Shown here piece after piece: positions 1-44,077 of a stretch of DNA of 44,077 bases. How positions within the stretch are numbered: position 1 is the first letter of the stretch; the number at the start of each line of letters is the position of its first letter. The stretch comes from Shigella phage EP23. The position numbers and the translations under genes are program-made. The stretch lies in sequence record JN984867. The stretch is one strand, 5' to 3'. The notes below the pieces were generated by a model that ran no database searches, was not told where the DNA came from, and saw only the letters and a program-made list of their open reading frames with translations.

Positions 1-55
1 TATAATCCCCCTTAGATGGCAGGGCCGTCTCCTATGTTGCCGATGGTCGGCGCAT

Positions 56-628
56 ATGAACAAAAGGGCTTATATCATGGCAGAAATCAAAGTTAAGGGC
101 CGACGCGCCAAACTGGACGGACGAGTAGCAGTAACCCCGCGCCGTAAACCAGGCGAGCAAACCGAGCACACCAATCTTGGACCTGAAATCGAGTACGGAA
201 AGCGCCGTAAAGGCGGCAAATGCGGACGCCCTACTGACTACAGATCCGTTTACTGCGATCAGCTTCGCCGCTATTTTGCCGACGCCGACGCCTGGCAGGT
301 CAACTACTCCGATAAAGGCGCTGCGCAAGTAATCCCCCGCAACAAAATGCCAACCTTCGGCCGATTTGCCGCTGAAATCGGCGTGGGCGTAGCTTGCCTG
401 TATCGCTGGGCGCGTGCGCATGAGGAGTTTGCCGAGGCGATGGCGGACGCAATGGAGTTGCAGAAAACCTTCCTGATGGAAGCTGGCGGCGTGACCATCG
501 CGGCGGGCTTCGCTACATTCCTGCTTAAAGCAAACCACGGCGTCCGCGACGATGTACCGCTGGATGACGACGAAGATGATAACGGCGACGTAGTTGTCGA
601 ACCTTCCGGCAAAGGCCAGGGTGAATAA
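56..628 (+). CDS. terS: terminase small subunit
   Basis: 190-aa ORF; its stop overlaps the large-terminase start by 1 nt. Basic N-terminus, HTH-like segment FGRFAAEIGVGVACLYRWARAHEEF, acidic C-tail. First gene of the packaging module. True start could be M8 (position 77). Confidence 0.7.
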   Translation: MNKRAYIMAEIKVKGRRAKLDGRVAVTPRRKPGEQTEHTNLGPEIEYGKRRKGGKCGRPTDYRSVYCDQLRRYFADADAWQVNYSDKGAAQVIPRNKMPTFGRFAAEIGVGVACLYRWARAHEEFAEAMADAMELQKTFLMEAGGVTIAAGFATFLLKANHGVRDDVPLDDDEDDNGDVVVEPSGKGQGE

Positions 629-2013
629 TGCGTAACTATGCGGCAGAACACCGCGCCCTTGAACGAGCGATCGCAAAGCGAAACAGACCTCCGCGCCCGA
701 CACGCGTTGCGCAGGCTGTCCGCCTTTACCAGCCTGATTGCTTGCCGCACCAGGTTGAACTACTGCGCGACACAAAGACTAAAATCCTCGGCCTGTGTTC
801 CGGCTTCGGTGGCGGAAAGTCGTGGGTAGCTGCGCGTAAGGTCATCCAGCTTCTGACACTTAACCCTGGTTATGACGGCATCGTGACCGAACCGACTATT
901 CCACTCCTGGTTAAAATCATGTATCCGGAACTGGAGAAGGCATTCGACGAGGCTGGCTTCCGGTGGAAGTTCAATAAGCAGGATAAGATCTACAATGTGC
1001 TGGTGAAAGGCAAATGGACACGCGTTATCTGTGAATCAATGGAGAACTATACCCGCCTGATCGGGGTCAACGCCGCGTGGATTGTTGCCGATGAATTCGA
1101 CACTACGAAGCAAGACGTCGCGCTGGCGGCATATCACAAATTGCTCGGTCGTCTGCGTGCGGGCTTCGTCCGCCAGTTCGTCATCGTGTCAACGCCTGAA
1201 GGCTACCGGGCGATGTACCAAATTTTCGAGGTGGAGAAAGACAACCAGAAACGCTTGATCCGGGCGAAGACCACGGACAACCACCATTTACCGGCAGACT
1301 TTATCGACACGCTCCGTAGTCAGTACCCAGCTAACCTGATCGACGCGTACCTGAACGGCCTGTTTGTTAACCTTACGTCGGGCGCGGTATACAAGATGTT
1401 CAACCGCGAGGAGAACGCCAGCACCGAAGAAGTGAAGCCGGACGACACGCTGATTATCGGTATGGACTTTAACGTCACGAAGATGGCGGCGGTTGTGTAC
1501 GTCAGACGGCAGCGAGTCACCGAGAACAAGGAGTTCCGCGACGAGATTCACGCGGTGGATGAATTTGTGGACCTGTTTGACACCCCGGCTATGATTGAGG
1601 CGATAGAGGAGCGCTACCCCGATCATTGTGCTGCCGGTCGTGTTGTCGTTTACCCGGATAGCAGCGGCAAATCCCGCAAGACGGTCAACGCGTCGTCGTC
1701 CGATATCGCACAACTGGAAGATGCGGGCTTCGAGGTGGAGTATGACAGCGTTAACCCGCCTGTGAAAGACCGATTGATTGCGATGAATACGATGATGTGC
1801 AACTCGAAGGGCGTGCGCCAGTATTTTGTCAACCTGGATAAATGCCCTACACTAGCGAAATGTCTGGAACAGCAGGTTTACGACCTGAAGAAAGGCGAGC
1901 CGGATAAAACCGCCGGGGTGGACCACATGAACGATGCCGCGGGCTACCCTATTGCGCACTTGTTCCCTGTGATTCGTCCGATCGCAGTTGTTCCAACTGT
2001 AGACTTCTACTAA
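628..2013 (+). CDS. terL: terminase large subunit
   Basis: 461 aa. Walker A-like GFGGGKSW, Walker B-like WIVADEFD, C-terminal nuclease-type region. Position between TerS and portal. Confidence 0.9.
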   Translation: MRNYAAEHRALERAIAKRNRPPRPTRVAQAVRLYQPDCLPHQVELLRDTKTKILGLCSGFGGGKSWVAARKVIQLLTLNPGYDGIVTEPTIPLLVKIMYPELEKAFDEAGFRWKFNKQDKIYNVLVKGKWTRVICESMENYTRLIGVNAAWIVADEFDTTKQDVALAAYHKLLGRLRAGFVRQFVIVSTPEGYRAMYQIFEVEKDNQKRLIRAKTTDNHHLPADFIDTLRSQYPANLIDAYLNGLFVNLTSGAVYKMFNREENASTEEVKPDDTLIIGMDFNVTKMAAVVYVRRQRVTENKEFRDEIHAVDEFVDLFDTPAMIEAIEERYPDHCAAGRVVVYPDSSGKSRKTVNASSSDIAQLEDAGFEVEYDSVNPPVKDRLIAMNTMMCNSKGVRQYFVNLDKCPTLAKCLEQQVYDLKKGEPDKTAGVDHMNDAAGYPIAHLFPVIRPIAVVPTVDFY

Positions 2014-2024
2014 GGAAACCGACC

Positions 2025-3545
2025 ATGACCGTTAACGTTGACAACCAGCACCCACTCTATGCGCGCATCGCGCCAGAGTGGAAAATGATTCGCGATTGTG
2101 TAGCAGGGGAGCGCGCCGTGAAGGCGTGCGGACCATTGTATCTGCCACACCCAGCCAGCGGCGACACCACAGACCCGAAATCGCGTGCGCGCTATAAGGC
2201 ATATAAGCAACGCGCTGTCTTCCTGAACGCCACCGCCCGCACACTGAATGCCTTGTTAGGCGTCGCCTTCGCCAAACCGGTGAGTATGGACCTTTCCGGG
2301 GCAATGGCTGACCTGATCGAAGACGTAGACGGCAGCGGGATGCCCCTGGCGCAACTCCTGCGCGGCGCTATGTCGGAAGTGCTGCAATCGGGCCGCGCAG
2401 GCTTTATGGTGGACTATGACCGCCAGGCGCATTTTGACGAACTGGGTAACGTAGTGCCGCAGACAGCCGCTGAAATGGCGGCACACCGCCCGCTTATCCG
2501 CCTGTATACGGCTGAACAGATCATCAACTGGCGGCAGACCCACGGGGTCGACACGCTAATCGTGCTGAAGGAAACGGACGAAATCAGCACCGAAGACCAG
2601 GACGACTTCGCAAACCACGAGGTGACCATCTGGACCGAGCTTCGCATGATTGACGGCAAGGCACACGCCCGCCGCTGGTTTTACAATGCGGACACGTCAG
2701 AAGTGCAAATGGACTTGCCGCGGGGATTCACCCGAACCGACCTTGTTCCACTGGTGGATGCTGACGGTAACGCGCTTACTCAACTGCCATTTTGCTGGTG
2801 TGGTGCTGTGGACAACAACGCGACGCCGGACGCCGCACCGCTGGCGGATATTGCATCCATCAACATTAAGCACTACAACGCCGAAGCAGACGTCGCCGAG
2901 ATTGCGCACATTGTGGGCCAACCTACACTTATTGCGACCGGTCTTACCCAATCATGGGCTGATAAAAACCTGAAGGGTGGCATCGCACTAGGCGCGACTA
3001 AGGGCGTTATCCTGGGCCAGAACATGGACGCTAAACTGCTTCAGGCTGAGGAGAGAAACCTGTCAGTTGCGCTGTGTGAGCGACGCGAATTGCAAATGGC
3101 TAAACTGGGCGCGGCCCTGGTCGAGAAGGGGACCGCACCTAAGACGGCAACTGAAGCGGCCTACGATGCGCAGACTGATAACAGTATCCTGTCACTGATT
3201 GCCGGTAACGTTGAGAAGGCATTCAACCGTGCGCTGCAAATCGTCAAACTGTTCACTGGCGACACCGCAGATCAACGCGTAACGCTGAATAAGTTCTACA
3301 CCGAAATCACGGTTGACGCACAGCTTATGACCGCGATGATGGCTGGTGTGCAGACCGGTACGGTCCGTCTGGCGGACTTTATCAAGTGGATGATGGCCCA
3401 GGGCGTCATTGATGACTCGCAAACCGTTGAGCAGGTGGAAGACGAATTGCGAAATCAGAATCCATTGCCTCAAATGTCCCCGGATGCGGTAGAATCTACC
3501 GAAGAAGACCCGGACAAGGTAGCGGACAATGGCGAAGACAATTAA
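2025..3545 (+). CDS. portal protein
   Basis: 506 aa directly after TerL. Size, acidic C-terminus and synteny are typical of siphovirus portals. Confidence 0.8.
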   Translation: MTVNVDNQHPLYARIAPEWKMIRDCVAGERAVKACGPLYLPHPASGDTTDPKSRARYKAYKQRAVFLNATARTLNALLGVAFAKPVSMDLSGAMADLIEDVDGSGMPLAQLLRGAMSEVLQSGRAGFMVDYDRQAHFDELGNVVPQTAAEMAAHRPLIRLYTAEQIINWRQTHGVDTLIVLKETDEISTEDQDDFANHEVTIWTELRMIDGKAHARRWFYNADTSEVQMDLPRGFTRTDLVPLVDADGNALTQLPFCWCGAVDNNATPDAAPLADIASINIKHYNAEADVAEIAHIVGQPTLIATGLTQSWADKNLKGGIALGATKGVILGQNMDAKLLQAEERNLSVALCERRELQMAKLGAALVEKGTAPKTATEAAYDAQTDNSILSLIAGNVEKAFNRALQIVKLFTGDTADQRVTLNKFYTEITVDAQLMTAMMAGVQTGTVRLADFIKWMMAQGVIDDSQTVEQVEDELRNQNPLPQMSPDAVESTEEDPDKVADNGEDN

Positions 3546-4632
3546 TCAATATATGGCGGATCGAATGATTCGCCGTCACATATTCACCCAGCGCCTGAGC
3601 AATGACCAGGCGCGGAGGGTGCTGGCTATGTGGGAGAAGTTCCGTCCCTCGTTACTTGGTAAGCTGACCGAGTTACTTGATGGCAAAAAATCCATGAATA
3701 ACAAGGCACTATCCACGCTGTTAACGCAACTCGACAAGACAGTTAAAGCAGAATTGCGCACCGAGTTTAAGGCGTTGGCTGAAAGCCTTCAGGAGTTTGC
3801 CGACACGGAGGCCGATTATCTCGCCGACACATTAACGGCAGCGATCCAGCCGGTGGTCGCTGTACCTGCGATCGAGGTGGTTGGCGTAGTGACCGGTGCG
3901 CAGATCGCAGCGACTGCGATGAAAAACCCGTTCCAGGGAAATACCATGATGCAATGGCCCGATTCATTGTCTGAGTGGACCAGGACGCAGATCGGGAATC
4001 AGGTGCGCGCTGGATTCATCCAGGGTAAGCCGACTATGGAAATTATAGCGGACGTGAGGCGCGCGCTCGGCGGTCGTAGTGCGCAAGCTATCTCAAGCGT
4101 TGTTAAGTCCGCAGTCAACCACTATGCGGCGACAGCCCGCGAATTAATGGTAAAAGCTAATGACGATATTCTCGAAGGTCGCCAATGGTTATCTACATTG
4201 GACACGCATACTTCTCCCATGTGCCAGCTACGCGATCGCCTGTTTTATCCGGTTGATGTTACTCCCGACACCAAAGGAAAGCGCGGCGGGAAAATGGTGG
4301 CTGGGTCACAATATGGCGCTGGTCCGGGAAAGTTGCATTATTGTTGCCGGTCGACGGAGACGTGGAAGGTTAAAGGCATGGAAGATTGGCCCAGTGGTAA
4401 GCGTCCGGCACTGAAGGCTGACGCGGGTCGATTGCTGAGTGAGCAGGTCGACGCGCAGACTGATTTCTTCTCATGGGTGCAGCGCCAGCCGCGCCATATC
4501 CTGGAAGAATTATACGGAGTGCAACGCGCCGACCAGATTATGCGCGGCGTGAAAGTGCCGAAGATGTTCACCGATTCAGGCGAACTAATGACTATTGCGC
4601 AGCTTAAAAACCGGGGGTTATGGCGTGATTAA
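3529..4632 (+). CDS. head morphogenesis / minor capsid protein (Mu F / SPP1 gp7-like)
   Basis: 367 aa after the portal gene. Motif QWLSTLDTHTSPMCQLRDRLFY resembles the Mu F family core. Confidence 0.7.
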   Translation: MAKTINQYMADRMIRRHIFTQRLSNDQARRVLAMWEKFRPSLLGKLTELLDGKKSMNNKALSTLLTQLDKTVKAELRTEFKALAESLQEFADTEADYLADTLTAAIQPVVAVPAIEVVGVVTGAQIAATAMKNPFQGNTMMQWPDSLSEWTRTQIGNQVRAGFIQGKPTMEIIADVRRALGGRSAQAISSVVKSAVNHYAATARELMVKANDDILEGRQWLSTLDTHTSPMCQLRDRLFYPVDVTPDTKGKRGGKMVAGSQYGAGPGKLHYCCRSTETWKVKGMEDWPSGKRPALKADAGRLLSEQVDAQTDFFSWVQRQPRHILEELYGVQRADQIMRGVKVPKMFTDSGELMTIAQLKNRGLWRD

Positions 4633-4954
4633 ATATGCAGCGATTGGACTGGGTGTCGGTCTGGCGGTAGGATTCTGGCTAGGTGACTCCTATCGCGCTG
4701 GCGTAGTGGCGGAGGCGGCGCAAGAAGCGCAAGCCCAAGCCCAACGGCAGCAAACTAAAGTTGTTGAGCGCTCCGTGCAGGCCGAACAGGCCCGCGACGT
4801 AGAATACCGGACTATCACGAAAGAGGTTGTTAAATATGTTACGCGCCCTAACCGCCCTGATTGTAGTTTTGATGCTGAGCGCGTGCGGATCAAGCAACGT
4901 GCCGTTGATGCCGCTAACGGAGTCGGCGCTGCGACCGCCGTGCAAGTTCGATAG
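4595..4954 (+). CDS. i-spanin (Rz-like)
   Basis: N-terminal TM helix IKYAAIGLGVGLAVGFWLG, Ala/Gln/Glu-rich coiled coil, C-terminal PDCSFDAERVRIKQRAVDAAN. An out-of-frame lipoprotein ORF overlaps its 3' half. A GTG at 4625 preceded by GGGGG may be the real start. Confidence 0.7.
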   Translation: MRSLKTGGYGVIKYAAIGLGVGLAVGFWLGDSYRAGVVAEAAQEAQAQAQRQQTKVVERSVQAEQARDVEYRTITKEVVKYVTRPNRPDCSFDAERVRIKQRAVDAANGVGAATAVQVR

Positions 4955-5066
4955 CCCGTCCGCAGACCCCGACGAGGATTTGATGATTGACGTGAAAAAT
5001 ATGGAATGCGGGGCGAAGCTGAGGGCGCAGGTCCTGGAGTTGCAGCAAATAATTAAGGGGCCGTAA
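4827..5066 (+). CDS. o-spanin lipoprotein (Rz1-like), overlapped architecture
   Basis: Signal peptide plus lipobox (LIVVLMLSAC|GSS) and a Pro-rich mature part. Starts inside the i-spanin gene in another frame and extends 112 nt beyond it. Alternative start at 4836. Confidence 0.75.
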   Translation: MLNMLRALTALIVVLMLSACGSSNVPLMPLTESALRPPCKFDSPSADPDEDLMIDVKNMECGAKLRAQVLELQQIIKGP

Positions 5067-5077
5067 TGGCCCCTTTT
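5055..5077. terminator. hairpin terminator between convergent genes
   Basis: AAGGGGCC-GTAAT-GGCCCCTT followed by TTTT. The o-spanin stop codon lies in the loop. The convergent minus-strand gene ends at 5080. Confidence 0.6.
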
Positions 5078-5079
5078 CG

Positions 5080-5844
5080 TCAGCGCGGAATACCGCAAAT
5101 CTCGTTGAGAGTTTTCACATCCAGCGCCACCGCCGTGGATTTTGGCTTGTCCGGGTATGGTATGAATTGCTCAACTTCAGGCCATGCCTTAATCAGCTTC
5201 TTGTCAGTATTGTGCAGGTCCAGCACACCGGTAACGGTGAGTTTGAACGCATCATACTTCGCGCGTAACTCGCGACGGGCTTTGTCGTTGCGGTCCAGGC
5301 GTTTACAGAAATCATGATCTGCCGGGTAGTCTACGCGACCGCGTGGAAGATATATCGGCAGCGCTTTCCCGTCCTCGTCCACTTCGCACACTGACGCGAG
5401 CATAACCGTCTCGAACCCCGGAACGATATCGCCGAGATCAGGCGCGAGCATATTCATATATTTCTCTTCCCAGTACCCGCGATGTACGCGGTATTGGCGA
5501 CCGTCACCGCTCAAGGACAAGGTGCGAACATTTCCGCCTGCGTTGATTTCGAAAGTGGCGTCGTAAACGCTGCCGATACCCTTCGGACGGTCGGTGTTAT
5601 AACTATACGTCGCCTTGTTGGTGTATACGCTGACGCCGTACATCTGCGACTGGTCATCGAGGATTAACAGGATATGCTCGCGTAGCGCGGCGAATGTGCG
5701 AATGCCGTCCGGCATACAGTCCAGCGTGATTGCGTACGCCAGATCGCGGGAGTCCATCATGATTGATTTGGCTTCGGTTGCGATTTCGTGGTCGCGCAGG
5801 ATGTTAGCCAGGATCTGATTTTTAATGTCTTTCGTCAGTCTCAT
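5080..5844 (-). CDS. hypothetical protein (254 aa), second gene of the antisense island
   Basis: Long ORF with SD GAGGA 8 nt upstream of its ATG. No motif I can assign. Confidence 0.6.
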   Translation of the reverse strand: MRLTKDIKNQILANILRDHEIATEAKSIMMDSRDLAYAITLDCMPDGIRTFAALREHILLILDDQSQMYGVSVYTNKATYSYNTDRPKGIGSVYDATFEINAGGNVRTLSLSGDGRQYRVHRGYWEEKYMNMLAPDLGDIVPGFETVMLASVCEVDEDGKALPIYLPRGRVDYPADHDFCKRLDRNDKARRELRAKYDAFKLTVTGVLDLHNTDKKLIKAWPEVEQFIPYPDKPKSTAVALDVKTLNEICGIPR

Positions 5845-5925
5845 TTTTGTGTCCTCGTTGTTGGGGCTTTCGCCCCGTTTGGTTTAGTTGAATTTGATGC
5901 CGCCACCAACAGGCCGCTTTGTTCG

Positions 5926-6438
5926 CTACAAACGCATCGGCATGATAACAAGGAAGGCCCCACCTTTGAACGACACACGTGTCGCCTTGTCGACCCCCCG
6001 GAATTCCAGTTTTAAGCTATCAAACTTACGGTCGAACAATTTAGCAATTTTGAAGGCGTCGGATAGGTATGCCCCATTAAACCCGATAGCCTCCACTTTA
6101 GCGCTGGCGAAAGACGAAACTCTACGCCAGTCTGGGAATCGTCCGTCTATGTTCTCTACGGGCAGGGTCCCTATTAATACGTCTTTACTATCAAAGAACG
6201 CTGCGGAGGTGTCGTCAATGTTGCAGTATTCGAATTTAGCAGGTAAGCGGCCTTTAATTGATACTATTTTACTTTCACCTTCGGGAACAACCGCGGACCC
6301 TAAGAACAAACGATGTCCGTCGGAGGCCACAATGAAGCCTTTCTCGTCGAAAAATACACCATTCAGATAGTATCGCACGTCATTAGTTGCGGCGCACATC
6401 ATAGCGGCTTTAAGATCGGCATAGTTAACTTTAATCAT
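5926..6438 (-). CDS. truncated DnaN (beta sliding clamp)-like protein, 170 aa
   Basis: Contains DVRYYLNGVFFD, ASDGHRL, DGRFPDWRRV, IGFNGAYLSDAF and a C-terminal VIMPMRL. These match E. coli DnaN blocks DVRYYLNGMLFE, ATDGHRL, DGRFPDYRRV, IGFNVSYVLDVL and VVMPMRL. Start trimmed from the track value (6492) to the ATG at 6438 (or 6444) behind SD GAGGA. Confidence 0.75.
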   Translation of the reverse strand: MIKVNYADLKAAMMCAATNDVRYYLNGVFFDEKGFIVASDGHRLFLGSAVVPEGESKIVSIKGRLPAKFEYCNIDDTSAAFFDSKDVLIGTLPVENIDGRFPDWRRVSSFASAKVEAIGFNGAYLSDAFKIAKLFDRKFDSLKLEFRGVDKATRVSFKGGAFLVIMPMRL

Positions 6439-6467
6439 TATCATTTCCTCGTTGTTGGTGTGCAACC

Positions 6468-6497
6468 AATATAATGCAACCAACATCTGCAATGCAA
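6468..6497 (-). promoter_or_regulatory. sigma70-like promoter for the antisense island
   Basis: On the minus strand: TTGCAT-18 nt-TATATT. TTGGTTGCA boxes abut both sides of the -10, giving TATATTGGTTGCACACCAAC, which nearly repeats at 39515-39534. Confidence 0.55.
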
Positions 6498-6504
6498 GCG
6501 AATT

Positions 6505-6532
6505 TTGCGATTATTTTTATCGCTGATAATAT
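6505..6532 (+). promoter_or_regulatory. candidate promoter for scaffold/capsid genes
   Basis: TTGCGA-16 nt-TAATAT, divergent from the 6468-6497 promoter. Confidence 0.4.
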
Positions 6533-6586
6533 TAAGGCGTGAAGTCAAGCGGGTGGCCCGCTTTGCCACAATCCCAGGGGGATAGC

Positions 6587-7291
6587 ATGAAACTTACTAA
6601 AGCAGAATATGACGCGTTGCCAGAAGGCATGAAGGCTTTATTTGTTGCCGATGGCGATGGGTATAAATCCACGTTCATGACCGCCGAAGAAGTACAGGCG
6701 GAGATCAAGGGTCTGAAAGACAACAACGCGAAGCTGGTTAGCGAGAAGAAAGCAGAAGCCGAACGTCGCGCCGAAGCCGAGCGCCTTGCGAAAGAGAAAG
6801 AGGAAGCCGCCGCGCGCAAAAATGGTGACCTCGAAGCAATCGACAAATCCTGGAAAGATAAGTTCGCAAAACATGAAGCGGACACATCGGGGAAAATCGA
6901 AGCCTACCGCAAGCAGATCCACGACCTGACCATCGGCAGCGCCGCCAAAGATCTGGCGTCGAAGCTGTTCGGTAAGAACGCCGGAATCATGCAACGTCAC
7001 GTTATGGACCGCCTGACGCTGGAAGACGGCGAAGACGGCAGCTTGAAAGTGCGGGTCTTGCAGGATGGCAAACCGTCCGCGCTGACTATGGAAGAGCTTG
7101 AAAAAGAGTTCCGTAATAACGCCGATTTTGCATCCGTCCTGGCTGGCACGCCAGCAGGCGGCGCTCCTAGCAAACCGACGCAGGTTGTCGAAGATGTGAA
7201 GTCAAAAATCACTATGGGCCACAGCTTCGGTATCACTGACTTAACGAAACAGGCAGGGGATATCATCGCTAAAATGGGCGACGACGAGTAA
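6587..7291 (+). CDS. scaffolding protein
   Basis: 234 aa, strongly helical and charged (AEAERRAEAERLAKEKEEAAARK), immediately upstream of the major capsid gene. Start trimmed to the ATG at 6587 behind GGGGGA. Confidence 0.65.
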   Translation: MKLTKAEYDALPEGMKALFVADGDGYKSTFMTAEEVQAEIKGLKDNNAKLVSEKKAEAERRAEAERLAKEKEEAAARKNGDLEAIDKSWKDKFAKHEADTSGKIEAYRKQIHDLTIGSAAKDLASKLFGKNAGIMQRHVMDRLTLEDGEDGSLKVRVLQDGKPSALTMEELEKEFRNNADFASVLAGTPAGGAPSKPTQVVEDVKSKITMGHSFGITDLTKQAGDIIAKMGDDE

Positions 7292-7295
7292 GCAG

Positions 7296-7320
7296 ATCGC
7301 CCGCGAAAGCGGGCGATTTT
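7296..7320 (+). terminator. intrinsic terminator after the scaffold gene
   Basis: ATCGCCCGC-GAAA-GCGGGCGAT followed by TTTT. Confidence 0.6.
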
Positions 7321-7388
7321 GCGAGCGCGTAAATCTAAGGTAACATTAACGACACTGAGCGAATGCTCACAACTCAAAGGATTCTAAT

Positions 7389-8483
7389 ATGTCTTTAACA
7401 GTGTTCCAGCGTAAACTCGTCACCGCGGTTACGCAAATGATTCCCGATAACCTGAACGTGTTCAACGCTGCCGCTAACGGTGCTGTTGTTCTCGGCACGG
7501 GTGAAGTTCTGAAGGACGTTGTAGAAAAAATGTCCGTAGGCTTGATCGCCAACCTCGTTACCGACCGTAACGCCTACGCCCCTGTCGGTACTCCGGCGAC
7601 CGCAAAAGTGCTGGCGCGTATGCTGACCAACTCGGTTAACCTGTCCGCGAAAGTGGGTCCGGTGGCAATCACTAAGGCCATGATGGCTAAGATCGAAACC
7701 AACGTTAATAGCGTTGCGGCTGAGATTGCGGCACAGGCTACTCAAGCGATTATGCTGCATTACCTCAAAGCGGGTATCGGTGCGGGCAAAGCCGCTATTG
7801 AAAGCAACGCAGCGGCAAACTACACCCAACCTGCGCGCGTTGACGGCGTTGGCGGTCGTACCTTCCCGACCCTGGCAGACTTCCCGCTGGCGGCTTCTAA
7901 GTTCGGCGATCAGGCTGCTTTGATTAAGTCCTGGTTTATGGACGGCGTTACCTGGGCAAACTTCATCGCTTACCAGGCGCTTCCATCTGCCGAGCAGGTA
8001 TTCGCGATCGGCGATCTGCAGGTAATGGGCGATGGCCTGGGCCGCCGTTTCATTATCTCCGATGCCGCTGCCGATGCAATGGGCGCGGGTAAAATGCTGG
8101 GTCTGGTCCCTGGCGCGGTTGCAGTTACCACCAACGGCCTAGATATGCTGGCGCAGGAAAAAGGCGGTAACGAGAACATTGAGCGCTGGTGGCAGGGCGA
8201 GTTCGACTTCAACGTGGCTGTTAAAGGCTATCGTCTGAAGGCGTCCGCTCGTACTCCGGTCGAAGGCGTTCGCTCGTTCAAGCTGTCCGATATCACCGAT
8301 AAGGCCAACTGGGAACTGGACCAGGGCCAGGTAGACAACGCACCGGCAACCGTGCAGGATGTTGGCAGCGATAGCGATACCAAAGGCCGCCGCCGTACGC
8401 AGACAGCGCAGGCAGTGCCTACCCGTAACATCAAGGAAACCGCGGGCGTACTGGTTACGCTGACTGCTACCACCGCGTCGTAA
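7389..8483 (+). CDS. major capsid protein
   Basis: 364 aa, SD AAAGGA. Position after the scaffold gene and a strong terminator downstream. The size fits HK97-fold capsid proteins. Confidence 0.8.
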   Translation: MSLTVFQRKLVTAVTQMIPDNLNVFNAAANGAVVLGTGEVLKDVVEKMSVGLIANLVTDRNAYAPVGTPATAKVLARMLTNSVNLSAKVGPVAITKAMMAKIETNVNSVAAEIAAQATQAIMLHYLKAGIGAGKAAIESNAAANYTQPARVDGVGGRTFPTLADFPLAASKFGDQAALIKSWFMDGVTWANFIAYQALPSAEQVFAIGDLQVMGDGLGRRFIISDAAADAMGAGKMLGLVPGAVAVTTNGLDMLAQEKGGNENIERWWQGEFDFNVAVKGYRLKASARTPVEGVRSFKLSDITDKANWELDQGQVDNAPATVQDVGSDSDTKGRRRTQTAQAVPTRNIKETAGVLVTLTATTAS

Positions 8484-8501
8484 CAGGCGCACATCCCAAA
8501 T

Positions 8502-8526
8502 GGGCGGGCTTATGCCCGCCTTTTTT
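8502..8526 (+). terminator. intrinsic terminator after the capsid gene
   Basis: GGGCGGGC-TTAT-GCCCGCC followed by TTTTTT. Confidence 0.8.
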
Positions 8527-8541
8527 ATAGGAGTGAATACA

Positions 8542-9042
8542 ATGTATGGCGACCCGCAAACCTTTGTTGATTATGCCGCAACGCGAGGCGTTGAAGTCAC
8601 GCTGGGCGATGCAACGCGACACCTCACCGTCGTTAATGACTTCCTTAACGGCATCAACTGGATCGGCGAACCCGCAGACCAGACCGGCATCGACGCATGG
8701 CCCCGCCTTAATTACCAGTCGGACGGTAAGCCGGTGCGAGACACGCTCACTGAAGTTTTGGCAGTAGTGCCTGCAGGGCAAATCGTAGACTTCGCATCAA
8801 TCCCCGTTGCCGTTGAGCAAGCCGTTTACAGGTTGGCGATGTTGGTGGCGGACGAGGTTGATATTTCTCCTGTGGGTAGCGGTAAGGAGACTATCCGCGA
8901 AACTGTTGGCCCGATCACGATGGAATATGACCCCGCGACGATTGGTAGCGGTGTCTCGTTCCCGTGGTGGGATGGCTTGCTGGGCCACTGGATTGATTCA
9001 GACGGCAACGCAGCGGGTAATTTTGACGTATTCCGGGGGTGA
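8542..9042 (+). CDS. head-tail connector / adaptor protein
   Basis: 166 aa, first gene after the capsid terminator. Start trimmed to the ATG at 8542 behind GGAG. Function inferred from position only. Confidence 0.45.
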   Translation: MYGDPQTFVDYAATRGVEVTLGDATRHLTVVNDFLNGINWIGEPADQTGIDAWPRLNYQSDGKPVRDTLTEVLAVVPAGQIVDFASIPVAVEQAVYRLAMLVADEVDISPVGSGKETIRETVGPITMEYDPATIGSGVSFPWWDGLLGHWIDSDGNAAGNFDVFRG

Positions 9043-9043
9043 T

Positions 9044-9160
9044 ATGAATCCTGCATTACTGGCGGCTATTATCGCCGCAAATACTAAACGCCAACCAGAA
9101 CCGGAACCAGCGCCAGAACCGGAACCACCGGTACAGGAGGATGATAATGGCGGGCTTTAA
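9044..9160 (+). CDS. small Pro/Glu-rich protein (38 aa; not in ORF track as a separate gene)
   Basis: ATG lies 1 nt after the upstream stop. Sequence MNPALLAAIIAANTKRQPEPEPAPEPEPPVQEDDNGGL. Overlaps the next gene's start. Confidence 0.35.
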   Translation: MNPALLAAIIAANTKRQPEPEPAPEPEPPVQEDDNGGL

Positions 9161-9500
9161 TTACTCGGGCTTAAAGCGGAAAGTTAATCCGTTGATTAAA
9201 AAGTTTGGCATGACGGCTACGGTGACGCGCCCCGGTACAGTCGACCGCGTAGACGGCGACGAAGTGGTCATCCCTCCGACCTCGTTTAACGTCATCGGAC
9301 TTCGCGAGGAGTACAAGCCAAGCGAGATCGACGGGACGCGTATCGTTGCCGGGGATGTGAAGTTTTTGTGTCAGGCCGTCAAGCAGGTGAAGGTCGGGGA
9401 TTTGGTTAGCCTGAACAATACAGACTACAGGGTTATCAATCCCAACCCCCTGCAACCGGCGGGCCAGACCATGCTGTTTCAACTACAGCTAAGGGGCTAA
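9141..9500 (+). CDS. head closure / head-tail joining protein
   Basis: About 117 aa. SD GGAGGA precedes the ATG at 9147, which is the likely true start. Function inferred from position in the neck module. Confidence 0.45.
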   Translation: MIMAGFNYSGLKRKVNPLIKKFGMTATVTRPGTVDRVDGDEVVIPPTSFNVIGLREEYKPSEIDGTRIVAGDVKFLCQAVKQVKVGDLVSLNNTDYRVINPNPLQPAGQTMLFQLQLRG

Positions 9501-9501
9501 C

Positions 9502-10095
9502 GTGGCTGAAGTCTACTCATTCGCCGCCACTATTGCTACATGGGTGGATAAGACGAAGGAGAACAACGATAAGGCGGTGCGGGCGTACGGGATGCAAATA
9601 CTCGGACGCCTTATTGAGATCTCCCCGGTGGGCGACCCTCGCCGGTGGAAGATTAACAAGGCTTATGCAATGGCCCGCCAGCACGCGAACAAGGTTAACG
9701 CCGCACAGCGTCGCAAGAATGGCGGCAAACTGAAGCGCGGGCAGAAGAAGCACGCCAGTGTGCTGGTATCATTCAAGACTAAAAACGGCAACGTCACGTT
9801 CCGCCAGCGCGGCTGGGCCGCGAAGAACTACACCGGGGGGCGCTTCCGGGGTAACTGGCAGGTGACATTTGATCGACCAGCTGTCGGTGCTATTGACCGC
9901 GTTGACAAGGCCGGAACGGCAACATTAGCCGCTGGGCGTGAAGTGCTGGCGCATTACGATTCGAGTGAATACGGGTCGATCTGGTTTACTAACAACGTGC
10001 CATACGCGCAGCGACTTGAGTATGGCTGGAGTAAACAAGCGCCCGCGGGGATTGTTCGCGTCGTAGCGGCAGAAATTAATTCGAAGGTGAAATAA
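9502..10095 (+). CDS. neck / tail completion protein (HK97 gp10-like)
   Basis: 197 aa, GTG start. The C-terminal NNVPYAQRLEYGWSKQAPAG resembles the HK97 gp10 family signature. Confidence 0.55.
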   Translation: MAEVYSFAATIATWVDKTKENNDKAVRAYGMQILGRLIEISPVGDPRRWKINKAYAMARQHANKVNAAQRRKNGGKLKRGQKKHASVLVSFKTKNGNVTFRQRGWAAKNYTGGRFRGNWQVTFDRPAVGAIDRVDKAGTATLAAGREVLAHYDSSEYGSIWFTNNVPYAQRLEYGWSKQAPAGIVRVVAAEINSKVK

Positions 10096-10517
10096 TGAGC
10101 AATACCGCAATCCGCAAAGCGCTTAACAGCGTGGTAGAAGAGTTATCGGTAAGCCTGAGCACTAGCCAGCGCCCGATCCAGGTTAACTGGGAGAACGTGA
10201 GCGGCGACCACGCAAACGGCAGCGGTGTCTACCTGGAGCCGTACCTGCTACCGGCCCCGACCCAGTTTGTGGGCTTCCAGCAGAAGGGCCGGATCTATGC
10301 TGGCGTATATCAGGTTGCCGTAGTGTTTCCCGCGGGCACGGGTACACAGTATGCGAGCGAACTGGCGGACGCCATCGCGACGTCGGATAAATGGCAGGCC
10401 GTAAGGATTTCCGGAGCGGCCTTCCAGCTTCAGGACTCGCCTTATACCAGTTCAGTGGTTGAGGACGTTGATCGCGCCCGCATCGTGGTTACAGTCCCCT
10501 ACACCTGTTGCGCCTGA
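10095..10517 (+). CDS. tail terminator-like protein
   Basis: 140 aa, ATGA-type overlap with the upstream gene, immediately before the major tail gene. Confidence 0.45.
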   Translation: MSNTAIRKALNSVVEELSVSLSTSQRPIQVNWENVSGDHANGSGVYLEPYLLPAPTQFVGFQQKGRIYAGVYQVAVVFPAGTGTQYASELADAIATSDKWQAVRISGAAFQLQDSPYTSSVVEDVDRARIVVTVPYTCCA

Positions 10518-10518
10518 T

Positions 10519-10547
10519 TTGGCGCTATTCTGCGCGTGCTGTATCAT
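10519..10547 (+). promoter_or_regulatory. weak candidate promoter before the major tail gene
   Basis: TTGGCG-17 nt-TATCAT. Confidence 0.25.
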
Positions 10548-10578
10548 TGAACCGTATATCTAAACAGGAGCGTTCATT

Positions 10579-11304
10579 ATGGGTTATCAACTTCCTAACG
10601 GGTCCAGCGTCCAGATTGGGTCCGTACTTGGCACCGGCATCGCTGTTACAGCAGCTACCAACGCCGCCGCGTCGATCTCTGATCTTACGAAAGGTTGCGT
10701 TATCACCTGCGCGGCTTCTCATGGCCTGCAAGTTGGTGACGTGGTTATGTTCACTAAAACCCCGTGGGTCCGTGCGCTGAACCGCGCGTTTATCGTAGGT
10801 AAAGTAGCCGAGAACGCCGTTACGCTGGCGCGCTTCGACACCTCGGACGTCACCAAATATCCTGCCGGTGCTTTTGGGGCGGGAACCCCAGGCGAAGTGG
10901 TGAAAGTGTCGAATTTTATCGACTTCCCGTTTATCACTAACGTTGCCGTGTCGGGTGGTGACCAGCAGACCACTACCTTCCAGCCGTTGCAGGTGAATAC
11001 CGCGATCAGTCTGAACACCACGAAAAACCCGTTGGTACAGACCTACACTTTCACCCACGACGAAGAAGACCCGATCCGCCCGATTCTGGAAGACCTGGAC
11101 GACACACAGAAAACCACTGTGATTAAGTTCACTAACCCGGCAGCGGCAAGCGGCAAAGGTGAAATCCGTATTTACCCGGCTAAGGTGTCTTTCCGCAAGA
11201 TTCCGTCGGCTGAAGTAAACAACGTGGAGACGGTGGAGTCCACCCTCACTATGCAATCCGATATGGTTATTTACCGTAAGGACCTGGTTGAAGCGCGGTC
11301 GTGA
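10579..11304 (+). CDS. major tail (tube) protein
   Basis: 241 aa, SD AGGAG. Followed by a strong terminator and then the chaperone G/GT pair, which is the canonical order. Confidence 0.7.
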   Translation: MGYQLPNGSSVQIGSVLGTGIAVTAATNAAASISDLTKGCVITCAASHGLQVGDVVMFTKTPWVRALNRAFIVGKVAENAVTLARFDTSDVTKYPAGAFGAGTPGEVVKVSNFIDFPFITNVAVSGGDQQTTTFQPLQVNTAISLNTTKNPLVQTYTFTHDEEDPIRPILEDLDDTQKTTVIKFTNPAAASGKGEIRIYPAKVSFRKIPSAEVNNVETVESTLTMQSDMVIYRKDLVEARS

Positions 11305-11334
11305 TTTGGTCGCTTAAATAGCGGGTGTTAATAT

Positions 11335-11357
11335 GGGGCCGTACTGGCCCTTTTTTT
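11335..11357 (+). terminator. intrinsic terminator after the major tail gene
   Basis: GGGCC-GTACT-GGCCC followed by TTTTTTT. Confidence 0.8.
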
Positions 11358-11373
11358 ATTGGAGAATACTACA

Positions 11374-11736
11374 ATGGCTAAAGCACCACTCTTTACACTT
11401 GACCCTAAGCCGACTTTTAAGCTGCCGATTGAAATCCCGCGCCCAGGCGAAAACGAACCGGGCAAAATGACGTTTACCGTGCGCCACCGTCCGATCGACG
11501 AGTTTTCGCAGACCATGCAGGATACTGAGCGCAAGTTATCGGAATATGACGACAATGACCCGGACGGCTTTAACGTTATGGTCGAGGCCATCATGCACGT
11601 AGCAGAAGGCTGGAATCTGCCGGACGAATTTAACGCGGAGAACGTCCGCCGCCTGGTGGTCAACTATCCGCGCGCGTTCGGCGTGTTCCACACTTCGTAC
11701 TATCTCGAACTGATGGGATTGCGTGAAAAAAACTAA
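11374..11736 (+). CDS. tail assembly chaperone (gpG-like)
   Basis: 120 aa. The ATG at 11374 lies behind GGAG (the track used an upstream TTG). Ends at the slippery site GAA AAA AAC TAA. Confidence 0.8.
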   Translation: MAKAPLFTLDPKPTFKLPIEIPRPGENEPGKMTFTVRHRPIDEFSQTMQDTERKLSEYDDNDPDGFNVMVEAIMHVAEGWNLPDEFNAENVRRLVVNYPRAFGVFHTSYYLELMGLREKN

Positions 11737-12050
11737 TTGAGGCGGCGCGACGCTTTTATGGCCCGCCGCCACCCTCCGAAGATTTAGCCGCGAGTTTATG
11801 GGGGGCGACCCCGGAAGATGTTTGCCCCCCGGTTGCACTATGGCCCGACAATGCGAAGGTAGTCGCAGTCTTCACAGATTGCTCCACGCAATGGCGCACC
11901 GGATTCGGTGGTGCATACGGCATTGACTACGGCGTACTGGAATGGCTTTTTAAGATGCACGGCATCGAAAACGCGCAGCGTGCGTTTAAAGATATTAAGC
12001 TAATGGAACGCATTGCGCTGGACGAAATGGCGCGGCATAACCCCGCATAG
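11374..12050 (+). CDS. tail assembly chaperone frameshift product (gpGT-like), -1 PRF at 11727-11733
   Basis: I translated the -1 frame from 11733 to the TAG at 12048-12050. It is open for 105 codons and encodes a gpT-like sequence: ...ALWPDNAKVVAVFTDCSTQWRTGFGGAYGIDYGVLEWLFKMHGIENAQRAFKDIKLMERIALDEMARHNPA. Confidence 0.75.
11727..11733 (+). other. slippery heptamer A AAA AAC for the G/GT -1 frameshift
   Basis: An X XXY YYZ pattern in the G frame, 1 codon before the G stop. Confidence 0.7.
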
Positions 12051-12323
12051 CAAATCGGGACAGGCGGGACGTCCCGATTTATCCCGTTCTGTCCCGCACA
12101 TCTAAAAACTGCATATTTACCCACTACGATTGCATAAACTAAAAGCGGGACAGGGGTGCTGTCCCGATCTGTCCCGCCCCTCAAAAGTGAATGGCTATGC
12201 GGTTTTTCTGCATAAAACAAACGGGACAGAAAGCGGGACAGAATGAGGCGGGACAAAGCGGGACAGCACCCCTGTCCCAGTCAGTGCTGCCGCGGGTTTT
12301 GACCGATCGGGACAGGCGGGACA
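12051..12323. repeat. array of GCGGGACA boxes (module 1)
   Basis: GGGAC starts at 12057, 12066, 12147, 12223, 12235, 12250, 12260, 12309 and 12318. GTCCC lies at 12071, 12091, 12161, 12171 and 12274. The 19-bp palindrome GGGACAGCACCCCTGTCCC is at 12260-12278 and its reverse complement at 12147-12165. Confidence 0.85.
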
Positions 12324-12377
12324 ACTCCCAGTCTTTCAGACTAGACGGGGGTCAGCGGCCCCCCTCGTCTGAGACTG
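12308..12377 (+). repeat. 70-bp element, copy 1 (identical to 39263-39332)
   Basis: cgggacaggcgggacaactcccagtctttcagactagacgggggtcagcggcccccctcgtctgagactg. Compared base by base with copy 2: 70/70 identical. Confidence 0.95.
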
Positions 12378-12446
12378 AATAAGGTTTGTTTTAAATTCGC
12401 TGATACAATGACCGACGGCAACTGCATAAAAAAGGGGGACTGCATA

Positions 12447-15089
12447 ATGGCAGATCAGGCAGCGGGCATCACGCTCAAGGCGGACGTCGCGCAAATTAAA
12501 ACGGCTAATACTGTGCTGGACACATTTGCGCAGAAATCCGAGAACACAGAACAGAAAGTAAAGAAATTAAACGACACCCTCGGCAAGTCGAAAAAGGTTA
12601 CTGGCGACGCCGCGGGCGGAATGGAAAAGTTAGCGACTGAATCGCAGCGTGCCGCCGATGGCATGACGAAACAGGAGCGACTCGCCAGCCGATTAGGCAT
12701 GTCGACCAAAAACCTGGGATTCGCATCGCGGAACGCCGCATTCCAGTTACAGGATATTGCGGTGACGCTTGAGATGGGTATGCCGGTGCACCGCGTTATG
12801 CTTCAGCAGTTACCGCAGCTTACTGGGGCGTTTGGCGGACTGGGTAACACGCTGCGATATGTTGCGGGCTTTCTCGGCCCAGTAGGGATCGGCCTTTCAG
12901 CATTAACGGCGACGTTAGGCGTAGGGGTGGCAATTACGACCCGCGCAGAGAACCAGGTGGCGGCGCTTAATAAGACGCTGGCGCTGTCCGGTAATATTTC
13001 AGGCCTCACAGCTAACCAGATCCTTGTGCTGTCCGAGAACGCCGAGCGCATGGGCGGGTCATTTCGCAAGACGCGTGACACAATCCAGGCGCTGGCGGCG
13101 GCGGGTGTGAAAGCGGGTGGTGACTTCGGCGCATTGGCTAAGGTAGTTAATGACTTTGCGAAGGTGTCCAGCCAGCCGATCGAGGATGTGGTAGCGGCGG
13201 TGGCGAAGCTGTCAACAGACCCCGTTGGCGGACTGCGTGCGCTGGCGGATAAGTATCACGTCGTAAACGAAGCGCAGATCCAGCAGGTACAGTCGCTCGT
13301 TGATGCGGGTCGTGAGACAGACGCGGTTGCGTTGGCTAACAAAACAGCCGCTGCGTCGTTCACCAGCATGACCAATGAGATCAAGGCGAACATGGGTACG
13401 CTTGAGCGATCTATGAACGTCGTCACATCGGCAGCCAAATCAATGTGGGACGCCATCCTGGATGTGGGCCGCGCGCAGTCCTCCAATGAGTCCGAGATGA
13501 AAGCGCGCGAATCACTACAGCGCATGACCACGGCTTACTATGCCGAGATGAAAGCGGTAAACGCTGCCGGTGGGGTAATGACTGAAGCGCAGAAAGCACG
13601 TATTAACATGCTTTACAGCGAACTGGTCGCCCAGGAAAAAGTGGTGGCGTCGCTCACCCTGCGTAACCGTGCTGAGCGAGACAACGCCCGCGCCGCAGAC
13701 GAATCCGCAAAGGCGAACGAGGAGGCCAACCGCACCGCCCGCGACCGCGCTGCGTTCGAGAAGGAGTACGCAACTAACGCGAAGAAGCGCGCCGACGAGA
13801 TCGCCCGCCTCAATTTGCTGAATAAGCGCGGCGTTATTGATGAGAAAGAGCTTGCCGAGGCGGTGAAGCAGGTAAACGAGCGTTATAAAGACCCCGCCCC
13901 GAAGAAGGCCGCCGCTGTACGAGTCGATGCCGGTATGAAAATGCTGGAAGTCGCACGGAGCGAACTGGCCCAGCTTCGAGAATCCGGCAAGCAGATCGAA
14001 GCCAACGCGTCTACGCAGACCCGCACGCAACGCGCTCAAGCGGCCTTAAACAAGCTGATCGCCGACAATGAGCAGTTAATCGCGGCGAGCAAAGAAAGGG
14101 CGCTAACGGCAGCAGAGAAGCAGCAGATGGTAGAATTCGGACGCGTGAAGGAAGTGCGCGAGCAGATTGTCGAAGAAGCCAAACTACTGGACGCGAAAGA
14201 GAAGCAGGTTAAGGCGCACGCGCAGATCGACGCCTTCGTTAAGAACCAGAATGCCGAGCTAAAAGCCACCGCGGCGGGCTATGCGCTTTCTACTCGAGAA
14301 GCGGCAAACCTGCGTGAAGAATTGCAGCTAATCGACCGCCTGAAGCGTGTAGGCGCTAACGATACCGATATTGACAAGGCGGTGTCTAAGCTGCGGGAAG
14401 TGCAGGAGGCGCAGACCGGCGCTAACGCCTCGCTATGGGATGGATTCAGTCGCGGGCTTAAGGATAGCGTGGATGAAATGGGTAACGGATATACGCAGAT
14501 GGCGTCGCTCACGAAATTCACGTTCAGCGCTATGCAGGACACAATGAACGAGTTTTTCGAGACGGGCAAGTTGAACGCAAAGGATATGGTTAAATCCATC
14601 CTGAGCGAGTTAATCAAGCTGGCTACCTCGCAGGCGTTCAAGTCTATCGTTAGCGCTTTCGGTGGTGACGGCGGCAAAAACGGATTGTTCGGCGCTATCT
14701 TCTCTGGCCTCACTAAGAATGCGGACGGCGGAGCGTACGCAGGAGGCAATCTCGCGGCCTATTCGGGGAAAGTGGTAAGCCAGCCTACCTTCTTTAGTTA
14801 TGGCGTCCAGGCGTTCGCTAAGGGTGCGGGATTGATGGGCGAGGCTGGACCAGAGGCCATCATGCCACTGAAGCGCGGGCCGGACGGGAAACTGGGCGTT
14901 GCCGCGTCGGGCGCAGGCGGTGGTATGGTCGTGACGACTAACGTTTACACGGGGACTGGTAAAACGGATACCAGTGTCAGCGGGCCGGACCCCCGTACTG
15001 CGCAAGCGTTCGGCAAGCAAATCACCGAGGCGGTGAAGGCCGAGATCGTGAAAGCGACGAAACCGGGTGGTGTACTTTACAAACGATGA
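12447..15089 (+). CDS. tape measure protein
   Basis: 880 aa, long Ala/Gln/Lys-rich helical protein downstream of G/GT. Start trimmed to the ATG at 12447 behind GGGGGA. Confidence 0.9.
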   Translation: MADQAAGITLKADVAQIKTANTVLDTFAQKSENTEQKVKKLNDTLGKSKKVTGDAAGGMEKLATESQRAADGMTKQERLASRLGMSTKNLGFASRNAAFQLQDIAVTLEMGMPVHRVMLQQLPQLTGAFGGLGNTLRYVAGFLGPVGIGLSALTATLGVGVAITTRAENQVAALNKTLALSGNISGLTANQILVLSENAERMGGSFRKTRDTIQALAAAGVKAGGDFGALAKVVNDFAKVSSQPIEDVVAAVAKLSTDPVGGLRALADKYHVVNEAQIQQVQSLVDAGRETDAVALANKTAAASFTSMTNEIKANMGTLERSMNVVTSAAKSMWDAILDVGRAQSSNESEMKARESLQRMTTAYYAEMKAVNAAGGVMTEAQKARINMLYSELVAQEKVVASLTLRNRAERDNARAADESAKANEEANRTARDRAAFEKEYATNAKKRADEIARLNLLNKRGVIDEKELAEAVKQVNERYKDPAPKKAAAVRVDAGMKMLEVARSELAQLRESGKQIEANASTQTRTQRAQAALNKLIADNEQLIAASKERALTAAEKQQMVEFGRVKEVREQIVEEAKLLDAKEKQVKAHAQIDAFVKNQNAELKATAAGYALSTREAANLREELQLIDRLKRVGANDTDIDKAVSKLREVQEAQTGANASLWDGFSRGLKDSVDEMGNGYTQMASLTKFTFSAMQDTMNEFFETGKLNAKDMVKSILSELIKLATSQAFKSIVSAFGGDGGKNGLFGAIFSGLTKNADGGAYAGGNLAAYSGKVVSQPTFFSYGVQAFAKGAGLMGEAGPEAIMPLKRGPDGKLGVAASGAGGGMVVTTNVYTGTGKTDTSVSGPDPRTAQAFGKQITEAVKAEIVKATKPGGVLYKR

Positions 15090-15096
15090 TAAAATG

Positions 15097-15125
15097 GCCC
15101 TCACATCCATCGTGGGGGCTTTTTT
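15097..15125 (+). terminator. intrinsic terminator after the tape measure gene
   Basis: GCCCTCAC-ATCCATC-GTGGGGGC followed by TTTTTT, abutting the next ATG (15126). Confidence 0.55.
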
Positions 15126-15725
15126 ATGTCACAAGGTACAATCACATTAACTAAGGGGAGTAAGACCGTTACGGGCGTGGGGACGGCGTTCCTTAGCGAG
15201 ATCGGGAAGGTACGCGTATTCACCCACATCGACGGCAACGACTACACCGGCAAAATTGCAGCATTCAACTCGAATACGGTCATTACACTGAAAGATAACT
15301 GGGCCGGTCCAACGAAATCCGGTGCGGCGTATGAGCTAATCGAAGCACACGACCCGCGATCAAACGAATGGCCCTATTACTGGCACATGCAATTGCAGGG
15401 CGGTGGCGACGTGCAGTTAGCTTTCCGGTCGGAGGAATTGCAATTCGGTAATGGCTACGGGCAGAACATCGCGGACGGCCCGAACGCCGAAACGAAACAG
15501 TTCCCCGTGCAATTCGTCGGGCTGACTACTGACAAATGGTGCGACCCTAAACTGGTTTACAACTTCCTTCGCGGTCACTTCGTAAAACCGTTTGTCGTCA
15601 CAGCACCGGATGGCGAAACAGGTTTATTCGTTGTCGAGCGTTCGAGCTTGTCGTACACGGACAACGGGCACTACACGGCAACGGTATCAGCCACCCTTAA
15701 AACAGCTATTGGATTCGTGAGATGA
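15126..15725 (+). CDS. minor tail protein (gpM position) with a fibre-like N-terminal domain
   Basis: 199 aa after the tape measure gene. The N-terminus GTITLTKGSKTVTGVGTAF parallels the tail fibre N-terminus GTLSVTNNSKAVVGVGTTF. Confidence 0.6.
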   Translation: MSQGTITLTKGSKTVTGVGTAFLSEIGKVRVFTHIDGNDYTGKIAAFNSNTVITLKDNWAGPTKSGAAYELIEAHDPRSNEWPYYWHMQLQGGGDVQLAFRSEELQFGNGYGQNIADGPNAETKQFPVQFVGLTTDKWCDPKLVYNFLRGHFVKPFVVTAPDGETGLFVVERSSLSYTDNGHYTATVSATLKTAIGFVR

Positions 15726-16510
15726 ATAAACTATATCGTGAGGCGACGCGCTTTGACCCATCGGGTCGCGTTCGCCTGATTCACATTGACGCGCAGGACG
15801 TGGAACCAGGCGACGGTGCGATCGGCGCGGGCCATCACTATTTCCACTATTGCTTTATTCCACACACTGCCGAGGATATTGCTGCCGCCGGTGGGGACGA
15901 GGACAAGCTAAAGCCAAAATCTATCTTCTTCGGCGGGCAGGAGTTCGAATTTTGGCCCTTCGATTTGTCCGGCCTTAACTTCTCCACATCAACGGCAGCA
16001 GAACCGCAGCTAACTATCGTCGATATTGGCGGGGTCATCACCAGGCTATCACTGAATCACGACCAGCTACTGGGCGCGAAGGTTGAAATCATCGACACGT
16101 TCGCGAAGTTCCTGGACAACGGGCCGGATCCAGACCCAACGCAAAAACGTGTCCAGGAGTTTTACATCGACTCACAGGTGGGCCGCAATCCGGGCAAACA
16201 AATCACCTTCGCATTATCCTCGCCCGCGGATATGGAGGGGCAAGTAGTCCCCCGCCGCCAAATCATGAATATGTGCGAGTGGGCGCTCAATGGGAAGTAC
16301 GCCAGCGGGGACGGATGCACCTGGAACCTTGCAAAGCCGGGTATCAAGTATTACGACGAACGCGGTAATGAGGTCATCGCGATGAACATGGACCGATGCG
16401 GCGGCTGTTTGTCAGACTGTTATCTTCGATTTGGGCAAGGGCTTGCGGATCCTAAAGCGGCGGTGCTGGACTTCGGCGGCTTTCCGGGGTCACGATTAAT
16501 TAAGGGGTAG
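15722..16510 (+). CDS. minor tail protein L-like
   Basis: 262 aa. C-terminal cysteine cluster CEWALNG...CTW...CGGCLSDC, typical of gpL. Confidence 0.8.
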   Translation: MNKLYREATRFDPSGRVRLIHIDAQDVEPGDGAIGAGHHYFHYCFIPHTAEDIAAAGGDEDKLKPKSIFFGGQEFEFWPFDLSGLNFSTSTAAEPQLTIVDIGGVITRLSLNHDQLLGAKVEIIDTFAKFLDNGPDPDPTQKRVQEFYIDSQVGRNPGKQITFALSSPADMEGQVVPRRQIMNMCEWALNGKYASGDGCTWNLAKPGIKYYDERGNEVIAMNMDRCGGCLSDCYLRFGQGLADPKAAVLDFGGFPGSRLIKG

Positions 16511-16512
16511 TC

Positions 16513-17253
16513 ATGTTAACGAAAAAGGTTAAAAGCGATATTGCCGCGCACGTTGCGGCATGTCTGCCGGAGGAAGCCTGCGGCCTGGTTGTCATGGTGG
16601 GCCGCAAACAAGTTTTTGTCCCGTGCATGAACGTATTCGAAGACCCGACCGGAGCGCGATCACGTAGAGACGCGTTTACCATTAGTGATATGGCCTGGAT
16701 GGAGGCCGAGGATATGGGCGACGTTGTTCGCGTTGTCCACTCACACCCAGGCCAGCGCGAGCTAACCCCGTCACTTGGCGACGTTAACGGGTGCAACGGC
16801 AGCGGCGTCGTGTGGACCATTACTAATGAGTACGGCGACTTTATCGAGATTGACCCGGAAGACCCGCCGCTGGTAGGCCGCCGATTTGTTCTCGGAATTA
16901 CGGATTGCTATGGCCTCGTAATGGACTGGCACAAAAAGCAGGGCGTGATTCTGCCAGACTTCCGCGTGCCGTACAACTGGTGGGAGACTGGCGAAAACCT
17001 GTATATGGATAACTGGTACGGAGCAGGCTTCAGGGAATGCGAGGAGAATACACCAGGGGCGATGGTCATCATGCAGATTAGCGCGCCGGTGCCAAACCAT
17101 GCGGGGATCTTCCTTCCAGGCAACCAGCTACTACACCATATCTACGGCAGCTTGTCGAGCGTCGTCCCCTTCCGGGCAGGATTTTTCCGCGACAATGTGG
17201 TTAAATGGGTGCGTCATAAAGACTTACCTGGGGATATTACAGAATGGCAATGA
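16513..17253 (+). CDS. tail tip assembly protein K-like (JAB/MPN + NlpC/P60)
   Basis: HSHP metalloprotease motif, then a GITDCYGLV Cys and a downstream His. Confidence 0.85.
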   Translation: MLTKKVKSDIAAHVAACLPEEACGLVVMVGRKQVFVPCMNVFEDPTGARSRRDAFTISDMAWMEAEDMGDVVRVVHSHPGQRELTPSLGDVNGCNGSGVVWTITNEYGDFIEIDPEDPPLVGRRFVLGITDCYGLVMDWHKKQGVILPDFRVPYNWWETGENLYMDNWYGAGFRECEENTPGAMVIMQISAPVPNHAGIFLPGNQLLHHIYGSLSSVVPFRAGFFRDNVVKWVRHKDLPGDITEWQ

Positions 17254-17861
17254 CCACGTTTAAATTGTACGGCGTCTTAGGGCGTCGTTTTGGTAAAGTG
17301 CACAAGCTGGACTGCTTCACACCAGGCGAAGGCATCACCGGCCTGTGCGTTAAGTTACCTGGCTTACAGGACTTTCTAATGTCGGCCCACCTGGAAAACA
17401 TTATGTTCAAGGTGCGCAAGGGCAATCACACAATGACCGGATACGACGAGTTGGGCGAGTTCCACGGCGACCGCGTAGTGACCATCGCGCCGGTTATGAC
17501 TGGCGCAAAAAGAGGACTGGGTCAGTTGCTGGCAGGCGTAGCAATCGTGGTGGCGTCATTCTACACCGGCGGGCTTGCTACTGCCGCTTTTGGTGCTTCA
17601 GCCGCGACCGCTGCCGCTATTGGCACAGCAACTTTCTCGTTCGGGATGTCAATGGCGCTGGGCGGCGTTATGCAATTGCTGTCGCCACAGCCGAAAGGAT
17701 TGCAGACACGGCAGGACGTGGACAACAAAGCGTCGTATGCGTTCGGCGGACCGGTAAACACGACAGCGCAAGGTACCGCACTTGGTGTATTATGGGGCGA
17801 GCGTGAGATCGGCGGCGCTATTATTTCAGCCGGAATTGTAACCGAGGATTTTAACGAATGA
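17244..17861 (+). CDS. tail assembly protein I-like
   Basis: 205 aa between the K-like and J-like genes. Gly/Ala-rich hydrophobic C-terminal half. Confidence 0.75.
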   Translation: MAMTTFKLYGVLGRRFGKVHKLDCFTPGEGITGLCVKLPGLQDFLMSAHLENIMFKVRKGNHTMTGYDELGEFHGDRVVTIAPVMTGAKRGLGQLLAGVAIVVASFYTGGLATAAFGASAATAAAIGTATFSFGMSMALGGVMQLLSPQPKGLQTRQDVDNKASYAFGGPVNTTAQGTALGVLWGEREIGGAIISAGIVTEDFNE

Positions 17862-20800
17862 CGATTATCTACGACGTCACGGGCCATAAAGGCGGCGGCG
17901 CAAAACCGCACACCCCACAGGAGACGCCTGACAGCCTGCATTCACTGGCTAAAGCCCGCATCTTGCTAGCACTGGGTGAAGGTGAGTTTGAAGGCATCCC
18001 GACCGACAACGAATTACGGCAGCGCGTTTATTTGGACGGCACGCCGATCCAGAACGCCGACCGATCCGAAAACTTCCCCGGCGCGCGCGTGGAGTTCCGC
18101 CCAGGCACACAGCACCAGGACGTTATTCACGGATTTTCCGCGGTGGAAAGCGAGCAGACAGTGGGTGTAAAACTGGAATACGGCACGCCGTGGGTGCGCC
18201 AGATTAACGACACCAGTTTGGACGCCGTGCGCATTCGAGTCGGTATACCGGCCCTGTACACTAACGAAGATAATGGCGACCTGGTGGGCGGGCGCATCGA
18301 CTATAAAATCGTTGTGTATACGGATAACGCCGATCCGCGCGAGTTCCGCTTCGCTGCCGTTGGAAAAACAATGTCGCTGTACGAGCGCGACCACCGCATC
18401 GAGCTACCGTCTAACGTGAATACCGGCTGGCGCGTGGAGGTGCACCGCTTAACGGCTGATTCCACCTCTGCGAAAGTGGTCAATGATATCCGGGTGCAAT
18501 CCATTACGGAGATTATCGACGCCCGCCTGCGATACCCGCTAACCGCGCTGTTGTTCGTGGAGTTCGACGCTAAGGCTTTCCAGAATATCCCGCGCGTGTC
18601 AATCAAGTGCAAAGGTCGCAAGGTGTTGGTCCCGAACAACTACGACCCGATTAATCACACCTATTCGGGGGACTGGGATGGCACGTTTAAACGCGCATGG
18701 ACGGATAACCCTGCGTGGCACTGGTACGATATTTGTATTACTGAGCGCTTTGGCCTCGGTCGTCGTATCAAACCGCAAATGCTAAACCGATACGCGCTTT
18801 ACCAGGTTGCGCAGCGCTGCGATCAGCTGGTCAGCGACGGCAACGGCGGGCAGGAAATCCGATTTAAGAATGATATGTACATCCAGTCGCAGACCGACGC
18901 CTGGACCGTGCTTAAGGATTTAGCCGCTATCTTTGCCGGTATGACCTGGTGGGGCAATCAGATGTTAAATATCGTCAGTGACCAGCCGGTAGCCGCGGTA
19001 TCGCACACTATCACAAACGCCTCGGTGATTGATGGTCGATTCGACTACGCATCCGGTAGCCAGAAAACCCGGTATTCCACGTTCGCGGTAGCATACGGCA
19101 ACCCGAAGAACCACTACGAAGACGCCATCGCAACGGGCCAGCGCGTCGAACTGGTGCGCCGCCATAAGATTAACCGCCTCGATATTACGGCGATCGGCTG
19201 TACGCGTGAGTCCGAAGCGCAACGCCGCGGGCACTGGGCGCTAATCTCCAACCAGCTTGACCAGCAAGTTAGCTTTAAGGTTGGCATGGAAGGGCTGTTT
19301 TTTATCCCGGGAAGCGTAGTTGCGATCGCGGATACTAATATTTCCGGCGGCTTCGAGACACGCGGCGGACGCCTGTTGTCAGATCCAGGGACGCGTACTG
19401 TGCTGAACACGGACAGCGAAATCACGTTCCGCCCTGGCGATAAATTCTTGGTGCGCACCGATAGCGGGAATGTGGAGACTCGCGAGATTGCCAGCGTCAA
19501 CGGCAACAAGGTTACGCTGAAAACAGCACTGAACGCTGACCCGATTCCCGATCAACCGTTTTGCGTTGATGGCGACGATATCCAGTTGCAGAAGTTCCGC
19601 ATCACCGACCTGGAATATGACGACGCTACCAGCACTTTCTCGGTGCGCGGGATTGAATACAACGACAGCAAATACGATGCCGTTGATAATGGCGCTCGCC
19701 TTGATCCGGGCATCTTCACGCAAGTTCCTGACGGCGTAATGAAGGGGCCGGAGTCGGTAATCATCACCCCGTCGCAGATCTCATCGCAAGGCCAGCTAAT
19801 CACCAACGTGGATATTGTTTTCCCGCCGGTGAAAGATGCCGTTGTGTACGAAATCCAGTGGCGGCGCACCAGCTTGCAGAATATGGAAATCCAGTGGGGT
19901 AACGACTGGGTGAACCTTCCACGCACGGCATCGAACGGCGCGCACATCCCTAACGTGTTCTCCGGCAACTACCAGGCACGCGTCCGCGCGATCGGTATGG
20001 GTGAGATTTCATCCCCGTGGGTGGAGTCCGCCATCACGCCGGTGGAAGGTCGCCTCGGCGGGCTTAACGCGCCGATCATCACCAACGCGATTTCTGGCCT
20101 CCACCAGATTTTGTGGAAGTGGAACCATAATAACGCCGCGACGGATATCTCATACACCGAGCTTGAAGTGCGCAAGACCGGTGAGACGGAATGGAAATTT
20201 CTTACCAACGTCCCATATCCAGGGGCGGAGTATGCACAAACGTCTCTGGAGTTCGGTATCTATCAGCAGTTGCGCGCCCGCGTAGCGGATAAAATCGGCA
20301 ACCTGTCGGACTGGTCGGCCCCGTTTGAAGGGCAGGTAAGTAACAAAGTTGACGAGTACATGAAGGGGCTTGACGATGAGTTCTTGACTTCTGAGGATGG
20401 TAAACGCTTCCAGGAAGCGATCGACACCATGCCGCAAGGCATTTACGAGGCCATGCTCACCGACGCGCAGCAAATGTTCAACGCCCGCGCTGAGTACCAG
20501 GGGATTTATGCGGAAATCAAGGTGGCGTATAACGTGGCAGCAGACGCCCACCAGGCCGTCGCGCAACTGGAGACGTTGATCGGCACGCGCCTTGACGAAG
20601 CTGAAGCGGCGATTCACACGTTGCAGACGGCGCAGAGTACGCAAGAGCAGGCCTTCGCCCGGTATCAGCAGACTGTTGCCGCTAAGTTCTCGGAGCAGGA
20701 AGCCGCTATCCAGCAGGTACAGACGGCAACGGCGGACGTAGCTGGCGCACTGGCGGAGTATAAGACCCAGGTCGCAGCACAGTTTGGGCAGCAGTCTGCC

Positions 20801-21676
20801 GCTATTGAGCAGAAGATGACGTCTTCGTTTAACCACTCCGGTGGTAGCGCCACGTACAGCCTTAAGGCGGGCGTGACGTATAACGGGACTTACTACGATG
20901 CCGGTATGCAGCTTTCCGTCGTGACGTCGGGCAACGCGGTTAAATCACGCATCGCATTCAAGGCGGACCAGTTCTACATCATGCACCCGTCCAACGGCAC
21001 GCTGTCATCGGCGTTTATTGTGGATGGGGGACAGGTGTATATAGACACAGCCCGCATCAAGAACGCGTCCATAAACTTCGCGCAGATCACGGACACGCTG
21101 CGGTCAGATAACTTCGTAGCGGGATCACGCGGGTGGAACCTGCCTAAATCTGGTAATGCGGAGCTTAACAATGTGACAGTCCGCGGCACCGTTTATGCGA
21201 ATGATGGTGAGTTCCGGGGCACGGTTTATGCAAGGGATGGGGTATTTACCGGAACGGTCGAAGCCACCAGTTTTGTCGGTGACGTTGCAAATATGTGTGT
21301 TATCGGTGCGAAAGCAATACCCAACACAGCCAGGAATGGATCAAGGTCGTGGTCGGTGACTTTCAACGACTCATCCAATTCAACAAAACTCAAAGACTTT
21401 GTATTGCTGTTAAGCTACTCACTGGTCGGGTACACCGCAAGCCAGTCAAGCCGCATTGCTATTACCGCCAATATTGGCGGGAAAGTAGTCTCAAGGACTA
21501 TTGAACGAGCGGCAAGCGGAAACGCAATCCATACAACGATTCCTTTAGCTGCGAAAGGTGTAACGGCGGGAAGTGTGACAATTACTGTGAAAGAAGAGTA
21601 TACAAACGTCTACGGCAGCACATTGCACCCGTCTGTAATTTTAATGACTCGTGGGACAGGTAGCTGGTCGCAATAA
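17858..21676 (+). CDS. tail tip / host specificity protein J-like
   Basis: 1272 aa following I. Size and order match the lambda J family. Confidence 0.9.
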   Translation: MTIIYDVTGHKGGGAKPHTPQETPDSLHSLAKARILLALGEGEFEGIPTDNELRQRVYLDGTPIQNADRSENFPGARVEFRPGTQHQDVIHGFSAVESEQTVGVKLEYGTPWVRQINDTSLDAVRIRVGIPALYTNEDNGDLVGGRIDYKIVVYTDNADPREFRFAAVGKTMSLYERDHRIELPSNVNTGWRVEVHRLTADSTSAKVVNDIRVQSITEIIDARLRYPLTALLFVEFDAKAFQNIPRVSIKCKGRKVLVPNNYDPINHTYSGDWDGTFKRAWTDNPAWHWYDICITERFGLGRRIKPQMLNRYALYQVAQRCDQLVSDGNGGQEIRFKNDMYIQSQTDAWTVLKDLAAIFAGMTWWGNQMLNIVSDQPVAAVSHTITNASVIDGRFDYASGSQKTRYSTFAVAYGNPKNHYEDAIATGQRVELVRRHKINRLDITAIGCTRESEAQRRGHWALISNQLDQQVSFKVGMEGLFFIPGSVVAIADTNISGGFETRGGRLLSDPGTRTVLNTDSEITFRPGDKFLVRTDSGNVETREIASVNGNKVTLKTALNADPIPDQPFCVDGDDIQLQKFRITDLEYDDATSTFSVRGIEYNDSKYDAVDNGARLDPGIFTQVPDGVMKGPESVIITPSQISSQGQLITNVDIVFPPVKDAVVYEIQWRRTSLQNMEIQWGNDWVNLPRTASNGAHIPNVFSGNYQARVRAIGMGEISSPWVESAITPVEGRLGGLNAPIITNAISGLHQILWKWNHNNAATDISYTELEVRKTGETEWKFLTNVPYPGAEYAQTSLEFGIYQQLRARVADKIGNLSDWSAPFEGQVSNKVDEYMKGLDDEFLTSEDGKRFQEAIDTMPQGIYEAMLTDAQQMFNARAEYQGIYAEIKVAYNVAADAHQAVAQLETLIGTRLDEAEAAIHTLQTAQSTQEQAFARYQQTVAAKFSEQEAAIQQVQTATADVAGALAEYKTQVAAQFGQQSAAIEQKMTSSFNHSGGSATYSLKAGVTYNGTYYDAGMQLSVVTSGNAVKSRIAFKADQFYIMHPSNGTLSSAFIVDGGQVYIDTARIKNASINFAQITDTLRSDNFVAGSRGWNLPKSGNAELNNVTVRGTVYANDGEFRGTVYARDGVFTGTVEATSFVGDVANMCVIGAKAIPNTARNGSRSWSVTFNDSSNSTKLKDFVLLLSYSLVGYTASQSSRIAITANIGGKVVSRTIERAASGNAIHTTIPLAAKGVTAGSVTITVKEEYTNVYGSTLHPSVILMTRGTGSWSQ

Positions 21677-21680
21677 GCAA

Positions 21681-21709
21681 ATAGCCCCTCGCTTGAGGGG
21701 CTATCTTTT
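21681..21709. terminator. bidirectional terminator
   Basis: ATAGCCCCTC-GCTT-GAGGGGCTAT followed by CTTTT, between the convergent J gene and the lipoprotein gene. Confidence 0.75.
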
Positions 21710-21950
21710 AATAATCAATGACGCAGTTTGATGGGGAACCAATCCTGCGGTGTTCGTGGCTAATCTCCTGGCACCACTGACCGGTATATGGTAGCTTTTC
21801 GGTATCGTAAACCAAAGACCCGTCCTCATGTCGCTCAATAGGCTGAGGTATTACACCGGAATTTGGAACGCCTGTGCTTAAGCCGCTGCCACATGCCGTC
21901 ATCAGAAGGCACGCCGCGGGTATTATCAGATTTTTGATTAAAGTTTTCAT
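21708..21950 (-). CDS. small lipoprotein, candidate receptor-blocking superinfection exclusion protein (Llp/Cor-like role)
   Basis: 80 aa. Signal peptide plus lipobox (AACLLMTAC|GSG), SD GGAGA. Antisense gene between the two receptor-binding genes. Start trimmed from 22013 to 21950. Confidence 0.7.
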   Translation of the reverse strand: MKTLIKNLIIPAACLLMTACGSGLSTGVPNSGVIPQPIERHEDGSLVYDTEKLPYTGQWCQEISHEHRRIGSPSNCVIDY

Positions 21951-21980
21951 GTTATCATCTCCTGTATTGGGTTGAGTTTT

Positions 21981-22009
21981 AGTATTACACCGCTCAACCA
22001 AGAATGCAA
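21981..22009 (-). promoter_or_regulatory. candidate promoter for the lipoprotein gene
   Basis: On the minus strand: TTGGTTGCAT (-35 TTGCAT)-17 nt-AATACT, preceded by TGT. Confidence 0.4.
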
Positions 22010-22031
22010 CCAATTTTATGAGGATTTAGCT

Positions 22032-23660
22032 ATGGCAGCGGGTACGCTCTCCGTAACGAACAATAGCAAGGCTGTAGTAGGGGTTGGCACAACGTTTACC
22101 GAGTACAAGGCTGGTGACTTCTTATCGCTGGTGGTTGGGCAAGTGCCTTACACCGTGGCGATCGCGTCCATCGAAAGCGCAACCGCGCTCACACTGGTGT
22201 TGCCGTTCGACGGCCCAACGGCGACGGGTCTGGCCTGGGACGGCATCAAACGTGACACCATGTCATTGGCGACGATGGGCGTAACCGTCCAGGCGCAAAA
22301 AGCATTGCGATTGATGATCGCAGATGAGAACAACTGGCGCGCAATCTTCGGAGAAGAAGAGGAAATAACAGTGACGTTACCTAACGGGCAGGTTATGCAG
22401 GGCATGTCATGGGGCTATCTGTCGCAGCTAATGAAGCAGATCGACCCCGTAGAAATGCGCAACCTGCAACAACAGGCCGAGACGGCAAAAAACCAGGCTG
22501 TTACTGCGAAGGGCCAGGCAGAATCAGCGCGCGATGCGGCTAATACAGCAAAAACTGGCGCGGAGAACGCCCGCAACCAGGCCAACACCGCACGTGATCA
22601 GGCCAACACCGCCAAAACAGGCGCAGAATCAGCGCGCGATGCGGCTAATACAGCAAAAACTGGTGCGGAGAACGCCCGCAGCCAGGCGCAAGGGTATCGC
22701 GACGAAGCAGAGCAGTTTAAAAACCAAATCAACCCATCACAGTTCATGCTTAAGTCGCAAAACCTTAGCGACGTAGCGAACAAAGATACGGCGCGGGACA
22801 ATCTGTCACTAGGCCGCACTCAGCGTGCGCAATTTGAGGGGGTTGACCTGTCTAAAAGCGACTGGCCCGGCTTAAGGTTTATTACAACCAGCATGTCACC
22901 AACAGAGGTCGGCTATCGCGTTGTCTTTGAGCATGATTCGAGTGATAACCGCATGGCGCTCTACTGGCGAAATGGCTCAGATGCCAATGGGCAGGCCGCC
23001 GTCCACTTCACCGCGCCTGCCAGCGGGCAGACGCGATTTATTGCATACAAGGAAGAAGTAAACCTTCCAGAAATTACAGGCTGGGGCGTAGCGGCTCCCT
23101 CGCAAGGACCGAGGGCGACGAACGCCACAAACCTTGCGCCGGGGCTTTATTGGGGTACCGTCGCTGACGTCGGCAATCCAATTTCAGGAACACTCGGCAT
23201 GTCGATGCTTCAAACATCAGGATCATCCGCCAATTACCGCTGCCAGTTGGTGTTTCAGGATAGCGCGGGCGGGGCGATGTATCTCCGTTCCAGTAATAGT
23301 AGCGTTTTTGGTAACTACAAGCAGGTAACTACCTCTGCGGTGTCGGATGAGCGCCTGAAAACTGTCCGGGGAAATCTTAATCTAGAAGGTGCGCTGGATA
23401 ACATAAACCGAATGGATTTTAAAATTTTCTCGTTCCTGAGTGATGGGCCGGAACGTAGCTACCGACGCGGCGTTATCTCGCAGCAGATCCGCCAGATTGA
23501 TAAGCAGTACACGAAAGAGATCGGCGGGTACTATCATCTTGATCAGACACCAATGCTACTGGACGCCCTAGCGGCAATTAAAGCATTGCGGGCGCGTGAC
23601 GAGGCTAATAAAGCAGAGATTGCAGAGTTAAAAGCGGCGATTGCAGAATTGAAAAAATAA
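22032..23660 (+). CDS. side tail fibre with C-terminal intramolecular chaperone (peptidase S74-type) domain
   Basis: 542 aa. Coiled repeat region, then a C-terminal S|DERLKTVRGNLN...IDKQYTKEIGG...ELKAAIAELKK typical of autocleaving fibre chaperone domains. Start trimmed to 22032. Confidence 0.8.
   Translation: MAAGTLSVTNNSKAVVGVGTTFTEYKAGDFLSLVVGQVPYTVAIASIESATALTLVLPFDGPTATGLAWDGIKRDTMSLATMGVTVQAQKALRLMIADENNWRAIFGEEEEITVTLPNGQVMQGMSWGYLSQLMKQIDPVEMRNLQQQAETAKNQAVTAKGQAESARDAANTAKTGAENARNQANTARDQANTAKTGAESARDAANTAKTGAENARSQAQGYRDEAEQFKNQINPSQFMLKSQNLSDVANKDTARDNLSLGRTQRAQFEGVDLSKSDWPGLRFITTSMSPTEVGYRVVFEHDSSDNRMALYWRNGSDANGQAAVHFTAPASGQTRFIAYKEEVNLPEITGWGVAAPSQGPRATNATNLAPGLYWGTVADVGNPISGTLGMSMLQTSGSSANYRCQLVFQDSAGGAMYLRSSNSSVFGNYKQVTTSAVSDERLKTVRGNLNLEGALDNINRMDFKIFSFLSDGPERSYRRGVISQQIRQIDKQYTKEIGGYYHLDQTPMLLDALAAIKALRARDEANKAEIAELKAAIAELKK
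22518..22680 (+). repeat. direct repeat inside the fibre gene (58 bp x2, 105-bp period)
   Basis: 22518-22575 versus 22623-22680 differ at 1 of 58 positions. They encode the repeated AESARDAANTAKTGAENAR segment. Confidence 0.85.
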
Positions 23661-23664
23661 AAGA

Positions 23665-23687
23665 GGGGGCCACACGGCCCCTTTTTT
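23665..23687. terminator. bidirectional terminator
   Basis: GGGGCC-ACAC-GGCCCC followed by TTTTTT, between convergent genes. Confidence 0.8.
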
Positions 23688-24261
23688 AGTTTGAGTTTTC
23701 CCAGTCCATTTTGCGCCGCACCAGCGGGCTTTCGTAATATTCCTTCCCCTCCACTTCCAACAAGGGCCAATCGTTCACAATCACGTAGGGTTCCGCAATG
23801 TCCTCAATTACGCCGTGCGCGCTGTGCTGCCCGAATGACACACCAACCAGGATAACACCGGCAACTCGACGTGTGAGGTACTCGTGCGCGCAACGTGCCT
23901 CAACCAGTCCGCGACGGATGCCGCTGGTGGCTTTCACCTCGTAGGTCCAAACGGCATCGATCATGTGCTCACGGTAGTCGGGGCCGGATTTAACCTTGCG
24001 CTTACCGACCATAATAATATCGCCGCGGTCGATGGTGTTGGCGCTAAACAGGCCAGTACGCATTAGCAAGCCTTGCGGTATGCAACTACGCCCGCCTGCC
24101 TGCCCCTCAAGGTACATGCCCGCAAACATCTCGCCAAGCACACCGACGAGACGGCTTTGTTTGCACGCGTCTGACTTTAAACGCCATTGATCAAACTCGA
24201 TGCTTGCTAACATTGCCGCCAGGTGGAATTGTTTACCGGTTATTTCAAATTCTCCGAACAT
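23686..24261 (-). CDS. hypothetical protein, possible PD-(D/E)XK nuclease fold
   Basis: 191 aa, SD GGGGGA. GDIIMVG ... TYEVKAT spacing resembles the D...(D/E)xK motif. Confidence 0.55.
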   Translation of the reverse strand: MFGEFEITGKQFHLAAMLASIEFDQWRLKSDACKQSRLVGVLGEMFAGMYLEGQAGGRSCIPQGLLMRTGLFSANTIDRGDIIMVGKRKVKSGPDYREHMIDAVWTYEVKATSGIRRGLVEARCAHEYLTRRVAGVILVGVSFGQHSAHGVIEDIAEPYVIVNDWPLLEVEGKEYYESPLVRRKMDWENSN

Positions 24262-24303
24262 TGTGAATCCCCCATTGCTGCGGGCCGAAGCCCGCGATTA
24301 GTG

Positions 24304-24858
24304 TTATTTCAGTGCGCTACGCACCAGTGTTTTTTCCATGTTGCGGAAGTCTTCCGGCGTCATGCAGATTTTCGGTCCGTCTTCGCCGGTGAGCACGACC
24401 ATAGGCTGGGCGTCCTGATCTGCGATGCCAAAATCGCCGGCCTTAACAGTCTTGCCGAACGAGGCTACCGTGTCCTCCGCAACGCGAATTGCGCTGTTAT
24501 ACGCATTAATCTCACCGTCCAGGCGCACGGACAGGCCTTTGAGGCTTTCAAACTGTTCTGCCGTTGTATCGATCTGAATCTCGTCATGCACGGTCATGTA
24601 AGACTCGCCCAGCAGGGAGGCATACGCCACCAGATCCACGATGTTATCTTCCTGGTGCTTACGGTGCTGGCGCACCAGCTTCAGGCAGATTAGGAAGGTC
24701 CAGGCTTCTTGCTCTGTCAAGTCGCGACCGGTAAGCGCGTTAAACACGGCAGCGATTTGTTTAGCGCTGCGTTCTTCTTTCGCGTTGTCATAGCCGTTTT
24801 CTTTCCCGCGCTGTTCCATAGTGGTGGCGGCGTTTTTGCAGTATTCGTATGCTTTCAC
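24304..24858 (-). CDS. hypothetical protein (184 aa)
   Basis: GTG start behind AAGGG. Downstream of the 24905-24934 promoter. Confidence 0.6.
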   Translation of the reverse strand: MKAYEYCKNAATTMEQRGKENGYDNAKEERSAKQIAAVFNALTGRDLTEQEAWTFLICLKLVRQHRKHQEDNIVDLVAYASLLGESYMTVHDEIQIDTTAEQFESLKGLSVRLDGEINAYNSAIRVAEDTVASFGKTVKAGDFGIADQDAQPMVVLTGEDGPKICMTPEDFRNMEKTLVRSALK

Positions 24859-24904
24859 AGTATTACCCTTTTAGCGAGGGGGCTGTATTGCCCCCGACAC
24901 GTTT

Positions 24905-24934
24905 ACTATAGTGCAACCAACCTATTGGTTGCAA
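24905..24934 (-). promoter_or_regulatory. sigma70-like promoter overlapping a perfect inverted repeat
   Basis: On the minus strand: TTGCAA-18 nt-TATAGT. The plus strand carries TGCAACCAA-ccta-TTGGTTGCA (24912-24933). Confidence 0.55.
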
Positions 24935-25392
24935 GTGAATTTTGCAACGTTTATTGCGTAAATTTTCGGGACCAAATCACCACACGCCCGACGAATTGCC
25001 GCGATGTTCTTCGGGCAGTCCTCAATGATGACCAGTTCCGACACGTCCGCATAGCAGACCATTTTGAACACGGCGCACGCCTTAAACTCAGGCGGCGGGG
25101 TGTCGTCCAGCATGTGGCGCATAAACAACCGGCCTACTGGGAAGACCTCCAATTGCTCGGCGGTGGTGTCCCAACATTCTCGCTGCCGGTTTGTCAGATA
25201 CGCGATCTCGAAGCCTTGCTCTTTATACATGCGCAGCAGCGGCAGCATATCCATGTTCAGGTCTTCGCGGACGTGCGCTTTGTGCCACTTCGCCCAAAAG
25301 GTGGATTTCGTTTTTATCCCCGGCACCAGGTCGGCGCGCGCATCGCTTGATCCATTAATAACGCCATCCAGATCACAAATCAGTAATTTCAT
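24922..25392 (-). CDS. HAD-superfamily phosphatase-like protein
   Basis: 156 aa. N-terminal LICDLDGVI (DxDG motif I). Confidence 0.55.
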   Translation of the reverse strand: MKLLICDLDGVINGSSDARADLVPGIKTKSTFWAKWHKAHVREDLNMDMLPLLRMYKEQGFEIAYLTNRQRECWDTTAEQLEVFPVGRLFMRHMLDDTPPPEFKACAVFKMVCYADVSELVIIEDCPKNIAAIRRACGDLVPKIYAINVAKFTCNQ

Positions 25393-25613
25393 TTCAATTC
25401 CTCAATCAAATTTGCACGAACAGTACGGGCGGAAAACGTGTCACACACAAGATGACAGCGGGCAGTCATTACAAGCCAGCCAGTAAGGTCCATGCCCAGG
25501 AGGTGTTCTGGCCGTGACACGCGACGCACTTTGTTCTCCCTCGGGTTGATTTGGTAGCGTTTAACAATTTCGTCCACGACGCGCATACTGCGATCAACGA
25601 TTAAGATATTCAC
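25389..25613 (-). CDS. hypothetical protein (74 aa)
   Basis: ORF with overlaps to both neighbours (ATGA with the downstream gene, 20 nt with the upstream gene). Confidence 0.5.
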   Translation of the reverse strand: MNILIVDRSMRVVDEIVKRYQINPRENKVRRVSRPEHLLGMDLTGWLVMTARCHLVCDTFSARTVRANLIEELK

Positions 25614-26079
25614 GTAGTTCTCCCTCGCTCATTATTTCAATTTGTGCGCTGCCGGTGGGCGGCGCTTCGTCGAAGATTATCAATTGCTGGCACTTGTTAT
25701 TGCTCGGCCCGACTTCACCAGTTACAGCGTGAATAAATCGGATACGCCAGTCCAGAAGAATTATCAGGTTTGCAGTCTTCCGGGCCAGCTTCGCCCACTT
25801 AGTCGACGTGTCCTGATTCAGTAGCATGACGGTCCGGCGTCCGTGCGCTGCGCACTTGACCCACGGCAGCGGATCGGAATACGGCGGGTTGCACCACTTC
25901 CACCCTTTCAACTCTGACCAGTCCACCTCAAGCGCGCTGTGCTCTGCCGTGAAGTAACGCGGTAGAAGGTGGTTGGCATCGCTCGCCGCCATATCGTAAC
26001 GGAATCGGTACTTCCGGCGCAGCGGTTTAAATAAAGCTGGCGGCGTGCGCCAGCTATCTTTTTGCTCACTCTTCTGCAT
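25594..26079 (-). CDS. dam: DNA N6-adenine methyltransferase (phage Dam family)
   Basis: SWRTPPALF ... YDMAASDANHLLPRYFT ... WCNPPYS motifs. Confidence 0.85.
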   Translation of the reverse strand: MQKSEQKDSWRTPPALFKPLRRKYRFRYDMAASDANHLLPRYFTAEHSALEVDWSELKGWKWCNPPYSDPLPWVKCAAHGRRTVMLLNQDTSTKWAKLARKTANLIILLDWRIRFIHAVTGEVGPSNNKCQQLIIFDEAPPTGSAQIEIMSEGELREYLNR

Positions 26080-26524
26080 GATCTGGATCTATCGCGTACA
26101 GGGCAATTTTCTTATTACTGTTTAGAACGCGTTGCACGCGCTTTGATTCCTCGGTGCCGAGTGGTCGGCAGTCGGAGTAGTAAGACCCGTTCCCCCGCCA
26201 CGCAACCAGCACCAGGTCTTTCCGGTCAATCTTAGACTGGCGGCCCTTCGGACGCACGTACTCCTCGGCCCGTTTGCAATGCTCACGCAGACCATCGGCA
26301 GTGATGCGGTTTAGTGCAACGCTGGTGGTGTATCCGGTGCGCTGCATAATCCCCATCAATTTGAAAAGCAGTTCGAAGCGCTCCTCTAGCTCCTGGCGCA
26401 CTTTCTTCTCTCCTTCATATAGCGCCTGGTTGGTGTCCACCAACGCGTTAGCCCGTTCGGCCTGTTCGCGGGCTTCGAGGCATTGCGCGGCCCAGTAATC
26501 TTTTTCTTCTTGTAAAATTCTCAT
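26066..26524 (-). CDS. hypothetical protein (152 aa, coiled-coil N-terminus)
   Basis: Start trimmed to the ATG at 26524 behind GGAGA. The promoter at 26571-26599 lies just upstream. Confidence 0.6.
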   Translation of the reverse strand: MRILQEEKDYWAAQCLEAREQAERANALVDTNQALYEGEKKVRQELEERFELLFKLMGIMQRTGYTTSVALNRITADGLREHCKRAEEYVRPKGRQSKIDRKDLVLVAWRGNGSYYSDCRPLGTEESKRVQRVLNSNKKIALYAIDPDHAEE

Positions 26525-26570
26525 CGTGTTGTCTCCAGGTATTAAAAAGGGCGTCCAACCGGACACCCTC

Positions 26571-26599
26571 AATATAATGCAACCAATATGCTTATGCAA
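26571..26599 (-). promoter_or_regulatory. sigma70-like promoter
   Basis: On the minus strand: TTGGTTGCAT (-35 TTGCAT)-17 nt-TATATT, with a second TTGGTTGCA abutting the -10. Confidence 0.6.
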
Positions 26600-26604
26600 C
26601 CAAT

Positions 26605-26922
26605 TTACGCATAAAAATTTGGGTCGCGCGCAACGTCTACCAAGTAAAGGTTACTAATGCGGTTGCCGTAGTGGCCAGGTGTGCGCTGACGGCACACTAC
26701 GGCATAGCCTGGAGGTATTGTATTGCCAGTCTCGATAATCCACGCCACGCGTGCGCCAGACAGCGTCTTGCCGTTGCACTCGATACGAGTACCGCCATCA
26801 GTAGTATTGAGGTTGCCAATCTTGCAGCCGGTGGATTTCAGACGGATGACTCCGGTTTTGCTGTCGTAGGTGAATAGCTGGTTAGTCATTGCGACCGAAA
26901 AATCGATTGGTTCGAATGTCAT
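26605..26922 (-). CDS. HNH-endonuclease-like protein, apparently degenerate
   Basis: 105 aa. ARVAWIIETGNTIPPGYAVVCRQ...NRISNLYLV resembles HNH_3-type proteins, but Cys sits where the catalytic His is expected. Confidence 0.4.
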   Translation of the reverse strand: MTFEPIDFSVAMTNQLFTYDSKTGVIRLKSTGCKIGNLNTTDGGTRIECNGKTLSGARVAWIIETGNTIPPGYAVVCRQRTPGHYGNRISNLYLVDVARDPNFYA

Positions 26923-26923
26923 T

Positions 26924-28351
26924 TTAAATTTTCCTCGTTTTCTTAGCTTTCATGTATTCCATCAAGTCGTCCTGGATATCTCGCCTACTGTCGCGACGCT
27001 CGGCGACCAATTCGTCCAGTGTCCCGCGAGCCTGGATAATGTAGACGAATACTGGTCGAGGGTGTCCGGCTTGCATCTGGCGAACCGGCCCGATACGTTC
27101 AACGATCTGCGAAAAGTGCTCAAAGTTCCAGGTATCGGAGAAGATTGCCAGGTGATGTCCGCCGTCCTGCAAGTTAAGGCCGTGGCCTGCCGATGCCGGG
27201 TGTGCAAACATGATGGGGATCTCGCCCCTGTTCCACGCTTCCATATCCTTATTGCCCTGCTTACCCTTACCCAACGCGACGCCGTGCGGAAATTTCTTCT
27301 TAAGACGTGCCAGATCATGCTTGTACTGATACGCAACGAGCAACGGCGCGCCGTTCAACTCCTCCACGATACTTTCCAGCGCGTCCAGCTTCGCGTCGTG
27401 AATCTTCACCCACTCGTCGGTCCGTTCGCCGTCTTCGTCCACCTTATACACAGCGCCGGATGCAAGCTGAAGGCACTTAATTGTCTTCGCCGCGGCGTTC
27501 GCCGCTTCCACTGTTCCGCTTTCCAGTTCGGCAAATAGCTCGCTTTCAAACTGGTCATAAATCTTGCGGGCTTTCTTCGGCAGGTCCACAACAACCGGCG
27601 TATAGATTGGCTTGTCACACCCGAAGTATTCAGCCGCATCAACGGTTAGCGACACGTCGGACAGTCGTTGTTGTATTTCTTTCTCGGAGTTCTTAAGCGG
27701 GGCGTGCTGCATCGTGAAGCTGCCAGGCTTAACAGGCTTGCTAATAAACCAGCGGTCCGTGAACGCCTTATAGCTACTGCCGAGACGTTCGCCGCCGTCG
27801 ACAAACCACGTCTGACCCCATAGGTCTTTCAGCCCGTTCGGTGCGGGTGTGCCAGTCAGGTTAATCCAGCGCTTGACGTGCTTATGTGCGATCGCTGCCA
27901 GCGCACGGGCGCGCTTACTTCCCTGCTTGCTTCTATAGCCTTTCAGCTTAGTGGATTCATCGGCAACCACGACCGTAAAGGGCCACTCGTCGCCGCAATA
28001 CTCAACAAGCCACTCAACTACATCATAGTTAATACAAACCACGTTAGCGTCGCTCTCAAGCGCAGCGATGCGGTCCTTCTCTGGCCCAGTGCCGTCTACT
28101 ACCAGCAAGGCTGGGAAGCGCCATTTCTCCTGTTCCGGGGGCCATGTACCGGACGCAACGCGCAGCGGGGCCAGCACCAGTACGCGGTCATCCTGGTTGG
28201 ACAGGATGCCAGTCTGGAACATTTTATTCAGCGCCCACATGGTCGCGCCGGTTTTACCCGACCCCATTGTCGCCCATATATTGCATCGCTTATGCTTGAG
28301 GATGAACGCGGTTATCAACTTCTGATATTCGCGACGTCGGAAACGTGCCAT
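26924..28351 (-). CDS. SNF2/DEAD-like helicase
   Basis: Walker A ATMGSGKTG, motif II VVADESTKLK, C-terminal helicase domain (HPASAGHGLNLQ). The ORF is open to 28441. The ATG at 28351 avoids a 90-nt overlap with the upstream gene. Confidence 0.85.
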   Translation of the reverse strand: MARFRRREYQKLITAFILKHKRCNIWATMGSGKTGATMWALNKMFQTGILSNQDDRVLVLAPLRVASGTWPPEQEKWRFPALLVVDGTGPEKDRIAALESDANVVCINYDVVEWLVEYCGDEWPFTVVVADESTKLKGYRSKQGSKRARALAAIAHKHVKRWINLTGTPAPNGLKDLWGQTWFVDGGERLGSSYKAFTDRWFISKPVKPGSFTMQHAPLKNSEKEIQQRLSDVSLTVDAAEYFGCDKPIYTPVVVDLPKKARKIYDQFESELFAELESGTVEAANAAAKTIKCLQLASGAVYKVDEDGERTDEWVKIHDAKLDALESIVEELNGAPLLVAYQYKHDLARLKKKFPHGVALGKGKQGNKDMEAWNRGEIPIMFAHPASAGHGLNLQDGGHHLAIFSDTWNFEHFSQIVERIGPVRQMQAGHPRPVFVYIIQARGTLDELVAERRDSRRDIQDDLMEYMKAKKTRKI

Positions 28352-28355
28352 TTCT

Positions 28356-28574
28356 TTATTCCGCCTTTTTCCAGACTTCAGTTTCACTATCCCAGTTCCT
28401 CTTTGTGGCGTCGTAGTTGGTGGCGTGTCCGACGTGGACACCGGTAGCCCGGAAGCTCTTAAATTTTTGCCAGCACACCGTCAACGGCAGTGGGTAATTT
28501 AGGCCCGCGATAAACCACACGCGATCGCCTGGTTTACATTCGCCCAGCTTGGTGAGTCGGTAATGTTCTTTCAT
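28356..28574 (-). CDS. hypothetical protein (72 aa)
   Basis: SD GGGAGA 7 nt upstream of the ATG at 28574 (alternative start 28580). Confidence 0.5.
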   Translation of the reverse strand: MKEHYRLTKLGECKPGDRVWFIAGLNYPLPLTVCWQKFKSFRATGVHVGHATNYDATKRNWDSETEVWKKAE

Positions 28575-28586
28575 CGTCATGTCTCC

Positions 28587-28610
28587 CAAAAATGGCGGGA
28601 CAAGCCCGCC
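28587..28610 (-). terminator. candidate terminator
   Basis: On the minus strand: GGCGGG-CTTGT-CCCGCC followed by ATTTTT. The plus strand contains one GCGGGACA box. Confidence 0.5.
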
Positions 28611-28617
28611 GTATTAA

Positions 28618-28791
28618 TTATTTTTGTTCTGCACGGTAGCGGCGCTGCCGTTCGCGCTCTTTCTTATTGCGGCACGATTTGCACTCTGCCCGATACCCGT
28701 CTGGACTGCGCGCAGTCTTACCGGTGTATTTGTGGAACTGGGATAGCGGCTTTACACAGCCGCAATTACTACAACGTTTTTCTTCAATCAT
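28618..28791 (-). CDS. small zinc-ribbon protein (57 aa)
   Basis: CSNCGC ... CKSCRNKK four-Cys pattern, basic C-tail. Start trimmed to 28791 behind GAGGA, downstream of the 28823-28851 promoter. Confidence 0.55.
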   Translation of the reverse strand: MIEEKRCSNCGCVKPLSQFHKYTGKTARSPDGYRAECKSCRNKKERERQRRYRAEQK

Positions 28792-28822
28792 CTCTAAAAT
28801 CCTCGATATGGCTAACCGGCAC

Positions 28823-28851
28823 ACTATACCGCTATGCGACCAATTCAGCAA
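28823..28851 (-). promoter_or_regulatory. sigma70-like promoter
   Basis: On the minus strand: TTGGTTGCTG (-35 TTGCTG)-17 nt-TATAGT, with TTGGTCGCA in the spacer. Confidence 0.5.
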
Positions 28852-29110
28852 CCAATAAATCGCAGTCGGATATGTTGTCGATAACGCGAACGTCAGCACC
28901 GCGGCGGGCCATTCGCTCATGTTCACGTACCTGGTGCGGCTTCGGTTTTCCTCCGGGGCGCTTCACTTCGACGAACACTATTTTGCCGTTGATGATAATA
29001 ATCAGGTCGGGCGCACCTGCGCGCCCCTCCCATGCCAGTTTTCGGCAGAATCCGCCAACATCTTTCACCCGTCTCATCAGGTGGCTTTGAATCTTGCCTT
29101 CTGGTGTCAT
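28832..29110 (-). CDS. VRR-NUC domain nuclease
   Basis: 92 aa. GAPDLIIIINGKIVFVEVKRPGGKPKPHQVREHERM matches the VRR-NUC core (D...EVK). Its ATG overlaps the polymerase stop by 1 nt (TAATG). Confidence 0.8.
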   Translation of the reverse strand: MTPEGKIQSHLMRRVKDVGGFCRKLAWEGRAGAPDLIIIINGKIVFVEVKRPGGKPKPHQVREHERMARRGADVRVIDNISDCDLLVAELVA

Positions 29111-32100
29111 TACTTGCGGTAGCGATACATGCAATCGCCCTCTGCGGCAAGTGGGAAGCCTTTCGCCCAAACCGGCAGGTCGCACATCAGCGCGCACAAC
29201 TCCTCGGTTGTGTAGTCGTCGGTATCCGGCACTTCGGTTATCAGCTCATCGTGTACGGAAAGTACGATCTCATACCCCGCAGCTTCAACGCCAGGCATGG
29301 ACCATGCGAGAATATCGCGGCACAACGCCTGTACGATGTTTTCCGTCAGTTTGCCGCCGTAGGTATACTGGAATCCCCACTGGCGCGTCGTCTGATTCTC
29401 GCCCTGATATTTAATGCGTGTGCTGGTGCGCTTCTTGCCGGTGTCTTCGTCGATCTCGGTCGTGACAGACAGCGCGATGCCAGGGTAGCTCATGATGCGC
29501 CCTGACGGCAACTCAATTTTAAGCCACCACCCCGCCGCGTTCGGGTCGTCGCGCTCCTCGTCGAAGGTCGGGTCATGCTTCGCCTTCGTTCGAACAATTT
29601 TGAGCGCTTTCCTGCCATCCGGGCGAACGTTCGCGCCAGCCCAGTACGCTTTGCCCGGATTGCGGATCGCGCAGAGCACCGCGTCCTCCAGTTCGGCCCA
29701 AAAGGCTACCGTCATCGGGTGAGACTCACGCCACATACGTTTGATCGCGTCACACGTCAGCCACACGTTTTTCGGCAGTATGTAAGTTGGGCGCTCGTCT
29801 TTCTTGCCAGGCTTCGGCGGGCGCTTCTCCTCGTTAATGCGAGCGTACTCATAACCCCGCTTCGCCGCCGCCCAAATGTGATCCGGGAATGTGCCCTTCA
29901 TGACGTCAGCCATAGTGTAAAGGTCGAGGCCCAGGTTTTTAGCGAACTGCAAGAACGCCGCGACGCCGCCACCATAGCCCAGGCCAAGCTCGCAGTTATG
30001 CGCCACCAGAAAACCAGACTTAGACGCAATAAGGAACCGGTTTCCGTCTTCCACATCAATCAGGTCGTAAACCGGCTCGCAATAGGTTAACTTCCCGTTC
30101 CAGTTCAGCAATGCGGGTAAGGGCTTCATCGTACTTTCTCTGAAGCTCGGGCACGCTGCGCCGGTTACGGCAGTTTTCCGAACGGCTGACAAACCGAAGG
30201 TTTCCAGGCTCATAGTCGCCGTCTGTATCGATCCTGTCCATTTCGAAGTCTGGCTTATCCCAGCCGTCCAGCGTTTGAACGTAGAGAAGAAACGACCTTT
30301 TATCTCTCTTCCATTCGTCACATACGGCAATCCCACGACCGCCGTAGTTTTTATACCCTTTGGCGCGGGGGTTTGTCGTTCGTGATATTGCCGCTGACAG
30401 CCGGTTGAGTAGCCGCGTTCTGTGCGCATCGTCTGGCATTGCGTCATCGTAGCAAAAATACTGTTTACGATACCGCTTTGTCGCTTCAATTGCGCAGAGG
30501 TTGCATTGGGATGTTTTACCCCTTCGGACGTTGTCATACCCGACGCGTCCTGGCATCGCTCCGCAATCACATTGGGCCAGCAGTTGTCTGTGACCCTGTC
30601 GTTTTGGTAATTCGCGCAGGATAACCAGGCGTCCATACCTCTCGCCAGGGCGCGGACCATCGTGCACCTGTCTGAAACGAGTTGCCTTGCCTCCTTCCAT
30701 GAATGCGTCAAGATTTTGTGGTCTTCTGTCATCAAGACCCCGTCCACGTCTATCACTGGTTTCCACCCCATAAGGTGCGCGCCTTTTGTACTCACCCATT
30801 TTTCGCCGTTCCATACTTTATCCGTTGATGTTACGGCCATAATATCCTTGAACCCGCCATTGGTCAATACTTGGGTATGGCGGTGCAAGCAAGCCTTACC
30901 GATCTGGCGTAAGTCCTTGCGGTTGGCTTTAATGTAATCCGGGTCAAGGCCGAACATCTTACCGGCAGTCTCGCAATAGATATCGCGACCGGCCTTAAAG
31001 ACCATTAACGCTGTTTTCTCGCCAGCGATCCAGGCAAGTCCACGCCCTTCCACATTGGAGTAGTCCGCTACGACAAACTTCTTGCCCTTCGCCGGAATAA
31101 TGCACCCGCGAACGGTCGAGGCCGTTAGCTTCGATATGTCATACGCCCAGTGTGCGGTCCCGCGTAACAGGGAGTTGATGCCGTTGGTGAGCATGTGCGA
31201 CCGGACCCAAAACGAGACGTCGCTTTCACCCTCGCGGCGTTTAATCTTCCCTTCGTGGTCGTCGCTGTACTCGCCACGCGCCAGGTTTTGAGGCTGGAAG
31301 CCTTTGCCCGCCCAGCGCAGCGTGCGCTTTGCGCCGCCATACTGAAGACACCCACGGCGGCGACCATCTGCGGATAAGCCGTTAACTAGCGGATTGTACT
31401 TAGTCGATGCCGTTGATGACGCCCCGAGGCGCATTTCGATAAGCGCTTTGCCTTCGTCGGGGAAGTCCGGGTCTTCAAGCAGGTCGTTAAGCGTGGATTT
31501 CTGCGCGTTGTGGATCGTGAACGCCGGGGCGATATCACGCAGGATTGGCAGGAAGTCATTGCCTGTCAGCTTACCGCCAAATCGCTCCCAGGCTTCTTCC
31601 TTCAATTCTTCCTTATGCGCCTGCACCGCTTTGATCGCGGCGTTCGCCAGGTCAACGTCGACGTAGAAGCCGCGGTCGTTAATCAACTGGTCGATGAGCA
31701 GGATTTCATCTTCCTTAGGCGAGTTTCCCCAGTCCGGTATGCGCCAGTAGACTTCACGCATTGCGATAATATCCAGCGCGGCATAGCGCAGAAATTTGGC
31801 CCATTCTTCCGGGTGAGTCTCGCGAGTGTAGCGGCGGATTTTGTAGGTCTTAGGGGTAGGCTTACAGAATCGGTTAATCAGCGCCTTGCCTGCCTTATCC
31901 TTCGCGTGCTCTGCGTCAACGCCCAGAACCTGGCACTGCATATCGAGGCTACCGGGCAGCGCGTGGCGAAAGGCCATAATCATAGTGTCTTCGATCTGGC
32001 TTACCGGCAGGTCAATACCCCACTTCTCGCGGATAACCAGGCGGTCAAACAGGAGGCCGTTAGCCATCACTATTTTAGCCTTCTTGCGGGATACCCGGCG

Positions 32101-32298
32101 GAGCGCCTTGCGCAGTTCACGCGGCATTGTGGGGGATTCAGTGGCATCCCATGTCTGCACGCGGCCCTCGTCTATGGCGTAGGTGCAAATCATAATCTCT
32201 GTGGTTGGGTGCTCCGCGTAGGCGTACGCCCCAACTTTCTTCAGGTCCACCCCGCTAAATGTCTCGGTGTCGAGAAACAGGCGTTCGAAGTCTTTCAT
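29110..32298 (-). CDS. family A DNA polymerase precursor with 3'-5' exonuclease domain, interrupted by an intein
   Basis: Exo I FLDTETFS. Polymerase motif B is split as RQIGKA|C...HN|CELGLGYGGG. Exteins are 30892-32298 and 29110-29994. Confidence 0.9.
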   Translation of the reverse strand: MKDFERLFLDTETFSGVDLKKVGAYAYAEHPTTEIMICTYAIDEGRVQTWDATESPTMPRELRKALRRVSRKKAKIVMANGLLFDRLVIREKWGIDLPVSQIEDTMIMAFRHALPGSLDMQCQVLGVDAEHAKDKAGKALINRFCKPTPKTYKIRRYTRETHPEEWAKFLRYAALDIIAMREVYWRIPDWGNSPKEDEILLIDQLINDRGFYVDVDLANAAIKAVQAHKEELKEEAWERFGGKLTGNDFLPILRDIAPAFTIHNAQKSTLNDLLEDPDFPDEGKALIEMRLGASSTASTKYNPLVNGLSADGRRRGCLQYGGAKRTLRWAGKGFQPQNLARGEYSDDHEGKIKRREGESDVSFWVRSHMLTNGINSLLRGTAHWAYDISKLTASTVRGCIIPAKGKKFVVADYSNVEGRGLAWIAGEKTALMVFKAGRDIYCETAGKMFGLDPDYIKANRKDLRQIGKACLHRHTQVLTNGGFKDIMAVTSTDKVWNGEKWVSTKGAHLMGWKPVIDVDGVLMTEDHKILTHSWKEARQLVSDRCTMVRALARGMDAWLSCANYQNDRVTDNCWPNVIAERCQDASGMTTSEGVKHPNATSAQLKRQSGIVNSIFATMTQCQTMRTERGYSTGCQRQYHERQTPAPKGIKTTAVVGLPYVTNGREIKGRFFSTFKRWTAGISQTSKWTGSIQTATMSLETFGLSAVRKTAVTGAACPSFRESTMKPLPALLNWNGKLTYCEPVYDLIDVEDGNRFLIASKSGFLVAHNCELGLGYGGGVAAFLQFAKNLGLDLYTMADVMKGTFPDHIWAAAKRGYEYARINEEKRPPKPGKKDERPTYILPKNVWLTCDAIKRMWRESHPMTVAFWAELEDAVLCAIRNPGKAYWAGANVRPDGRKALKIVRTKAKHDPTFDEERDDPNAAGWWLKIELPSGRIMSYPGIALSVTTEIDEDTGKKRTSTRIKYQGENQTTRQWGFQYTYGGKLTENIVQALCRDILAWSMPGVEAAGYEIVLSVHDELITEVPDTDDYTTEELCALMCDLPVWAKGFPLAAEGDCMYRYRK
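29995..30891 (-). mobile_element. intein (299 aa) in polymerase motif B
   Basis: Block A CLHRHTQVLTNGGFKDI, block B LMTEDHKILT, C-terminal blocks VYDLIDVEDGNRFLIASKSGFLVAHN followed by the +1 Cys. Boundary codons checked on the sequence: 30889-30891 = Cys, 29995-30000 = His-Asn, 29992-29994 = Cys. Confidence 0.85.
30056..30814 (-). CDS. HNH-family homing endonuclease-like ORF nested inside the intein in the -1 frame
   Basis: Motifs GERYGRLVIL, CDCG...QCNLC, YKNYGGRGIAVCDEW, MDRIDTDGDYEPGNLRFVSRSENCRNRR. 30814 is the maximal ORF start. The ATG at 30700 (214 aa) lies just before the conserved core. No clear SD at either start. Confidence 0.7.
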   Translation of the reverse strand: MERRKMGEYKRRAPYGVETSDRRGRGLDDRRPQNLDAFMEGGKATRFRQVHDGPRPGERYGRLVILRELPKRQGHRQLLAQCDCGAMPGRVGYDNVRRGKTSQCNLCAIEATKRYRKQYFCYDDAMPDDAHRTRLLNRLSAAISRTTNPRAKGYKNYGGRGIAVCDEWKRDKRSFLLYVQTLDGWDKPDFEMDRIDTDGDYEPGNLRFVSRSENCRNRRSVPELQRKYDEALTRIAELEREVNLLRAGLRPD

Positions 32299-32465
32299 TG
32301 CTTTATCCTCACTACGGCGTCAGCGCTGCCGATCATGGAGAAGATGCCGTCGGACAGGGCGATCTCTTCGCCGTTGTTGCGAATCTCGGCAACTGTGAAA
32401 TATTCCCCCAGTAGCTTGGACCATACTTGCATTCCGACTTTTACTTCGCTGGCTTTAATACGCAT
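32295..32465 (-). CDS. small hypothetical protein (56 aa; below the ORF-track cutoff)
   Basis: Translated by hand: MRIKASEVKVGMQVWSKLLGEYFTVAEIRNNGEEIALSDGIFSMIGSADAVVRIKQ. ATGA overlap with the polymerase start. AGGA upstream. Confidence 0.5.
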   Translation of the reverse strand: MRIKASEVKVGMQVWSKLLGEYFTVAEIRNNGEEIALSDGIFSMIGSADAVVRIKQ

Positions 32466-32481
32466 TTTTCATTGTCCTGTT

Positions 32482-32505
32482 AAAAAGCCCGCATTAAGCG
32501 GGCTT
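32482..32505 (-). terminator. intrinsic terminator after the SSB gene
   Basis: On the minus strand: AAGCCCGC-TTAAT-GCGGGCTT followed by TTTTT. Confidence 0.75.
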
Positions 32506-32523
32506 GAATAGTGGGCTTTGCCC

Positions 32524-33198
32524 TTAACGGCGGCGACGTTTACGTGGCGCTTCGTCTTCGTCGTCGTCTTCGTCATCGTCATCACGACGTTTTGACTTTT
32601 TGGACTTACGCGGGCTTTCATCTTCGTCATCGTCGCCCAGGTCTTCGTCGGAACATGAAGACCCGCCACCGCCGAAGGCTTCGCCGTCATCACGGAAGCG
32701 CATACCCAGCAGACCACAGCCTAAGCCTTTGCCGTTGGTATTGTTCCAGGCCCAAATATCTAAGGAAACGTTGCAATAGCAACCGGAATAGATTTCCTTC
32801 CCTTCGATTTCGTCGCCGTCGATGGTCAGACCCTGCTCCGTCTGCTTCTCGCCTTCGGAAGTCTGGATGATCGGCTGTTTGAACGATTTGGCGTTGATGT
32901 ACAACATGCCTTCGAATTCTTCGGTTACTTCGTCGCGCTCGTCACCGTCGCGAACTGCGCATTCCTTAGAATCCTGGGCGTAGTGGCGGTCCATCCACTT
33001 ATCAGCATTCTTCTCGGATTTCAGCTTGTCGGTTAGCACTGCGCGCGCTGCCGCTTCCACTTTGTCCACCTGCGGATCTTCTTTATCAAGAAGAATCACT
33101 GCACGGTATGCCGGTTTTTGTCCATCCTGTTTAGGGGTATCACGTTCCCAAATTTTAAGGAAACATACGCGCACATTTTTCAGGTTGACTTTAGCCAT
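32524..33198 (-). CDS. ssDNA-binding protein (DUF2815 / gp2.5-like), inferred
   Basis: 224 aa. The N-terminus MAKVNLKNVRVCFLKIWE and the position between the DUF2800-type nuclease and PolA match the known DUF2800-DUF2815-PolA module. Mixed acidic/basic C-tail. Start trimmed to 33198 behind GAGGA. Confidence 0.6.
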   Translation of the reverse strand: MAKVNLKNVRVCFLKIWERDTPKQDGQKPAYRAVILLDKEDPQVDKVEAAARAVLTDKLKSEKNADKWMDRHYAQDSKECAVRDGDERDEVTEEFEGMLYINAKSFKQPIIQTSEGEKQTEQGLTIDGDEIEGKEIYSGCYCNVSLDIWAWNNTNGKGLGCGLLGMRFRDDGEAFGGGGSSCSDEDLGDDDEDESPRKSKKSKRRDDDDEDDDEDEAPRKRRRR

Positions 33199-33263
33199 TT
33201 TCCAATTCCTCATTTTCACATGTATCGGGGTTATTGGAAGCCACCCCGTTCGGCTTGGTTGCT

Positions 33264-33292
33264 AATTTACTTGGTTGCGCCTGAGCGGTCAA
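33264..33292 (-). promoter_or_regulatory. sigma70-like promoter for SSB/polymerase genes
   Basis: On the minus strand: TTGACC-17 nt-TAAATT, with GCAACCAAG in the spacer and AGCAACCAAG just after the -10. Confidence 0.5.
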
Positions 33293-33531
33293 GCATTTTC
33301 ATTAAAAAGATTTCGGGTAACGTAGTTGGTCGCGTTCTCGATCCAGCTTAACGGCGGGCGGTTGATGTTCTTCTCCACCCAATCGACGGCAGCTTCGCTA
33401 TAGCCGTCATCCAGCCAGCGGGTCGGATGTCTAATCATCCATGCCACCATTAACACGCCTTGCACACAATGCAGGATAAAGCCCAGCGCGCCGATAACAA
33501 ACATCAATAAGATTGCGAATACTTTATTCAT
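33289..33531 (-). CDS. small membrane protein (80 aa)
   Basis: Two hydrophobic helices (VFAILLMFVIGALGFILHCVQGVLMVAWMI). Confidence 0.5.
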   Translation of the reverse strand: MNKVFAILLMFVIGALGFILHCVQGVLMVAWMIRHPTRWLDDGYSEAAVDWVEKNINRPPLSWIENATNYVTRNLFNENA

Positions 33532-34954
33532 TGCTTAAGTCCTCGTCAGTAGCTACAGACCACGCAGGGCGCGGGTCGTCGATGGGTGCTAATACCGGTT
33601 TAGCTGGTGCGCGCGTGATTTTATCACACAGCTTCGCCCATACTTTCGGCTTCTCGTCCTTCAATACCTTCTCGGCATCAGTAGGGCTGAGTAATGTTTC
33701 TTTGTACATCACATCGCGCTTGATCCGGGCCTTCGTGAAGATTTCAATCACTTCGCTTTCGTCCGCCCACTTGCGAATCCCTTCCTTACCTGCAACCATC
33801 TTGAGGCCCAGCGATTCGCCGTCGCCCGCCATCACAGCCTTGAATACCGCGGACTCGATAGCCTTGATGTGCTGGCGCATTGCGTCCAGGCCTTCATAAG
33901 CCTTGCGCAGTTCCGCGGCGGTCATAGCGCCGGGGGCCGCTTCTTTCTTGCCACGCTTCGCACGTCGTGCCGCTTTGCGGGCTTCGCGGGCCATATTGCG
34001 GTCGTGATTGGCGCATTCTTCCTCTGTCGCAATACTCACGTCGTCGCCCAGGTCTTCGTCTGTTGCCGTTGGTGGGGTCATCGTGCCGATTGCAGCCTTA
34101 GCGCGGGCGCTACACTGATCCGCAAATCTGCACCACTGACACGCATCAACGCTCGGTCGGAAGTCGGCGCGGGTGAGTCCCTTTTTTCCGCGGGAGTACG
34201 CTTCCAGGGCGGCGATAGCACGCTTGGACGCAAACTTAGCGAATATCTCCAGGGCTTCTACCGAAATATCCCACTCCGACGCCCCGCCGCAATACGGCTG
34301 GAAGATAACAAGGCGCACGGTTGTAATGTCGTACATAGTTTTCAGCTTGCGCAGCAAGCCCAGCGCATACAACATAAGCTGTTTGTTTTCTTTCGCCTCG
34401 ACCTTATGCCGCCCCGTCTTCAGGTCGCCAACAATCAGCATGTACGTGCCGTCGGTCTTCTTCATGACCATGACCATATCGGCAGTACCGAACGTCTTAA
34501 CCCGGTTGCCGTCGATCTCGAAGCCTGAGTGAAGGACGCGGGTCAGATCGGCGCGCATCTCAAGCTGAACAAACTCCGCCACTTCGAGGAGCGGTCGCCA
34601 GTGGTCGATGTACGCGTCGCACTGTTTCACCATGTCGTCGTTGACCAGTACGCCGCCTTTCGGTGCTTTCGGGTGGGCCTTTACCGGCCCCTTACCTTCG
34701 TTCTCTACGTAGCACCCTTTGTACGTCTTAGCGGTTATCAGCTTCTCCCCGGCAATGATGCGGTTTAGCACCACTTCAGATACGGTGTGCATACTCGTAC
34801 CGTTAATCGCCGCTTGCCCGGATTCGTTCGGGATATCTTTTTCCACCACCAGGGCGGCGGGACACCCCATCCATTTTTTAGCACCGGATGGGCCAAGTAA
34901 TGAGTGTTCCGTATTACTACCGGATTGCGTTTTACGTTTTGGTTTAATCGCCAT
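33524..34954 (-). CDS. DUF2800 / Cas4-like PD-(D/E)XK exonuclease
   Basis: 476 aa. LLGPSGAKKWMGCPA N-terminal motif, GDLKTGRHKV, C-terminal Cys cluster CQWCRFADQC. Confidence 0.75.
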   Translation of the reverse strand: MAIKPKRKTQSGSNTEHSLLGPSGAKKWMGCPAALVVEKDIPNESGQAAINGTSMHTVSEVVLNRIIAGEKLITAKTYKGCYVENEGKGPVKAHPKAPKGGVLVNDDMVKQCDAYIDHWRPLLEVAEFVQLEMRADLTRVLHSGFEIDGNRVKTFGTADMVMVMKKTDGTYMLIVGDLKTGRHKVEAKENKQLMLYALGLLRKLKTMYDITTVRLVIFQPYCGGASEWDISVEALEIFAKFASKRAIAALEAYSRGKKGLTRADFRPSVDACQWCRFADQCSARAKAAIGTMTPPTATDEDLGDDVSIATEEECANHDRNMAREARKAARRAKRGKKEAAPGAMTAAELRKAYEGLDAMRQHIKAIESAVFKAVMAGDGESLGLKMVAGKEGIRKWADESEVIEIFTKARIKRDVMYKETLLSPTDAEKVLKDEKPKVWAKLCDKITRAPAKPVLAPIDDPRPAWSVATDEDLSNE

Positions 34955-35133
34955 TATTCCACCCGTGTAAACTGGACAATTACATATTTCACATTCGCCA
35001 AGCCCGCTTTTTCGACACGGCTGCGCACTTCATGCTGCGCATCGGTCCAGCACATCGAGGCGTCCTTGTTAACAACAAGAAAAGAGAAATGGTCGTTTAA
35101 TTCGTGGCAAGTTGCCAGCACGAAAAATTTCAT
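34954..35133 (-). CDS. small hypothetical protein (59 aa; below the ORF-track cutoff)
   Basis: Translated by hand: MKFFVLATCHELNDHFSFLVVNKDASMCWTDAQHEVRSRVEKAGLANVKYVIVQFTRVE. TAATG overlaps at both ends indicate translational coupling. Confidence 0.5.
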   Translation of the reverse strand: MKFFVLATCHELNDHFSFLVVNKDASMCWTDAQHEVRSRVEKAGLANVKYVIVQFTRVE

Positions 35134-35384
35134 TATTTTGTCTCCCAGCGGTCAATTGTTTTTGCTTCGGATGCAACGGCGAAGCGAACATATTCCAGAT
35201 TGGAGTCAGCCCAAATATAAAAATCGGGGTTAGTAAAGGTGGTGCGCTTAATTTGCGCGGGGGTGTTGCGGCGTTTATCTATTACGGCAACGCGGGATTG
35301 AAAGCTGCCGATGCGTTCGAATAGCCAATAGTACGGGCGCTGGTCGCGGGAATCCACCGCCTCGATTAGCGTGAATCGTGCCAT
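35133..35384 (-). CDS. hypothetical protein (83 aa)
   Basis: ORF with a GGACGAGA SD-like sequence, directly downstream of the terminator at 35397-35424. Confidence 0.5.
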   Translation of the reverse strand: MARFTLIEAVDSRDQRPYYWLFERIGSFQSRVAVIDKRRNTPAQIKRTTFTNPDFYIWADSNLEYVRFAVASEAKTIDRWETK

Positions 35385-35396
35385 TGTCTCGTCCTC

Positions 35397-35424
35397 TAAA
35401 AAGAGGCCCGCTAATATGCGGGCC
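35397..35424 (-). terminator. intrinsic terminator
   Basis: On the minus strand: GGCCCGC-ATATTA-GCGGGCC followed by TCTTTTT. Confidence 0.7.
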
Positions 35425-35432
35425 GGATAATA

Positions 35433-35558
35433 TTAATCTTCACCGCCGAGTTGTTTATAAACCTCGTCCGGGTCGTCGCCTCTTTCTTCGCAGAAGGCGG
35501 TGAATGCCGCCCAATTTTCTGCTATGAAATCGAGCATGATTCTCATTTCATAGTCCAT
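35433..35558 (-). CDS. small acidic protein (41 aa; below the ORF-track cutoff)
   Basis: Translated by hand: MDYEMRIMLDFIAENWAAFTAFCEERGDDPDEVYKQLGGED. Starts 4 nt after the upstream stop. Confidence 0.4.
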   Translation of the reverse strand: MDYEMRIMLDFIAENWAAFTAFCEERGDDPDEVYKQLGGED

Positions 35559-35562
35559 GATA

Positions 35563-36078
35563 TTAATCTTCCAGTTCGAAATAAGTTTCGACGATTTCTT
35601 TTAGCTCTTTGTGGAAGTCTTCGACGTCGTCATCTTCCAGCTTAGCGATTGATTTGATCTCGAACGATTCCAGAAGGTCGTCGAATTCGTCGTTCGCATC
35701 GTCGTCATCGCCACCGGCGATAATCGCGGCATACTGTTTGATTTCGTCGCGCATCTCCGCCAGCGGATCGGCATCTTTCTTACCTTTGCCTTTCGCCGGT
35801 GCTTTCTTAGACTTAGCCGGTTTTTCGTCTTCGGCATCGGCATCGTCGTCGTCATCTTCTACGACTTCTTTTTTGGCCTTACCTTTCGCCGGTGCTTTTT
35901 TGGTTTTCGCCGGGGCTTCGTCTTCAGCGTCGTCATCTTCTACGACTTCTTTTTTGGCCTTAGACGGCTTCTTGTCTTCCTGTTTACCAACGGCAGCGCC
36001 AACGGTTTCATAATGCTTAGCGATGATTTCCAGTGCTACTACGCCGCGAGTGATCAGGTTTACGATTTGCTCAAACAT
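35563..36078 (-). CDS. highly acidic early protein with Lys/Ala-Asp/Glu repeats (171 aa)
   Basis: SD GGAGA before the ATG at 36078. Repeats KKEVVEDDD..DE.PAK.KKAPAKGK. First gene downstream of the strong 36275-36303 promoter. Confidence 0.65.
   Translation of the reverse strand: MFEQIVNLITRGVVALEIIAKHYETVGAAVGKQEDKKPSKAKKEVVEDDDAEDEAPAKTKKAPAKGKAKKEVVEDDDDDADAEDEKPAKSKKAPAKGKGKKDADPLAEMRDEIKQYAAIIAGGDDDDANDEFDDLLESFEIKSIAKLEDDDVEDFHKELKEIVETYFELED
35780..35965. repeat. tandem ~81-bp repeats within the acidic protein gene
   Basis: gtcatcttctacgacttcttttttggcctta occurs at 35851-35881 and 35932-35962. cctttcgccggtgcttt recurs nearby. Confidence 0.8.
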
Positions 36079-36274
36079 GGTATATCTCCGATTGGTTAAG
36101 TTTAGGTGTCGACCATTAACTTCGTCGGTGGCCTTAACATAGTGCCAGGTTACGCGTTCTCCCGTTCGGGTAGTGGACCTGGTTATATAATCACGGTTGG
36201 GAATCCTGACACTTCGATCCGGCCCCTGCGTTGCCCCTCTCCAGTTTGCGTCCTGCATCCTGTCGACGAGGTGA

Positions 36275-36303
36275 ATATTAGATTGGTTGCAGAAGGGAGT
36301 CAA
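36275..36303 (-). promoter_or_regulatory. strong sigma70-like early-left promoter
   Basis: On the minus strand: TTGACT-17 nt-TAATAT, with TGCAACCAA in the spacer. About 190-nt leader before the ATG at 36078. Confidence 0.65.
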
Positions 36304-36313
36304 CAACTAATTT

Positions 36314-36350
36314 AAAAAAAAAAAGCGCCGAAGCAAAATGCGACGGCGCT
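36314..36350 (-). terminator. strong intrinsic terminator with no upstream protein gene
   Basis: On the minus strand: AGCGCCG-13-nt loop-CGGCGCT followed by T11. Confidence 0.8.
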
Positions 36351-36372
36351 AACCAATAAGAGACAATGAGAC
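36314..36372 (-). ncRNA. candidate ~60-nt small RNA (promoter-to-terminator unit)
   Basis: Bounded by the candidate promoter at 36379-36407 and the T11 terminator. No ORF. Purely structural prediction. Confidence 0.3.
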
Positions 36373-36378
36373 GGGAGT

Positions 36379-36407
36379 ATTATTACACGCGTGCGCGCCC
36401 GTTTCAA
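36379..36407 (-). promoter_or_regulatory. candidate promoter of the sRNA unit
   Basis: On the minus strand: TTGAAA-17 nt-AATAAT, preceded by TGT (extended -10). Back to back with the plus-strand promoter at 36421. Confidence 0.4.
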
Positions 36408-36420
36408 TATCCCAAAGGAG

Positions 36421-36449
36421 TTGACACCCTGCGGTTTTAGGTGTAGTTT
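36421..36449 (+). promoter_or_regulatory. sigma70-like early-right promoter
   Basis: TTGACA-17 nt-TAGTTT, then SD GGAGA and the ATG at 36481. Confidence 0.6.
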
Positions 36450-36480
36450 CATTGGTCATTAACCAACCGGAGACAGAATA

Positions 36481-36810
36481 ATGAATATCAACGACGCAAT
36501 CGAAATGCTAACGAAGACTGTCTGCAGTGAGACTAGCCGGTCCTGGGCGTATACCGATGCCGTGGGGGCGGTGCTATTTGAAATCGAACGTCTGCGACTT
36601 ACCGAAAAAGAATTGCGCGCGAAGCTGGAATTACTCAACGGTACGGCAGCCAGCAAGCTGCAAAAGCACAATGAAGAAATGGAAGAATACAAAAAACAGG
36701 TTATCCGTTTGCGCGCCGAGGGAAAATCCTGGGCGATGATCGCTGAGTTGACAGGAATTAATCAGAGCACCGTGCGCTCCTGGGTACGCAATAACAAAAC
36801 TTCGAAGTAA
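36481..36810 (+). CDS. HTH DNA-binding protein (109 aa)
   Basis: C-terminal helix-turn-helix KSWAMIAELTGINQSTVRSWVRNN. First gene of the rightward early operon. Confidence 0.6.
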   Translation: MNINDAIEMLTKTVCSETSRSWAYTDAVGAVLFEIERLRLTEKELRAKLELLNGTAASKLQKHNEEMEEYKKQVIRLRAEGKSWAMIAELTGINQSTVRSWVRNNKTSK

Positions 36811-36820
36811 GGCAACGGCA

Positions 36821-39085
36821 ATGAGCTTAATTAAATTCGCTGTAACACGACCCGCTAAAAAAGGCGAAAAAGCCAGGGCGGAAAACTTCCAGATGACCAC
36901 CGATGAATTTTTCGAATTTATCAATGACGCGAAAGAAATATCATCGGTGCATATCAACAAGACCGAGGATAAAGCGGAGTATGCGCGCCGCAAGCGTAAG
37001 GCCGATGGCATCGTAGCGTATACCAGTGACGGCTTACGCCGCAAGACCAGCGCGGTGGACCGCTCGATCCTGTTCTTTGATATTGACCGCACCGACACTC
37101 GCACCTTACGCCGCTGCCGTAAGGCGTTCATTGACGCGGGTCTGGAACACGTATTCCACACAACCACCGGCGACCGCCACCCGCTTAAAGGCGGCACGCG
37201 TTGCGCTCGCTTCCTGGTACTCACTGATAAGCCGGTCCCGGCTGAAGACCTGGGCCGTGTCCAGTATGCGCTATTACATCAACTTGGTCTGTCGGATGTG
37301 GACTTCGACGATTGCACGAAAGACACAAACCGCCTGATGTACCTGCCGCACCAGCAATCGGTTATTAAGTGCCACTACGGCAAACGTGCCCGCGTCCGTC
37401 GTCTGCTTCGCCTGGCGGATACGCTTGGCGTGGAGAAGGAAGAAGTACGCCGCGAGCTTACCCAGGGCGACGACGCAGTGGCGGACGGGATTCTGGACTG
37501 GTGCTTCCAGGCAGGATTTGAGGAGTTATCTTCCGGTCGCGGTTATGAAGTGCCATGCCCGAACGAACATCTGCACAGCGGCGAAGGGTCGACGGCTATC
37601 ATGGTCAAGGATGGCGAGATCCGTTTCAAGTGTATGCACACAGGCAACGAGTGTTGCTCTGAGCTAAATAGACACCAGCACCTGGCGCTACGTCTTATCG
37701 GGATACCGGACCACCTGAACGTCGAGCCGCACAACATGTCGCGTAAGCAAATCGCCGCCATCCTGCCAGGTCTGGACGACGAGGAAGTCGAATCCTTATA
37801 TGATCATATTGTTGATGCAGTTGGCGACGGCGAAGAATACGGCGTGTGCACCGATGCGGATCTGGATAACGAGCCGGTCGCACTATTCAGTAAGCACGAC
37901 CCGATCATCGAAGGCCTGGTCAACTTCAAATCGACCTGGTACATGGCTGGCGAGTCGAACATCGGTAAATCGTTCTACGTGCTGGGCCAAATGGGCGCGG
38001 TTGCCGCGGGGATTCCGTTCGGCGGTGCGAAGGTCGTCCAGTCTCATTGCTTCTATTTCGACGCGGAAGGTGGCGAAGCCTCCAACCAGCGTAAGGAAGC
38101 ATTGCAGATCAAATATGAGCACGACCTGGACAAGCTGCACATTATTGACCTGCAATCACGCGGCTGGGATATCACCAGCAAATCAGGCTTGCGTGAAGTT
38201 ATCAGCTTCATCAACCGCACCGCTAACGGCGAGCCGGTTGGCCTGGTGGCGTTCGACTCACTCAACCAGACTGTTGCGCTGCGGTCCGCCGATGCAAAAC
38301 CGTTCGACGAGAACAACGCCAGCGATATGGGCGAAGTGGTCAAAGCGCTGAAGGCCATTGCGGAAAATACAGGCGGCAGTGCGGGCGTCATCCACCACCC
38401 GGCGAAAGGTGCAAACGGCCGCAGATCTCCCCGTGGGTCCGGCGCGCTGCATGGTGCTGTCGATTCTGCGTTCTTCCTGGAGCAACCGGACGACAACCAG
38501 CCAGGTCAATTGAACCTGTATCACGAAAAGGCACGTAACGGCATCAAGCAAGCGCCGCGCGGCTTCGTCCTGCTCAAGTGCAAGGTTAAGGTGGATCTCC
38601 GCAAGTCCGAAGCGTTCGAAGCCCACCAGTCCACCAGCACCGGGCCAGACTTCGGCGATGTGGTTGCCGGTTGGGACGTCAAACCAATTGCGTCCACCCC
38701 GCGCGACGAGACTCTATACCTCGTACCGGTAGCCCTGGCACCGTTCGCGATAGAACAGGCGAAGGCGGCGGGCAAAGCCGCAGTTAAGGAAGAGAACACC
38801 GCCGGTCCGCGCAACGAAAAAGAGAAAGTGCTTTATGCGGCCCTGGAAAAACTGATGGCAGATAACCCTGACCATACTGGATTCAGTAAATCGGCAATTG
38901 TACGCCAGGCGGGACTCGCTAAGGGTGGCACTTCGACGAAGGCAATCGACGATATGGTCGAGCGCGGCGTGATTGGTTTCTATACAGACCCGCACACCGG
39001 GGCCATATATGGGTCGTCGAATTTAGTCATCAAATCGGAGATCCCCATAACGCTTTCGGCGACCGATGACGACCTGAAAGACTAA
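36821..39085 (+). CDS. primase-helicase (N-terminal primase/polymerase-like domain, zinc finger, RepA/DnaB-like ATPase)
   Basis: 754 aa. LFFDIDRTD, CPNEHLH...CMHTGNECC, Walker A GESNIGKS, Walker B VAFDSLNQ. Confidence 0.8.
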   Translation: MSLIKFAVTRPAKKGEKARAENFQMTTDEFFEFINDAKEISSVHINKTEDKAEYARRKRKADGIVAYTSDGLRRKTSAVDRSILFFDIDRTDTRTLRRCRKAFIDAGLEHVFHTTTGDRHPLKGGTRCARFLVLTDKPVPAEDLGRVQYALLHQLGLSDVDFDDCTKDTNRLMYLPHQQSVIKCHYGKRARVRRLLRLADTLGVEKEEVRRELTQGDDAVADGILDWCFQAGFEELSSGRGYEVPCPNEHLHSGEGSTAIMVKDGEIRFKCMHTGNECCSELNRHQHLALRLIGIPDHLNVEPHNMSRKQIAAILPGLDDEEVESLYDHIVDAVGDGEEYGVCTDADLDNEPVALFSKHDPIIEGLVNFKSTWYMAGESNIGKSFYVLGQMGAVAAGIPFGGAKVVQSHCFYFDAEGGEASNQRKEALQIKYEHDLDKLHIIDLQSRGWDITSKSGLREVISFINRTANGEPVGLVAFDSLNQTVALRSADAKPFDENNASDMGEVVKALKAIAENTGGSAGVIHHPAKGANGRRSPRGSGALHGAVDSAFFLEQPDDNQPGQLNLYHEKARNGIKQAPRGFVLLKCKVKVDLRKSEAFEAHQSTSTGPDFGDVVAGWDVKPIASTPRDETLYLVPVALAPFAIEQAKAAGKAAVKEENTAGPRNEKEKVLYAALEKLMADNPDHTGFSKSAIVRQAGLAKGGTSTKAIDDMVERGVIGFYTDPHTGAIYGSSNLVIKSEIPITLSATDDDLKD

Positions 39086-39173
39086 ATCCTATTTTGAGTG
39101 TTTTTAGCTGGTCGCATTGGTTGCCGTGCAGTATAAATATAGTGAATAGTTATGCAATAAAACTGCATAAAGT

Positions 39174-39278
39174 AAGCGGGACAAAAAGCGGGACAAACTT
39201 GGGGCGGGACAAAGCGGGACAGCACCCCCGTCCCGCCCCGGATGACGCGGCCTGGAGAGGAGCGGGACAGGCGGGACA
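39174..39278. repeat. array of GCGGGACA boxes (module 2)
   Basis: GGGAC starts at 39178, 39190, 39206, 39216, 39264 and 39273. GTCCC lies at 39230. 39204-39234 matches 12248-12278 at 30 of 31 positions. Confidence 0.85.
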
Positions 39279-39332
39279 ACTCCCAGTCTTTCAGACTAGA
39301 CGGGGGTCAGCGGCCCCCCTCGTCTGAGACTG
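39263..39332 (+). repeat. 70-bp element, copy 2 (identical to 12308-12377)
   Basis: 70/70 identity by direct comparison. Confidence 0.95.
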
Positions 39333-39491
39333 CATAAAATCCGGGATTGCAAAATACACGGCAGCACATTGGAAATCGCGGTCGTCGATGAACTGGGCAA
39401 CCAATGCGAGTTGCAGAATGTGGTGTGAAAAATGCAGTTTGCAGTCACAGCTGATAGCGATCAACTTTTTCATGCGCATGATTAATATTGG

Positions 39492-39520
39492 TTGCATTCA
39501 TGCCAGCACCCTGCTAGATT
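39492..39520 (+). promoter_or_regulatory. sigma70-like promoter
   Basis: TTGGTTGCAT (-35 TTGCAT)-17 nt-TAGATT, followed by GGTTGCACACCAAC (the same post -10 sequence as at 6468), then SD GAGGG and the ATG at 39549. Confidence 0.6.
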
Positions 39521-39548
39521 GGTTGCACACCAACATGAGGGCTGAACA

Positions 39549-39875
39549 ATGAAAGCGATTATCTGGAATTACGCAATGGCTATGGCGAAGGCACAAGAAG
39601 CGGCGGAGTTCGCCGGGGAGGGGGCGGAAGCAGTAGAGAGACTATCGGCAGCGTGGTCCGTTGTTCGCGTCACGCAGCAGGCCATCGCCTGTATGCTTGA
39701 GCGCCGCTTCGACACGATGGCGGAGATCCAGCCGTTGGCGAACGCTATCCAGGACTACGCGCTTGCATTTGCCCGTGAACGCCTGGCGTATCGCTTCGGG
39801 ATCGGAGAGACGGCAGTGACAAACGTTGCCCGGATTAAAGCCCAGCGTGAGCTATTCGCCCAGCTTGCGAAATAA
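39549..39875 (+). CDS. hypothetical protein (108 aa)
   Basis: ORF with an SD, downstream of the 39492 promoter. Confidence 0.6.
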   Translation: MKAIIWNYAMAMAKAQEAAEFAGEGAEAVERLSAAWSVVRVTQQAIACMLERRFDTMAEIQPLANAIQDYALAFARERLAYRFGIGETAVTNVARIKAQRELFAQLAK

Positions 39876-39884
39876 GAGGCCAAA

Positions 39885-40154
39885 ATGACCCGTAGACGCG
39901 CAAAACAGCTTTCGTGGCATATCCCCCTGCATTGCATACGAATATGGGCTAAGAATGCGAATGCGGGGGACTCTGTGTACTGGTGCTATCGCGACGACGT
40001 TAAGCCGTTGACGCAGACTCGCTACTTGCACCAGTTCGCCGCGCAACATGATTTCTATGTGCGGACCTCCTTGCAACCAATGGGGATCCGTATTACATTA
40101 CGCCGGAAGCCCGCAGTCGAGCGGGTAGGCAAACACTGGAGACTGAGCAAATGA
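39885..40154 (+). CDS. hypothetical protein (89 aa)
   Basis: ORF 9 nt after the upstream stop. Basic. Confidence 0.5.
   Translation: MTRRRAKQLSWHIPLHCIRIWAKNANAGDSVYWCYRDDVKPLTQTRYLHQFAAQHDFYVRTSLQPMGIRITLRRKPAVERVGKHWRLSK
40071..40099 (+). promoter_or_regulatory. candidate internal promoter
   Basis: TTGCAA-17 nt-TACATT overlapping an exact TGCAACCAA (40072-40080), inside the 39885-40154 ORF. Confidence 0.3.
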
Positions 40155-40693
40155 AATTACTATTCCGCCGAAAATCAGATGGCCGCATTCTTAAGCCAAT
40201 ACAGACCCTTGACACCCATGTGCGACTTCACCACGCCGCAAGCGATCGTGTCTGGTGGGCGAATAAGGCAAAGCTGCCGGAGAAATACGAAATCCTCACG
40301 CATGATATTGAGCGCGGCGATGTGCTGCGTGATATTCGCGACGGGCAATTGTGGGTCGTTGAGCACACCAGCCAGCACGGCTTGCGTATGCAAACCCGCA
40401 AGGGCGGAGTAGTGGGTAACATACAGAGGGTTATGACGTACTTCGGGCTAATCCACTACGAGCGCGTGGGGCGCAAATACTGCCTGCGCAACCGCCAGCC
40501 TCATGAGCGCGCAACCTACGACTCCCACCAGGTGCAAGCGAAGATGGGCCGCGCCGTACACCAAATCGTCAATCGCTTTGATGCCGTGACGAACGCACAA
40601 CGCCATGCGCAGGAATACGGTGTTGGATTCATCCAGGTGGAACGAGACGGCAGCATGAAAGCCATCGACCCGCGCTCGGTGATTCTGAAATGA
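40151..40693 (+). CDS. hypothetical protein (180 aa)
   Basis: ATGA overlap with the upstream ORF. Confidence 0.6.
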   Translation: MKLLFRRKSDGRILKPIQTLDTHVRLHHAASDRVWWANKAKLPEKYEILTHDIERGDVLRDIRDGQLWVVEHTSQHGLRMQTRKGGVVGNIQRVMTYFGLIHYERVGRKYCLRNRQPHERATYDSHQVQAKMGRAVHQIVNRFDAVTNAQRHAQEYGVGFIQVERDGSMKAIDPRSVILK

Positions 40694-40836
40694 GTGCGAC
40701 GATCCGTGATATGCTTCAGCACAACCGCTTTGAAATAGGCGGTCGGGTATTTCGAAATTACTTCGTGGCGCGTGCATGGGCGCGCCATATTGGCAAACCG
40801 GAAGGGGAAATTCGATGCTATACGTCTTCGCGGTAG
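40690..40836 (+). CDS. small hypothetical protein (48 aa; below the ORF-track cutoff)
   Basis: ATGA overlap with the upstream gene. Hand translation: MSATIRDMLQHNRFEIGGRVFRNYFVARAWARHIGKPEGEIRCYTSSR. Confidence 0.4.
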   Translation: MSATIRDMLQHNRFEIGGRVFRNYFVARAWARHIGKPEGEIRCYTSSR

Positions 40837-40916
40837 TATGTGGCGGTAGTCTGGCGGCCCTGGTGCTGTTGGCGTCGGTTATTAGTCTGGTTAAATACCT
40901 ATGGGGCAGATTATGA
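40815..40916 (+). CDS. small single-pass membrane peptide (33 aa; below the ORF-track cutoff)
   Basis: SD GAAGGGGA, sequence MLYVFAVVCGGSLAALVLLASVISLVKYLWGRL. ATGA overlap with the next ORF. Confidence 0.45.
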   Translation: MLYVFAVVCGGSLAALVLLASVISLVKYLWGRL

Positions 40917-41200
40917 TTCATGATGTGATTTATTGGTTTGGTATGGCCAGCATGTTATGCCTGGTTACGGGAGTGCTGGGCGCAATATGGGTATTCCTGG
41001 TATGGCCTGCGGTGGAAGCTGCCAGCATTACCCGGATGACATTCGAGATCTACAAGCGCCGTGGAATAACGGAGCACCCGACCAGGCTTCGGATGTGGTG
41101 GCTGTGGTATCGGGATATGATAGGCGGTCGAACATTCGAAGCCGTCCGCTCATCCGGGTGGGAGTGGAAAGCCGTCGGCAAGTGGTCCGTTTTCGATTAA
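40913..41200 (+). CDS. membrane protein (95 aa)
   Basis: Hydrophobic N-terminal segment of about 40 aa (one or two TM helices; WFGMASMLCLVTGVLGAIWVFLVWPAV). The track start at 40901 is also possible. Confidence 0.5.
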   Translation: MIHDVIYWFGMASMLCLVTGVLGAIWVFLVWPAVEAASITRMTFEIYKRRGITEHPTRLRMWWLWYRDMIGGRTFEAVRSSGWEWKAVGKWSVFD

Positions 41201-41217
41201 TTATGCAAGCGTGATAT

Positions 41218-41252
41218 AGTCCCAGTGAGCTAAAACTTACTGGGACTTTTTT
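41218..41252 (+). terminator. intrinsic terminator immediately before the lysis genes
   Basis: AGTCCCAGT-12-nt loop-ACTGGGACT followed by TTTTTT, abutting the ATG at 41253. Confidence 0.7.
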
Positions 41253-41543
41253 ATGGATAAGCTAAACGAGTGGCTATTCGCCCTGGCATGTCTGGCGGGT
41301 GGCTTCGTAGGCGCACGCATTCATGGTGAGGCTACGAAGGGGCCACTAAACTTCGTTTTGTATGTTGTAGTTGGCTTCTTGTGTGCCATATTTGGCGCAC
41401 CGGCTATTGCCGAGTGGGCTGGTTTGTCGGGTGAGCGCACTGTCGCCGGTTTAGGCTTCGTAACCGCAATCTTCTGGATGCCAATCGCCGACCGGATCAG
41501 GGAGACTATTGCGTCGTTCCGACTTCCGGGGGGCGCAAAATGA
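41253..41543 (+). CDS. holin (three predicted TM helices)
   Basis: 96 aa. Hydrophobic helices, charged C-terminus. Directly upstream of the endolysin region. Confidence 0.65.
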   Translation: MDKLNEWLFALACLAGGFVGARIHGEATKGPLNFVLYVVVGFLCAIFGAPAIAEWAGLSGERTVAGLGFVTAIFWMPIADRIRETIASFRLPGGAK

Positions 41544-41785
41544 TTATCTCCGTCCTGTTGTTTGTTATCATCGGGGCTTCGTCCCTGTTTAACGTGTATG
41601 CGCCGTCCGTCCGGGATGGCATTTTCGGTCGGGTGCTGTATCTGTTAACGGCAATGGTCTGTATTATCGGATTGCTGCAAACAGGAGACGTATCTGATAC
41701 CACATGGACCGCGTTAATCTGGCTGTTTGCATTGCGCACCCTGCGTAATGCTGTTTTGAATGGGGTAAAACATGCGATTCAGTGA
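41540..41785 (+). CDS. second holin-like / antiholin membrane protein
   Basis: 81 aa, 2-3 TM helices. ATGA overlap upstream, and overlaps the endolysin start. Confidence 0.55.
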   Translation: MIISVLLFVIIGASSLFNVYAPSVRDGIFGRVLYLLTAMVCIIGLLQTGDVSDTTWTALIWLFALRTLRNAVLNGVKHAIQ

Positions 41786-42263
41786 TAACGGTCTACGATT
41801 TACGGCAGCCTGGGAGGCTTTCAGCCCGGTGCCGTATTTCGCGACCAAGAAAGAGCAGGCCCGCGGCCTGTACACCTGGGGTTATGGTCATACCGGCACT
41901 AATCCGCCTCGAAGCATTACCCGCGAGGAAGCGCTGGCACTGCTCAAGCGCGATGTGGCGTATGCTGAGGACTGGGTTAACAAATACGCACATCCGAGCA
42001 TTAACCAGGCGCAATTCGACGCGCTGGTGGACCTGGTAATCAACGCCGGTCCTGGTCCGATCGTACCGGATGACGTCGCGAATGATTTCGATGATGCGGT
42101 ACGGTTGGGCGACTGGGCGAAGGTCCGTGCTACGCTGCCGCAGTTCCGCAAGCAAGGCGGCGAAGTGCTTAAGGGTCTGGTACGCCGTGCAATCGGCAGA
42201 CAGGCGTTGTTTGATGGTAAGCAGTGGGACGTTGCCGAACGAATCGGTCGTAACGCTGCATAA
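41772..42263 (+). CDS. endolysin (lysozyme, GH24-like)
   Basis: 163 aa. FTAAWEAF...GLYTWGYGHT...INQAQFDALVDLVINAG is typical of phage lysozymes. Confidence 0.85.
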   Translation: MRFSDNGLRFTAAWEAFSPVPYFATKKEQARGLYTWGYGHTGTNPPRSITREEALALLKRDVAYAEDWVNKYAHPSINQAQFDALVDLVINAGPGPIVPDDVANDFDDAVRLGDWAKVRATLPQFRKQGGEVLKGLVRRAIGRQALFDGKQWDVAERIGRNAA

Positions 42264-42279
42264 TACGAGGTAACACAGT

Positions 42280-42447
42280 ATGTTAAAAAGCATTCTTGAT
42301 CATAATGCGGACGCGCTTGCCGCACTGGCTAAAACCGAAGACCCAGGCGCACGCGCTATCATAGCGGACTCTATCAACCACGCTGGGGTCTTCGATGCGA
42401 AGCTGCCAAGCCCACCACCGCAGGAGGAATCTGGTCCTGCAGCGTAA
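42280..42447 (+). CDS. small hypothetical protein (55 aa; below the ORF-track cutoff)
   Basis: SD GAGG. Hand translation: MLKSILDHNADALAALAKTEDPGARAIIADSINHAGVFDAKLPSPPPQEESGPAA. Followed by a strong terminator. Confidence 0.45.
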   Translation: MLKSILDHNADALAALAKTEDPGARAIIADSINHAGVFDAKLPSPPPQEESGPAA

Positions 42448-42453
42448 ACAATC

Positions 42454-42479
42454 AAGCCCGGAATTAACCGGGCTTTTTA
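42454..42479 (+). terminator. intrinsic terminator
   Basis: AGCCCGG-AATTAA-CCGGGCT followed by TTTTT. Confidence 0.85.
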
Positions 42480-42483
42480 TTGC

Positions 42484-42513
42484 TTGACTTGCAACCAACA
42501 TAGACTCTATACT
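42484..42513 (+). promoter_or_regulatory. sigma70-like promoter
   Basis: TTGACT-18 nt-TATACT. TGCAACCAA lies right after the -35 and TGCGACCAA right after the -10. Confidence 0.6.
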
Positions 42514-42542
42514 GCGACCAATCAACGAGAGGAGTAATCAAG

Positions 42543-42623
42543 ATGGCACGTAAAGATATTTGGGTATTAGCGATCTGGACCACCACGGCTTTTATCGACA
42601 TGGTTATTTGCGAATTGATATAG
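42543..42623 (+). CDS. 26-codon hydrophobic mini-ORF
   Basis: Strong SD GAGAGGAG 8 nt upstream. Sequence MARKDIWVLAIWTTTAFIDMVICELI. Sits 30 nt downstream of a good promoter. Confidence 0.4.
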   Translation: MARKDIWVLAIWTTTAFIDMVICELI

Positions 42624-42684
42624 CCCGCCGCCATACGGACCGTGGTATATTGTCCGCGGTCCACTAATCAGGAATTAATTAAAT

Positions 42685-43827
42685 ATGCACCCGCAAACTA
42701 AAATTACCGATGAGCAATTGATCGCAGAAATTCAGGAAGGGACTACAGTTAAAGAGATTGCGAAGAAGTACGGCATCGCACTTCGAAATGTCTATATGCG
42801 CAAAGCCCGCCTGTCTAAAAAGGGGATTGGTCACGGCAATGATGCAGTGATCCGTAAGCGCGTTGCCGATGGTTTTGGGGTTAAGCGCGTATCGGCCCTG
42901 GTGCGCGGCAATGGCGAAGAGGTCATGTCGTGGGTCATCACTGAGCAGGACAAAGAGCGCCAACTCGAAGCTATGCGCGCTGTTGTCGATGGTATGAACA
43001 GCGAAATCACACCGGCAGCGCCAGTAAAAGCCCCGCCAGTCCCAGTCCAGGCACTCGACTTGCTCAACCTGTACACCGTGTCAGACTTTCACCTGGGAAT
43101 GCTGGCATGGGGTGAGGAGACTGGCGAAGACTGGGATATGGCGATTGCTGAAGACCTGTTCTACCGCTGGTTTGTCGAAGCCTTCGCCCGCGCACCGGAC
43201 GCAGGAACTGCCGTTATCAATATCCTCGGGGATATGGCCCACTTTGATAGCCTTGATGCCGTCACACCGGCAAGCGGTCACGTACTGGACGCCGACACAC
43301 GATACCAGAAGTTGGTCCGCTATATGATTCGCATGGTGCGCAACGTGGTAGACCTGGCGCTGCAAAAACACCACAAAGTAAAACTGCTAATCGTCCAGGG
43401 TAATCATGACGAATCTGGTATGATTTGGCTTGCTGAGATGTTCAATACCTTGTATGAGAACGAGCCGCGCGTCGATGTGGACACGTCACCGGACGTCTAC
43501 AAAATGGTGCAGCACGGTAAGACTACGCTATTTTTCCACCACGGGCACAAAGCGCGATTCGATGTTATCGAGCAGGTTATGATCGCTAAATTCAGACAGG
43601 CGTTCGGGGCGAGCGAATACAGCTACGCGCACGTAGGCCATTTGCACCACCAGAAGATTGTTGAATCCCGCAACATGATTGTCGAACAGCACAGGACGCT
43701 CGCAGCGAAAGACGCCTACGCCAGTCGTGGCGGCTGGATGAGCGGTCGCAGCGCAAACGTCATCACCTATAGCGCCAACTACGGAGAAGTAGCGCGCTTA
43801 ACCATTAGCCCGGAAATGTTGAAATGA
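42685..43827 (+). CDS. HTH domain fused to a calcineurin-like metallophosphoesterase
   Basis: N-terminal TVKEIAKKYGIALRNVYMRKARL. Phosphoesterase motifs SDFHLG, GDMAH, GNHDE, HHGH. Confidence 0.65.
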   Translation: MHPQTKITDEQLIAEIQEGTTVKEIAKKYGIALRNVYMRKARLSKKGIGHGNDAVIRKRVADGFGVKRVSALVRGNGEEVMSWVITEQDKERQLEAMRAVVDGMNSEITPAAPVKAPPVPVQALDLLNLYTVSDFHLGMLAWGEETGEDWDMAIAEDLFYRWFVEAFARAPDAGTAVINILGDMAHFDSLDAVTPASGHVLDADTRYQKLVRYMIRMVRNVVDLALQKHHKVKLLIVQGNHDESGMIWLAEMFNTLYENEPRVDVDTSPDVYKMVQHGKTTLFFHHGHKARFDVIEQVMIAKFRQAFGASEYSYAHVGHLHHQKIVESRNMIVEQHRTLAAKDAYASRGGWMSGRSANVITYSANYGEVARLTISPEMLK

Positions 43828-44036
43828 TCAGACAAGTATTCATGAGCACGCAGGCCGCACGCCTGAAAGAACTACGCAAACAACTGGAAGGATTGCGCCG
43901 ATTCGAACGAACGGCAGCGGCAGTCGGTATGTCGATGGATGAGCGAATCGAGATACTGTCGCAAATACGCTACACAGAGGGCGCTATACGCGAAGTACAA
44001 AGCATGTCAACCCGATACTACGGGCGCGACGTTTAA
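43824..44036 (+). CDS. hypothetical protein (70 aa)
   Basis: ATGA overlap with the upstream gene. Helical and charged. Confidence 0.5.
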   Translation: MIRQVFMSTQAARLKELRKQLEGLRRFERTAAAVGMSMDERIEILSQIRYTEGAIREVQSMSTRYYGRDV

Positions 44037-44043
44037 ACCGCAT

Positions 44044-44069
44044 AGCCTGCCGATTTGGTGGGCTTTTTT
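44044..44069 (+). terminator. intrinsic terminator at the right end of the window
   Basis: AGCCTGCC-GATTT-GGTGGGCT (two G-U pairs) followed by TTTTT. Confidence 0.65.
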
Positions 44070-44077
44070 GTGCCTGT

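What the first reader, a model, noticed from the sequence alone, without database searches (positions are those of the whole stretch)
30056..30814. HNH homing-endonuclease gene overprinted out of frame inside an intein: both frames stay open
A 252-codon ORF (30056-30814, minus strand) lies entirely within the intein (29995-30891) but in the -1 frame. Polymerase codons start at coordinates = 0 mod 3 and the nested ORF's at 1 mod 3. Its product has a clean phage HNH-family signature: GERYGRLVIL, CDCG..QCNLC, YKNYGGRGIAVCDEW, MDRIDTDGDYEPGNLRFVSRSENCRNRR. The polymerase-frame translation of the same stretch (pol aa ~541-737, e.g. ...CANYQNDRVTDNCWPNVIAERCQDASGMTT...MTQCQTMRTERGYSTGCQRQYHERQTP...) has no Hint or endonuclease motif and an off-frame-like composition. 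Yet it has no stop codon for ~200 codons. An off-frame that long would normally accumulate many stops, so both frames appear to be under selection. The polymerase frame must stay open because the ribosome has to reach the C-terminal splicing block and the C-extein. The -1 frame must stay open because it encodes the endonuclease. Canonical inteins carry the endonuclease in frame as a domain. Here a mini-intein linker seems to double as a free-standing homing-endonuclease gene. I do not know of a described example. How the nested ORF is translated is unresolved: no SD precedes the ATG at 30814 or 30700.
Basis: partly seen in the sequence, partly recalled or inferred. Interest (0 to 1): 0.9.

Follow-up and report, generated by a model that had tools for sequence, protein, structure and literature searches.

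The report
Intein with out-of-frame nested endonuclease gene
A self-splicing protein insert (intein) in this phage's DNA polymerase gene carries a second, separately read gene for a likely DNA-cutting "homing" enzyme in a shifted reading frame; the arrangement is real, old and widespread in phages, and the general type has already been described.

Summary
The family-A DNA polymerase gene (29110-32298, minus) carries a 299-codon class-1 intein (30891-29995). Its central ~600 nt are stop-free both in the polymerase frame and in the -1 (+2) frame, while the third frame has 24 stops.

Sequencing error is excluded: the same layout occurs in 5 other Dhillonviruses, about 144 Salmonella Jerseyviruses, and 39 metagenomic PolA inteins sharing only 36-50% nested-protein identity, always in the same relative frame.

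Selection switches frame sharply. The Hint ends are constrained in the polymerase frame (dN/dS 0.04-0.08). The middle is constrained in the nested frame (0.14). There the polymerase frame evolves neutrally (about 1.0) and is only kept free of stops.

The intein is far more conserved than its exteins. It is absent from most Dhillonviruses, and its flanking synonymous changes co-segregate with it. These are signatures of active homing.

Two caveats apply. The "HNH" label is weaker than claimed: there is no Pfam HNH match and the catalytic His is replaced. The architecture is also not unprecedented (Gorbalenya 1998; two Gogarten-lab preprints, 2025 and 2026).

Verdict: real, interpretation supported, a new member of a known kind.

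The parts
29110..32298 (-). Family-A DNA polymerase precursor gene (1062 codons) that hosts the intein
   Evidence: ORF list. Pfam DNA_pol_A match, E 1.7e-13. 94-97% nt identity to Dhillonvirus polymerase genes.
30892..32298 (-). N-extein (469 codons), ending ...RQIGKA
   Evidence: Intein boundaries from translation, and from intein-less alleles that lack exactly 897 nt.
29995..30891 (-). Class-1 intein (299 codons), inserted in PolA motif B between GKA and CELGLGYGGG
   Evidence: Cys1, T-E-D-H block B and terminal His-Asn with +1 Cys. A profile of 8 diverse homologues hits only inteins at the top of the PDB list: NEQ068 2e-4, PI-MtuI about 1e-3, Spl DnaX mini-intein 3.5e-3. Precisely absent from PTXU06, mckay, TheodorHerzl, BF9, Pandora71 and Gluttony_ev152.
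30640..30891 (-). Hint N-terminal splicing region (blocks A, N2, B, N4), constrained in the polymerase frame
   Evidence: Over intein nt 1-210, F0 dN/dS is 0.08 and F2 is 1.19. Invariant residues C1, T6, W27, G29, W32, T55, D57, H58 and W65 across 8 diverse inteins.
29995..30081 (-). Hint C-terminal splicing region (blocks F, G: VYDLIDVEDGNRFLIASKSGFLVAHN), constrained in the polymerase frame
   Evidence: F0 dN/dS 0.04. 13 of 14 variable sites fall at F0 third codon positions.
30056..30814 (-).
   Evidence: Annotated as gp39 'HNH endonuclease' in Sodalis phage SO-1.
30056..30799 (-). Probable true nested gene (247 codons plus TGA), starting at the family-conserved ATG
   Evidence: Translation. 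The ATG at intein nt 93/99 is present in 32 of 37 inteins. Most metagenomic gene calls and the UniProt LPSE1 entry are 247 aa. Jerseyviruses have a stop between the 30814 and 30799 equivalents.
30800..30812 (-). Shine-Dalgarno-like purine tract (GGAACGGCGAAAA) built from the Hint codons W-N-G-E-K; weak in this phage
   Evidence: Duplex energy with the anti-SD is -3.9 kcal/mol here. The family mean is -7.5, against -2.5 +/- 2.7 for background windows.
30059..30681 (-). Part of the nested gene under purifying selection in its own frame; the polymerase frame here is a stop-free, unconstrained linker
   Evidence: Over intein nt 211-810, F2 dN/dS is 0.14 and F0 is 1.02. 91 of 159 variable sites fall at F2 third positions. 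The AF2 model of the F2 product has mean pLDDT 93.7.
30494..30571 (-). CxC...CxxC putative zinc-binding motif of the nested protein (CDCG...QCNLC)
   Evidence: Translation. C44, C46, C66 and C69 are nearly invariant in 77 relatives.
30164..30241 (-). beta-beta-alpha (His-Me-finger-like) motif MDRIDTDGDYEPGNLRFVSRSENCRN of the nested protein
30839..30867 (-). Promoter-like TTGACC-17-TATTAT inside the intein's 5' end; function unproven
   Evidence: Consensus scan gives 10 of 12 matches, with 0.9 such sites expected by chance in the region. The hexamers are largely conserved in Jerseyviruses but are also constrained by Hint codons.

Best explanation
This is a mobile class-1 intein sitting in motif B of a phage family-A DNA polymerase. 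The position where canonical inteins carry an in-frame homing-endonuclease domain is filled by a separate gene in the -1 (+2) frame. That gene encodes a roughly 247-aa zinc-ribbon plus beta-beta-alpha (HNH-like, His-Me-finger-type) protein.

Ribosomes translating the polymerase read straight through this gene in the polymerase frame. That produces about 190 residues of unconstrained 'linker'. The two Hint halves then excise the linker together with themselves, leaving GKA-CELGLGYGGG.

The nested protein is made independently from the same mRNA by internal initiation, most likely at ATG 30799. That start codon and its Shine-Dalgarno-like tract are built from the conserved Hint codons W-D/N-G-x-x-W. 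The protein's first 35-40 residues overlap the Hint-N coding region, and its C-terminal helix overlaps the approach to Hint-C.

The nested protein is inferred to cut intein-less polymerase alleles near the insertion site during co-infection. Repair from the intein-bearing genome would then copy the intein and a few flanking bases into the cut allele.

Shown here: the dual open frames, frame-specific selection, horizontal spread and conservation of the start site. Inferred: splicing, nuclease activity, the target site and the initiation mechanism.
For: 1. Both frames are open while the third is closed, in the window, in 10 related phage genomes, in 7 long metagenomic contigs and in 32 of 32 close IMG/VR relatives. 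Over 37 parsed inteins the middle region has 0 F0, 0 F2 and 437 third-frame stops.

2. Selection switches frame. Hint-N has F0 dN/dS 0.08, the middle has F2 0.14 against F0 1.02, and Hint-C has F0 0.04. Family-wide amino-acid identity in the middle is 49% in F2 and 27% in F0.

3. Chance is excluded by codon resampling, P = 0.003 and 0.0007. Free-standing relatives act as controls: all 48 have at least 2 stops in that offset frame.

4. Intein identity is supported by Cys1, TxxH and HN|C being invariant. A profile search of the PDB returns only inteins among its 11 best hits. Intein-less alleles lack exactly the 897 nt.

5. Mobility is supported in four ways. Among Dhillonviruses the intein has 2.1% variable sites against about 14% in the exteins. 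Between Dhillon- and Jerseyviruses the intein is 82.6% identical, while the exteins are 64% identical with saturated synonymous sites. Only 7 of about 160 Dhillonvirus records carry it. Five synonymous differences within 13 nt of the junction co-segregate 6 versus 6 with intein presence, and the intein-bearing version matches the Jerseyvirus flank.

6. The start site is supported by an ATG at intein nt 93/99 in 32 of 37 inteins, with SD-like sequence upstream (-7.5 against -2.5 kcal/mol). F2 is stop-free across nt 93-210 in 8 of 8 diverse loci; the product of per-locus chance probabilities is 7e-7.

Against: Nuclease activity is not demonstrated, and the family is non-canonical.
- No Pfam HNH model hits any of 77 members.
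- Foldseek against the PDB gives nothing below E 0.4.
- hhalign to an HNH_3 protein is insignificant.
- The residue aligned with the first catalytic His is Asp.

In this particular phage the SD before ATG 30799 is weak (-3.9 kcal/mol). The SD-like tract and the ATG are partly forced by conserved Hint residues, so their conservation is not independent evidence.

Pfam Hint models do not match the intein. The AF2 model of the polymerase-frame intein was uninformative (pLDDT 33).

No expression or splicing data exist for any member that I could find.
Confidence: 0.82

Rival explanations
1. Sequencing or assembly artefact: two compensating indels have put an ordinary in-frame Hint-HNH-Hint intein out of frame.
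For: One public record, Salmonella phage SS3e, has an ORF that reads Hint-N in the polymerase frame and then continues in the nested frame (P0006). Indels at this locus therefore do occur in databases.
Against: The window, 5 Dhillonviruses and 5 Jerseyviruses sequenced by different laboratories all have an identical 897-nt length and frame layout, as do 39 divergent metagenomic contigs. Two indels would also not explain why the off-frame is stop-free (P = 0.003 or less).
Confidence: 0.01
2. The insert is a group I intron carrying a free-standing HNH ORF, as the SO-1 GenBank note says ('type I self-splicing intron').
For: The SO-1 record annotates gp38 and gp39 this way. HNH genes are common in phage group I introns (established knowledge).
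Against: An Rfam scan of 29700-31200 at E <= 1 finds no RNA family at all. The insert is an exact multiple of 3 and is kept stop-free in the host frame in every relative. It begins with Cys, ends with His-Asn plus Cys, and has a TxxH block. Its ends evolve under protein-level constraint in the host frame.
Confidence: 0.02
3. The nuclease is not translated independently. Ribosomes shift -1 out of the polymerase frame, giving an N-extein/Hint-N/HNH fusion. With a second shift back they would give a canonical Hint-HNH-Hint intein.
For: The nested frame is always the -1 frame. The SD-like tract could in principle stimulate shifting. The SD in this phage is weak for initiation.
Against: I saw no X XXY YYZ slippery heptamer when reading the sequence between the last F2 stop and the nuclease core. 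The polymerase frame would not need to stay open over 600 nt if ribosomes left it. An ATG at a fixed position is conserved in 32 of 37 inteins. The uniform -1 relation is explained more simply: the host frame is then the nuclease's +1 frame, which is the cheapest to keep open (4 stops against 13-16).
Confidence: 0.04
4. The nested protein is conserved but is not the homing nuclease. It could be a DNA-binding or regulatory protein, or a partner that recruits another nuclease, with mobility provided in trans.
For: The canonical catalytic His is missing and there is no Pfam HNH match. Relatives carry names such as AP2/ERF or 'DNA-binding domain protein'. Some relatives, such as SO-1, have a separate free-standing HNH gene just downstream of the polymerase.
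Against: It is the only conserved ORF that travels with the intein. The beta-beta-alpha motif residues D, R, Y, N, R, N are invariant or nearly so. The best structural match, PacI, is from memory an HNH enzyme that itself uses Tyr rather than His. This window lacks the downstream HNH gene yet retains a near-identical intein.
Confidence: 0.1
5. The nested ORF is a decaying relic of a once in-frame endonuclease domain and is open only because the frameshift is recent.
For: Intein endonuclease domains commonly decay after fixation (homing-cycle model, established knowledge). The intein is nearly fixed in Jerseyviruses.
Against: dN/dS is 0.14 in the nested frame between genera. The ORF is intact in relatives down to 36% identity, always in the same frame. 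No in-frame version was found.
Confidence: 0.01

Closest known systems
Actinobacteriophage inteins with an endonuclease VII-like gene in 'frame 3' (Gosselin, Arsenault & Gogarten, bioRxiv 10.1101/2025.01.02.630785)
   Same: A class-1 Hint domain whose endonuclease region is read in the +2 frame while the host frame stays open. I re-derived the +2 offset from their Keitabear sequence. The distribution suggests ongoing transfer. The authors propose invasion of a mini-intein by a free-standing nuclease gene.
   Different: Their nuclease is a canonical Endo VII (CVDHDH...CNDCN), with no evident sequence similarity to the DRID...Y..N..N protein here. Their report covers actinobacteriophages only. 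[quoted passage not shown] Here the probable start, its SD and about 35-40 codons lie inside Hint-N. In some relatives the stop codon is made from the terminal His-Asn codons.
Cyanobacterial dnaX intein with a +2-frame LAGLIDADG endonuclease (Phillips, DeSimone & Gogarten, bioRxiv 10.64898/2026.09.14.751524; first noted by Gorbalenya 1998, 'Non-canonical inteins', as cited there)
   Same: A +2 ORF. Purifying selection acts in the nuclease frame and dN/dS is elevated in the host frame over the overlap. The distribution is sporadic, and secondary invasion of a mini-intein is proposed.
   Different: That case has a LAGLIDADG nuclease, a cellular (cyanobacterial) host and the DNA polymerase III gamma/tau extein.
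ShiLan insertion: out-of-frame HNH gene inside a mycobacteriophage DNA methylase (Arsenault et al., Genes 2025, PMC11855218)
   Same: An HNH-type gene in the third frame of a host gene that reads through without stops. It behaves as an actively homing element, and how it is translated is unresolved.
   Different: No splicing domain was detected there, and the read-through peptide is thought to stay in the methylase. Here clear Hint blocks flank the nested gene.
Fractured genes: split inteins with a free-standing endonuclease gene between the halves (Dassa et al., NAR 2009, PMC2677866)
   Same: A free-standing type of nuclease gene sits at the endonuclease position of an intein. This is consistent with the 'splicing first, nuclease invades later' model (abstract; discussion).
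   Different: There the host gene is physically split into two ORFs and splicing occurs in trans. Here the host ORF is continuous and the two genes overlap.
Canonical phage inteins with an in-frame HNH domain
   Same: An intein plus a His-Me-type nuclease in a phage replication gene (cited).
   Different: In those the nuclease is a domain of the intein polypeptide. Here it is a separate translation product.

Membership tests
Class-1 intein (Hint domain) | Nucleophilic Cys/Ser at intein position 1 | tested here: met
   Cys470 of the precursor. Invariant in 8 aligned diverse homologues and in all 37 parsed inteins.
Class-1 intein (Hint domain) | Block B TxxH motif | tested here: met
   T-E-D-H at intein residues 55-58. 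T55, D57 and H58 are invariant.
Class-1 intein (Hint domain) | C-terminal His-Asn followed by a +1 Cys/Ser/Thr | tested here: met
   VAHN|C here. The pattern is HN|C in 35 and HN|S in 2 of 37 inteins.
Class-1 intein (Hint domain) | In-frame insertion at a conserved host site, with alleles that lack exactly the insert | tested here: met
   An 897-nt insert in PolA motif B. Six intein-less Dhillonvirus alleles join GKA directly to CELGLGYGGG.
Class-1 intein (Hint domain) | Sequence-profile similarity to known Hint domains | tested here: inconclusive
   A profile of 8 mini-inteins hits only inteins among its top 11 PDB matches (E 2e-4 to 8e-3). Pfam Hint models give no hit to the single sequence, and the AF2 model was too poor to search.
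Class-1 intein (Hint domain) | Protein splicing of the precursor | not testable with these tools
   Inferred only. The polymerase is presumably essential, and motif B is interrupted in about 150 viable phage isolates.
HNH / His-Me finger endonuclease | beta-beta-alpha-metal fold | tested here: inconclusive
HNH / His-Me finger endonuclease | Catalytic His at the end of strand beta-1 (the first H of HNH) | tested here: not met
   The family has an invariant Asp155-Arg156 there ((L/M)DRxD). An invariant Tyr163 lies nearby.
HNH / His-Me finger endonuclease | Conserved Asn in the loop or strand beta-2, and Asn/His on the helix | tested here: met
   N167 is invariant and N179 nearly invariant in 77 sequences.
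HNH / His-Me finger endonuclease | Match to curated HNH profiles | tested here: not met
   No Pfam HNH family matches at E <= 1 for this protein or at E <= 0.01 for 77 relatives. NCBIfam gives nothing. Only the PHROG families named 'HNH endonuclease' match (phrog_374, 2e-47).
HNH / His-Me finger endonuclease | DNA cleavage activity | not testable with these tools
   I found no biochemical data for any member.
[quoted passage not shown] | Endonuclease-type ORF in another frame between the splicing blocks, with the host frame open | tested here: met
[quoted passage not shown] | Purifying selection in the nested frame and relaxed amino-acid constraint in the host frame over the overlap | tested here: met
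   dN/dS is 0.14 in the nested frame against 1.02 in the host frame.
[quoted passage not shown] | Evidence of horizontal movement | tested here: met
   The intein is far more conserved than its exteins, its presence is sporadic, and flanking changes look co-converted.
Group I intron with endonuclease ORF | Group I ribozyme structure, with the insert not translated as part of the host protein | tested here: not met
   No Rfam match at E <= 1. The host frame is open and protein-constrained at both ends.
Fractured gene / split intein with free-standing endonuclease | Host gene split into two ORFs | tested here: not met
   A single continuous 1062-codon ORF.

The most novel reading that the evidence does not exclude
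This may be the largest and oldest family yet seen of dual-coded inteins. It is a clade of PolA motif-B inteins in many uncultured phages plus two enterobacterial phage genera.

In this clade the nuclease gene has become physically interlocked with the splicing domain. Its ribosome-binding site and start codon are written in the invariant Hint codons W-D-G-x-x-W. In some members its TAA stop is written in the terminal His-Asn codons.

The four nested nuclease genes whose frame I checked all sit in the +2 frame. That suggests a general rule: invasion succeeds only in the frame that leaves the host reading the nuclease's nearly stop-free +1 frame.

The nuclease itself would be an uncharacterised His-less variant of the His-Me finger, belonging to a superfamily with more than 85,000 sequence clusters.
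Probability: 0.45. Interest if true: 0.6.

Novelty: new member of a known kind. Interest (0 to 1): 0.5.

Why it matters
1. It extends out-of-frame intein endonuclease genes to well-studied, culturable E. coli and Salmonella phages. The other described cases are in actinobacteriophages and cyanobacteria. Homing, splicing and internal initiation can be tested directly in these phages by mixed infection and mutagenesis.

2. It gives strong comparative support to the 'splicing domain first, free-standing nuclease invades later' model of intein origin. The closest relatives of the nested gene outside the clade are all free-standing, and no in-frame intermediate was found.

3. It offers a simple explanation for why the nested endonuclease genes checked so far sit in the +2 frame. 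The host then reads the nuclease's +1 frame, where only NTA|R and NTG|A create stops, so few changes are needed to open it.

4. It exposes an annotation gap. Only 1 of the 10 related phage records I fetched annotates the nested gene, and one record calls the insert an intron.

5. The nested protein belongs to a very large, biochemically uncharacterised nuclease-like family that lacks the canonical histidine.

Tried and rejected
- **Pfam and NCBIfam scans.** Scans of the nested ORF, of the intein, and of a spliced-together mini-intein gave no relevant hits.
- **PDB sequence searches with the nested protein.** A single-sequence search and a search with a 77-sequence profile found nothing. The single mini-intein also found nothing. 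Only the 8-sequence mini-intein profile worked.
- **Structure of the polymerase-frame intein.** AF2 with a 9-sequence alignment gave pLDDT 33. This was unusable, so I could not show by structure that the read-through linker is disordered.
- **Protein-database searches for the polymerase-frame intein.** The single sequence returned 5 proteins and the profile returned 3, too few for a deeper alignment. Gene callers evidently seldom report that frame.
- **First IMG/VR scan.** A scan with the single protein found only SO-1 itself and one distant hit. The scan with the alignment succeeded.
- **hhalign of the family against one HNH_3 protein.** The motifs lined up suggestively, but the probability was only 0.7%.
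- **Programmed frameshifting.** No slippery heptamer was visible in the aligned sequence.
- **ATG 30700 and GTG 30667 as conserved starts.** Rejected because they are CTG and ATA in Jerseyviruses.
- **Internal promoter.** One consensus match at 30867-30839 is no more than chance expectation for the region.
- **Group I intron.** No Rfam match.
- **Literature.** Searches for SO-1, SETP3, Dhillonvirus or Jerseyvirus together with 'intein' found no description of this polymerase intein's nested gene.
Full report
**1. What is in the sequence**

The window is a Dhillonvirus-like E. coli siphophage. Its polymerase gene is 94-97% identical to those of Escherichia phage P-GXEC-L2P5, Sodalis phage SO-1, vB_EcoS_PS2, AV129 and Pubbukkers.

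The family-A DNA polymerase gene runs 32298..29110 on the minus strand and has 1062 codons. Translation shows an insert of exactly 299 codons between ...RQIGKA and CELGLGYGGG. This insert occupies window 30891..29995. It starts CLHRHTQ and ends FLVAHN.

Within these 897 nt the polymerase frame (F0) has no stop. The +1 frame has 24 stops. The +2 (= -1) frame (F2) has 4, all outside a 252-codon ORF at 30814..30056.

**2. Not an artefact, and not chance**

The same 897-nt insert with the same three-frame stop pattern is present in five other Dhillonviruses sequenced in the UK, USA, China, Korea and Denmark. It is also present in five Salmonella Jerseyviruses that I fetched: SETP3, S532, 5sent1, f18SE and UPWr_S3. 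A tblastn search shows about 144 Salmonella phage records with the nested protein at 80-90% identity, under genes annotated as DNA polymerase in every such record listed.

I resampled synonymous codons while keeping the nested protein unchanged. With phage codon usage this gives on average 4.2 stops in F0 and only a 0.3% chance of none. Permuting the ORF's own codons gives a 0.07% chance.

An independent control comes from IMG/VR. Of 80 loci encoding relatives of the nested protein, the 32 most similar (36-50% identity) all have zero stops in that offset frame and lie inside 455-1117-codon open polymerase frames (890 or more wherever the contig is not cut short). The other 48 (37% or less over the full protein; one 43% partial match) are free-standing genes. 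Every one of those has at least 2 stops in that frame (mean 6.9), and they average 12.1 in the other frame.

Seven further long metagenomic contigs carry nested proteins that are 43-48% identical to this one. All show the same nesting and the same relative frame. Over the 37 inteins that I could delimit, the middle region has 0 stops in F0, 0 in F2 and 437 in the third frame.

**3. Which frame is under what selection**

I compared Dhillon- and Jerseyvirus inteins, which are 82.6% identical in nucleotides, by Nei-Gojobori estimates.

| Region (intein nt) | F0 dN/dS | F2 dN/dS |
|---|---|---|
| Hint-N (1-210) | 0.08 | 1.19 |
| Middle (211-810) | 1.02 | 0.14 |
| Hint-C (811-897) | 0.04 | not defined (dS = 0) |

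In the middle, 91 of 159 variable sites fall at F2 third codon positions. The two Hint ends are therefore protein-constrained in the polymerase frame. The middle is protein-constrained in the nested frame. In the middle the polymerase frame is constrained only to lack stops.

Across the whole family, mean pairwise identity in the middle is 49% in F2 and 27% in F0. A short stretch near intein residues 78-84 appears conserved in both frames at once: L.QAL in F0 and P.xGxRFGxLTV in F2.

**4. Is the host element an intein?**

Pfam's Hint models do not match. The defining residues are nevertheless all present and invariant in eight homologues that share 31-39% identity with the window's intein. These are Cys1, the block-B T-x-D-H, and the terminal His-Asn followed by Cys.

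A profile built from these eight mini-inteins retrieves only inteins as its 11 best PDB matches. They include the Nanoarchaeum polymerase split intein (2e-4), the M. tuberculosis RecA mini-intein (about 1e-3) and the Spl DnaX mini-intein (3.5e-3).

Six intein-less Dhillonvirus alleles lack exactly the 897 nt. An Rfam scan finds no group I intron or any other RNA family. The SO-1 GenBank note 'type I self-splicing intron' is therefore not supported.

My AlphaFold attempt on the polymerase-frame intein failed (pLDDT 33 with only nine sequences). The claim that the read-through linker is unstructured remains an inference from its neutral evolution.

**5. What is the nested protein?**

PHROGs places it in families named 'HNH endonuclease' (phrog_374, E 2e-47). 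GenBank calls the SO-1 copy an HNH endonuclease.

With a 77-sequence alignment AlphaFold gives a confident model (pLDDT 93.7). The model has:
- an N-terminal small beta-barrel bearing a CxC...CxxC motif;
- a helical middle containing the YxNYGGRGI motif;
- a beta-beta-alpha element at residues 152-178;
- a long C-terminal helix.

The invariant residues are D155, R156, Y163, N167 and R169, with N179 nearly invariant. The motif is (L/M)DRxD..G.Y.P.N.R....EN. Where HNH_3-type enzymes have the first catalytic His, this family has Asp. From memory, PacI also lacks that His and is thought to use a Tyr. That is a lead, not a test.

I therefore call the protein HNH-like (His-Me-finger-like). I treat its nuclease activity as probable but unproven.

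The domain superfamily is very large: 85,113 cluster representatives at E <= 1e-3 and 20,365 at E <= 1e-10. BFVD structural neighbours are phage proteins named HNH or homing endonuclease or AP2-domain proteins. The nearest relatives outside the nested clade are free-standing genes, for example in Staphylococcus Kayviruses.

**6. Evidence that the element moves**

Among the six intein-bearing Dhillonviruses, 2.1% of intein sites vary against 13.6-14.5% of extein sites.

Between Dhillon- and Jerseyviruses the exteins are only 64% identical, with saturated synonymous sites (pS about 0.77). The intein is 82.6% identical, with dS of about 0.6-0.85. Dual coding slows the intein's evolution somewhat. 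Even so, the Hint ends, which are single-coded in effect, show the same low divergence.

Only 7 of about 160 Dhillonvirus records carry the insert. The window's N-extein is closer to the intein-less allele of PTXU06 (95.7%) than to two of the three intein-bearing alleles compared, Pubbukkers and PS2 (92%).

Five synonymous differences within 13 nt of the junction co-segregate perfectly with intein presence, six alleles against six. The intein-bearing alleles have GCT|TGCGAGCTTGGC and the intein-less alleles have GCG|TGCGAATTGGGA. The intein-bearing version matches the Jerseyvirus flank. This is what co-conversion during homing would produce, or a protective change of the target.

**7. How the nested gene is probably expressed**

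Comparative data point elsewhere.
- In Jerseyviruses the 30814 equivalent is followed two codons later by a stop.
- The 30700 equivalent is CTG in Jerseyviruses.
- An ATG corresponding to 30799 is conserved.
- Across 37 inteins an F2 ATG sits at intein nt 93 or 99 in 32.
- Most metagenomic gene calls, and the UniProt entry for phage LPSE1, are 247 aa, which is the length from that ATG.

The 15 nt upstream of this ATG pair with the anti-SD at a mean of -7.5 kcal/mol. Background windows give -2.5 +/- 2.7. Both the tract (TGG GAY GGN GAR ...) and the ATG (NNA TGG) are written in the conserved Hint residues W-D-G-x-x-W. Part of this signal is therefore a by-product of Hint conservation. In this window the tract is the weakest of the set (-3.9).

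F2 is stop-free from nt 93 to 210 in all eight diverse loci tested. The product of the per-locus chance probabilities is 7e-7. F2 shows no amino-acid constraint there (dN/dS 1.19). The first 35-40 residues therefore look like an obligatory but arbitrary leader.

I saw no slippery heptamer that would support frameshifting. A promoter-like TTGACC-17-TATTAT sits at 30867-30839, but one such match is the chance expectation for the region.

I rate internal initiation at 30799 at about 0.6. Initiation at 30814, 30700 or elsewhere takes most of the rest.

**8. Why the +2 frame**

An F0 codon consists of positions 2 and 3 of one nuclease codon plus position 1 of the next. A stop in F0 therefore needs NTA followed by a purine, or NTG followed by A. 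That explains the low expected stop count in this frame, about 4 against 13-16 in the other. In free-standing relatives the counts are 6.9 against 12.1.

The ShiLan HNH ('third frame'), the actinophage Endo VII inteins ('frame 3'; I verified +2 on Keitabear), the cyanobacterial dnaX intein ('+2 ORF') and this family all use the same offset. I offer 'cheapest frame to open' as the explanation. This is an inference from four cases.

**9. Comparison with what is known, and novelty**

Out-of-frame or antisense endonuclease genes inside inteins were proposed by Gorbalenya in 1998, as cited. Three recent reports are relevant:
- actinobacteriophage inteins, with Endo VII-like genes in the +2 frame and antisense LAGLIDADG and VSR-like genes;
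- the cyanobacterial dnaX intein, with a +2 LAGLIDADG gene, supported by the same kind of frame-specific selection analysis;
- an out-of-frame HNH gene in a phage methylase that lacks any intein.

I found no paper describing the PolA motif-B intein of Dhillon- and Jerseyviruses or its nested gene. The SO-1 GenBank record does annotate the ORF.

The finding is therefore a new member of a known kind. What is new is the nuclease family, the extein and the host range. The overlap with the splicing blocks is also deeper than described before. In relatives the nested stop lies 1-61 nt before the intein end. In nine of the 37 it is a TAA formed from the terminal His-Asn codons CAT AAY.

**10. Verdict**

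My confidence in the overall mechanism is about 0.8. The weakest links are the enzymatic activity of the nested protein and the initiation site. Interest is moderate (0.5). The case is a clean, experimentally tractable and apparently undescribed example, and it adds a plausible general rule, but the concept is no longer new.

Noticed in passing
L014-L050 (metagenomic and IMG/VR loci); window 29995/30891 junctions: Homologous inteins occupy two insertion points four codons apart in PolA motif B. One is GKx|C-ELGLGYG, as in the window. The other is GKxxELA|C-GYGGG. The +1 residue is Ser instead of Cys in two cases (L033, L048).
   Followed up: partly
L015, L016, L017, L026, L028, L034, L038, L041, L047, L050 (intein 3' ends): In these relatives the nested ORF runs to within 1 nt of the intein end. 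Where the last two intein codons are CAT AAY, its TAA stop is formed from the terminal His-Asn codons. The nuclease gene then overlaps the whole Hint-C region.
   Followed up: partly
window 29983-30905 (extein flanks of the intein) and L001-L007, L103-L107: Five synonymous differences within 13 nt of the insertion point co-segregate with intein presence (6 intein-bearing against 6 intein-less Dhillonvirus alleles). The intein-bearing version equals the Jerseyvirus flank. This suggests co-conversion or target-site protection.
   Followed up: yes
P0006 (Salmonella phage SS3e, 40,793-bp record): The SS3e ORF annotated 'HNH endonuclease' starts in the polymerase frame (Hint-N) and switches to the nested frame at ...YQNDKAKD|QLLVQCDCG. 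That record therefore has an indel at the locus, either a sequencing error or a dead polymerase allele.
   Followed up: no
one search hit table (P0002-P0100): Most metagenomic contigs carrying the nested ORF are only 0.9-1.1 kb, about the size of the intein. This is what assemblers produce when intein-bearing and intein-less alleles coexist in a sample (graph bubbles).
   Followed up: no
window 30839-30867 (minus strand): A sigma-70-like TTGACC-17-TATTAT sits inside the first 50 nt of the intein, 25-40 nt upstream of the nested ORF's ATGs. It is mostly conserved in Jerseyviruses but coincides with the constrained Hint codons V-L-T and D-I-M.
   Followed up: partly
L001 3756-4188 (SO-1 gp37), L003, L007 4217-4714; window about 28440-29110: SO-1, P-GXEC-L2P5 and SETP3 have an additional free-standing HNH endonuclease gene just downstream of the polymerase. 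This window and Pubbukkers lack it. Jerseyvirus helicase genes also carry an intein (SETP3 gp34, 5sent1, S532), which the window's helicase (26924-28441) lacks.
   Followed up: no
one search hit table: Two database oddities. The P-GXEC-L2P5 record is 88.6 kb, about twice a Dhillonvirus genome. 'Campylobacter phage A144' (MG065648) matches the Dhillonvirus polymerase at 92.7%, which suggests a mislabelled or contaminant record.
   Followed up: no
The nested protein's domain family (YxNYGGRGI ... DRxD..G.Y.P.N.R) is enormous: 85,113 cluster representatives at E <= 1e-3, many with 2-5 repeats per protein. It is not covered by any Pfam HNH model, and I found no biochemical characterisation.
   Followed up: partly
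searches compared with the window: All four nested endonuclease genes whose frame is stated or that I checked sit in the +2 frame of the host gene. These are the ShiLan HNH, the actinophage Endo VII inteins, the cyanobacterial dnaX LAGLIDADG and this family.
   Followed up: partly

What the first reader, a model, noticed from the sequence alone, without database searches (positions are those of the whole stretch)
29995..30891. Intein inserted in the O-helix (motif B) of a phage family A DNA polymerase
The polymerase reads ...DLRQIGKA | CLHRHTQVLTNGGFKDI ... LMTEDHKILT ... VYDLIDVEDGNRFLIASKSGFLVAHN | CELGLGYGGG.... Removing the 299 aa restores RQIGKA-CELGLGYGGG. This corresponds to the Pol I motif B pattern R-x-x-x-K-x-x-N/x-F/L-G-x-x-YG. 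All canonical splicing residues are present: Cys1, block B T-x-x-H, the terminal His-Asn and the +1 Cys. Active polymerase, and hence phage replication, should therefore depend on protein splicing.
Basis: partly seen in the sequence, partly recalled or inferred. Interest (0 to 1): 0.65.

Follow-up and report, generated by a model that had tools for sequence, protein, structure and literature searches.

The report
Polymerase intein hiding an out-of-frame endonuclease gene
The 897-base insert in this phage's DNA polymerase gene is a real, already-annotated intein, but its middle two-thirds is really a separate homing-endonuclease-like gene read in another frame, and this overlapping design recurs in hundreds of phage polymerase genes.

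Summary
On the minus strand, 29995-30891 is a 299-codon, stop-free, in-frame insert in a family A polymerase gene (29110-32298). It has Cys1, T-E-D-H, His-Asn and Cys+1. It splits the O-helix, and about 140 close Dhillonvirus relatives lack exactly these 897 bp.

The intein reading is supported and already known: about 156 Salmonella/E. coli phage records carry an 82-84% identical copy, many annotated "intein-containing DNA polymerase precursor".

Codons 66-255 have dN/dS 1.13 in that frame but 0.12 in the +2 frame, which holds a 247-aa ORF (30056-30799). That ORF belongs to a large phage "HNH/AP2 homing endonuclease" family. The polymerase frame is merely kept stop-free.

All 80 related viral loci checked have zero stops in that frame, and 76 show polymerase-embedded intein ends. 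A free-standing relative has 19 stops in the equivalent frame. HEN-less mini-inteins of the same family exist. The intein is 99.1% identical across polymerases that are 93.5% identical, which indicates recent homing.

A 2025 preprint described out-of-frame intein endonucleases in actinophages. This is a new, widespread member of that kind. Splicing and cleavage are inferred, not shown.

The parts
29110..32298 (-). Family A DNA polymerase precursor ORF (1062 aa including the intein)
   Evidence: ORF list; Pfam DNA_pol_A and PHROG DNA polymerase families; 93-97% identical to Dhillonvirus polymerase genes.
30892..32298 (-). N-extein (469 aa), ending ...DLRQIGKA. The O-helix Arg and Lys lie at 30892..30909.
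   Evidence: Klentaq alignment.
29995..30891 (-). Intein DNA (897 bp, 299 codons). This is the whole mobile unit.
   Evidence: Exactly absent from empty alleles. 99.1% identical among insert-bearing Dhillonviruses, against ~93.5% for their exteins.
30697..30891 (-). N-terminal splicing region, codons 1-65, selected in the polymerase frame. Contains Cys1 (30889..30891) and block B T-E-D-H (30718..30729). Frame-0 conservation (W65, A68) continues to about codon 73.
   Evidence: Frame-0 dN/dS 0.07; the wobble position is frame-0 position 3; invariant C1, T6, W27, G29, T55, H58, W65; hits to Neq Pol, Spl DnaX and RecA inteins and to TIGR01445.
30127..30696 (-). Central ~190 codons. In the polymerase frame this is an unconstrained, stop-free linker. 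The real coding frame here is +2 (the nested gene).
   Evidence: Frame-0 dN/dS 1.13 and 59% aa identity, against +2 frame dN/dS 0.12 and 83% aa identity. Substitutions fall on frame-0 position 2. P(0 stops) is 0.003-0.016 under synonymous shuffles. HEN-less mini-inteins of the family have only a short linker here.
29995..30126 (-). C-terminal splicing region, codons 256-299 (blocks F/G: VYDLIDVEDGNRFLIA...SGFLVAHN). The terminal His-Asn lies at 29995..30000.
   Evidence: Frame-0 dN/dS 0.07; invariant D97, F107, G114, H119, N120 of profile A5; TIGR01443 hit is sub-threshold (12 vs 15.6 bits).
29110..29994 (-). C-extein (294 aa plus stop), beginning with Cys+1: CELGLGYGGG. The first ~60 nt form a co-conversion tract.
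   Evidence: The first 60 nt are 98.9% identical among insert-bearing alleles and 91.4% against empty alleles, with fixed synonymous markers.
30056..30799 (-). Nested gene in the +2 (-1) frame: a 247-aa homing-endonuclease-like protein of the HNH/AP2-type phage family. The likely start is ATG 30799, formed by the last base of intein codon 31 plus TG of Trp32. The upstream ATG at 30814 is not conserved.
30839..30867 (-). Candidate internal sigma-70-type promoter for the nested gene (TTGACC, 17 nt, TATTAT), built on intein block-A codons. It ends 39 nt upstream of ATG 30799.
   Evidence: 10/12 matches; one match in the region is no more than chance. The same position scores >=9/12 in 38 of 72 nested elements and both hexamers occur in 1 of 12 mini-inteins. 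Leu9 is TTG in 59% vs 14% background, and the codon-16 third base is T in 74% vs 18%. This is inferred, not demonstrated.

Best explanation
The insert is a composite mobile element: a class-1 intein whose homing-endonuclease gene is encoded out of frame inside it.

1. Ribosomes reading the polymerase frame make a 1062-aa precursor.
2. Intein residues ~1-70 and ~255-299 fold together into a HINT splicing domain.
3. The ~190 residues between them are the +1-frame read-through of another gene and act only as a tolerated linker.
4. Cys1, T-x-x-H, His-Asn and Cys+1 carry out standard protein splicing. This rejoins RQIGKA-CELGLGYGGG and restores the O-helix of an essential polymerase.
5. Separately, a 247-aa protein is translated in the +2 frame from ATG 30799. 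It may come from its own transcript, started at a promoter embedded in the block-A codons.
6. This protein belongs to a phage HNH/AP2-type homing-endonuclease family. It presumably cuts intein-free polymerase alleles in co-infecting phages.
7. Recombinational repair then copies the 897 bp plus a short flank into the cut allele.

Because any stop in the polymerase frame would be lethal, selection keeps that frame open through the endonuclease gene.

Shown here: the exact insertion, the two open frames, the frame-specific selection, homology of both parts, the recurrence of the layout, and the mobility signature. Inferred: splicing, nuclease activity, and the route of expression.
For: Insert and motifs.

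Frame switch:
- Between-clade divergence falls on frame-0 position 3 in codons 1-65 and 256-299, and on frame-0 position 2 (the +2 frame's wobble) in codons 66-255.
- dN/dS is 0.07, 1.13 and 0.07 in frame 0 for the three segments, and 0.12 in the +2 frame for the middle.

Open frame is not chance:
- 0 stops in 14 of 14 phage copies.
- 0 stops in 80 of 80 viral loci with 41-98% HEN identity.
- 4.2 stops are expected under synonymous shuffling, median P(0)=0.001.
- The free-standing relative L018 has 19 stops.

Intein homology: profile hits to the Neq Pol intein (6e-5), Spl DnaX mini-intein (0.013) and RecA mini-inteins, and TIGR01445 in 7 of 38 relatives.

Self-sufficient ends: mini-inteins of 120-158 aa from the same family sit at the same O-helix sites and have no second ORF.

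HEN family.

Start codon and promoter codon bias.

Homing: intein 99.1% vs exteins 93.4-93.6% identity, plus a 60-nt co-conversion tract and fixed flank markers. The element is sporadic in Dhillonviruses, 7 of ~149 records.

O-helix position.

Precedent for out-of-frame intein HENs: bioRxiv 10.1101/2025.01.02.630785.
Against: - The window's own sequence reaches no curated intein threshold.
- The only structure model of the polymerase-frame product is unusable (pLDDT 30.5), so the HINT fold is not shown structurally.
- The nested protein has no Pfam, NCBIfam or PDB-sequence hit.
- The family has invariant Asp-Arg where HNH enzymes usually have the catalytic His, so nuclease activity is uncertain.
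- There is no clear Shine-Dalgarno sequence before ATG 30799.
- HEN-less mini-inteins also have a start-like triplet at that spot in 12 of 12 cases.
- The binomial P-values for codon bias ignore relatedness among the sequences.
- No experimental data on splicing, expression or cleavage were found.
Confidence: 0.85

Rival explanations
1. Group I self-splicing intron carrying a free-standing HNH homing-endonuclease ORF, as Sodalis phage SO-1 gp38/gp39 are annotated. The 897 nt would be removed from the mRNA, and the open polymerase frame would be incidental.
For: SO-1 annotation: 'contains type I self-splicing intron' and 'HNH endonuclease'. Group I introns with HNH genes are known in phage family A polymerase genes, for example Pf-WMP3 I-PfoP3I (PMC3428280). 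The real coding frame of the centre is the endonuclease frame.
Against: No Rfam group I intron match even at E<=10. The polymerase frame is stop-free in every one of more than 80 diverged copies, which an intron does not require. Both ends evolve as protein in the polymerase frame (dN/dS 0.07) and carry invariant intein residues. The ends are homologous to solved inteins. In all 72 distinct elements delimited, both intein ends lie in one continuous polymerase-frame ORF, 277-299 codons apart.
Confidence: 0.02
2. Canonical bifunctional intein: all 299 aa form one protein with an in-frame central endonuclease or other folded domain, and the +2-frame ORF is a chance or relic ORF.
For: The polymerase frame is open. 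GenBank annotators treat the 299 aa as 'intein'. PHROG phrog_93 'endonuclease' matches the frame-0 translation, but that family is built from these same annotated products.
Against: The frame-0 centre has dN/dS 1.13 and 59% identity, against 0.12 and 83% for the +2 frame. Frame 0 has no domain hit. The +2 product has 1740 homologues, a confident fold and invariant residues. It stays intact down to 41% identity.
Confidence: 0.03
3. Non-splicing insertion of the ShiLan type: a hidden out-of-frame endonuclease gene whose in-frame translation simply stays in the host protein as a tolerated loop.
For: Precedent exists in mycobacteriophage methylases (PMC11855218). Splicing has not been demonstrated here. 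In many family members the endonuclease stop is the TAA inside the terminal CAT AAC, like ShiLan's TAAC.
Against: Unlike ShiLan, both ends carry the full invariant set of splicing residues and are homologous to proven inteins. The insert interrupts the O-helix between the dNTP-binding Lys and the Phe/Tyr positions of an essential polymerase, where a 299-aa loop is very unlikely to be tolerated. Mini-intein relatives occupy the same site.
Confidence: 0.05
4. Same composite element, but the endonuclease is made by -1 ribosomal frameshifting from the polymerase frame, as a fusion to the N-extein and N-intein, rather than by internal initiation. Alternatively, initiation occurs on the polymerase mRNA without a dedicated promoter.
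For: The +2 frame equals the -1 frame. There is no strong Shine-Dalgarno before ATG 30799. SS3e's annotated protein fuses the two frames. An AAGGAGG lies at the frame-switch point.
Against: No slippery heptamer is evident at the switch. The Rfam frameshift-element hit is noise (13 vs 70 bits). In many copies a +2-frame stop directly precedes the conserved start. The start triplet is ATG in 56 of 72 elements, against 14% background A at third positions. Promoter-like hexamers are maintained by synonymous choices. SS3e differs by a 1-nt indel that also breaks the polymerase ORF.
Confidence: 0.08

Closest known systems
Guernseyvirinae (Jerseyvirus/Kagunavirus) PolA intein, as annotated in vB_SenS-Ent3 ('intein, encoding splicing domains'), BPS11Q3, S55 and LP31 ('intein-containing DNA polymerase precursor'), and in Dhillonvirus Pubbukkers
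   Same: It is the same element: 897 bp, the same O-helix site, 82-84% (Guernseyvirinae) or ~99% (Dhillonvirus) nucleotide identity, and the same two open frames.
   Different: Those records annotate only the intein, or only 'DNA polymerase', or 'endonuclease' for the whole ORF. SO-1 calls it a group I intron plus HNH. LPSE1 lists the nested ORF as hypothetical. No record or paper I could find describes the dual-frame partition.
Actinobacteriophage inteins with homing endonucleases in a separate reading frame (Gosselin, Arsenault and Gogarten, bioRxiv 10.1101/2025.01.02.630785)
   Same: An intein whose HEN lies on the same strand in 'frame 3' relative to the splicing domain. The in-frame translation of that region is unstructured. 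The HEN is related to free-standing phage HEGs. There are signs of continuing horizontal transfer.
   Different: Their out-of-frame HEN is endonuclease VII-like and is described as rare. The host proteins listed for their four non-canonical HEN types are a DNA polymerase, minor capsid protein, terminase and thymidylate synthase, in actinophages; the only polymerase in their host list is Pol III alpha. Here the HEN is a 247-aa HNH/AP2-type family. The host is family A polymerase in phages of Gram-negative bacteria. The HEN ORF overlaps both splicing regions. The layout is retained down to 41% HEN identity in at least 76 viral loci.
ShiLan domain: out-of-frame HNH endonuclease insertion in mycobacteriophage DNA methylases (Arsenault et al., Genes 2025, PMC11855218)
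   Same: A stop-free in-frame insertion that hides an HNH-type gene in another frame. The endonuclease stop overlaps the last codons of the insert. The expression route is unclear.
   Different: ShiLan has no splicing motifs or HINT-like fold and is thought to stay in a non-essential protein. Here the canonical intein ends are present and homologous to solved inteins, and the host site is catalytic.
Fractured genes: split inteins with a free-standing HEG between the halves (Dassa et al., NAR 2009, PMC2677866)
   Same: A free-standing-type HEG sits between the N- and C-terminal splicing halves of an intein. This supports the 'HEG invades a mini-intein' model.
   Different: In that case the host gene is broken into two ORFs and spliced in trans. 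Here the host frame stays continuous through the HEG, so splicing would be in cis.
Group I introns with HNH homing endonucleases in phage family A polymerase genes (e.g. Pf-WMP3 I-PfoP3I, PMC3428280; T7-like phage introns)
   Same: The same target gene class and a separately translated HNH-type endonuclease inside the intervening sequence.
   Different: Removal is at the RNA level by a ribozyme. No ribozyme signal is found here, and the protein frame is maintained.
Solved inteins nearest in sequence: Nanoarchaeum Neq Pol split intein (5OXW/5OXX), Spl DnaX mini-intein (7CFV), Mtu RecA mini-inteins (2IN9, 5K08)
   Same: The HINT-domain blocks align, including the region through T-x-x-H and the following Trp.
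   Different: Similarity is only remote (E=6e-5 to 0.08 with a family profile). None of them has a nested out-of-frame gene.

Membership tests
Intein (class 1 HINT protein-splicing element) | In-frame insertion in a conserved site of a host protein, absent from close homologues with exact boundaries | tested here: met
   897 bp (299 codons) are missing exactly from five empty Dhillonvirus alleles. The O-helix and the Pfam match are restored on removal.
Intein (class 1 HINT protein-splicing element) | Catalytic residues: Cys/Ser1, block B T-x-x-H, C-terminal His-Asn, and +1 Cys/Ser/Thr | tested here: met
   C1, T55-E-D-H58, H298-N299 and C+1 are present in the window. They are invariant in 38 relatives with 32-74% identity. 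One relative has Ser+1.
Intein (class 1 HINT protein-splicing element) | Sequence homology to known intein/HINT domains | tested here: met
   The window copy alone gets no Pfam hit, and TIGR01443 scores 12 bits against a 15.6 cutoff. The family profile A5 hits the Neq Pol intein at E=6.3e-5, Spl DnaX mini-intein at 0.013 and RecA mini-inteins; 12 of 14 PDB hits are inteins. TIGR01445 hits 7 of 38 members.
Intein (class 1 HINT protein-splicing element) | HINT fold formed by the N- and C-terminal regions | tested here: inconclusive
   The AF2 model of the 319-aa frame-0 segment has mean pLDDT 30.5 from a 5-row alignment, so it is unusable. Indirect support: contiguous 120-158-aa mini-inteins of the same family.
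Intein (class 1 HINT protein-splicing element) | Protein splicing activity | not testable with these tools
Canonical bifunctional intein (in-frame LAGLIDADG/HNH endonuclease domain) | The central region encodes, in the intein's own frame, a conserved endonuclease domain | tested here: not met
   The frame-0 centre has dN/dS 1.13, 59% aa identity and no domain hit. Selection acts on the +2 frame.
Intein with out-of-frame homing endonuclease (Gosselin et al. 2025 preprint) | An intact ORF for a HEN inside the intein, on the same strand in a different frame, with splicing blocks in the host frame | tested here: met
   A 247-aa ORF in the +2 frame lies wholly within the insert. The same layout is seen in 76 viral loci plus 7 metagenomic or genomic contigs.
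Intein with out-of-frame homing endonuclease (Gosselin et al. 2025 preprint) | The HEN is related to free-standing phage HEGs, with evidence of continued mobility | tested here: met
   The free-standing relative L018 sits next to a PolA gene. BFVD gives matches to annotated homing endonucleases. Intein identity is 99.1% against 93.5% for the exteins, with a co-conversion tract.
Intein with out-of-frame homing endonuclease (Gosselin et al. 2025 preprint) | Same HEN type (endonuclease VII-like) and same host proteins | tested here: not met
HNH / beta-beta-alpha-Me endonuclease | Beta-beta-alpha-metal fold with the H-N-H/N catalytic motif | tested here: inconclusive
HNH / beta-beta-alpha-Me endonuclease | Site-specific DNA cleavage of the empty allele | not testable with these tools
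   Inferred only from the homing signature.
Group I intron with homing-endonuclease ORF | Conserved ribozyme core detectable by covariance models | tested here: not met
   An Rfam scan of 29700-31200 at E<=10 returns only three noise hits and no intron family.
Group I intron with homing-endonuclease ORF | The intervening sequence is not constrained to keep the host reading frame open | tested here: not met
   The host frame is open in 14 of 14 phage copies and 80 of 80 viral loci. 4.2 stops are expected, and the free-standing gene has 19.
ShiLan-type non-splicing insertion with hidden HNH | Absence of intein splicing motifs or HINT homology in the host frame | tested here: not met
   Splicing motifs and intein homology are present.

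The most novel reading that the evidence does not exclude
The out-of-frame arrangement is an old and evolutionarily stable class of composite mobile element, not a rare transitional accident. In this reading:

- A free-standing-type endonuclease gene is permanently entangled with a mini-intein inside an essential polymerase ORF.
- Its start codon is built on an invariant intein Trp codon, and its own promoter is written into the synonymous positions of intein block A.
- Because indels in the endonuclease region would frameshift the polymerase and kill the phage, the overlap shields the endonuclease from that route of decay. This would let it escape the usual homing cycle of invasion, fixation and degeneration. 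It would explain dN/dS of 0.12 even where the element is near-fixed, as in Guernseyvirinae.

The E. coli Dhillonviruses, with natural intein-plus and intein-minus alleles, would then be a tractable model for how inteins acquire endonucleases.
Probability: 0.4. Interest if true: 0.75.

Novelty: new member of a known kind. Interest (0 to 1): 0.55.

Why it matters
As a bare intein call, the finding is ordinary. The same element has been annotated in Salmonella and E. coli phage genomes for years.

The interesting part is what lies inside. The intein's "endonuclease region" is a separate gene in another reading frame. It is under purifying selection, and the polymerase frame across it is only kept free of stops.

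That architecture was first reported in a 2025 preprint, for a few actinophage inteins, and was described there as rare. Here it appears in at least 76 of the 80 best viral-contig relatives, out of 351 relatives detected. It is retained down to 41% endonuclease identity. It occurs at three neighbouring O-helix insertion points. HEN-less mini-inteins and one free-standing endonuclease belong to the same families.

This bears on four things:

- **Intein origins.** It gives concrete material for the "splicing domain first, endonuclease invades later" model.
- **Overlapping genes.** It is a clean natural case of constraint partitioned between two frames.
- **Annotation.** It explains contradictory database labels for one element: intein, group I intron, "endonuclease", hypothetical protein.
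- **Experiments.** Lytic E. coli K-12 phages offer a tractable system for testing homing, splicing and the expression of nested genes.

Tried and rejected
- **Group I intron** (SO-1 annotation). Rejected: no Rfam signal, and the host frame is always open.
- **Chance ORF in the +2 frame.** Rejected by dN/dS, the number of homologues and the confident fold.
- **My own early reading of L015-L017 as free-standing.** The gene callers had split the host ORF. Re-analysis showed these are nested too, and only L018 is free-standing (then 75).
- **Met39 of the listed ORF (or ATG 30814) as the start.** Rejected: codon 39 is CTG in Guernseyvirinae, and a stop follows the 30814 ATG in most copies.
- **Structure of the polymerase-frame product.**
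  - The permitted 5-row alignment gave pLDDT 30.5, so the model was discarded.
- **Nuclease identity of the nested protein.**
  - Single-sequence Pfam, NCBIfam and PDB searches with the window's intein ends and nested protein gave nothing significant.
  - Foldseek against PDB was negative for the nested protein.
- **Programmed frameshift.** The weak Rfam astro_FSE hit is noise (13 vs 70 bits), and no slippery site was evident.
- **The promoter scan on its own.** One match against 0.8 expected is not significant. It gained weight only from positional and synonymous-codon conservation.
- **Literature searches.** Searches for this specific PolA intein's dual-frame nature (Jerseyvirus, SETP3, SO-1, Salmonella phage intein) found nothing relevant.


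Full report
**1. Observation**

The feature is on the minus strand. ORF 29110..32298 encodes 1062 aa. It is stop-free and flanked by ...DLRQIGKA and CELGLGYGGG.

The window is a Dhillonvirus-like E. coli phage.
- Of 149 phage records whose best match is 90% identical or more, 7 records (5 phages: SO-1, Pubbukkers, P-GXEC-L2P5, PS2, AV129) carry the insert.
- The listed relatives without the insert cover 72% of the query in two pieces, and their matched span in the record is exactly 897 bp shorter than the query.
- Five empty alleles read ...GGT AAG GCG|TGC GAA TTG GGA....

Removing the insert in silico extends the Pfam DNA_pol_A match across the junction: 393-469 becomes 393-482, and the score rises from 50.7 to 59.9 bits, against 60.3 for an empty allele. 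Klentaq aligns MRRAAKT|INFGVLYG with LRQIGKA|CELGLGYG. By textbook Taq numbering (R659, K663, F667, Y671) the insert lies inside the O-helix, between the conserved Lys and the Phe position.

**2. A second gene inside the insert**

The ORF list shows a 252-aa ORF (30056..30814) on the same strand, in the +2 frame, wholly inside the insert. The polymerase-frame translation of the insert hits no Pfam or NCBIfam family. The +2-frame product hits PHROG "HNH endonuclease" families: phrog_374 at 2e-47, phrog_3377 and phrog_2081, with a weak endonuclease VII hit at 3e-5.

Database annotations of the same DNA contradict one another:
- SO-1: "type I self-splicing intron" plus "HNH endonuclease" gp39.
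- Pubbukkers: "intein-containing DNA polymerase".
- vB_SenS-Ent3: a mat_peptide "intein, encoding splicing domains".
- Others: "endonuclease" for the whole ORF.

**3. Which frame is selected where**

A blastn search with the insert finds 164 phage records. Seven are ~99% identical Dhillonvirus copies. About 156 are Guernseyvirinae copies (Jerseyvirus, Kagunavirus) at 82-84% identity. Every full-length match listed spans exactly 897 bp.

In 14 copies from both clades:
- the polymerase frame has 0 stops;
- the +2 frame is open from about codon 29 to codon 277;
- the third frame has 24-30 stops.

Between-clade divergence by codon position switches sharply.
- In intein codons 1-65 and 256-299 it sits on polymerase-frame position 3 (0.19-0.47, against 0.01-0.08 at positions 1 and 2).
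- In codons 66-255 it sits on polymerase-frame position 2, which is the +2 frame's wobble position (0.32-0.39).

Nei-Gojobori dN/dS values:

| Segment | Polymerase frame | +2 frame |
|---|---|---|
| Codons 1-65 | 0.07 | 1.60 |
| Codons 66-255 | 1.13 (59% aa identity) | 0.12 (83% aa identity) |
| Codons 256-299 | 0.07 | 1.93 |

The switch points are at about codons 64-66 and 254-256. Frame-0 conservation (W65, A68) persists a few codons further. So the 299 aa are not one evolved protein. They are two splicing ends plus an unconstrained linker, and the linker is the read-through of another gene.

**4. The open polymerase frame is maintained by selection**

Given the endonuclease protein sequence, synonymous-codon shuffles predict 2.9-3.75 polymerase-frame stops in codons 66-255, with P(0)=0.003-0.016. 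Codon-order shuffles give P(0)=1e-4 to 1e-3.

Across 70 distinct relatives from viral contigs, the observed total is 0. The expected mean is 4.2 per sequence, with median P(0)=0.001. The one truly free-standing relative (L018) has 19 stops in the equivalent frame.

**5. How widespread the layout is**

The +2-frame protein has 1740 homologues, mostly 240-250 aa at 42-52% identity.

Scanning IMG/VR with their alignment found 351 loci. All of the best 80 (41-98% identity) have zero stops in the intein frame, against 6-32 in the other frame, and lie inside ORFs that are open for 600-1126 codons. In 76 of them both intein ends could be delimited. These give inteins of 277-299 aa embedded in family A polymerase motif B.

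Three loci that I first read as free-standing (L015-L017) are also nested. The gene callers had split the host ORF. Metagenomic contigs L019-L022 show the same layout.

The +1 Cys lies at three nearby positions relative to the O-helix Lys:
- K+2, as in the window;
- K+3;
- K+6 (RQIGKVMELA|C...HN|CGYGGG), in most of the metagenomic copies.

**6. Intein membership**

The window's ends alone are sub-threshold. TIGR01443 scores 12 bits against a 15.6 cutoff, and a shallow 5-sequence profile hits only inteins but weakly, at E=0.13-1.7.

A 38-sequence profile of the first 78 plus last 42 residues, with members 32-74% identical to the window, gives significant hits to solved inteins:
- Neq Pol intein, E=6.3e-5;
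- Spl DnaX mini-intein, E=0.013, over profile positions 3-107;
- Mtu RecA mini-inteins, E=0.035-0.08.

Twelve of the 14 PDB hits are inteins. TIGR01445 intein_Nterm hits 7 of 38 members, and Pfam Vint hits 2. The invariant columns include C1, T55, H58, H119 and N120.

Scanning with this profile also found contiguous mini-inteins of 120-158 aa. They sit at the same O-helix sites and at a second polymerase site (YGG.L.EN|C...HN|C.QA.ARD). Both alternative frames of these mini-inteins are full of stops. The two ends are therefore a self-sufficient splicing domain, and the nested gene sits where the mini-inteins have a short linker.

The AF2 model of the polymerase-frame product was unusable (pLDDT 30.5), so I draw nothing from it. 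Rfam finds no group I intron at E<=10.

**7. The nested protein**

AF2 with 112 homologues gives mean pLDDT 86.8.
- Residues 1-18 are low-confidence (pLDDT below 50) and residues 19-50 score only about 70-77. This N-terminal leader is the part encoded over the constrained N-terminal splicing region.
- The model shows a beta-sheet domain.
- There is a beta-beta-alpha element at 185-211.
- There is a long C-terminal helix.

The family has four invariant Cys, and invariants include D188, R189, N200 and N209.

Fold searches gave mixed results.
- Foldseek against PDB finds nothing.
- BFVD gives 107 significant matches to phage proteins named HNH, AP2 or HTH homing endonuclease.

The usual catalytic His is not evident, so nuclease activity is inferred rather than established.

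**8. Expression of the nested gene (inferred)**

The first ATG (30814) is followed by a stop in most Guernseyvirinae copies. The conserved start is ATG 30799, made from the last base of intein codon 31 plus TG of the near-invariant Trp32.
- In 72 distinct elements this triplet is ATG 56, GTG 11, TTG 2, CTG 1 and GTT 2.
- Codon 31 is always TCA for Ser (11/11), GCA for Ala (5/5) and AAA for Lys (11/11).
- Third-base A occurs in 78% of elements, against 14% background in the same genes.

A sigma-70-like match (TTGACC, 17 nt, TATTAT; 30867..30839) ends 39 nt upstream of this start. One match is no more than chance in this window. However, the same position scores 9/12 or better in 38 of 72 nested elements. 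Leu9 is TTG in 59% against 14% background. Codon 16 ends in T in 74% against 18% background. Only 1 of 12 HEN-less mini-inteins has both hexamers.

Three caveats apply. The sequences are related by descent, so the binomial P-values overstate significance. The mini-inteins also carry a start-like triplet at that spot (12 of 12, with ATG in 4 of 12). No clear Shine-Dalgarno sequence precedes the ATG.

**9. Mobility**

Among the six insert-bearing Dhillonviruses the intein is 99.1% identical, while the N- and C-exteins are 93.4% and 93.6% identical. The first 60 nt of the C-extein are 98.9% identical among insert-bearing alleles and 91.4% against empty alleles. Fixed synonymous markers distinguish the two allele types: GCT|TGC GAG CTT GGY against GCG|TGY GAR TTG GGR. 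Together with the sporadic distribution, this is the classic signature of recent homing with a short co-conversion tract.

**10. Comparison with what is known**

The intein itself is already known through database annotations.

The idea of an intein endonuclease encoded in a separate frame was published in 2025 for actinophages (bioRxiv 10.1101/2025.01.02.630785). That preprint describes an endonuclease VII-like HEN "in frame 3". The hosts listed for its non-canonical HEN types are a DNA polymerase (the only polymerase in its host list is Pol III alpha), minor capsid protein, terminase and thymidylate synthase. It calls these architectures rare.

The ShiLan element (PMC11855218) is a non-splicing analogue. 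Neither paper mentions Salmonella, Escherichia or Sodalis phages. Further searches found no description of the dual-frame nature of this PolA intein.

I therefore file it as a new member of a recently described kind. It differs from the actinophage cases in its endonuclease family, in its host protein (a family A polymerase), in the ORF's overlap with both splicing regions, in its frequency among metagenomic relatives, and in its occurrence in tractable E. coli phages.

**11. Verdict**

The richer truth is a mini-intein entangled with an out-of-frame endonuclease gene. Confidence in that architecture is about 0.85. Splicing, cleavage and the route of expression remain to be shown experimentally.

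Noticed in passing
L034 (Salmonella phage SS3e) and protein P0004: SS3e's copy is 1 nt longer. The N-terminal splicing frame runs into the endonuclease frame, giving an annotated 268-aa 'HNH endonuclease', and the polymerase ORF is broken. This is either a sequencing error or a decayed copy. It is also the kind of indel that could convert the layout into an in-frame intein endonuclease.
   Followed up: partly
window 28832..29110 versus L001 4756-5358, L003 4756-5358, L103, L105: SO-1, P-GXEC-L2P5, mckay and BF9 carry a 603-bp ORF between the polymerase and VRR-NUC genes; SO-1 annotates it 'putative HNH endonuclease', the other records call it hypothetical. The window, Pubbukkers, PS2 and TheodorHerzl lack it. 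It is a second, variable endonuclease slot next to the polymerase.
   Followed up: no
L007 4852-5897 (vB_SenS-Ent3) versus window 26924..28441: The Jerseyvirus helicase gene carries a separate LAGLIDADG-type intein. The window's helicase ORF has none.
   Followed up: no
L110, L113, L129, L141, L144; window ~29240..29290: Mini-intein relatives of the same family occupy a second polymerase site, YGG.L.EN|C...HN|C.QA.ARD. This corresponds to the window's uninterrupted TYGGKLTEN-IVQALCRD.
   Followed up: partly
L035-L102: The nested-endonuclease inteins use three neighbouring insertion points in the O-helix, with Cys+1 at K+2, K+3 or K+6 relative to the conserved Lys. One copy (L064) has Ser+1. 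This suggests the element has shifted target position by a few codons.
   Followed up: partly
L038, L044, L056, L061, L062 and others: In many family members the endonuclease ORF ends at the TAA inside the terminal intein codons CAT AAC (His-Asn). This is the same 'TAAC' ending reported for the ShiLan element. In the window the stop lies 61 nt before the intein end.
   Followed up: partly
L018 2047-4798: The only truly free-standing relative of the endonuclease found lies immediately downstream of an uninterrupted 627-aa family A polymerase gene. It may be a free-standing HEG next to its target gene.
   Followed up: partly
PQ843332.1 (L003 source record): The Escherichia phage P-GXEC-L2P5 record is 88,607 bp, about twice the size of a Dhillonvirus genome. 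It may be a concatemeric assembly.
   Followed up: no
MG065648.1 (hit H25): 'Campylobacter phage A144' (35 kb, unannotated) is 92.7% identical to this E. coli phage polymerase gene. It is probably a mislabelled or contaminant sequence.
   Followed up: no
window 30692..30741 (-): Weak Rfam hits at the frame-switch region (astro_FSE at 13 vs 70 bits, plus two UPD pseudoknot families). I judged these to be noise.
   Followed up: yes

Follow-up and report, generated by a model that had tools for sequence, protein, structure and literature searches.

The window analyzed here is a stretch of 44,077 nt from Shigella phage EP23 (sequence record JN984867), whose genome is that of a Dhillonvirus, an HK578-like siphophage of E. 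coli. The leader that concerns us sits within a 400-bp divergent control region, and the 1.5 kb around it matched 173 phage records in GenBank at 80 to 95% identity. Its setting is as follows.

35405 to 35424, minus strand: intrinsic terminator-like hairpin with 7 G-C pairs and a run of T; the early-left promoter, P_L, lies about 850 nt upstream
35563 to 36078, minus strand: left gene, the first early-left gene, encoding a 171-aa acidic protein (phrog_3127) with an internal repeat; function unknown
36079 to 36107, minus strand: A/C-rich, unstructured linker with TAACCAAT (36098-36091) and the Shine-Dalgarno (SD) sequence GGAG (36089-36086)
36106 to 36268, minus strand: predicted structured RNA element, whole, as matched by covariance model R1 (156 bits, E about 1e-43)
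36275 to 36303, minus strand: P_L, with -35 TTGACT (36303-36298), a 17-nt spacer and -10 TAATAT (36280-36275); 9/12 in a consensus scan
36481 to 36810, plus strand: right gene, encoding a 109-aa helix-turn-helix protein; the helicase-primase gene comes next

An earlier note on this DNA had pointed to a promoter, TTGACT-17-TAATAT, at 36303 to 36275 (minus), about 190 nt upstream of an SD-preceded ATG at 36078. The promoter, which is of the sigma-70 type, and the SD are both present, and the same start is annotated in three relatives. The note had also ranked P_L as the best promoter in the genome, which does not hold: its 9/12 compares with 10/12 at three sites in the 24- to 44-kb half on a simple consensus score. 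The P_L hexamers are kept in 17 relatives, several of which read TTGACA/TATTAT, and Dhillonvirus relatives reach 11/12. From the spacing, transcription is predicted to start at about 36267 ± 2. The hairpin at 35405 to 35424 precedes the remainder of a leftward operon of about 12 kb (about 12.6 kb in EP23, with further terminator-like sites at 28610 to 28594 and 26055 to 26035); the annotation of phage PTXU06 calls it a terminator, and it is kept in all 16 relatives alignable there, element-bearing or not. Within the left gene, an 81-bp direct repeat at 35848 to 35946 encodes KKEVVEDDD...KKAPAKGK. The annotations of phages welsh and jat list this repeat as a repeat_region, and its copy number seems variable (genes of 170 to 171 aa, with shorter alignments in PEC9 and jat).

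The control region holds other signals as well. Directly upstream of P_L on the minus strand (36312 to 36407), a promoter-like TTGAAA-17-AATAAT with a TG, which scores highest in the region (10/12), precedes about 60 highly conserved nucleotides and then a hairpin, GCGCCG..CGGCGC, with T11. This unit, a candidate small RNA or attenuator, is kept in 17/17 relatives, one of which (L014; handles beginning with L are ours) has compensatory changes in the terminator stem. The motif TAACCAAY occurs at 36091 to 36098 (minus), 36350 to 36357 (plus) and 36460 to 36467 (plus), with a variant, CAACCAAT, at 36284 to 36291 (minus); its three matches genome-wide all fall in the 400-bp control region, and 2.3 are expected across 44 kb. 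Two of the sites lie just upstream of the SD sequences of the first leftward and first rightward genes. The remaining site is the body of the small-RNA candidate (5'-CAUUGUCUCUUAUUGGUUAGC) in reverse complement, so that pairing of this RNA with both ribosome-binding regions (UAACCAA plus GAGA) is conceivable. Alternatively, TAACCAAY may be an operator for the adjacent 109-aa helix-turn-helix protein. A likely rightward early promoter, TTGACA-17-TAGTTT (36421 to 36449, plus), stands back-to-back with the candidate small-RNA promoter; its weak -10 is the reason that a simple scan missed it, and an inverted repeat, TTGGTCATTAACCAA, spans its predicted start.

The leader reaches about 190 nt because it holds a discrete element of about 160 nt, at 36106 to 36268. 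We aligned the intergenic region of 17 Dhillonvirus relatives and found about 12 nt in place of about 141 nt in four of them, with promoter, SD and gene start still about 95% identical. Across GenBank, the element is present in about 146 of about 173 Dhillonvirus relatives and missing in ~16%. The short forms retain its first 9 nt (GTCGACAGG) and its last 5 nt and therefore look like losses of the element rather than the ancestral state. Presence and absence in near-identical Dhillonvirus backgrounds also argues against a linked phage-encoded partner. As for what stands in the gap, the retained AGG and the 12-nt filler, GCATACCGCCCG (about 1263 to 1276 in L006 and L008), together make up a small GGGC/GCCC hairpin, and L014 carries GTCG-AAA-CGAC in its stead; loss of the element may leave a short 5' hairpin behind.

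A BLAST search with a 155-nt segment of the element as query placed it in 170 of 50,697 phage records, almost always as one copy per record and at 74 to 94% identity in phages other than dhillonviruses; in these 170 GenBank records it is either unannotated or overlain by a spurious "hypothetical protein." HK578 is among the Dhillonvirus carriers. The others come from Drexlerviridae/Tempevirinae (JK16, slyngel, tunus, swan01, JLBYU07, KMI8, and Motto), where a minority of the Drexlerviridae have it, from Sortsnevirus (sortkaff and IME279), and from the podovirus-like Murrayvirus (Lumpael), and they further include Enterobacter phage Arya, Serratia phage MQ-4, Klebsiella phage KA2-1, Alux-21, Salmonella phage PT1, BASEL phage Bas97, BUCT618, and PHB17. 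"Pseudomonas phage Motto" (ON843697.1) belongs to the Tempevirinae, and between its copy and that of the coliphage identity is 86.5%, which makes the host given for it worth checking. Neither 5,426 complete E. coli genomes nor 72,556 plasmids held a match to the element, and when exact patterns were run against 185,579 species, one genome apiece, the sole hit was a phage-like contig in a Cereibacter metagenome-assembled genome (MAG). This contig of the Cereibacter sphaeroides MAG (QFQS01000013.1; 42.8 kb) carries a sortkaff-like copy and was probably misbinned. Exact-pattern scans of contigs from viral and metagenome collections added ~20 phage contigs of 39 to 52 kb; pattern matches in six other sequences were dropped after inspection as chance. 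This distribution argues strongly that the element is an accessory module shared horizontally among several unrelated enterobacterial phage groups.

Thirty-seven distinct copies were aligned with MAFFT (alignment A2), almost without gaps. The invariant blocks of A2 read GGAGAGG-R-GC-R-ACGCAGGGGC, GATCG-W-AGTGTCAGGATTCCCAACCGTGA, CACT, AGAACGC, and AGGC-Y-ACCGACGAAG, and the variable segments between them are complementary pairwise. RNAalifold added to these pairings a helix S, GG-R-GC with GC-Y-A-CC, in which R-Y is A-U in 21 copies and G-C in 16, and an irregular hairpin inside an invariant block. We built covariance model R1 on the RNAalifold-extended structure and re-aligned all hits to it (alignment A3). 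The match at 36106 to 36268 is the sole one in the window, and its helices cover 36267 to 36108. In EP23 the parts of the element are the following.

36262 to 36267, minus strand: 5' strand of helix P1, GTCGAC, pairing with 36108 to 36113
36247 to 36257, minus strand: hairpin P2, TGC-AGGAC-GCA; loop GGA kept in every clade
36233 to 36246, minus strand: 5' side of P1b, AAC (36246-36244), invariant purine loop GGAGAG, and 5' side of helix S, GGGGC (36237-36233)
36193 to 36231, minus strand: nearly invariant arm from RNAalifold, with ACG/CGU, GGGG/UCCC, CC/GG, GAU/GUC, and apical loop CGAAGU
36135 to 36190, minus strand: second arm, P3-P4-P5, with invariant CACU and AGAACGC
36190-36184 with 36141-36135, minus strand: P3; double changes in 4/5 pairs
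36182-36177 with 36150-36145, minus strand: P4, CCAGGT/ACCTGG; 100% paired, 3 to 5 pair types per position
36173-36159, minus strand: P5, CCC-GAAC-GGG (triplets and loop at 36170-36161); 100% paired, CG20/GC17
36118 to 36132, minus strand: 3' side of helix S, GCC-A-CC (36132-36127), invariant loop GACGAA (36126-36121), and 3' side of P1b, GTT (36120-36118)
36108 to 36113, minus strand: 3' strand of P1, GTCGAC, pairing with 36262 to 36267

The element thus described is about 160 nt long, with eight helices, a three-way junction and an invariant core of about 50 nt. Its fold can be proposed from the alignments with high confidence: P1 would close the element, P2 would form the GGA hairpin, P1b would follow, the loop GGAGAG would lie opposite GACGAA, and S would open the three-way junction. 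The arms of this junction would, very likely, be an almost invariant, irregular hairpin of about 40 nt and the P3-P4-P5 arm capped by a GNRA-type tetraloop.

The variable helices change sequence from clade to clade and keep their pairing. P1 is GTCGAC/GTCGAC in Dhillonvirus, GACGGGC/GCCCGTC in Tempevirinae, AGGCG/CGCCT in L032, and GGGCGGCG/CGCCGCCC in others. The P2 stem is TGC/GCA, GCA/TGC or GCAA/TTGC; the model register for P2 fits the non-Dhillonvirus clades only, and the EP23 stem was read by hand. Within P1b and helix S, pair 27-154 of A3 is A-U in 15 copies, G-C in 15 and G-U in 5, and pair 37-143 is A-U in 21 and G-C in 16. P4 has at least nine sequence variants, every one complementary: besides the EP23 form, CCTGGT/ACCAGG, CCCGGT/ACCGGG, CATGAT/ATCATG, CTATC/GATAG, CGCAC/GTGCG, CGTAC/GTGCG (with one G.U), CATAAC/GTTATG, CGCTGG/CCAGTG, and CATTGG/CCAATG. 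P5 is a 3-bp stem (CCC/GGG, CCG/CGG, GCC/GGC or CTC/GAG) with a GNRA tetraloop in most clades and ACCA in one. The arm at 36193 to 36231, which contains GGATTCCCAACCGTGA, is 100% paired and, being mostly invariant, is weakly tested, with few supporting changes (GC36/AU1, UG35/UA2, and UG21/CG16). On the opposite strand, a perfect TATAAT lies inside P3 (36186 to 36191, plus) in Dhillonvirus copies only and without a -35; it is probably incidental to the AU-rich P3.

Standard pairs fill 92.9% of the pair cells of A3, compared with 30 to 45% when partners are slid by 1 to 3 columns, and 21 of 43 pairs are changed on both sides, compared with 2 to 6 after sliding. For covariation, the structure scores 0.356 and the slid controls no more than 0.064; none of 500 column shuffles attained the observed score. 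A3 is fitted to the structure, which favors it, and the helix variants are also visible in the plain MAFFT alignment. Paired columns contain 116 G.U cells and 9 A.C cells, and the selected molecule is therefore the minus-strand transcript, in the sense of the operon. Single-sequence folding did no better than shuffles on either strand (z = -0.04 for the sense strand and +0.94 for the other). The comparative structure of EP23 has a folding energy of -34.6 kcal/mol, above the unconstrained minimum of -46.7 kcal/mol, which explains why folding one sequence missed it.

These results bear on several features to which the earlier note had drawn attention. The two GTCGAC sites, at 36262 to 36267 and 36108 to 36113, do exist; they had been taken for two palindromes and are instead the two strands of P1. 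The pairing of CCAGGT with ACCTGG (36182-36177 and 36150-36145), which encloses CCCGAACGGG and the inner CCC-GAAC-GGG, is there as described and corresponds to the covarying helices P4 and P5. As to the suggestion of a structured regulatory leader, the structure is borne out by helices that covary across phage families, and the regulatory role is one that we infer. Altogether, we consider it highly probable that 36106 to 36268 (minus) encodes a discrete, noncoding structured RNA of about 160 nt without an Rfam counterpart.

We then considered where the element lies within transcripts of other phages. In nine annotated non-Dhillonvirus contexts it lies within about 240 nt of unannotated sequence and points the same way as both flanking genes. 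In ~20 upstream contexts a -10-like hexamer (TAATAT, TATTAT, TATAGT, CATAAT, and others) ends 8 to 11 nt before P1, so the RNA is predicted to begin where P1 begins or no more than about 4 nt away. A good -35 often accompanies this -10, as in L034 (TTGACA-16-TATAGT; 11/12), and the Drexlerviridae copies match the promoter poorly at the -35 (7/12). A terminator precedes the promoter in EP23 (36348 to 36312), Alux-21, L034, and L037. Downstream, no terminator was found between the element and the next open reading frame (ORF) in the 3' flanks of ~22 distinct contexts, and in all other phages the next gene starts 13 to 46 nt after the element, through an A/C-rich linker and an SD. The genes that follow are unrelated (phrog_3127, 8121, 38793, and 4344, a predicted signal-peptide protein, others, or genes with no PHROG family), and an autoregulatory, protein-binding leader of a single gene family was rejected on the ground that flanking genes differ between phages. 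Between element and next gene, MQ-4 has GCCCCGG-UACG-CCGGGGC (about 2665 to 2690), a hairpin of great stability that lacks a U tract, and Alux-21 has an equivalent, CCCCAC-CAGC-GUGGGG (about 2670 to 2690); both are possible processing or stabilizing signals. In JLBYU07, the 28-kb co-directional array has seven strong terminators between late genes. These seven intrinsic terminators lie at 23156 to 34381 (plus), where good promoters are few.

Comparison with known RNA classes gave no assignment. Rfam 15 returned no match for the whole window at gathering score, and relaxing the cutoff to E ≤ 10 for the EP23, L037, and L019 copies brought up nothing inside the element. Many copies have an ACCA-like tail after P1, and a tRNA or tmRNA was therefore considered and rejected: ARAGORN found no tRNA or tmRNA genes in the window, relaxed thresholds yielded only inconsistent hits on the opposite strand, and the tail belongs to the general A/C-rich linker. 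Searches for the core sequence, and of the literature on structured and antiterminator RNAs of phages, found no description of the element in the searchable literature. Fremin, Bhatt and Kyrpides (2023) predicted from IMG/VR a set of 10,006 structured RNA candidates, some of them putative cis regulators located upstream of genes (PMC10690425); the element, which we found in IMG/VR contigs, may be among them.

Other systems share part of its character. To our knowledge, very few protein-independent RNAs that act on the transcribing polymerase have been described, and put of phage HK022 is the paradigm, having stood almost alone for thirty years among phages of Gram-negative bacteria. The put RNA, of about 70 nt, forms two stem-loops in a V shape with a triplex in stem I (PMC9378689). 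The putL copy directly follows P_L, starting at +1 to +3 of the transcript and pairing from +3 onward; its target is the beta' zinc-binding domain of the host polymerase, and it suppresses pausing and termination for at least 10 kb, whatever genes follow (PMC9378689). Like put, the element is a cis-encoded, promoter-proximal RNA of a siphophage without its own RNA polymerase: it would start at +1 to +4, forms the 5' part of an early transcript co-oriented with the operon (with the -10 at 8 to 11 nt before P1), stands first in long operons with terminators inside them, and possesses an invariant core that suits a conserved host target. Unlike put, it spans about 160 nt, combines an internal loop and a three-way junction with a helix that closes the whole, occurs as one copy per genome rather than as a left and right pair, lacks a conserved -10-like pause signal, is dispensable in close relatives, and has no apparent sequence resemblance to put. 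In the 24- to 30-kb region of HK022, which may include putL (the record has no put annotation), R1 found no match. With lambda nut, the element shares the character of a promoter-proximal RNA signal in an early operon, and P5 is likewise a small hairpin with a GNRA-type loop. However, a boxA pattern (at most one mismatch) occurred in 0 to 1 of 31 sequences, P5 has 3 bp and a tetraloop where boxB has a 5-bp stem and a pentaloop, no N-like protein was identified, and the element is far larger.

We tentatively read the element as a promoter-proximal, cis-acting RNA that would modify the transcribing polymerase, put-like in position and not in fold. The RNA would act while emerging from its own polymerase, on the elongation complex or on the nascent transcript, and expression of whichever operon follows would rise. 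The most concrete model is read-through of terminators and pauses, as with HK022 putL. The invariant core would be the contact surface for a conserved host component, e.g., RNA polymerase, and the variable helices would be scaffolding. A cis-acting RNA fits an element that is promoter-proximal, always in sense orientation, free of a terminator of its own, indifferent to the genes that follow, invariant at its core, and placed at the head of terminator-containing operons in phages without a polymerase. Several observations weigh against this reading. Relatives without the element keep the terminator at 35405 to 35424, so passing this terminator does not require the element, and the element comes and goes independently of it. 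In L034, the unit headed by the element ends at a terminator ~700 nt downstream, with a fresh promoter directly after, and looks meant to terminate. In Drexlerviridae, the element sits in the third gap of the operon, with a perfect consensus promoter ~850 nt upstream, and its occurrence in a minority of the family means that it is not the family's general route to late transcription. The element is also twice the size of put, with another architecture and no apparent resemblance in sequence, and its patchy, accessory distribution suits an anti-defense or host-takeover RNA equally.

This last point leads to a possible, if somewhat doubtful, alternative, in which the element is an early noncoding RNA acting in trans. 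Cut out of the transcript or kept as its stable 5' part, it would serve as a decoy, inhibitor or sponge of a host or defense component and confer a conditional advantage on some hosts. Exchange among unrelated sipho- and podophages and dispensability in ~16% of dhillonviruses are in keeping with such a role, as is the location in hypervariable early regions, beside unrelated small genes, where the element is transcribed first. The invariant core argues for a conserved macromolecular partner here too. As in small-RNA genes, the element has its own -10 and a start at the base of P1; unlike a stand-alone small-RNA gene, it has no intrinsic terminator in any context, although release by processing is possible and the stable hairpins without U tracts in MQ-4 and Alux-21 could shield a processed 3' end. 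Against action in trans are the want of a terminator or defined 3' end in ~22 contexts, the constant co-orientation with an SD and start codon close behind, and the lack of an identified candidate target.

A riboswitch, or an aptamer that senses a ligand or signal and gates early genes by the state of the infected cell, is an unlikely reading. The multi-helix junction closed by P1, the invariant junction and loop nucleotides, the covarying helices, and the 5' untranslated location, 13 to 46 nt upstream of the start region of the next gene, are all reminiscent of riboswitches. However, the 3' flanks of 22 contexts contain no expression platform (no terminator, no helix competing with P1 and none hiding the SD), the genes downstream are unrelated and of unknown function, with no coherent theme, and there is no resemblance to a known riboswitch class in Rfam.

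It is more improbable still that selection acts on DNA or replication, whether through an origin or R-loop primer beside the helicase-primase genes or through a protein-binding DNA site. The element does adjoin helicase or primase genes in Dhillonvirus, MQ-4, and Alux-21, and its 5' half is G-rich. Yet the excess of G.U over A.C and the covariation are those of selection on a folded single strand of defined polarity, close relatives without the element are viable, and in Tempevirinae, Sortsnevirus, and Murrayvirus it does not lie beside replication genes.

The proposals that the leader encodes an N-terminal extension in an isoform of the 171-aa protein or is simply a spacer, with an open frame and pairings due to chance, can be set aside with near certainty: one frame is indeed open in EP23 (mechanically to 36306, with an in-frame ATG at 36258, 60 codons upstream of 36078) and in most Dhillonvirus copies, but that ATG has no SD ahead of it, two relatives (L007 and L009) carry a 2-nt insertion between SD and ATG that breaks the frame, four lack the segment altogether, Drexlerviridae/Tempevirinae copies have stops in all three frames, and the core of ~50 nt is invariant at all codon positions, so that invariance and covariation across families, and not codon-like variation, mark the region.

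Whether acting in cis or in trans, the element might found a class of phage RNA so far undescribed, one that is made ahead of all else in infection and reprograms a conserved host machine, a prospect that we regard as possible and decidedly uncertain. If it holds, one option is that E. coli RNA polymerase becomes terminator-resistant through a second fold, which has no relation to put and needs no protein factor; the other is an RNA decoy or inhibitor of a host defense or RNA-processing factor. Natural near-isogenic pairs with and without the element exist, compensatory variants specify mutants, and carriers include coliphages that are easily handled (HK578, SECphi4, and BASEL phages), with E. 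coli K-12 hosts. A larger RNA of different fold that sits where put sits, at the +1 of early promoters, and does so in at least four phage groups with no close kinship, would be either a second solution to the problem that put solves or a new kind of early-acting phage RNA.

Follow-up and report, generated by a model that had tools for sequence, protein, structure and literature searches.

A Conserved Candidate Gene for a Short Trans-Acting RNA, Predicted to Pair with Translation-Initiation Regions of Both Divergent Early Operons in a Virulent Dhillonvirus

Results

Layout of the Early Control Region

The DNA analyzed here, referred to as the window, is the whole 44,077-nucleotide stretch of record JN984867 (Shigella phage EP23), and it represents a complete Dhillonvirus (HK578-like) genome with Escherichia coli as the host. 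Near 36 kb, two early operons diverge from a compact control region (Table 1). The right early promoter, PR, has its TTGACA hexamer at 36421-36426 and a weak -10 element (three of six consensus positions) that nevertheless retains the key A2 and T6; transcription is predicted to start at ~36456 from PR and at ~36268 from the left early promoter, PL. Both promoters are annotated by consensus in the GenBank record of HK578. Between them lies, on the minus strand, a third promoter-like element, P1, followed after a gap of 30 nt by a hairpin with a long T run; no conserved ORF occupies the gap. The predicted start sites of P1 and PR are ~84 bp apart, and the -35 hexamer of PL begins 10 nt past the end of the T run, the distance from PL to the terminator being constant across all lineages. 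The initial annotation had proposed a promoter, a terminator, PR and PL in this region, and all four were found where it had placed them.

Table 1. Features of the early control region and predicted pairing sites (positions in the window)
Feature	Coordinates	Strand	Sequence and remarks
P1 -35 hexamer	36402-36407	-	TTGAAA; invariant in window-type relatives
P1 spacer	36385-36401	-	CGGGCGCGCACGCGTGT; 17 nt, G+C-rich, alternating purine-pyrimidine; contains palindrome CACGCGTG
P1 extended -10 element	36379-36387	-	TGT-AATAAT; conserved; TATAAT or TATTAT in divergent lineages
Predicted sRNA	36314-36372	-	GUCUCAUUGUCUCUUAUUGGUUAGCGCCGUCGCAUUUUGCUUCGGCGCU(U)n; ~55-59 nt; 5' end inferred from the -10 element, start G36372
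Single-stranded 5' tail (seed)	36351-36372	-	GUCUCAUUGUCUCUUAUUGGUU; 22 nt; unpaired in MFE and centroid structures
Predicted terminator hairpin	36324-36350	-	AGCGCCG-N13-CGGCGCU; from folding; inner GC(A)/(U)GC mini-stem
U11 tract	36314-36324	-	Sole run of at least 8 T in the genome
PL, left early promoter	36275-36303	-	TTGACT-17-TAATAT; spacer carries TGCAACCAAT
PR, right early promoter	36421-36449	+	TTGACA-17-TAGTTT; back to back with P1
Predicted target 1, L TIR	36073-36099	-	UUAACCAAUCGGAGAUAUACCAUGUUU; first leftward gene, ATG 36078, acidic 171-aa protein
Predicted target 2, R TIR	36459-36486	+	UUAACCAACCGGAGACAGAAUAAUGAAU; HTH gene, ATG 36481; essentially the whole short PR 5' UTR
Weaker candidate target, 83-aa gene TIR	35379-35400	-	GAGACAAUG; ATG 35384; 9-nt perfect match including the start codon
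Weaker candidate target, 59-aa gene TIR	35128-35152	-	GGGAGACAAAAUAAUGAAA; ATG 35133; near-identical to R TIR

No gene or predicted mRNA was found on the plus strand across 36314-36372, so that the unit is not placed as a cis-antisense RNA would be. Coding explanations are excluded by 1-nt indels, found among close relatives at 36373-36378 and near 36409, that disrupt the reading frames; on this ground we rejected two minus-strand ORFs listed as hypothetical proteins in some relatives (46 aa, 36452-36312; 36 aa, 36459-36349) and a plus-strand mini-ORF from ATG 36366. A search of the whole window against Rfam 15 returned no match at the gathering score, and at E<=10 the interval 35950-36550 gave only sub-threshold, terminator-driven hits. 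ARAGORN detected no tRNA or tmRNA, and a blastn search of 5,426 complete E. coli genomes for a host copy or mimicry of a host sequence gave no match. We found no description of an sRNA, transcript map or transcriptome for the genus Dhillonvirus in the literature.

The leader of the left operon holds a separate, covarying structured RNA of ~145 nt that likewise has no Rfam match. A put-like role of this element in antitermination was considered and rejected, terminator presence being uncorrelated with it: the internal terminator of the left operon (35405-35424) is present in genomes with or without the element.

A Predicted Promoter-Terminator Pair Defines a Short Noncoding Unit

P1 (TTGAAA-17-TGTAATAAT, 36407-36379) matches the sigma-70 consensus at 10 of 12 positions, has a spacing within the 16-18 bp of such promoters, and bears the optional TG extension. 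When both strands were scanned, it proved to be the best sigma-70 consensus match in the window; three sites reach 10 of 12 matches, and P1 is the only one of them with the TG extension. The extended -10 promoter of the initial annotation (TTGAAA-17-AATAAT preceded by TGT) is thereby borne out and heads the genome-wide ranking. In divergent lineages, TTGCGC or TTGCGT stands in place of TTGAAA, the spacer keeps its alternating CG/TG character despite a different sequence, and the position of P1 relative to a conserved CUCAUUG is constant in all lineages. That the spacer might serve as an operator or a sensor of supercoiling is speculative.

The hairpin downstream of P1 has an MFE of -16.2 kcal/mol (z = -3.3 to -4.0 against dinucleotide shuffles, none of 200 of which folds as well), and it is the only one in the genome that is followed by a run of at least 8 T. 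It had been described earlier as a 7-bp GC stem followed by 11 T residues; the hairpin and the 11 T are present at 36350-36314, and the stem consists of six G-C pairs and one closing A-U pair built with the first T of the run, not of seven G-C pairs. Five versions of the stem are known, the others being AUCCCCG/CGGGGAU, AUCCCCAG/CUGGGGAU, GCCUGGCC/GGUCAGGC and AUCCCC/GGGGAU, and double, compensatory changes affect six of the nine pairs. In the lineages L069 and L070, one stem pair can form only in a minus-strand transcript: it is a G.U there, and a plus-strand transcript would have the mismatch A.C in its place. The length of the U tract varies from 8 to 14 among relatives. A stable G+C hairpin, a U tract and conserved pairing together characterize the element as a predicted intrinsic terminator. 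Since the strongest promoter-like and terminator-like sites of the genome are correctly ordered and oriented and only 30 nt separate them, the locus exceeds what chance would produce.

The unit is thus noncoding and has its own predicted promoter and terminator. Its product would end within the U tract and, judged by sequence, would carry a U10-11 3' tail and UUAUUGGUU ahead of the hairpin, features that would suit a possible binding of Hfq. Its 5' tail contains three blocks, UUGGUU, the anti-Shine-Dalgarno (anti-SD) block UGUCUC and the anti-start-codon block UCAU. In 31 aligned relatives this tail is invariant, save for a 1-nt deletion in one lineage, while the discriminator bases, the hairpin loop, the length of the U run and the promoter flanks all drift around it.

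In 153 GenBank phage records, the unit retains its promoter, its U tract and the placement of its hairpin. The unit also occurs in divergent metagenomic relatives, where the stems differ and still pair; it reaches relatives with ~54-68% identity in the helicase-primase and was not found in the more distant relatives examined. Useful divergent relatives were obtained by searching metagenome and Logan assemblies for homologues of the helicase-primase. Neither GenBank phages nor, by protein, IMG/VR supplied useful L014-like sequences, and a search with a structured DNA pattern returned the known contig and chance matches only. Two further candidates, L090 and L097, were rejected as relatives, the pattern there being an ordinary gene's translation-initiation region (TIR) beside a bidirectional terminator. 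With its invariant tail and paired stem variants, the ~60-nt sRNA candidate of the initial annotation holds up as a predicted, conserved transcription unit.

Complementarity of the Tail to Translation-Initiation Regions

The initial annotation had pointed to a pattern shared by the predicted sRNA and the ribosome-binding site (RBS) of the HTH gene at 36481, and we could confirm that AACCAACCGGAGACA, at 36461-36475, overlies the SD of this gene. A related element, AACCAANNNGAGA, occurs three times in the window against 0.06 expected copies; the third copy, absent from the earlier account, forms the RBS of the gene that opens the leftward operon (36097-36085, minus strand). Both mRNAs carry AACCAANNNGAGA in the sense orientation, the sRNA in the antisense. 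Predicted pairing of the tail with these sites proceeds in two to three blocks (AACCAA, GAGACA and AUGA in the mRNA) split by small loops.

How selective is this complementarity? Among the 84 SD-bearing start sites of the window, the duplex with the R TIR ranks second (-16.9 to -19 kcal/mol), in agreement with the pairing predicted at the outset, and that with the L TIR, comprising 8 bp and 7 bp, ranks third (-16.6 to -18 kcal/mol). First is the TIR of a 59-aa gene (-19.7 kcal/mol), which is conserved, with duplexes of ~-18 kcal/mol in relatives. All three are early genes near the sRNA locus, and the chance of both flanking first genes falling within the top three is ~1e-3. The TIR of an 83-aa gene ranks 11th, and its match is merely suggestive because about five chance 9-mer matches are expected genome-wide. 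Ranking is informative only when limited to the 84 SD-bearing start sites: over all 30-nt windows on both strands, the R site is only 11th and the L site only 20th, and in a whole-genome duplex scan the top matches after the self-complement are G+C-rich intragenic sites. The complementarity therefore stands out among start sites only, where an anti-SD-rich tail favors any strong SD.

The two flanking targets differ in their conservation. In most relatives the L TIR is conserved, and its two variable positions both fall at predicted unpaired sites. The SD half of the R TIR drifts in close relatives (GGAGACA to GAGGGCA) while the sRNA is invariant, which tells against the proposed pairing. By sequence, the left gene (ATG 36078) is as promising a candidate target as the HTH gene, and it is the better conserved of the two.

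Joint Changes of Tail and Targets in Divergent Lineages

In divergent lineages, the tail and its cognate TIRs change together (permutation p≈0.01, a statistic that rests on few, related lineages). The complement of the L069 tail, AGGAGAU-ACCAGAAUG, matches the R TIR of that lineage, AGGAGAUUACUAGAAUG (duplex of tail and TIR, -25.1 kcal/mol), and comparable duplexes are predicted between the sRNAs of L070 and L014 and their own L TIRs (-22.4 and -19.4 kcal/mol, respectively) and between the sRNA of L071 and its own R TIR (-24.7 kcal/mol). When the pairings were permuted, the cognate one came first of 120 for L and seventh of 720 for R. Most cognate duplexes are better than those of shuffled tails (z = -2.6 to -4.6); the pairs L018/L, L014/R and L070/R are not. 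In HK578-type genomes, the R gene and its leader have been replaced, and a different block of the sRNA, at its 5' end, matches the start codon of the R gene (AGACAAUGAG). Homogenization of repeats at the DNA level could mimic such co-variation of tail and TIRs.

Discussion

Our analysis of the window revealed a promoter-terminator unit with an invariant 5' segment complementary to ribosome-binding sites on both of its sides. On balance, we favor the interpretation that the locus is a conserved gene for a ~57-nt, trans-acting, anti-TIR sRNA of a virulent Dhillonvirus, whose expression we infer from the sequence elements. We propose the following model for its action. Host sigma-70 RNA polymerase would initiate at P1, at the predicted start G36372, and would stop ~57 nt downstream at the strong intrinsic terminator. 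The product would be an abundant RNA, unstructured over its first 22 nt, then folded into a G+C hairpin and ending in many U residues, an anatomy that suggests an Hfq-type sRNA. The 5' tail, in effect an antisense mosaic of a TIR, would act in trans by pairing with two TIRs, each belonging to the gene that heads one of the divergent early operons (the 36078 gene and the small HTH regulator at 36481), and possibly with those of two further early-left genes. By covering the SD and the start codon, such pairing would lower translation and probably also mRNA stability. Given a free 5' end that is complementary to the ribosome-binding sites on both sides, the sRNA probably tunes translation of the early genes.

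An alternative, already raised in the initial annotation, is that the terminator merely insulates PL. It would shield PL either from transcription initiated at P1 or from antisense transcription out of the right operon, with the A/T tract aiding PL and the short RNA being a by-product devoid of a function in trans; P1 itself might then act at the DNA level, by recruiting polymerase or altering supercoiling beside PR. The geometry is consistent with this proposal: the T run ends just ahead of the -35 hexamer of PL, PL follows the terminator at an equal distance in all lineages, and P1 and PR are arranged back to back. The U11 tract lies at about -46 to -56 of PL and, because of that position alone, may double as an UP-like A/T element. 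Insulation leaves unexplained, however, why a 22-nt tail is invariant amid drifting neighbors, why it is complementary to both flanking TIRs, and why tail and TIRs change jointly in divergent lineages; nor does a terminator on its own need a dedicated strong promoter 30 nt upstream. We therefore consider it rather unlikely that the locus is an insulator and nothing else, the invariant tail and the co-variation with the TIRs telling against that view, and the terminator of an sRNA gene may additionally insulate PL.

The repeats shared by the sRNA and the TIRs might instead be read as DNA. AACCAAT-type repeats could be operators for a phage protein, most plausibly the product of the HTH gene at 36481, which matches HTH_23 and Sigma70_r4_2; the bound protein would control PL, P1 and PR, and the RNA pairing would be incidental. 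The motif GCAACCAA is strongly over-represented (17 copies genome-wide against 1.35 expected), is often paired, and occurs within the PL spacer and within that of a promoter-like site at 42484. TGCAACCAAT is found in the R leaders of five divergent lineages (L014, L068, L069, L070 and L071), whose PL spacers each contain it twice. AACCAA overlaps the over-represented motif, and part of the resemblance between sRNA and TIRs may thus arise at the DNA level. The triad of sRNA, L TIR and R TIR, however, has TAACCAA rather than GCAACCAA, and three of the only four TAACCAA copies in the genome lie in this region. Moreover, the sRNA loci of L014, L069 and L070 are devoid of AACCAA, their TIR matches falling in the segment from SD to AUG, and the orientation of the repeats, sense in two mRNAs and antisense in the sRNA, is what RNA pairing requires. 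An operator function with only incidental pairing appears unlikely in about the same measure as pure insulation; operator and RNA-pairing functions are mutually compatible.

It is also conceivable that P1 is a second leftward promoter whose transcript is an attenuator or antitermination leader, with a phage factor or an RNA element permitting read-through into the left operon. Such an arrangement would account for a strong promoter and a short terminated transcript directly upstream of a long operon, and the CUCUUA of the tail resembles the core of lambda boxA. The left operon, however, owns a conserved promoter immediately downstream, its genes serve early replication and recombination rather than late functions, and no Q- or N-like gene was identified. 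Nor would read-through control lead one to expect a tail complementary to the R TIR, which is on the opposite strand, and we judge such control very unlikely. That the short RNA primes or activates DNA replication where the early operons diverge is scarcely credible: the minimum of cumulative GC skew at ~36 kb coincides with diverging gene orientation and is not independent evidence for an origin because phage skew follows gene orientation, the helicase-primase gene does lie 450 bp away, yet no iterons or AT-rich unwinding element were found beyond the U tract, and the complementarity to TIRs would be left unexplained.

What might lineage-specific pairs of tail and TIR be for, if the locus indeed encodes a trans-acting sRNA? 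One may speculate that they form an RNA specificity code, in which the resident sRNA would silence the first early genes of a superinfecting phage of the same lineage, while lineages with a different tail/TIR pair would escape, resulting in superinfection exclusion or competition between phages. The same RNA would also time the resident phage's own two divergent early operons. We regard this extension of the model as unlikely.

Dhillonviruses are common E. coli phages, including members of the BASEL collection and many isolates for therapy, and to our knowledge hardly any work has addressed their regulation. At the unit, no RNA gene is annotated in any of the 153 GenBank records, which offer at most promoters or terminators marked by consensus, or short ORFs labeled hypothetical. 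Characterized phage sRNAs come mostly from temperate phages. If the proposed model is true, the locus would provide a clear case of a virulent phage that uses a trans-acting sRNA of its own to set how strongly the opening gene of each early operon is translated. It would also offer several distinct, natural sRNA/TIR pairs for compensatory-mutation tests and as orthogonal parts, and it would allow the short "hypothetical protein" calls over the region in several genomes to be corrected.

The closest parallel in regulatory logic may be the c4 RNA of the immI region in phages P1 and P7, a short trans-acting phage RNA in which non-contiguous blocks directed against the ribosome-binding region of an mRNA block translation, and in which lineage-specific joint changes of c4 and its target underlie heteroimmunity (PMC12197685). 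As in c4, the complementarity of the predicted sRNA to the ribosome-binding region of phage mRNA is broken into short, separate blocks, and its action would likewise be in trans; the speculative specificity code outlined above would resemble P1/P7 heteroimmunity. c4 is cut from the same transcript as its target, and its complementary blocks are displayed in loops of the folded RNA. The predicted sRNA departs from c4 in that a dedicated sigma-70 promoter and an intrinsic terminator would define its transcript, its 5' tail would be linear, its two targets lie on opposite strands and the phage encoding it is virulent; the Rfam search of the window at the gathering score yielded no match to the c4 family.

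Two cis-encoded phage RNAs show further similarities. The sar RNA of P22 is a small RNA that has its own promoter in a compact divergent control region and restrains translation of the regulatory gene ant by pairing across its RBS (PMC12197685). The predicted sRNA resembles sar in having its own promoter within a compact control region and in the proposed RBS pairing with a phage regulatory gene; sar, however, is cis-encoded, overlaps its target and is fully complementary to it, whereas the predicted sRNA overlaps no mRNA, pairs imperfectly and would reach targets 110-290 bp away on both sides. The OOP RNA of lambda is a 77-nt antisense RNA acting on a phage mRNA, transcribed in the early region from a constitutive promoter and ended by an intrinsic terminator (PMC12197685). 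OOP is directed in cis against the 3' end of cII, and its effect comes about through RNase III cleavage, whereas the pairing predicted here would occur in trans at the SD and AUG.

The 6S RNA of lambda (PR'-tR') is likewise a short terminated transcript made from a strong constitutive promoter upstream of a long operon. Unlike the late operon of the PR'-tR' leader, which depends on read-through, the operon downstream of the predicted sRNA is early and has its own promoter; no Q-like antiterminator was identified, and the tail is complementary to TIRs. In its anatomy, as predicted by folding, the sRNA resembles the enterobacterial Hfq-dependent anti-SD sRNAs such as ChiX, Spot 42 and the prophage-encoded DicF, in which a single-stranded 5' seed is followed by a G+C terminator hairpin with a long run of U at the 3' end, and which pair imperfectly, over 7-15 bp, with the SD or AUG of several mRNAs. 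Unlike these sRNAs, it would be encoded by a virulent phage and directed at the phage's own early genes.

Architecture of the control region

The window, 44,077 bp long, is the complete genome of an E. coli siphovirus of the HK578-like type, in the genus Dhillonvirus, and 173 GenBank phage records match the 1-kb region around the sRNA unit at 80–98% identity. The unit lies in the sole divergent control region, flanked by the left and right early promoters, PL and PR. Every element described in the initial annotation was found at its position, and nothing coding occurs between the minus-strand promoter P1 and the terminator. Only three sites in the genome reach ten of twelve promoter consensus matches in a scan of both strands, and P1 alone among them has the TG extension. 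The terminator hairpin has a minimum free energy of -16.2 kcal/mol, equalled by none of 200 dinucleotide shuffles, and the 22 nt upstream, hereafter the tail, remain unpaired in the fold; the T run is the single run of at least eight T in the whole genome. The best promoter-like and the best terminator-like sites are thus 30 nt apart and in the correct order, a pairing far beyond chance. The three promoters were already marked by consensus in GenBank JQ086375 (HK578), and the terminator in LR999870. No GenBank record annotates an RNA gene over the unit, and several place short hypothetical ORFs over the sRNA/P1 region.

The P1 spacer is a G+C-rich alternating purine–pyrimidine tract, GCGCGCACGCGTGT, with the palindrome CACGCGTG inside it. 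Its sequence is different in divergent lineages, with the alternating CG/TG character kept; it may be an operator or a site of supercoiling (Z-DNA) sensitivity.

Features of the control region, its surroundings and related elements (TIR, translation-initiation region)
Feature	Position	Strand or direction	Remarks
Structural genes	about 0 to 23.7 kb	rightward
Replication and recombination operon	36,078 to about 23.7 kb	leftward
Second early operon	from 36,481	rightward	HTH protein, helicase-primase, others
Divergent control region	36,079-36,480
P1	36407-36379	minus	TTGAAA-17-TGT-AATAAT; 10/12 matches plus TG extension
P1 spacer tract	36385-36401	minus
Tail	36351-36372	minus	5' end of predicted sRNA
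Terminator hairpin	36350-36324	minus	AGCGCCG-N13-CGGCGCU; six G-C pairs and closing A-U
11-T run	36324-36314	minus	rest of it after the hairpin
AACCAANNNGAGA, copy 1	sRNA locus	plus	hence antisense in the RNA
AACCAANNNGAGA, copy 2	TIR of HTH gene
AACCAANNNGAGA, copy 3	TIR of first leftward gene	minus	UUAACCAAUCGGAGAUAUACCAUG
First leftward gene	35563-36078	minus	171 aa
Its open frame	35563-36306	minus
Its internal repeat	35600-35960
Hairpin in left operon	35405-35424	minus	GGCCCGC-loop-GCGGGCC, then UCUUUUU
Leader element	about 36112-36262	minus-strand sense	~145 nt
Leader element in other phages	L078:1176-1421, L079:1090-1361, L080:1160-1345, L081:359-560, L082:330-560, L083:328-561, L084:269-530, L085:283-524, L086:289-527, L069:1330-1500
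GCAACCAA, examples	6462/6476 (+), 22006 (+), 24913 (+)/24932 (-), 26579/26596 (+), 33278/33262 (-), 36290 (-), 39526/39495 (-), 42491 (+)

Conservation of the unit

The 94-nt unit is present in 153 GenBank phage records, with at least 90% identity in 147. The window was aligned with 30 relatives drawn from IMG/VR, metagenomes and GenBank. Across them no base of the transcribed tail (plus-strand AACCAATAAGAGACAATGAGAC) changes, except that one lineage (L011, L018, L028) has lost 1 nt; variation falls in the bases between the -10 and the start, the hairpin loop, T-run length, the PL spacer and the P1–PR gap. Because 1-nt indels occur in these variable parts, every ORF crossing the region is broken on either strand. 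The deletion lineage also carries two compensatory double changes in the stem (AGCGCCG/CGGCGCT to ATCCCCG/CGGGGAT).

Divergent relatives were found through helicase-primase homologues with 60–88% identity to that of relative L014, on contigs that share gene order. In L014/L068, L069, L070 and L071 the minus-strand unit is kept at the same place, with TATAAT or TATTAT as -10 and TTGCGC/T as -35, and the transcript has a conserved CUCAUUG at its 5' end, a variable tail, a hairpin and U9–13. Stems read AUCCCCAG/CUGGGGAU, GCCUGGCC/GGUCAGGC and AUCCCC/GGGGAU; compensatory double changes affect six of nine consensus pairs in a nine-sequence alignment, and in L069 and L070 a G.U pair is possible on the minus strand only. 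The unit was not found in contigs L075–L077 (helicase identity at most 50% to L014) or in the Guernseyvirinae phage STP-1 (helicase 44% identical to the window's). Kept with stem compensation in close and divergent relatives and absent from more distant ones, the unit, judged from sequence, is a conserved, clade-specific RNA gene, not just a terminator.

Complementarity to both early operons

For the pattern AACCAANNNGAGA, derived in the initial annotation, the genome has exactly three copies where 0.06 would be expected, and all are within one 400-bp region: at the sRNA locus, in the TIR of the HTH gene (R TIR, ATG 36481) and in that of the first leftward gene (L TIR, ATG 36078). Both mRNAs carry its sense version, the orientation needed for RNA pairing; of the four TAACCAA copies in the genome, three are in this region. 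The predicted duplexes of the tail have 8+7 bp at the L TIR and 7+8 bp at the R TIR, and its UCAU can additionally pair with the start codon. When every 30-nt window on either strand is ranked, the L and R duplexes come only 20th and 11th. Among the 84 start sites with a Shine–Dalgarno (SD) sequence and an ORF of at least 40 codons, the top three belong to early genes adjoining the locus, in the order 35133 (59 aa, with a TIR nearly identical to the R TIR), R and L; the probability that both flanking first genes reach the top three by chance is ~1e-3. Pairing with the ribosome-binding site of the 36481 gene, proposed initially, is thus borne out at the level of prediction, the pattern lying in the R TIR and the duplex ranking second of 84. 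The comparisons support an extension of this reading, in which L would be a second, better-conserved target.

Most relatives retain the L TIR UUAACCAAUCGGAGAUA, whose two variable positions coincide with predicted unpaired sites; just upstream the sequence varies and an element of ~150 nt comes and goes. In the R TIR, AACCAAC is kept and the SD half drifts (GGAGACA, GGGGACA, GGGGGCA, GAGGGCA), mostly, not always, by A-to-G changes opposite U. HK578-type genomes (L016, L019, L031, L072–L074) differ in the N-terminus of the R gene and also in its leader, which is without AACCAA; there the R TIR matches the sRNA 5' end over 10 contiguous nt (AGACAAUGAG) across the start codon in L019, L031 and L072–L074, and over the shorter CAAUGAG in HK578 itself (L016).

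The tails of divergent lineages end in an anti-SD, CUCCUGA(A), next to which the bases track the cognate TIRs. The tail complement of L069, AGGAGAU-ACCAGAAUG, corresponds to R TIR AGGAGAUUACUAGAAUG (-25.1 kcal/mol) and L TIR GGAGAUAUACGAAUG (-21.1 kcal/mol), that of L070, GGAGAUAC..., to L TIR GGAGAUACAAGAUG (-22.4 kcal/mol), and that of L014, AGGAGUCCG, to L TIR AGGAGUACG (-19.4 kcal/mol); the R duplex of L071 reaches -24.7 kcal/mol. When the matrix of all tails against all TIRs was permuted, the cognate assignment was the best of 120 for L and seventh of 720 for R. Cognate duplexes mostly beat 500 shuffled tails (z -2.6 to -4.6), the exceptions being L018-L, L014-R and L070-R. This co-variation is good but not conclusive support for RNA pairing, since it comes from a small number of partly related lineages and could also be produced by homogenisation at the DNA level.

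Alternative explanations

The terminator may well shield and stimulate PL, as an insulator or UP element: it stops 10 nt before the PL -35, and its A/T tract occupies roughly -46 to -56. The insulating role suggested initially may hold as well, but a mere insulator leaves the invariant tail and the complementarity unexplained.

AACCAA may also be partly a DNA signal, given the excess of the 8-mer GCAACCAA (17 copies against 1.35 expected, often paired, and present in the spacers of PL and of a promoter-like site at 42484), the presence in divergent lineages of TGCAACCAAT in the R leader and of two copies of it in the PL spacer, and the small HTH protein encoded at 36481, with HTH_23 and Sigma70_r4_2 matches. 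What the triad carries, however, is TAACCAA, and three lineages are without AACCAA in the sRNA locus, the TIR match there lying in the SD–AUG segment instead. The GCAACCAA pairs are tandem or palindromic, and the 42484 site has 10/12 promoter matches; the 8-mer probably serves a phage regulator as operator or promoter motif, and the 36481 protein is the obvious candidate binder.

An attenuator like lambda 6S is unlikely here, with PL coming directly after the terminator and an early operon downstream. An origin transcript is very improbable, the GC-skew minimum at 36 kb being confounded with gene orientation.

The left operon and its leader

The 5' leader of the left operon is a ~145-nt element, present or absent as an indel among close Dhillonviruses and common, at 73–94% identity, to unrelated siphophages (Drexlerviridae, Warwickvirus, Hanrivervirus, Changchunvirus, Jilinvirus, Murrayvirus, Serratia and Klebsiella phages, and others). 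It is always intergenic and sense; a -10-like hexamer precedes it by ~10 nt, and the gene that follows is an unrelated one. Invariant blocks (GGAGAGGrGCAACGCAGGGGC, GAUCGwAGUGUCAGGAUUCCCAACCGUGA, AGAACGC, CCGACGAAG) accompany a 5' hairpin with GGA in its loop and several stems with abundant compensatory changes, e.g., CAGGU/ACCUG, CUAUC/GAUAG, AUUGG/CCAAU, AUGAU/AUCAU, CGCAC/GUGCG and AUAAC/GUUAU. Rfam gave no match to it even at E<=1. The element appears to be a structured RNA not described before, and candidate roles are those of a leader that is portable, of an RNA that binds protein, or of a ribozyme or riboswitch-like element; it may merit closer study than the sRNA does.

No stop codon interrupts the frame of the first leftward gene in the 76 codons before its real start (GGAG precedes the ATG), which leads gene callers to extend the gene too far, over the structured leader and PL; this version is found in several GenBank records. 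The product is very acidic, contains a direct repeat (KKEVVEDDD...; DNA repeat GTCGTCATCTTCTACGAC twice), differs in length among relatives and matches PHROG 3127 (unknown function) and no Pfam family; in some records its name is Gam-like nuclease inhibitor. Immediately before the 35384 gene, the left operon has an internal terminator-like hairpin; it is kept in all relatives examined, its loop occurring both ways round (TAATCT or AGATTA), as expected if the palindrome flips.

Proposed mechanism and relation to known RNAs

We propose that host polymerase makes an abundant ~57-nt RNA from P1, starting at the first moments of infection, whose linear tail would pair across SD and AUG in the first gene of each early operon, perhaps also in the 35384 and 35133 genes, and reduce their translation. 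What we infer here covers transcription, the RNA ends, Hfq use and the sign of regulation. A 5' seed, a G+C hairpin and a long U tail, and also a U-rich stretch before the hairpin, are the anatomy of Hfq-type enterobacterial sRNAs. The conserved unit with its stem compensation, the invariant tail and the complementary R TIR support the sRNA interpretation first advanced; on balance we favor a functional anti-TIR sRNA, and the making of a discrete short RNA appears somewhat more probable still.

The sRNA has no Rfam match and no similarity to E. coli genomes, and we found no sRNA or transcript map in the literature for the genus Dhillonvirus. Functionally nearest are c4 of phages P1 and P7, P22 sar, lambda OOP and Hfq-type anti-SD sRNAs (PMC12197685). 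The sRNA is predicted to work like c4, but with its own promoter and terminator, no target overlap and no family match it is, on defining features, not a member of the c4, sar or OOP families. The c4 RNAs are trans-acting and lineage-specific, with short blocks against a ribosome-binding site; sar and OOP have their own promoters, yet are cis-antisense. We would file the sRNA under a known kind, the trans-acting anti-TIR sRNAs, among which it would be unusual in belonging to a virulent phage, in being nested between divergent early promoters and in being aimed at both operons.

Follow-up and report, generated by a model that had tools for sequence, protein, structure and literature searches.

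Why does a phage genome of 44 kb keep two arrays of short repeats, and what is the function of the array that directly follows its primase-helicase gene? The window analysed here, the whole 44,077-nucleotide stretch of Shigella phage EP23 (JN984867), is a complete or near-complete Dhillonvirus genome, that is, an HK578/SO-1-like siphophage of E. coli, and its gene order is that of HK578 and SO-1. One array (module 2) separates the replication operon from the rightward small-gene/lysis operon, and the other (module 1) is found inside the structural operon, just before the tape-measure gene (Table 1). Searches with the two module regions gave 157 and 155 phage records with 80-99% identity, each with about two matching places. 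Comparison with relatives and analogy with studied replicons indicate that module 2 (39130-39366) is probably the iteron-type replication origin of this phage. GC and AT skew track gene orientation only and are uninformative on the origin.

A sequence-only reading of this DNA had described 39174-39332 as a diverged copy of 12219-12377, and a global alignment, in which 139 of 161 columns are identical, bears this out. The forward boxes have the same order in both, with CGGGACA starting at 39177, 39189, 39205, and 39215 (spacing 12, 16, 10) in module 2 and at 12222, 12234, 12249, and 12259 (spacing 12, 15, 10) in module 1, just as that reading had it. It was also right about the box doublet (CGGGACA at 39263/39272 and 12308/12317), the divergence of the spacer 39237-39261 between the modules, and the identical 70-mer, which at 12308-12377 and 39263-39332 is the longest exact match. 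The palindrome is likewise present in both modules as the 19-nt GGGACAGCACCCC(C/T)GTCCC; the string originally given for it lacks one C and is found nowhere. The window contains 22 copies of CGGGACA, compared with 6.1 expected and a largest count of 10 in 100 shuffles, and 17 of the 22 copies fall in the two module regions. The pairing of the repeats is already on record, as GenBank entry GQ502199 (Sodalis phage SO-1) marks as mutually similar a region A before the tape-measure gene and a region B after the helicase/primase gene, with direct, inverted, and palindromic repeats. In the Dhillonvirus genome papers that we examined, we found nothing on an origin, iterons, repeats, or promoters.

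Table 1 Features of the window that bear on the two repeat modules
Feature	Position	Strand	Remark
Terminase to tail genes	56 to ~23.6 kb	+	
Terminase genes	56-2013		
Extra inverted box clusters of module 1 (two)	12056-12096 and 12146-12176	.	
Module 1, before the tape-measure gene	12188..12377	+	TGAATGGCTATGC + CTGCATAAA, four forward boxes (12221-12265), palindrome (12260-12278), spacer, doublet (12307-12323), hairpin (12329-12377)
Leftward replication/nucleotide block	23.7-35.4 kb		
Small HTH protein gene	36481-36810		In the rightward operon
Primase-helicase gene	36821..39085	+	754 aa, in the rightward operon
AEP prim-pol domain	residues ~1-200		Fold predicted; invariant D87xD89, H120
Cys/His zinc motif	residues ~246-279		
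RepA-like RecA-type helicase	residues 357-531		Pfam AAA_25
Disordered linker	residues ~647-659		
C-terminal ~94 residues	38801..39082	+	Predicted winged helix, proposed GCGGGACA-box reader
AT-rich, least stable segment	39130..39175	.	Directly 5' of the boxes
AT-rich motif TGAATAGTTATGC(A)	39143-39156		
CTGCATAAA	39163-39171		Degenerate second copy of the AT-rich motif
Four forward GCGGGACA boxes	39176-83, 39188-95, 39204-11, 39214-21	+	
Box 4 + inverted box (GTCCCGC, 39230-36)	39214..39236	.	Palindrome GCGGGAC-AGCACCCCC-GTCCCGC
GC-rich spacer	39237..39261	.	Among the most stable 1% of 30-mers
Box doublet	39262..39278	+	GCGGGACA at 39262-69 and 39271-78
Imperfect palindrome, 49 nt	39284..39332	.	
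ACACGGCAGCA motif	39356..39366	+	Kept 3' of the hairpin in all module-bearing lineages
Small genes, lysis genes, genome end	3' of primase-helicase		
Sigma-70-like promoter, TTGCAT-17 nt-TAGATT	39492..39520	+	Direct reading; heads the downstream small-gene/lysis operon

Module 2 comprises six forward boxes and one inverted box within 39176-39278. The array begins 91 nt 3' of the primase-helicase stop codon, and the boxes are irregularly spaced at 9-16 bp. The 30-mer 39130-39159 is 80% AT with a dG of -30.4 kcal/mol (the genome 99th percentile being -34.7), and the AT-rich motif with its TGAATAGTTATGCA pair is unchanged across lineages, whatever the box type. The segment 39130-39175 is a candidate unwinding element and/or operator. 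That the 30-mer of lowest stability in the region lies directly next to the boxes counts for an origin, whereas the location of the AT-rich segment to one side of the array, not between opposed iteron sets, and the one-way orientation of most boxes count against it. In module 1, each extra inverted cluster is followed by a TGCATA/TGCATAAA pair. We set aside a reading of TGTGAATAG/TTATGCAGA as DnaA boxes (7-8 of 9 positions by eye), because the motif resembles an inverted repeat of TG(A/C)ATA(A/G) and is present in Kagunavirus promoter spacers. The overlapping open reading frames 39094-39327 (+) and 39082-39279 (-) were rejected as protein-coding genes, since the modules differ by single-base indels and the box region has been replaced wholesale between lineages while the layout was kept.

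For comparison, relatives were collected by a search with the primase-helicase alignment, which gave 50 IMG/VR loci, and eight further contigs were added (loci are numbered with L below). The same layout was found after the primase-helicase stop codon even in lineages whose protein is only 37-69% identical to that of the window: the AT-rich invariant motif is followed by three to four direct boxes, an inverted box, a spacer, a doublet, the long hairpin, and the ACACGGCARCA segment, and the placement of the array is the same in more than 20 related loci. What changes is the 7-8-bp box, of which there are 12 lineage-specific types: GCGGGACA in Dhillonviruses, down to the 68%-identical L018; GTGTGGCA in L202 and L204; GTGTGCCA in L203; GGTGCCA in L205; GGGGAGA in STP-1 (L004), L021, and L050; GGGGATG in L048; TCCGACA in L026, L035, and L047; AGGGATA in L027; CGGACAA in L028, L030, and L032-34; ACTCGCAA in L206; GTGCGGAA in L208; and GGGGATC in L209. 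In STP-1, 7 of the 12 genomic GGGGAGA copies lie in 13168-13318, with 3.3 expected genome-wide, and STP-1-like loci have two boxes 5' of the AT-rich segment. Constant across lineages are the ACACGGCARCA segment, the TGAATAGTTATGCA pair, and a promoter further downstream that has TGTTGGCTGC or ATTGGTTGC as its -35; ACACGGCAGCA lies within the stretch of about 100 bp in which the lineages become similar again 3' of the variable cassette. Inverted boxes are separated by anything from 0 nt (CGGGACGTCCCG in L017/L018) to 12 nt, which fits a duplex site and not an RNA hairpin, so that this variation favours a duplex protein site at that position. No module follows the primase-helicase gene in L022-25, L029, L031, L207, and Kagunavirus XY2, which have a plain terminator and a convergent gene instead; in these relatives, either the origin must be elsewhere or the module must be non-essential. 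A scan of the collection with CGGGACA-N5-CGGGACA proved unspecific, with mostly chance matches among the matches listed, and was discarded.

Which protein reads the boxes? The sequence-only reading had suggested a regulatory system with its own recognition protein; a reader can indeed be proposed, but it would be no separate regulator, as the predicted reader is most likely the C-terminal winged-helix domain of the primase-helicase. In the sequence comparisons, box type tracks only the last ~95 residues of this protein. Between L028/L030 (CGGACAA) and L004/L021/L050 (GGGGAGA), residues 1-600 are 92-99% identical and residues 601-660 are 90-97% identical, whereas the last ~95 residues are just 42-45% identical. 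Similarly, L035 (TCCGACA) is 98-100% identical to L032-34 (CGGACAA) up to residue 600 and 46% identical in the C-terminal domain, and between L047 and L050, identity is 96% for the helicase and 54% for the tail. Conversely, the highest C-terminal identity (64-82%) was found in pairs that have the same box on different backbones. Judged from such domain swaps in 92-100% identical backbones, the repeat sequence and the C-terminal domain appear to be a matched specificity pair.

Physical linkage favours co-inheritance of the two, as the boxes come directly after the C-terminal domain; the sharp left boundary, seen repeatedly, and the conserved AT-rich segment that separates the two make pure linkage less likely. 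In three of the four backbone pairs, DNA identity falls about 330-345 nt before the stop codon (the fall is more gradual in L047/L050), partly recovers right after the stop codon, over the conserved AT-rich segment, and is low over the boxes and hairpin (+60 to +230). It is back to 73-95% at +231 to +340 in L047/L050 and L030/L004, and the genes further downstream show unrelated mosaic patterns. Tail and boxes, together with the hairpin, thus seem to co-vary across an intervening conserved segment, which is hard to explain by linkage alone. We also carried out a forward test with seven relatives picked solely for a differing C-terminal domain and with P0012 (L204), whose recognition helix matches that of one of them. 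The boxes differ in six of the seven, the seventh (L207) having no module after the gene, and the box of L204 is the box of its recognition-helix match L202. The other nearby DNA-binding proteins do not track the box type and are therefore not the readers: the Cro-like HTH protein encoded upstream (the STP-1 protein) is 98.6-100% identical in loci with three box types and just 39% identical between L026 and L047, which have the same box, and the HTH_23 protein is 49% identical between HK578 and the window, where the boxes are the same.

The primase-helicase belongs to PHROG 3228, 'replicative helicase-primase'. The folds of its N- and C-terminal domains are predicted, and the recognition helix begins ...KGGTSTKAIDDMVERG... 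in the window. The first residues of helix 3 vary among the natural domain/box pairs (GGTSTK, GGDRYK, GGRRRP, and others). AAA_25 was the sole match in a Pfam search, and a PDB sequence search with the whole protein gave no match; in a PDB-sequence profile search, RSF1010 RepA came first, with a weak score (E=0.066). Since Foldseek returned nothing at E<=0.001, with the P4 alpha domain absent among the matches listed, the winged-helix match of the modelled C-terminal domain is generic. A word-indexed protein search with the C-terminal fragment alone found two proteins, and the full-length query was used instead.

The 49-nt palindrome consists of a small hairpin, AGTCT-TTC-AGACT, a G-run/C-run hairpin, GACGGGGG-TCAGCGG-CCCCCCTCGTC, and a distal arm, GAGACTG, and its DNA fold has a z of -3.2. 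We collected 29 Dhillonvirus copies with the 5' arm as the search pattern, so that this arm is invariant by construction; the 3' arm is altered in only 4 of the 29 copies, and the 7-nt loop has at least 9 variants. Across lineages, the hairpin varies in sequence but retains its structure. Four stem types are found in the small hairpin (AGTCT/AGACT, CTCCT/AGGAG, TCATC/GATGA, and TCCTC/GAGGA), all fully complementary, with compensatory changes at all five pairs, and the G-run/C-run hairpin is always 3' of it. The hairpin type goes with the box type, as L035 has the L026/L047 hairpin on an L033-like backbone, and in some lineages the hairpin loop contains an inverted box. By analogy, the hairpin may be a priming or melting signal like those of IncQ plasmids and pRN1.

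The arrangement resembles several known systems. In SaPI5, PriRep5 is a fused primase-helicase whose C-terminal winged helix binds iterons immediately 3' of rep (PMC9371898). The likeness to the phage, whose winged helix is predicted and whose self-loading is proposed, includes the flexible C-terminal winged helix, the short (5-6 bp) iterons directly 3' of the protein's own ORF, the variation of both iteron sequence and C-terminal domain between elements, and the self-loading of the helicase (PMC9371898). However, SaPI Reps are AAA+ SF3/SF6 helicases, whereas the phage protein is RecA-type and RepA-like (Pfam AAA_25), and SaPI iterons are opposed around a central AT-rich region, whereas the AT-rich segment of the phage is 5' of the whole array. 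The phage also differs in its single inverted box, with most boxes one-way, in the long conserved hairpin after them, and in the host element, here a lytic 44-kb phage with a second module copy. In P4, the alpha polypeptide unites primase and helicase with a C-terminal winged helix that binds the repeats of the origin (PMC4234260). In the same way, the phage polypeptide combines primase, helicase, and a predicted origin-binding domain, and both genomes have two separated repeat regions with the same iteron, in the phage at 12056-12377 and 39176-39332. In work by Ziegelin and Lanka, type I iterons are reported for both ori and crr of P4, and crr reportedly has to be present in cis. To our knowledge, no conserved long hairpin is known in P4. 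The enzymes differ as well, since alpha has a Toprim primase and an SF3 helicase (PMC4234260) and the phage protein has a predicted AEP fold and a RepA-like AAA_25 helicase.

The oriV of RSF1010 contains iterons, GC-rich DNA, and then hairpins, which are single-strand initiation signals for the primase (PMC8567376; PMC4234260). This IncQ plasmid shares with the phage a RepA-type helicase and a RepB'-type AEP primase (the AEP fold being predicted in the phage). RSF1010 uses three separate proteins (RepA, RepB', and RepC), whereas the phage has one polypeptide with a winged-helix tail and 7-8-bp boxes. The iterons of RSF1010 are 20-22 bp long and are bound by RepC. Its two ssi hairpins are on opposite strands, whereas the phage has one palindrome of ~49 bp as a candidate priming site. 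The replication proteins of pRN1 (ORF904) and Bordetella phage BIP-1 each combine an AEP prim-pol and a helicase with a C-terminal winged helix, and a large stem-loop directly 3' of the gene is the proposed or demonstrated origin (PMC4234260). These have an SF3 helicase and no iterons, whereas the phage hairpin is preceded by an iteron array. In lambdoid phages, the DNA-binding domain of O and its iterons, beside an AT-rich region, form a specificity cassette that is exchanged between phages. Unlike here, the iterons of lambda are inside the O gene, and O is neither a helicase nor a primase and recruits the host DnaB through P. Because helicase or primase classes differ and the proteins are fused rather than separate, the analogy with SaPI, P4, and IncQ is one of mechanism and not of family membership.

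Of the two roles that the sequence-only reading had considered for module 2, iteron-type origin and late control region, the comparative evidence favours the first. Transcription control is the main rival, weakly supported and in our judgement unlikely. Here, the boxes at the early/late boundary would bind a protein, possibly the primase-helicase tail, and would act on start, termination, or anti-termination of transcription, module 2 for the lysis/structural genes and module 1 for the tape-measure/tail genes, with the hairpin as a terminator or RNA-processing site. The positions of module 2 between the replication and small-gene/lysis operons and of module 1 before the tape-measure gene suit such a role, and so would an operator function of the TGAATAGT-type invariant motif, which lies in sigma-70 promoter spacers of Kagunavirus XY2; a terminator before the tape-measure gene, however, would cut off essential tail genes. 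The box palindromes are auto-annotated as 'terminator' in HK578 and CS16, and a weak U-rich tail, TTATTCATT, follows the hairpin in STP-1-like lineages, whereas no T tract follows the Dhillonvirus hairpin, the next letters being CATAAAATCC in module 2 and AATAAGGTTTG in module 1; a Rho-independent terminator, that is, a GC-rich hairpin with a direct T tract, was rejected in both modules on this ground. Neither a consensus sigma-70 promoter nor an intrinsic terminator was found by scanning 39130-39340, the terminator scan of the + strand of 12180-12380 gave no site, module 1 likewise showed no consensus promoter, and the sole match of the promoter and terminator scans at the boxes is a minus-strand reading of the 12146-12166 palindrome. 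It also argues against transcription control that the nearby dedicated DNA-binding proteins do not track the boxes and that the proposed reader is part of a replication enzyme. Such control and an origin are compatible, as promoter-rich intergenic DNA is a frequent place for origins.

The primase-helicase tail could also bind the boxes outside any origin, for autoregulation, copy control by module pairing (handcuffing), or tethering, which we regard as improbable. The coupling of box and domain indeed speaks for recognition and not for initiation, a multimeric protein could bridge two distant arrays, and the relatives without a module must start replication elsewhere. However, most lineages have one array only, so pairing would not be the ancestral role, the boxes are flanked by an easily melted AT-rich segment and a conserved hairpin, and in the studied helicases with a sequence-specific winged-helix tail (SaPI Rep, P4 alpha, and pRN1 ORF904), the sites are the origin (PMC9371898, PMC4234260). 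A structured RNA transcribed from the module, such as an mRNA 3' stabiliser, an RNase III site, or a small RNA, seems very improbable. While 39160-39345 folds more stably as RNA than shuffled sequences do (z -2.8), the stems covary, and the G-run is always on the top strand, the covariation of the hairpin equally fits DNA hairpins or a cruciform, inverted boxes only 0-2 nt apart in some lineages allow no RNA hairpin loop, and direct repeats of a 7-8-mer spaced by roughly one turn of the helix are typical of protein sites on duplex DNA; Rfam 15 gave no match at the gathering score in the whole window. The least probable explanation, and a most remote one, is a packaging (pac) site or other terminase recognition repeats: small-terminase binding sites are also typically short repeated boxes, but the module is far from the terminase genes, the arrays are 27 kb apart, and box type tracks the primase-helicase tail and not the terminase genes.

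Thus, an iteron origin at module 2 remains our preferred explanation; comparison across lineages shows that the layout is conserved and that box, C-terminal domain, and hairpin type are coupled, and from this we infer the following course of binding, loading, melting, priming, and origin activity. The GCGGGACA boxes would be double-stranded DNA sites for the C-terminal winged-helix domain, and the flexible linker from the ring helicase would allow several domains of one oligomer to occupy irregularly spaced boxes. Binding would concentrate the enzyme beside the easily melted 39130-39175, where it could load itself. After unwinding, the 49-nt palindrome may form hairpins on the single strands, which would be a possible start signal for the AEP primase of the same enzyme. 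Module 1 (12056-12377) may be a second origin or a cis helper site like P4 crr. Indirect, independent support for the origin comes from the Dhillonvirus HK578, in which mutants that escape OLD map to gp46, the helicase-primase, and to its promoter; defence proteins can sense hairpins formed by origin iterons, and the study behind these mutants (bioRxiv 10.64898/2026.07.10.737580) proposes that OLD recognises such hairpins at iteron origins. A more far-reaching version, which we consider possible yet doubtful, is an IncQ-like pathway within one protein, in which the winged-helix tail would read the iterons, the RepA-like ring would melt the AT-rich DNA, and palindrome hairpins on both strands would be sequence-specific start signals for the AEP primase; the second copy in Dhillonviruses would then make two cooperating origins or a pair like ori and crr, with gene conversion keeping the copies alike, and the same hairpins would be sensed by OLD/Lamassu-type defences in HK578.

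As for the history of the two copies, STP-1 has no module before the tape-measure gene; therefore, module 2 appears to be ancestral and module 1 a Dhillonvirus-specific duplicate. Thirteen genomes that have both copies were compared; the two 70-mers match exactly in two of these genomes, the window and one IMG/VR contig, and differ in loop or linker in the remaining ones. The doublet has two forms (8- or 9-bp spacing), and each was seen in both modules across genomes, which suggests repeated exchange between the copies. In EE09, module 2 has no inverted box, spacer, or doublet, apparently lost by recombination between two CGGGACAGCACCCC stretches, and module 1 is intact, indicating that the phage can do without this part of module 2, at least as long as it has module 1. 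The loss counts against an origin at module 2.

The repeat regions themselves were already in GenBank; the conserved layout, the lineage-specific boxes, and the named candidate reader are new. They concern the PHROG 3228 family (Dhillonvirus, Cornellvirus-like phages, and related Guernseyvirinae of E. coli and Salmonella), which is without a mapped origin. Dhillonviruses and related phages are common in therapy and in BASEL-type collections. A predicted reader of ~95 residues with a 7-8-bp code in 12 natural variants offers a ready specificity table for DNA recognition by winged helices. For phage engineering, our results show which intergenic DNA should be left intact and offer potentially orthogonal origin/initiator pairs, and they give the proposal of OLD-type hairpin sensing a defined target in HK578. 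The promoter that the sequence-only reading placed at 39492 is real as a sequence match (TTGCAT-17-TAGATT), and it is a member of a genome-wide TTGGTTGC promoter family (17 occurrences compared with 2 expected) that is separate from the box system.

TTGGTTGC is a recurrent motif of the window, present 17 times where 2 would be expected, and its copies often stand between genes as tandem pairs separated by 14-31 bp (see table). Several copies build sigma-70-like promoters, in which the first copy supplies the -35 element TTGCAT and the second adjoins a -10 element of TATATT, TATAGT or TAGATT, and some sites are followed by the inverted repeat TTGGTTGCACACCAAC immediately 5' of the ribosome-binding site. 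The set has the appearance of a family of phage promoters/operators under a putative regulator. Phages resembling STP-1, a relative with GGGGAGA boxes, carry TGTTGGCTGC in place of TTGGTTGC.

Upstream of the boxes lie TGAATAGTTATGCA, which resembles an inverted repeat of TG(A/C)ATA(A/G), and a degenerate second copy; this pair is constant across lineages that differ in their boxes and HTH proteins. The related GTGAATAGT lies within the spacers of sigma-70 promoters in the Kagunavirus XY2. TGAATAGTTATGCA may be read by a host factor, by a conserved phage regulator, or by the helicase through single-strand contacts. On the 3' side of module 1, an extended -10-like TGATACAAT is followed by two copies of CTGCATAA, the second of which overlaps the ATG of the tape-measure gene; these elements suggest that tape-measure and tail expression downstream of module 1 would be under separate control.

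Coordinates of the motifs and reading frames
Feature	Sequence	Position	Strand	Remark
TTGGTTGC sites	window	6462-6483, 24913-24932, 26579-26603, 28848, 33255-33278, 36283, 39117, 39397, 39488-39526, 40073, 42491		
TGAATAGTTATGCA and degenerate second copy	window	39143-39171		module 2
TGAATAGTTATGCA and degenerate second copy	window	12188-12216		module 1
TGAATAGTTATGCA-type motif sites	L005 (related phage)	2455-2500, 6050-6120		
TGATACAAT	window	12401-12409		extended -10-like
CTGCATAA, two copies	window	12422-12447		on both sides of the tape-measure ribosome-binding site
DNA polymerase ORF	window	29110-32298	-	1062 aa
Nested ORF	window	30056-30814	-	inside the polymerase ORF
Module 2 with deletion	phage EE09 (L200, OR756193)	31450-31960	reverse	

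Phage EE09 carries a natural deletion within module 2 that removes the inverted box, the spacer and the doublet and joins box 4 directly to AGCACCCC and the hairpin; its module 1 is complete. The spacer between palindrome and doublet contains TGATTTATAAGGAG (or TTTATAAGG) in many sister lineages (loci L202, L203, L205, L206, L209 and L028), and neither module of the window has this motif, which may be a host-factor (IHF-like) site.

The closest database record, PQ843332.1 (Escherichia phage P-GXEC-L2P5; matches H1 and H81), shares 99.7-100% identity with the module. At 88.6 kb it is double the size of a genome of this genus and has 5-7 matching places; it probably represents an assembly that is concatenated or chimeric. 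Cornellvirus-like primase-helicases of the GGGGAGA type (P0028-P0104) have many times been deposited as 'AAA family ATPase [Salmonella enterica]'. Their source is 41-44-kb contigs in assemblies of bacterial isolates; whole phage genomes therefore accompany cultures of Salmonella, a hint that the phages may persist in a carrier or episomal state.

The DNA polymerase ORF encodes 1062 aa in the window and in SO-1, against 763 aa in HK578. In the SO-1 record the insertion is annotated as a group I intron that is self-splicing and contains a nested ORF. The long frame nevertheless runs without interruption, and both an intein and an in-frame intron are possible.
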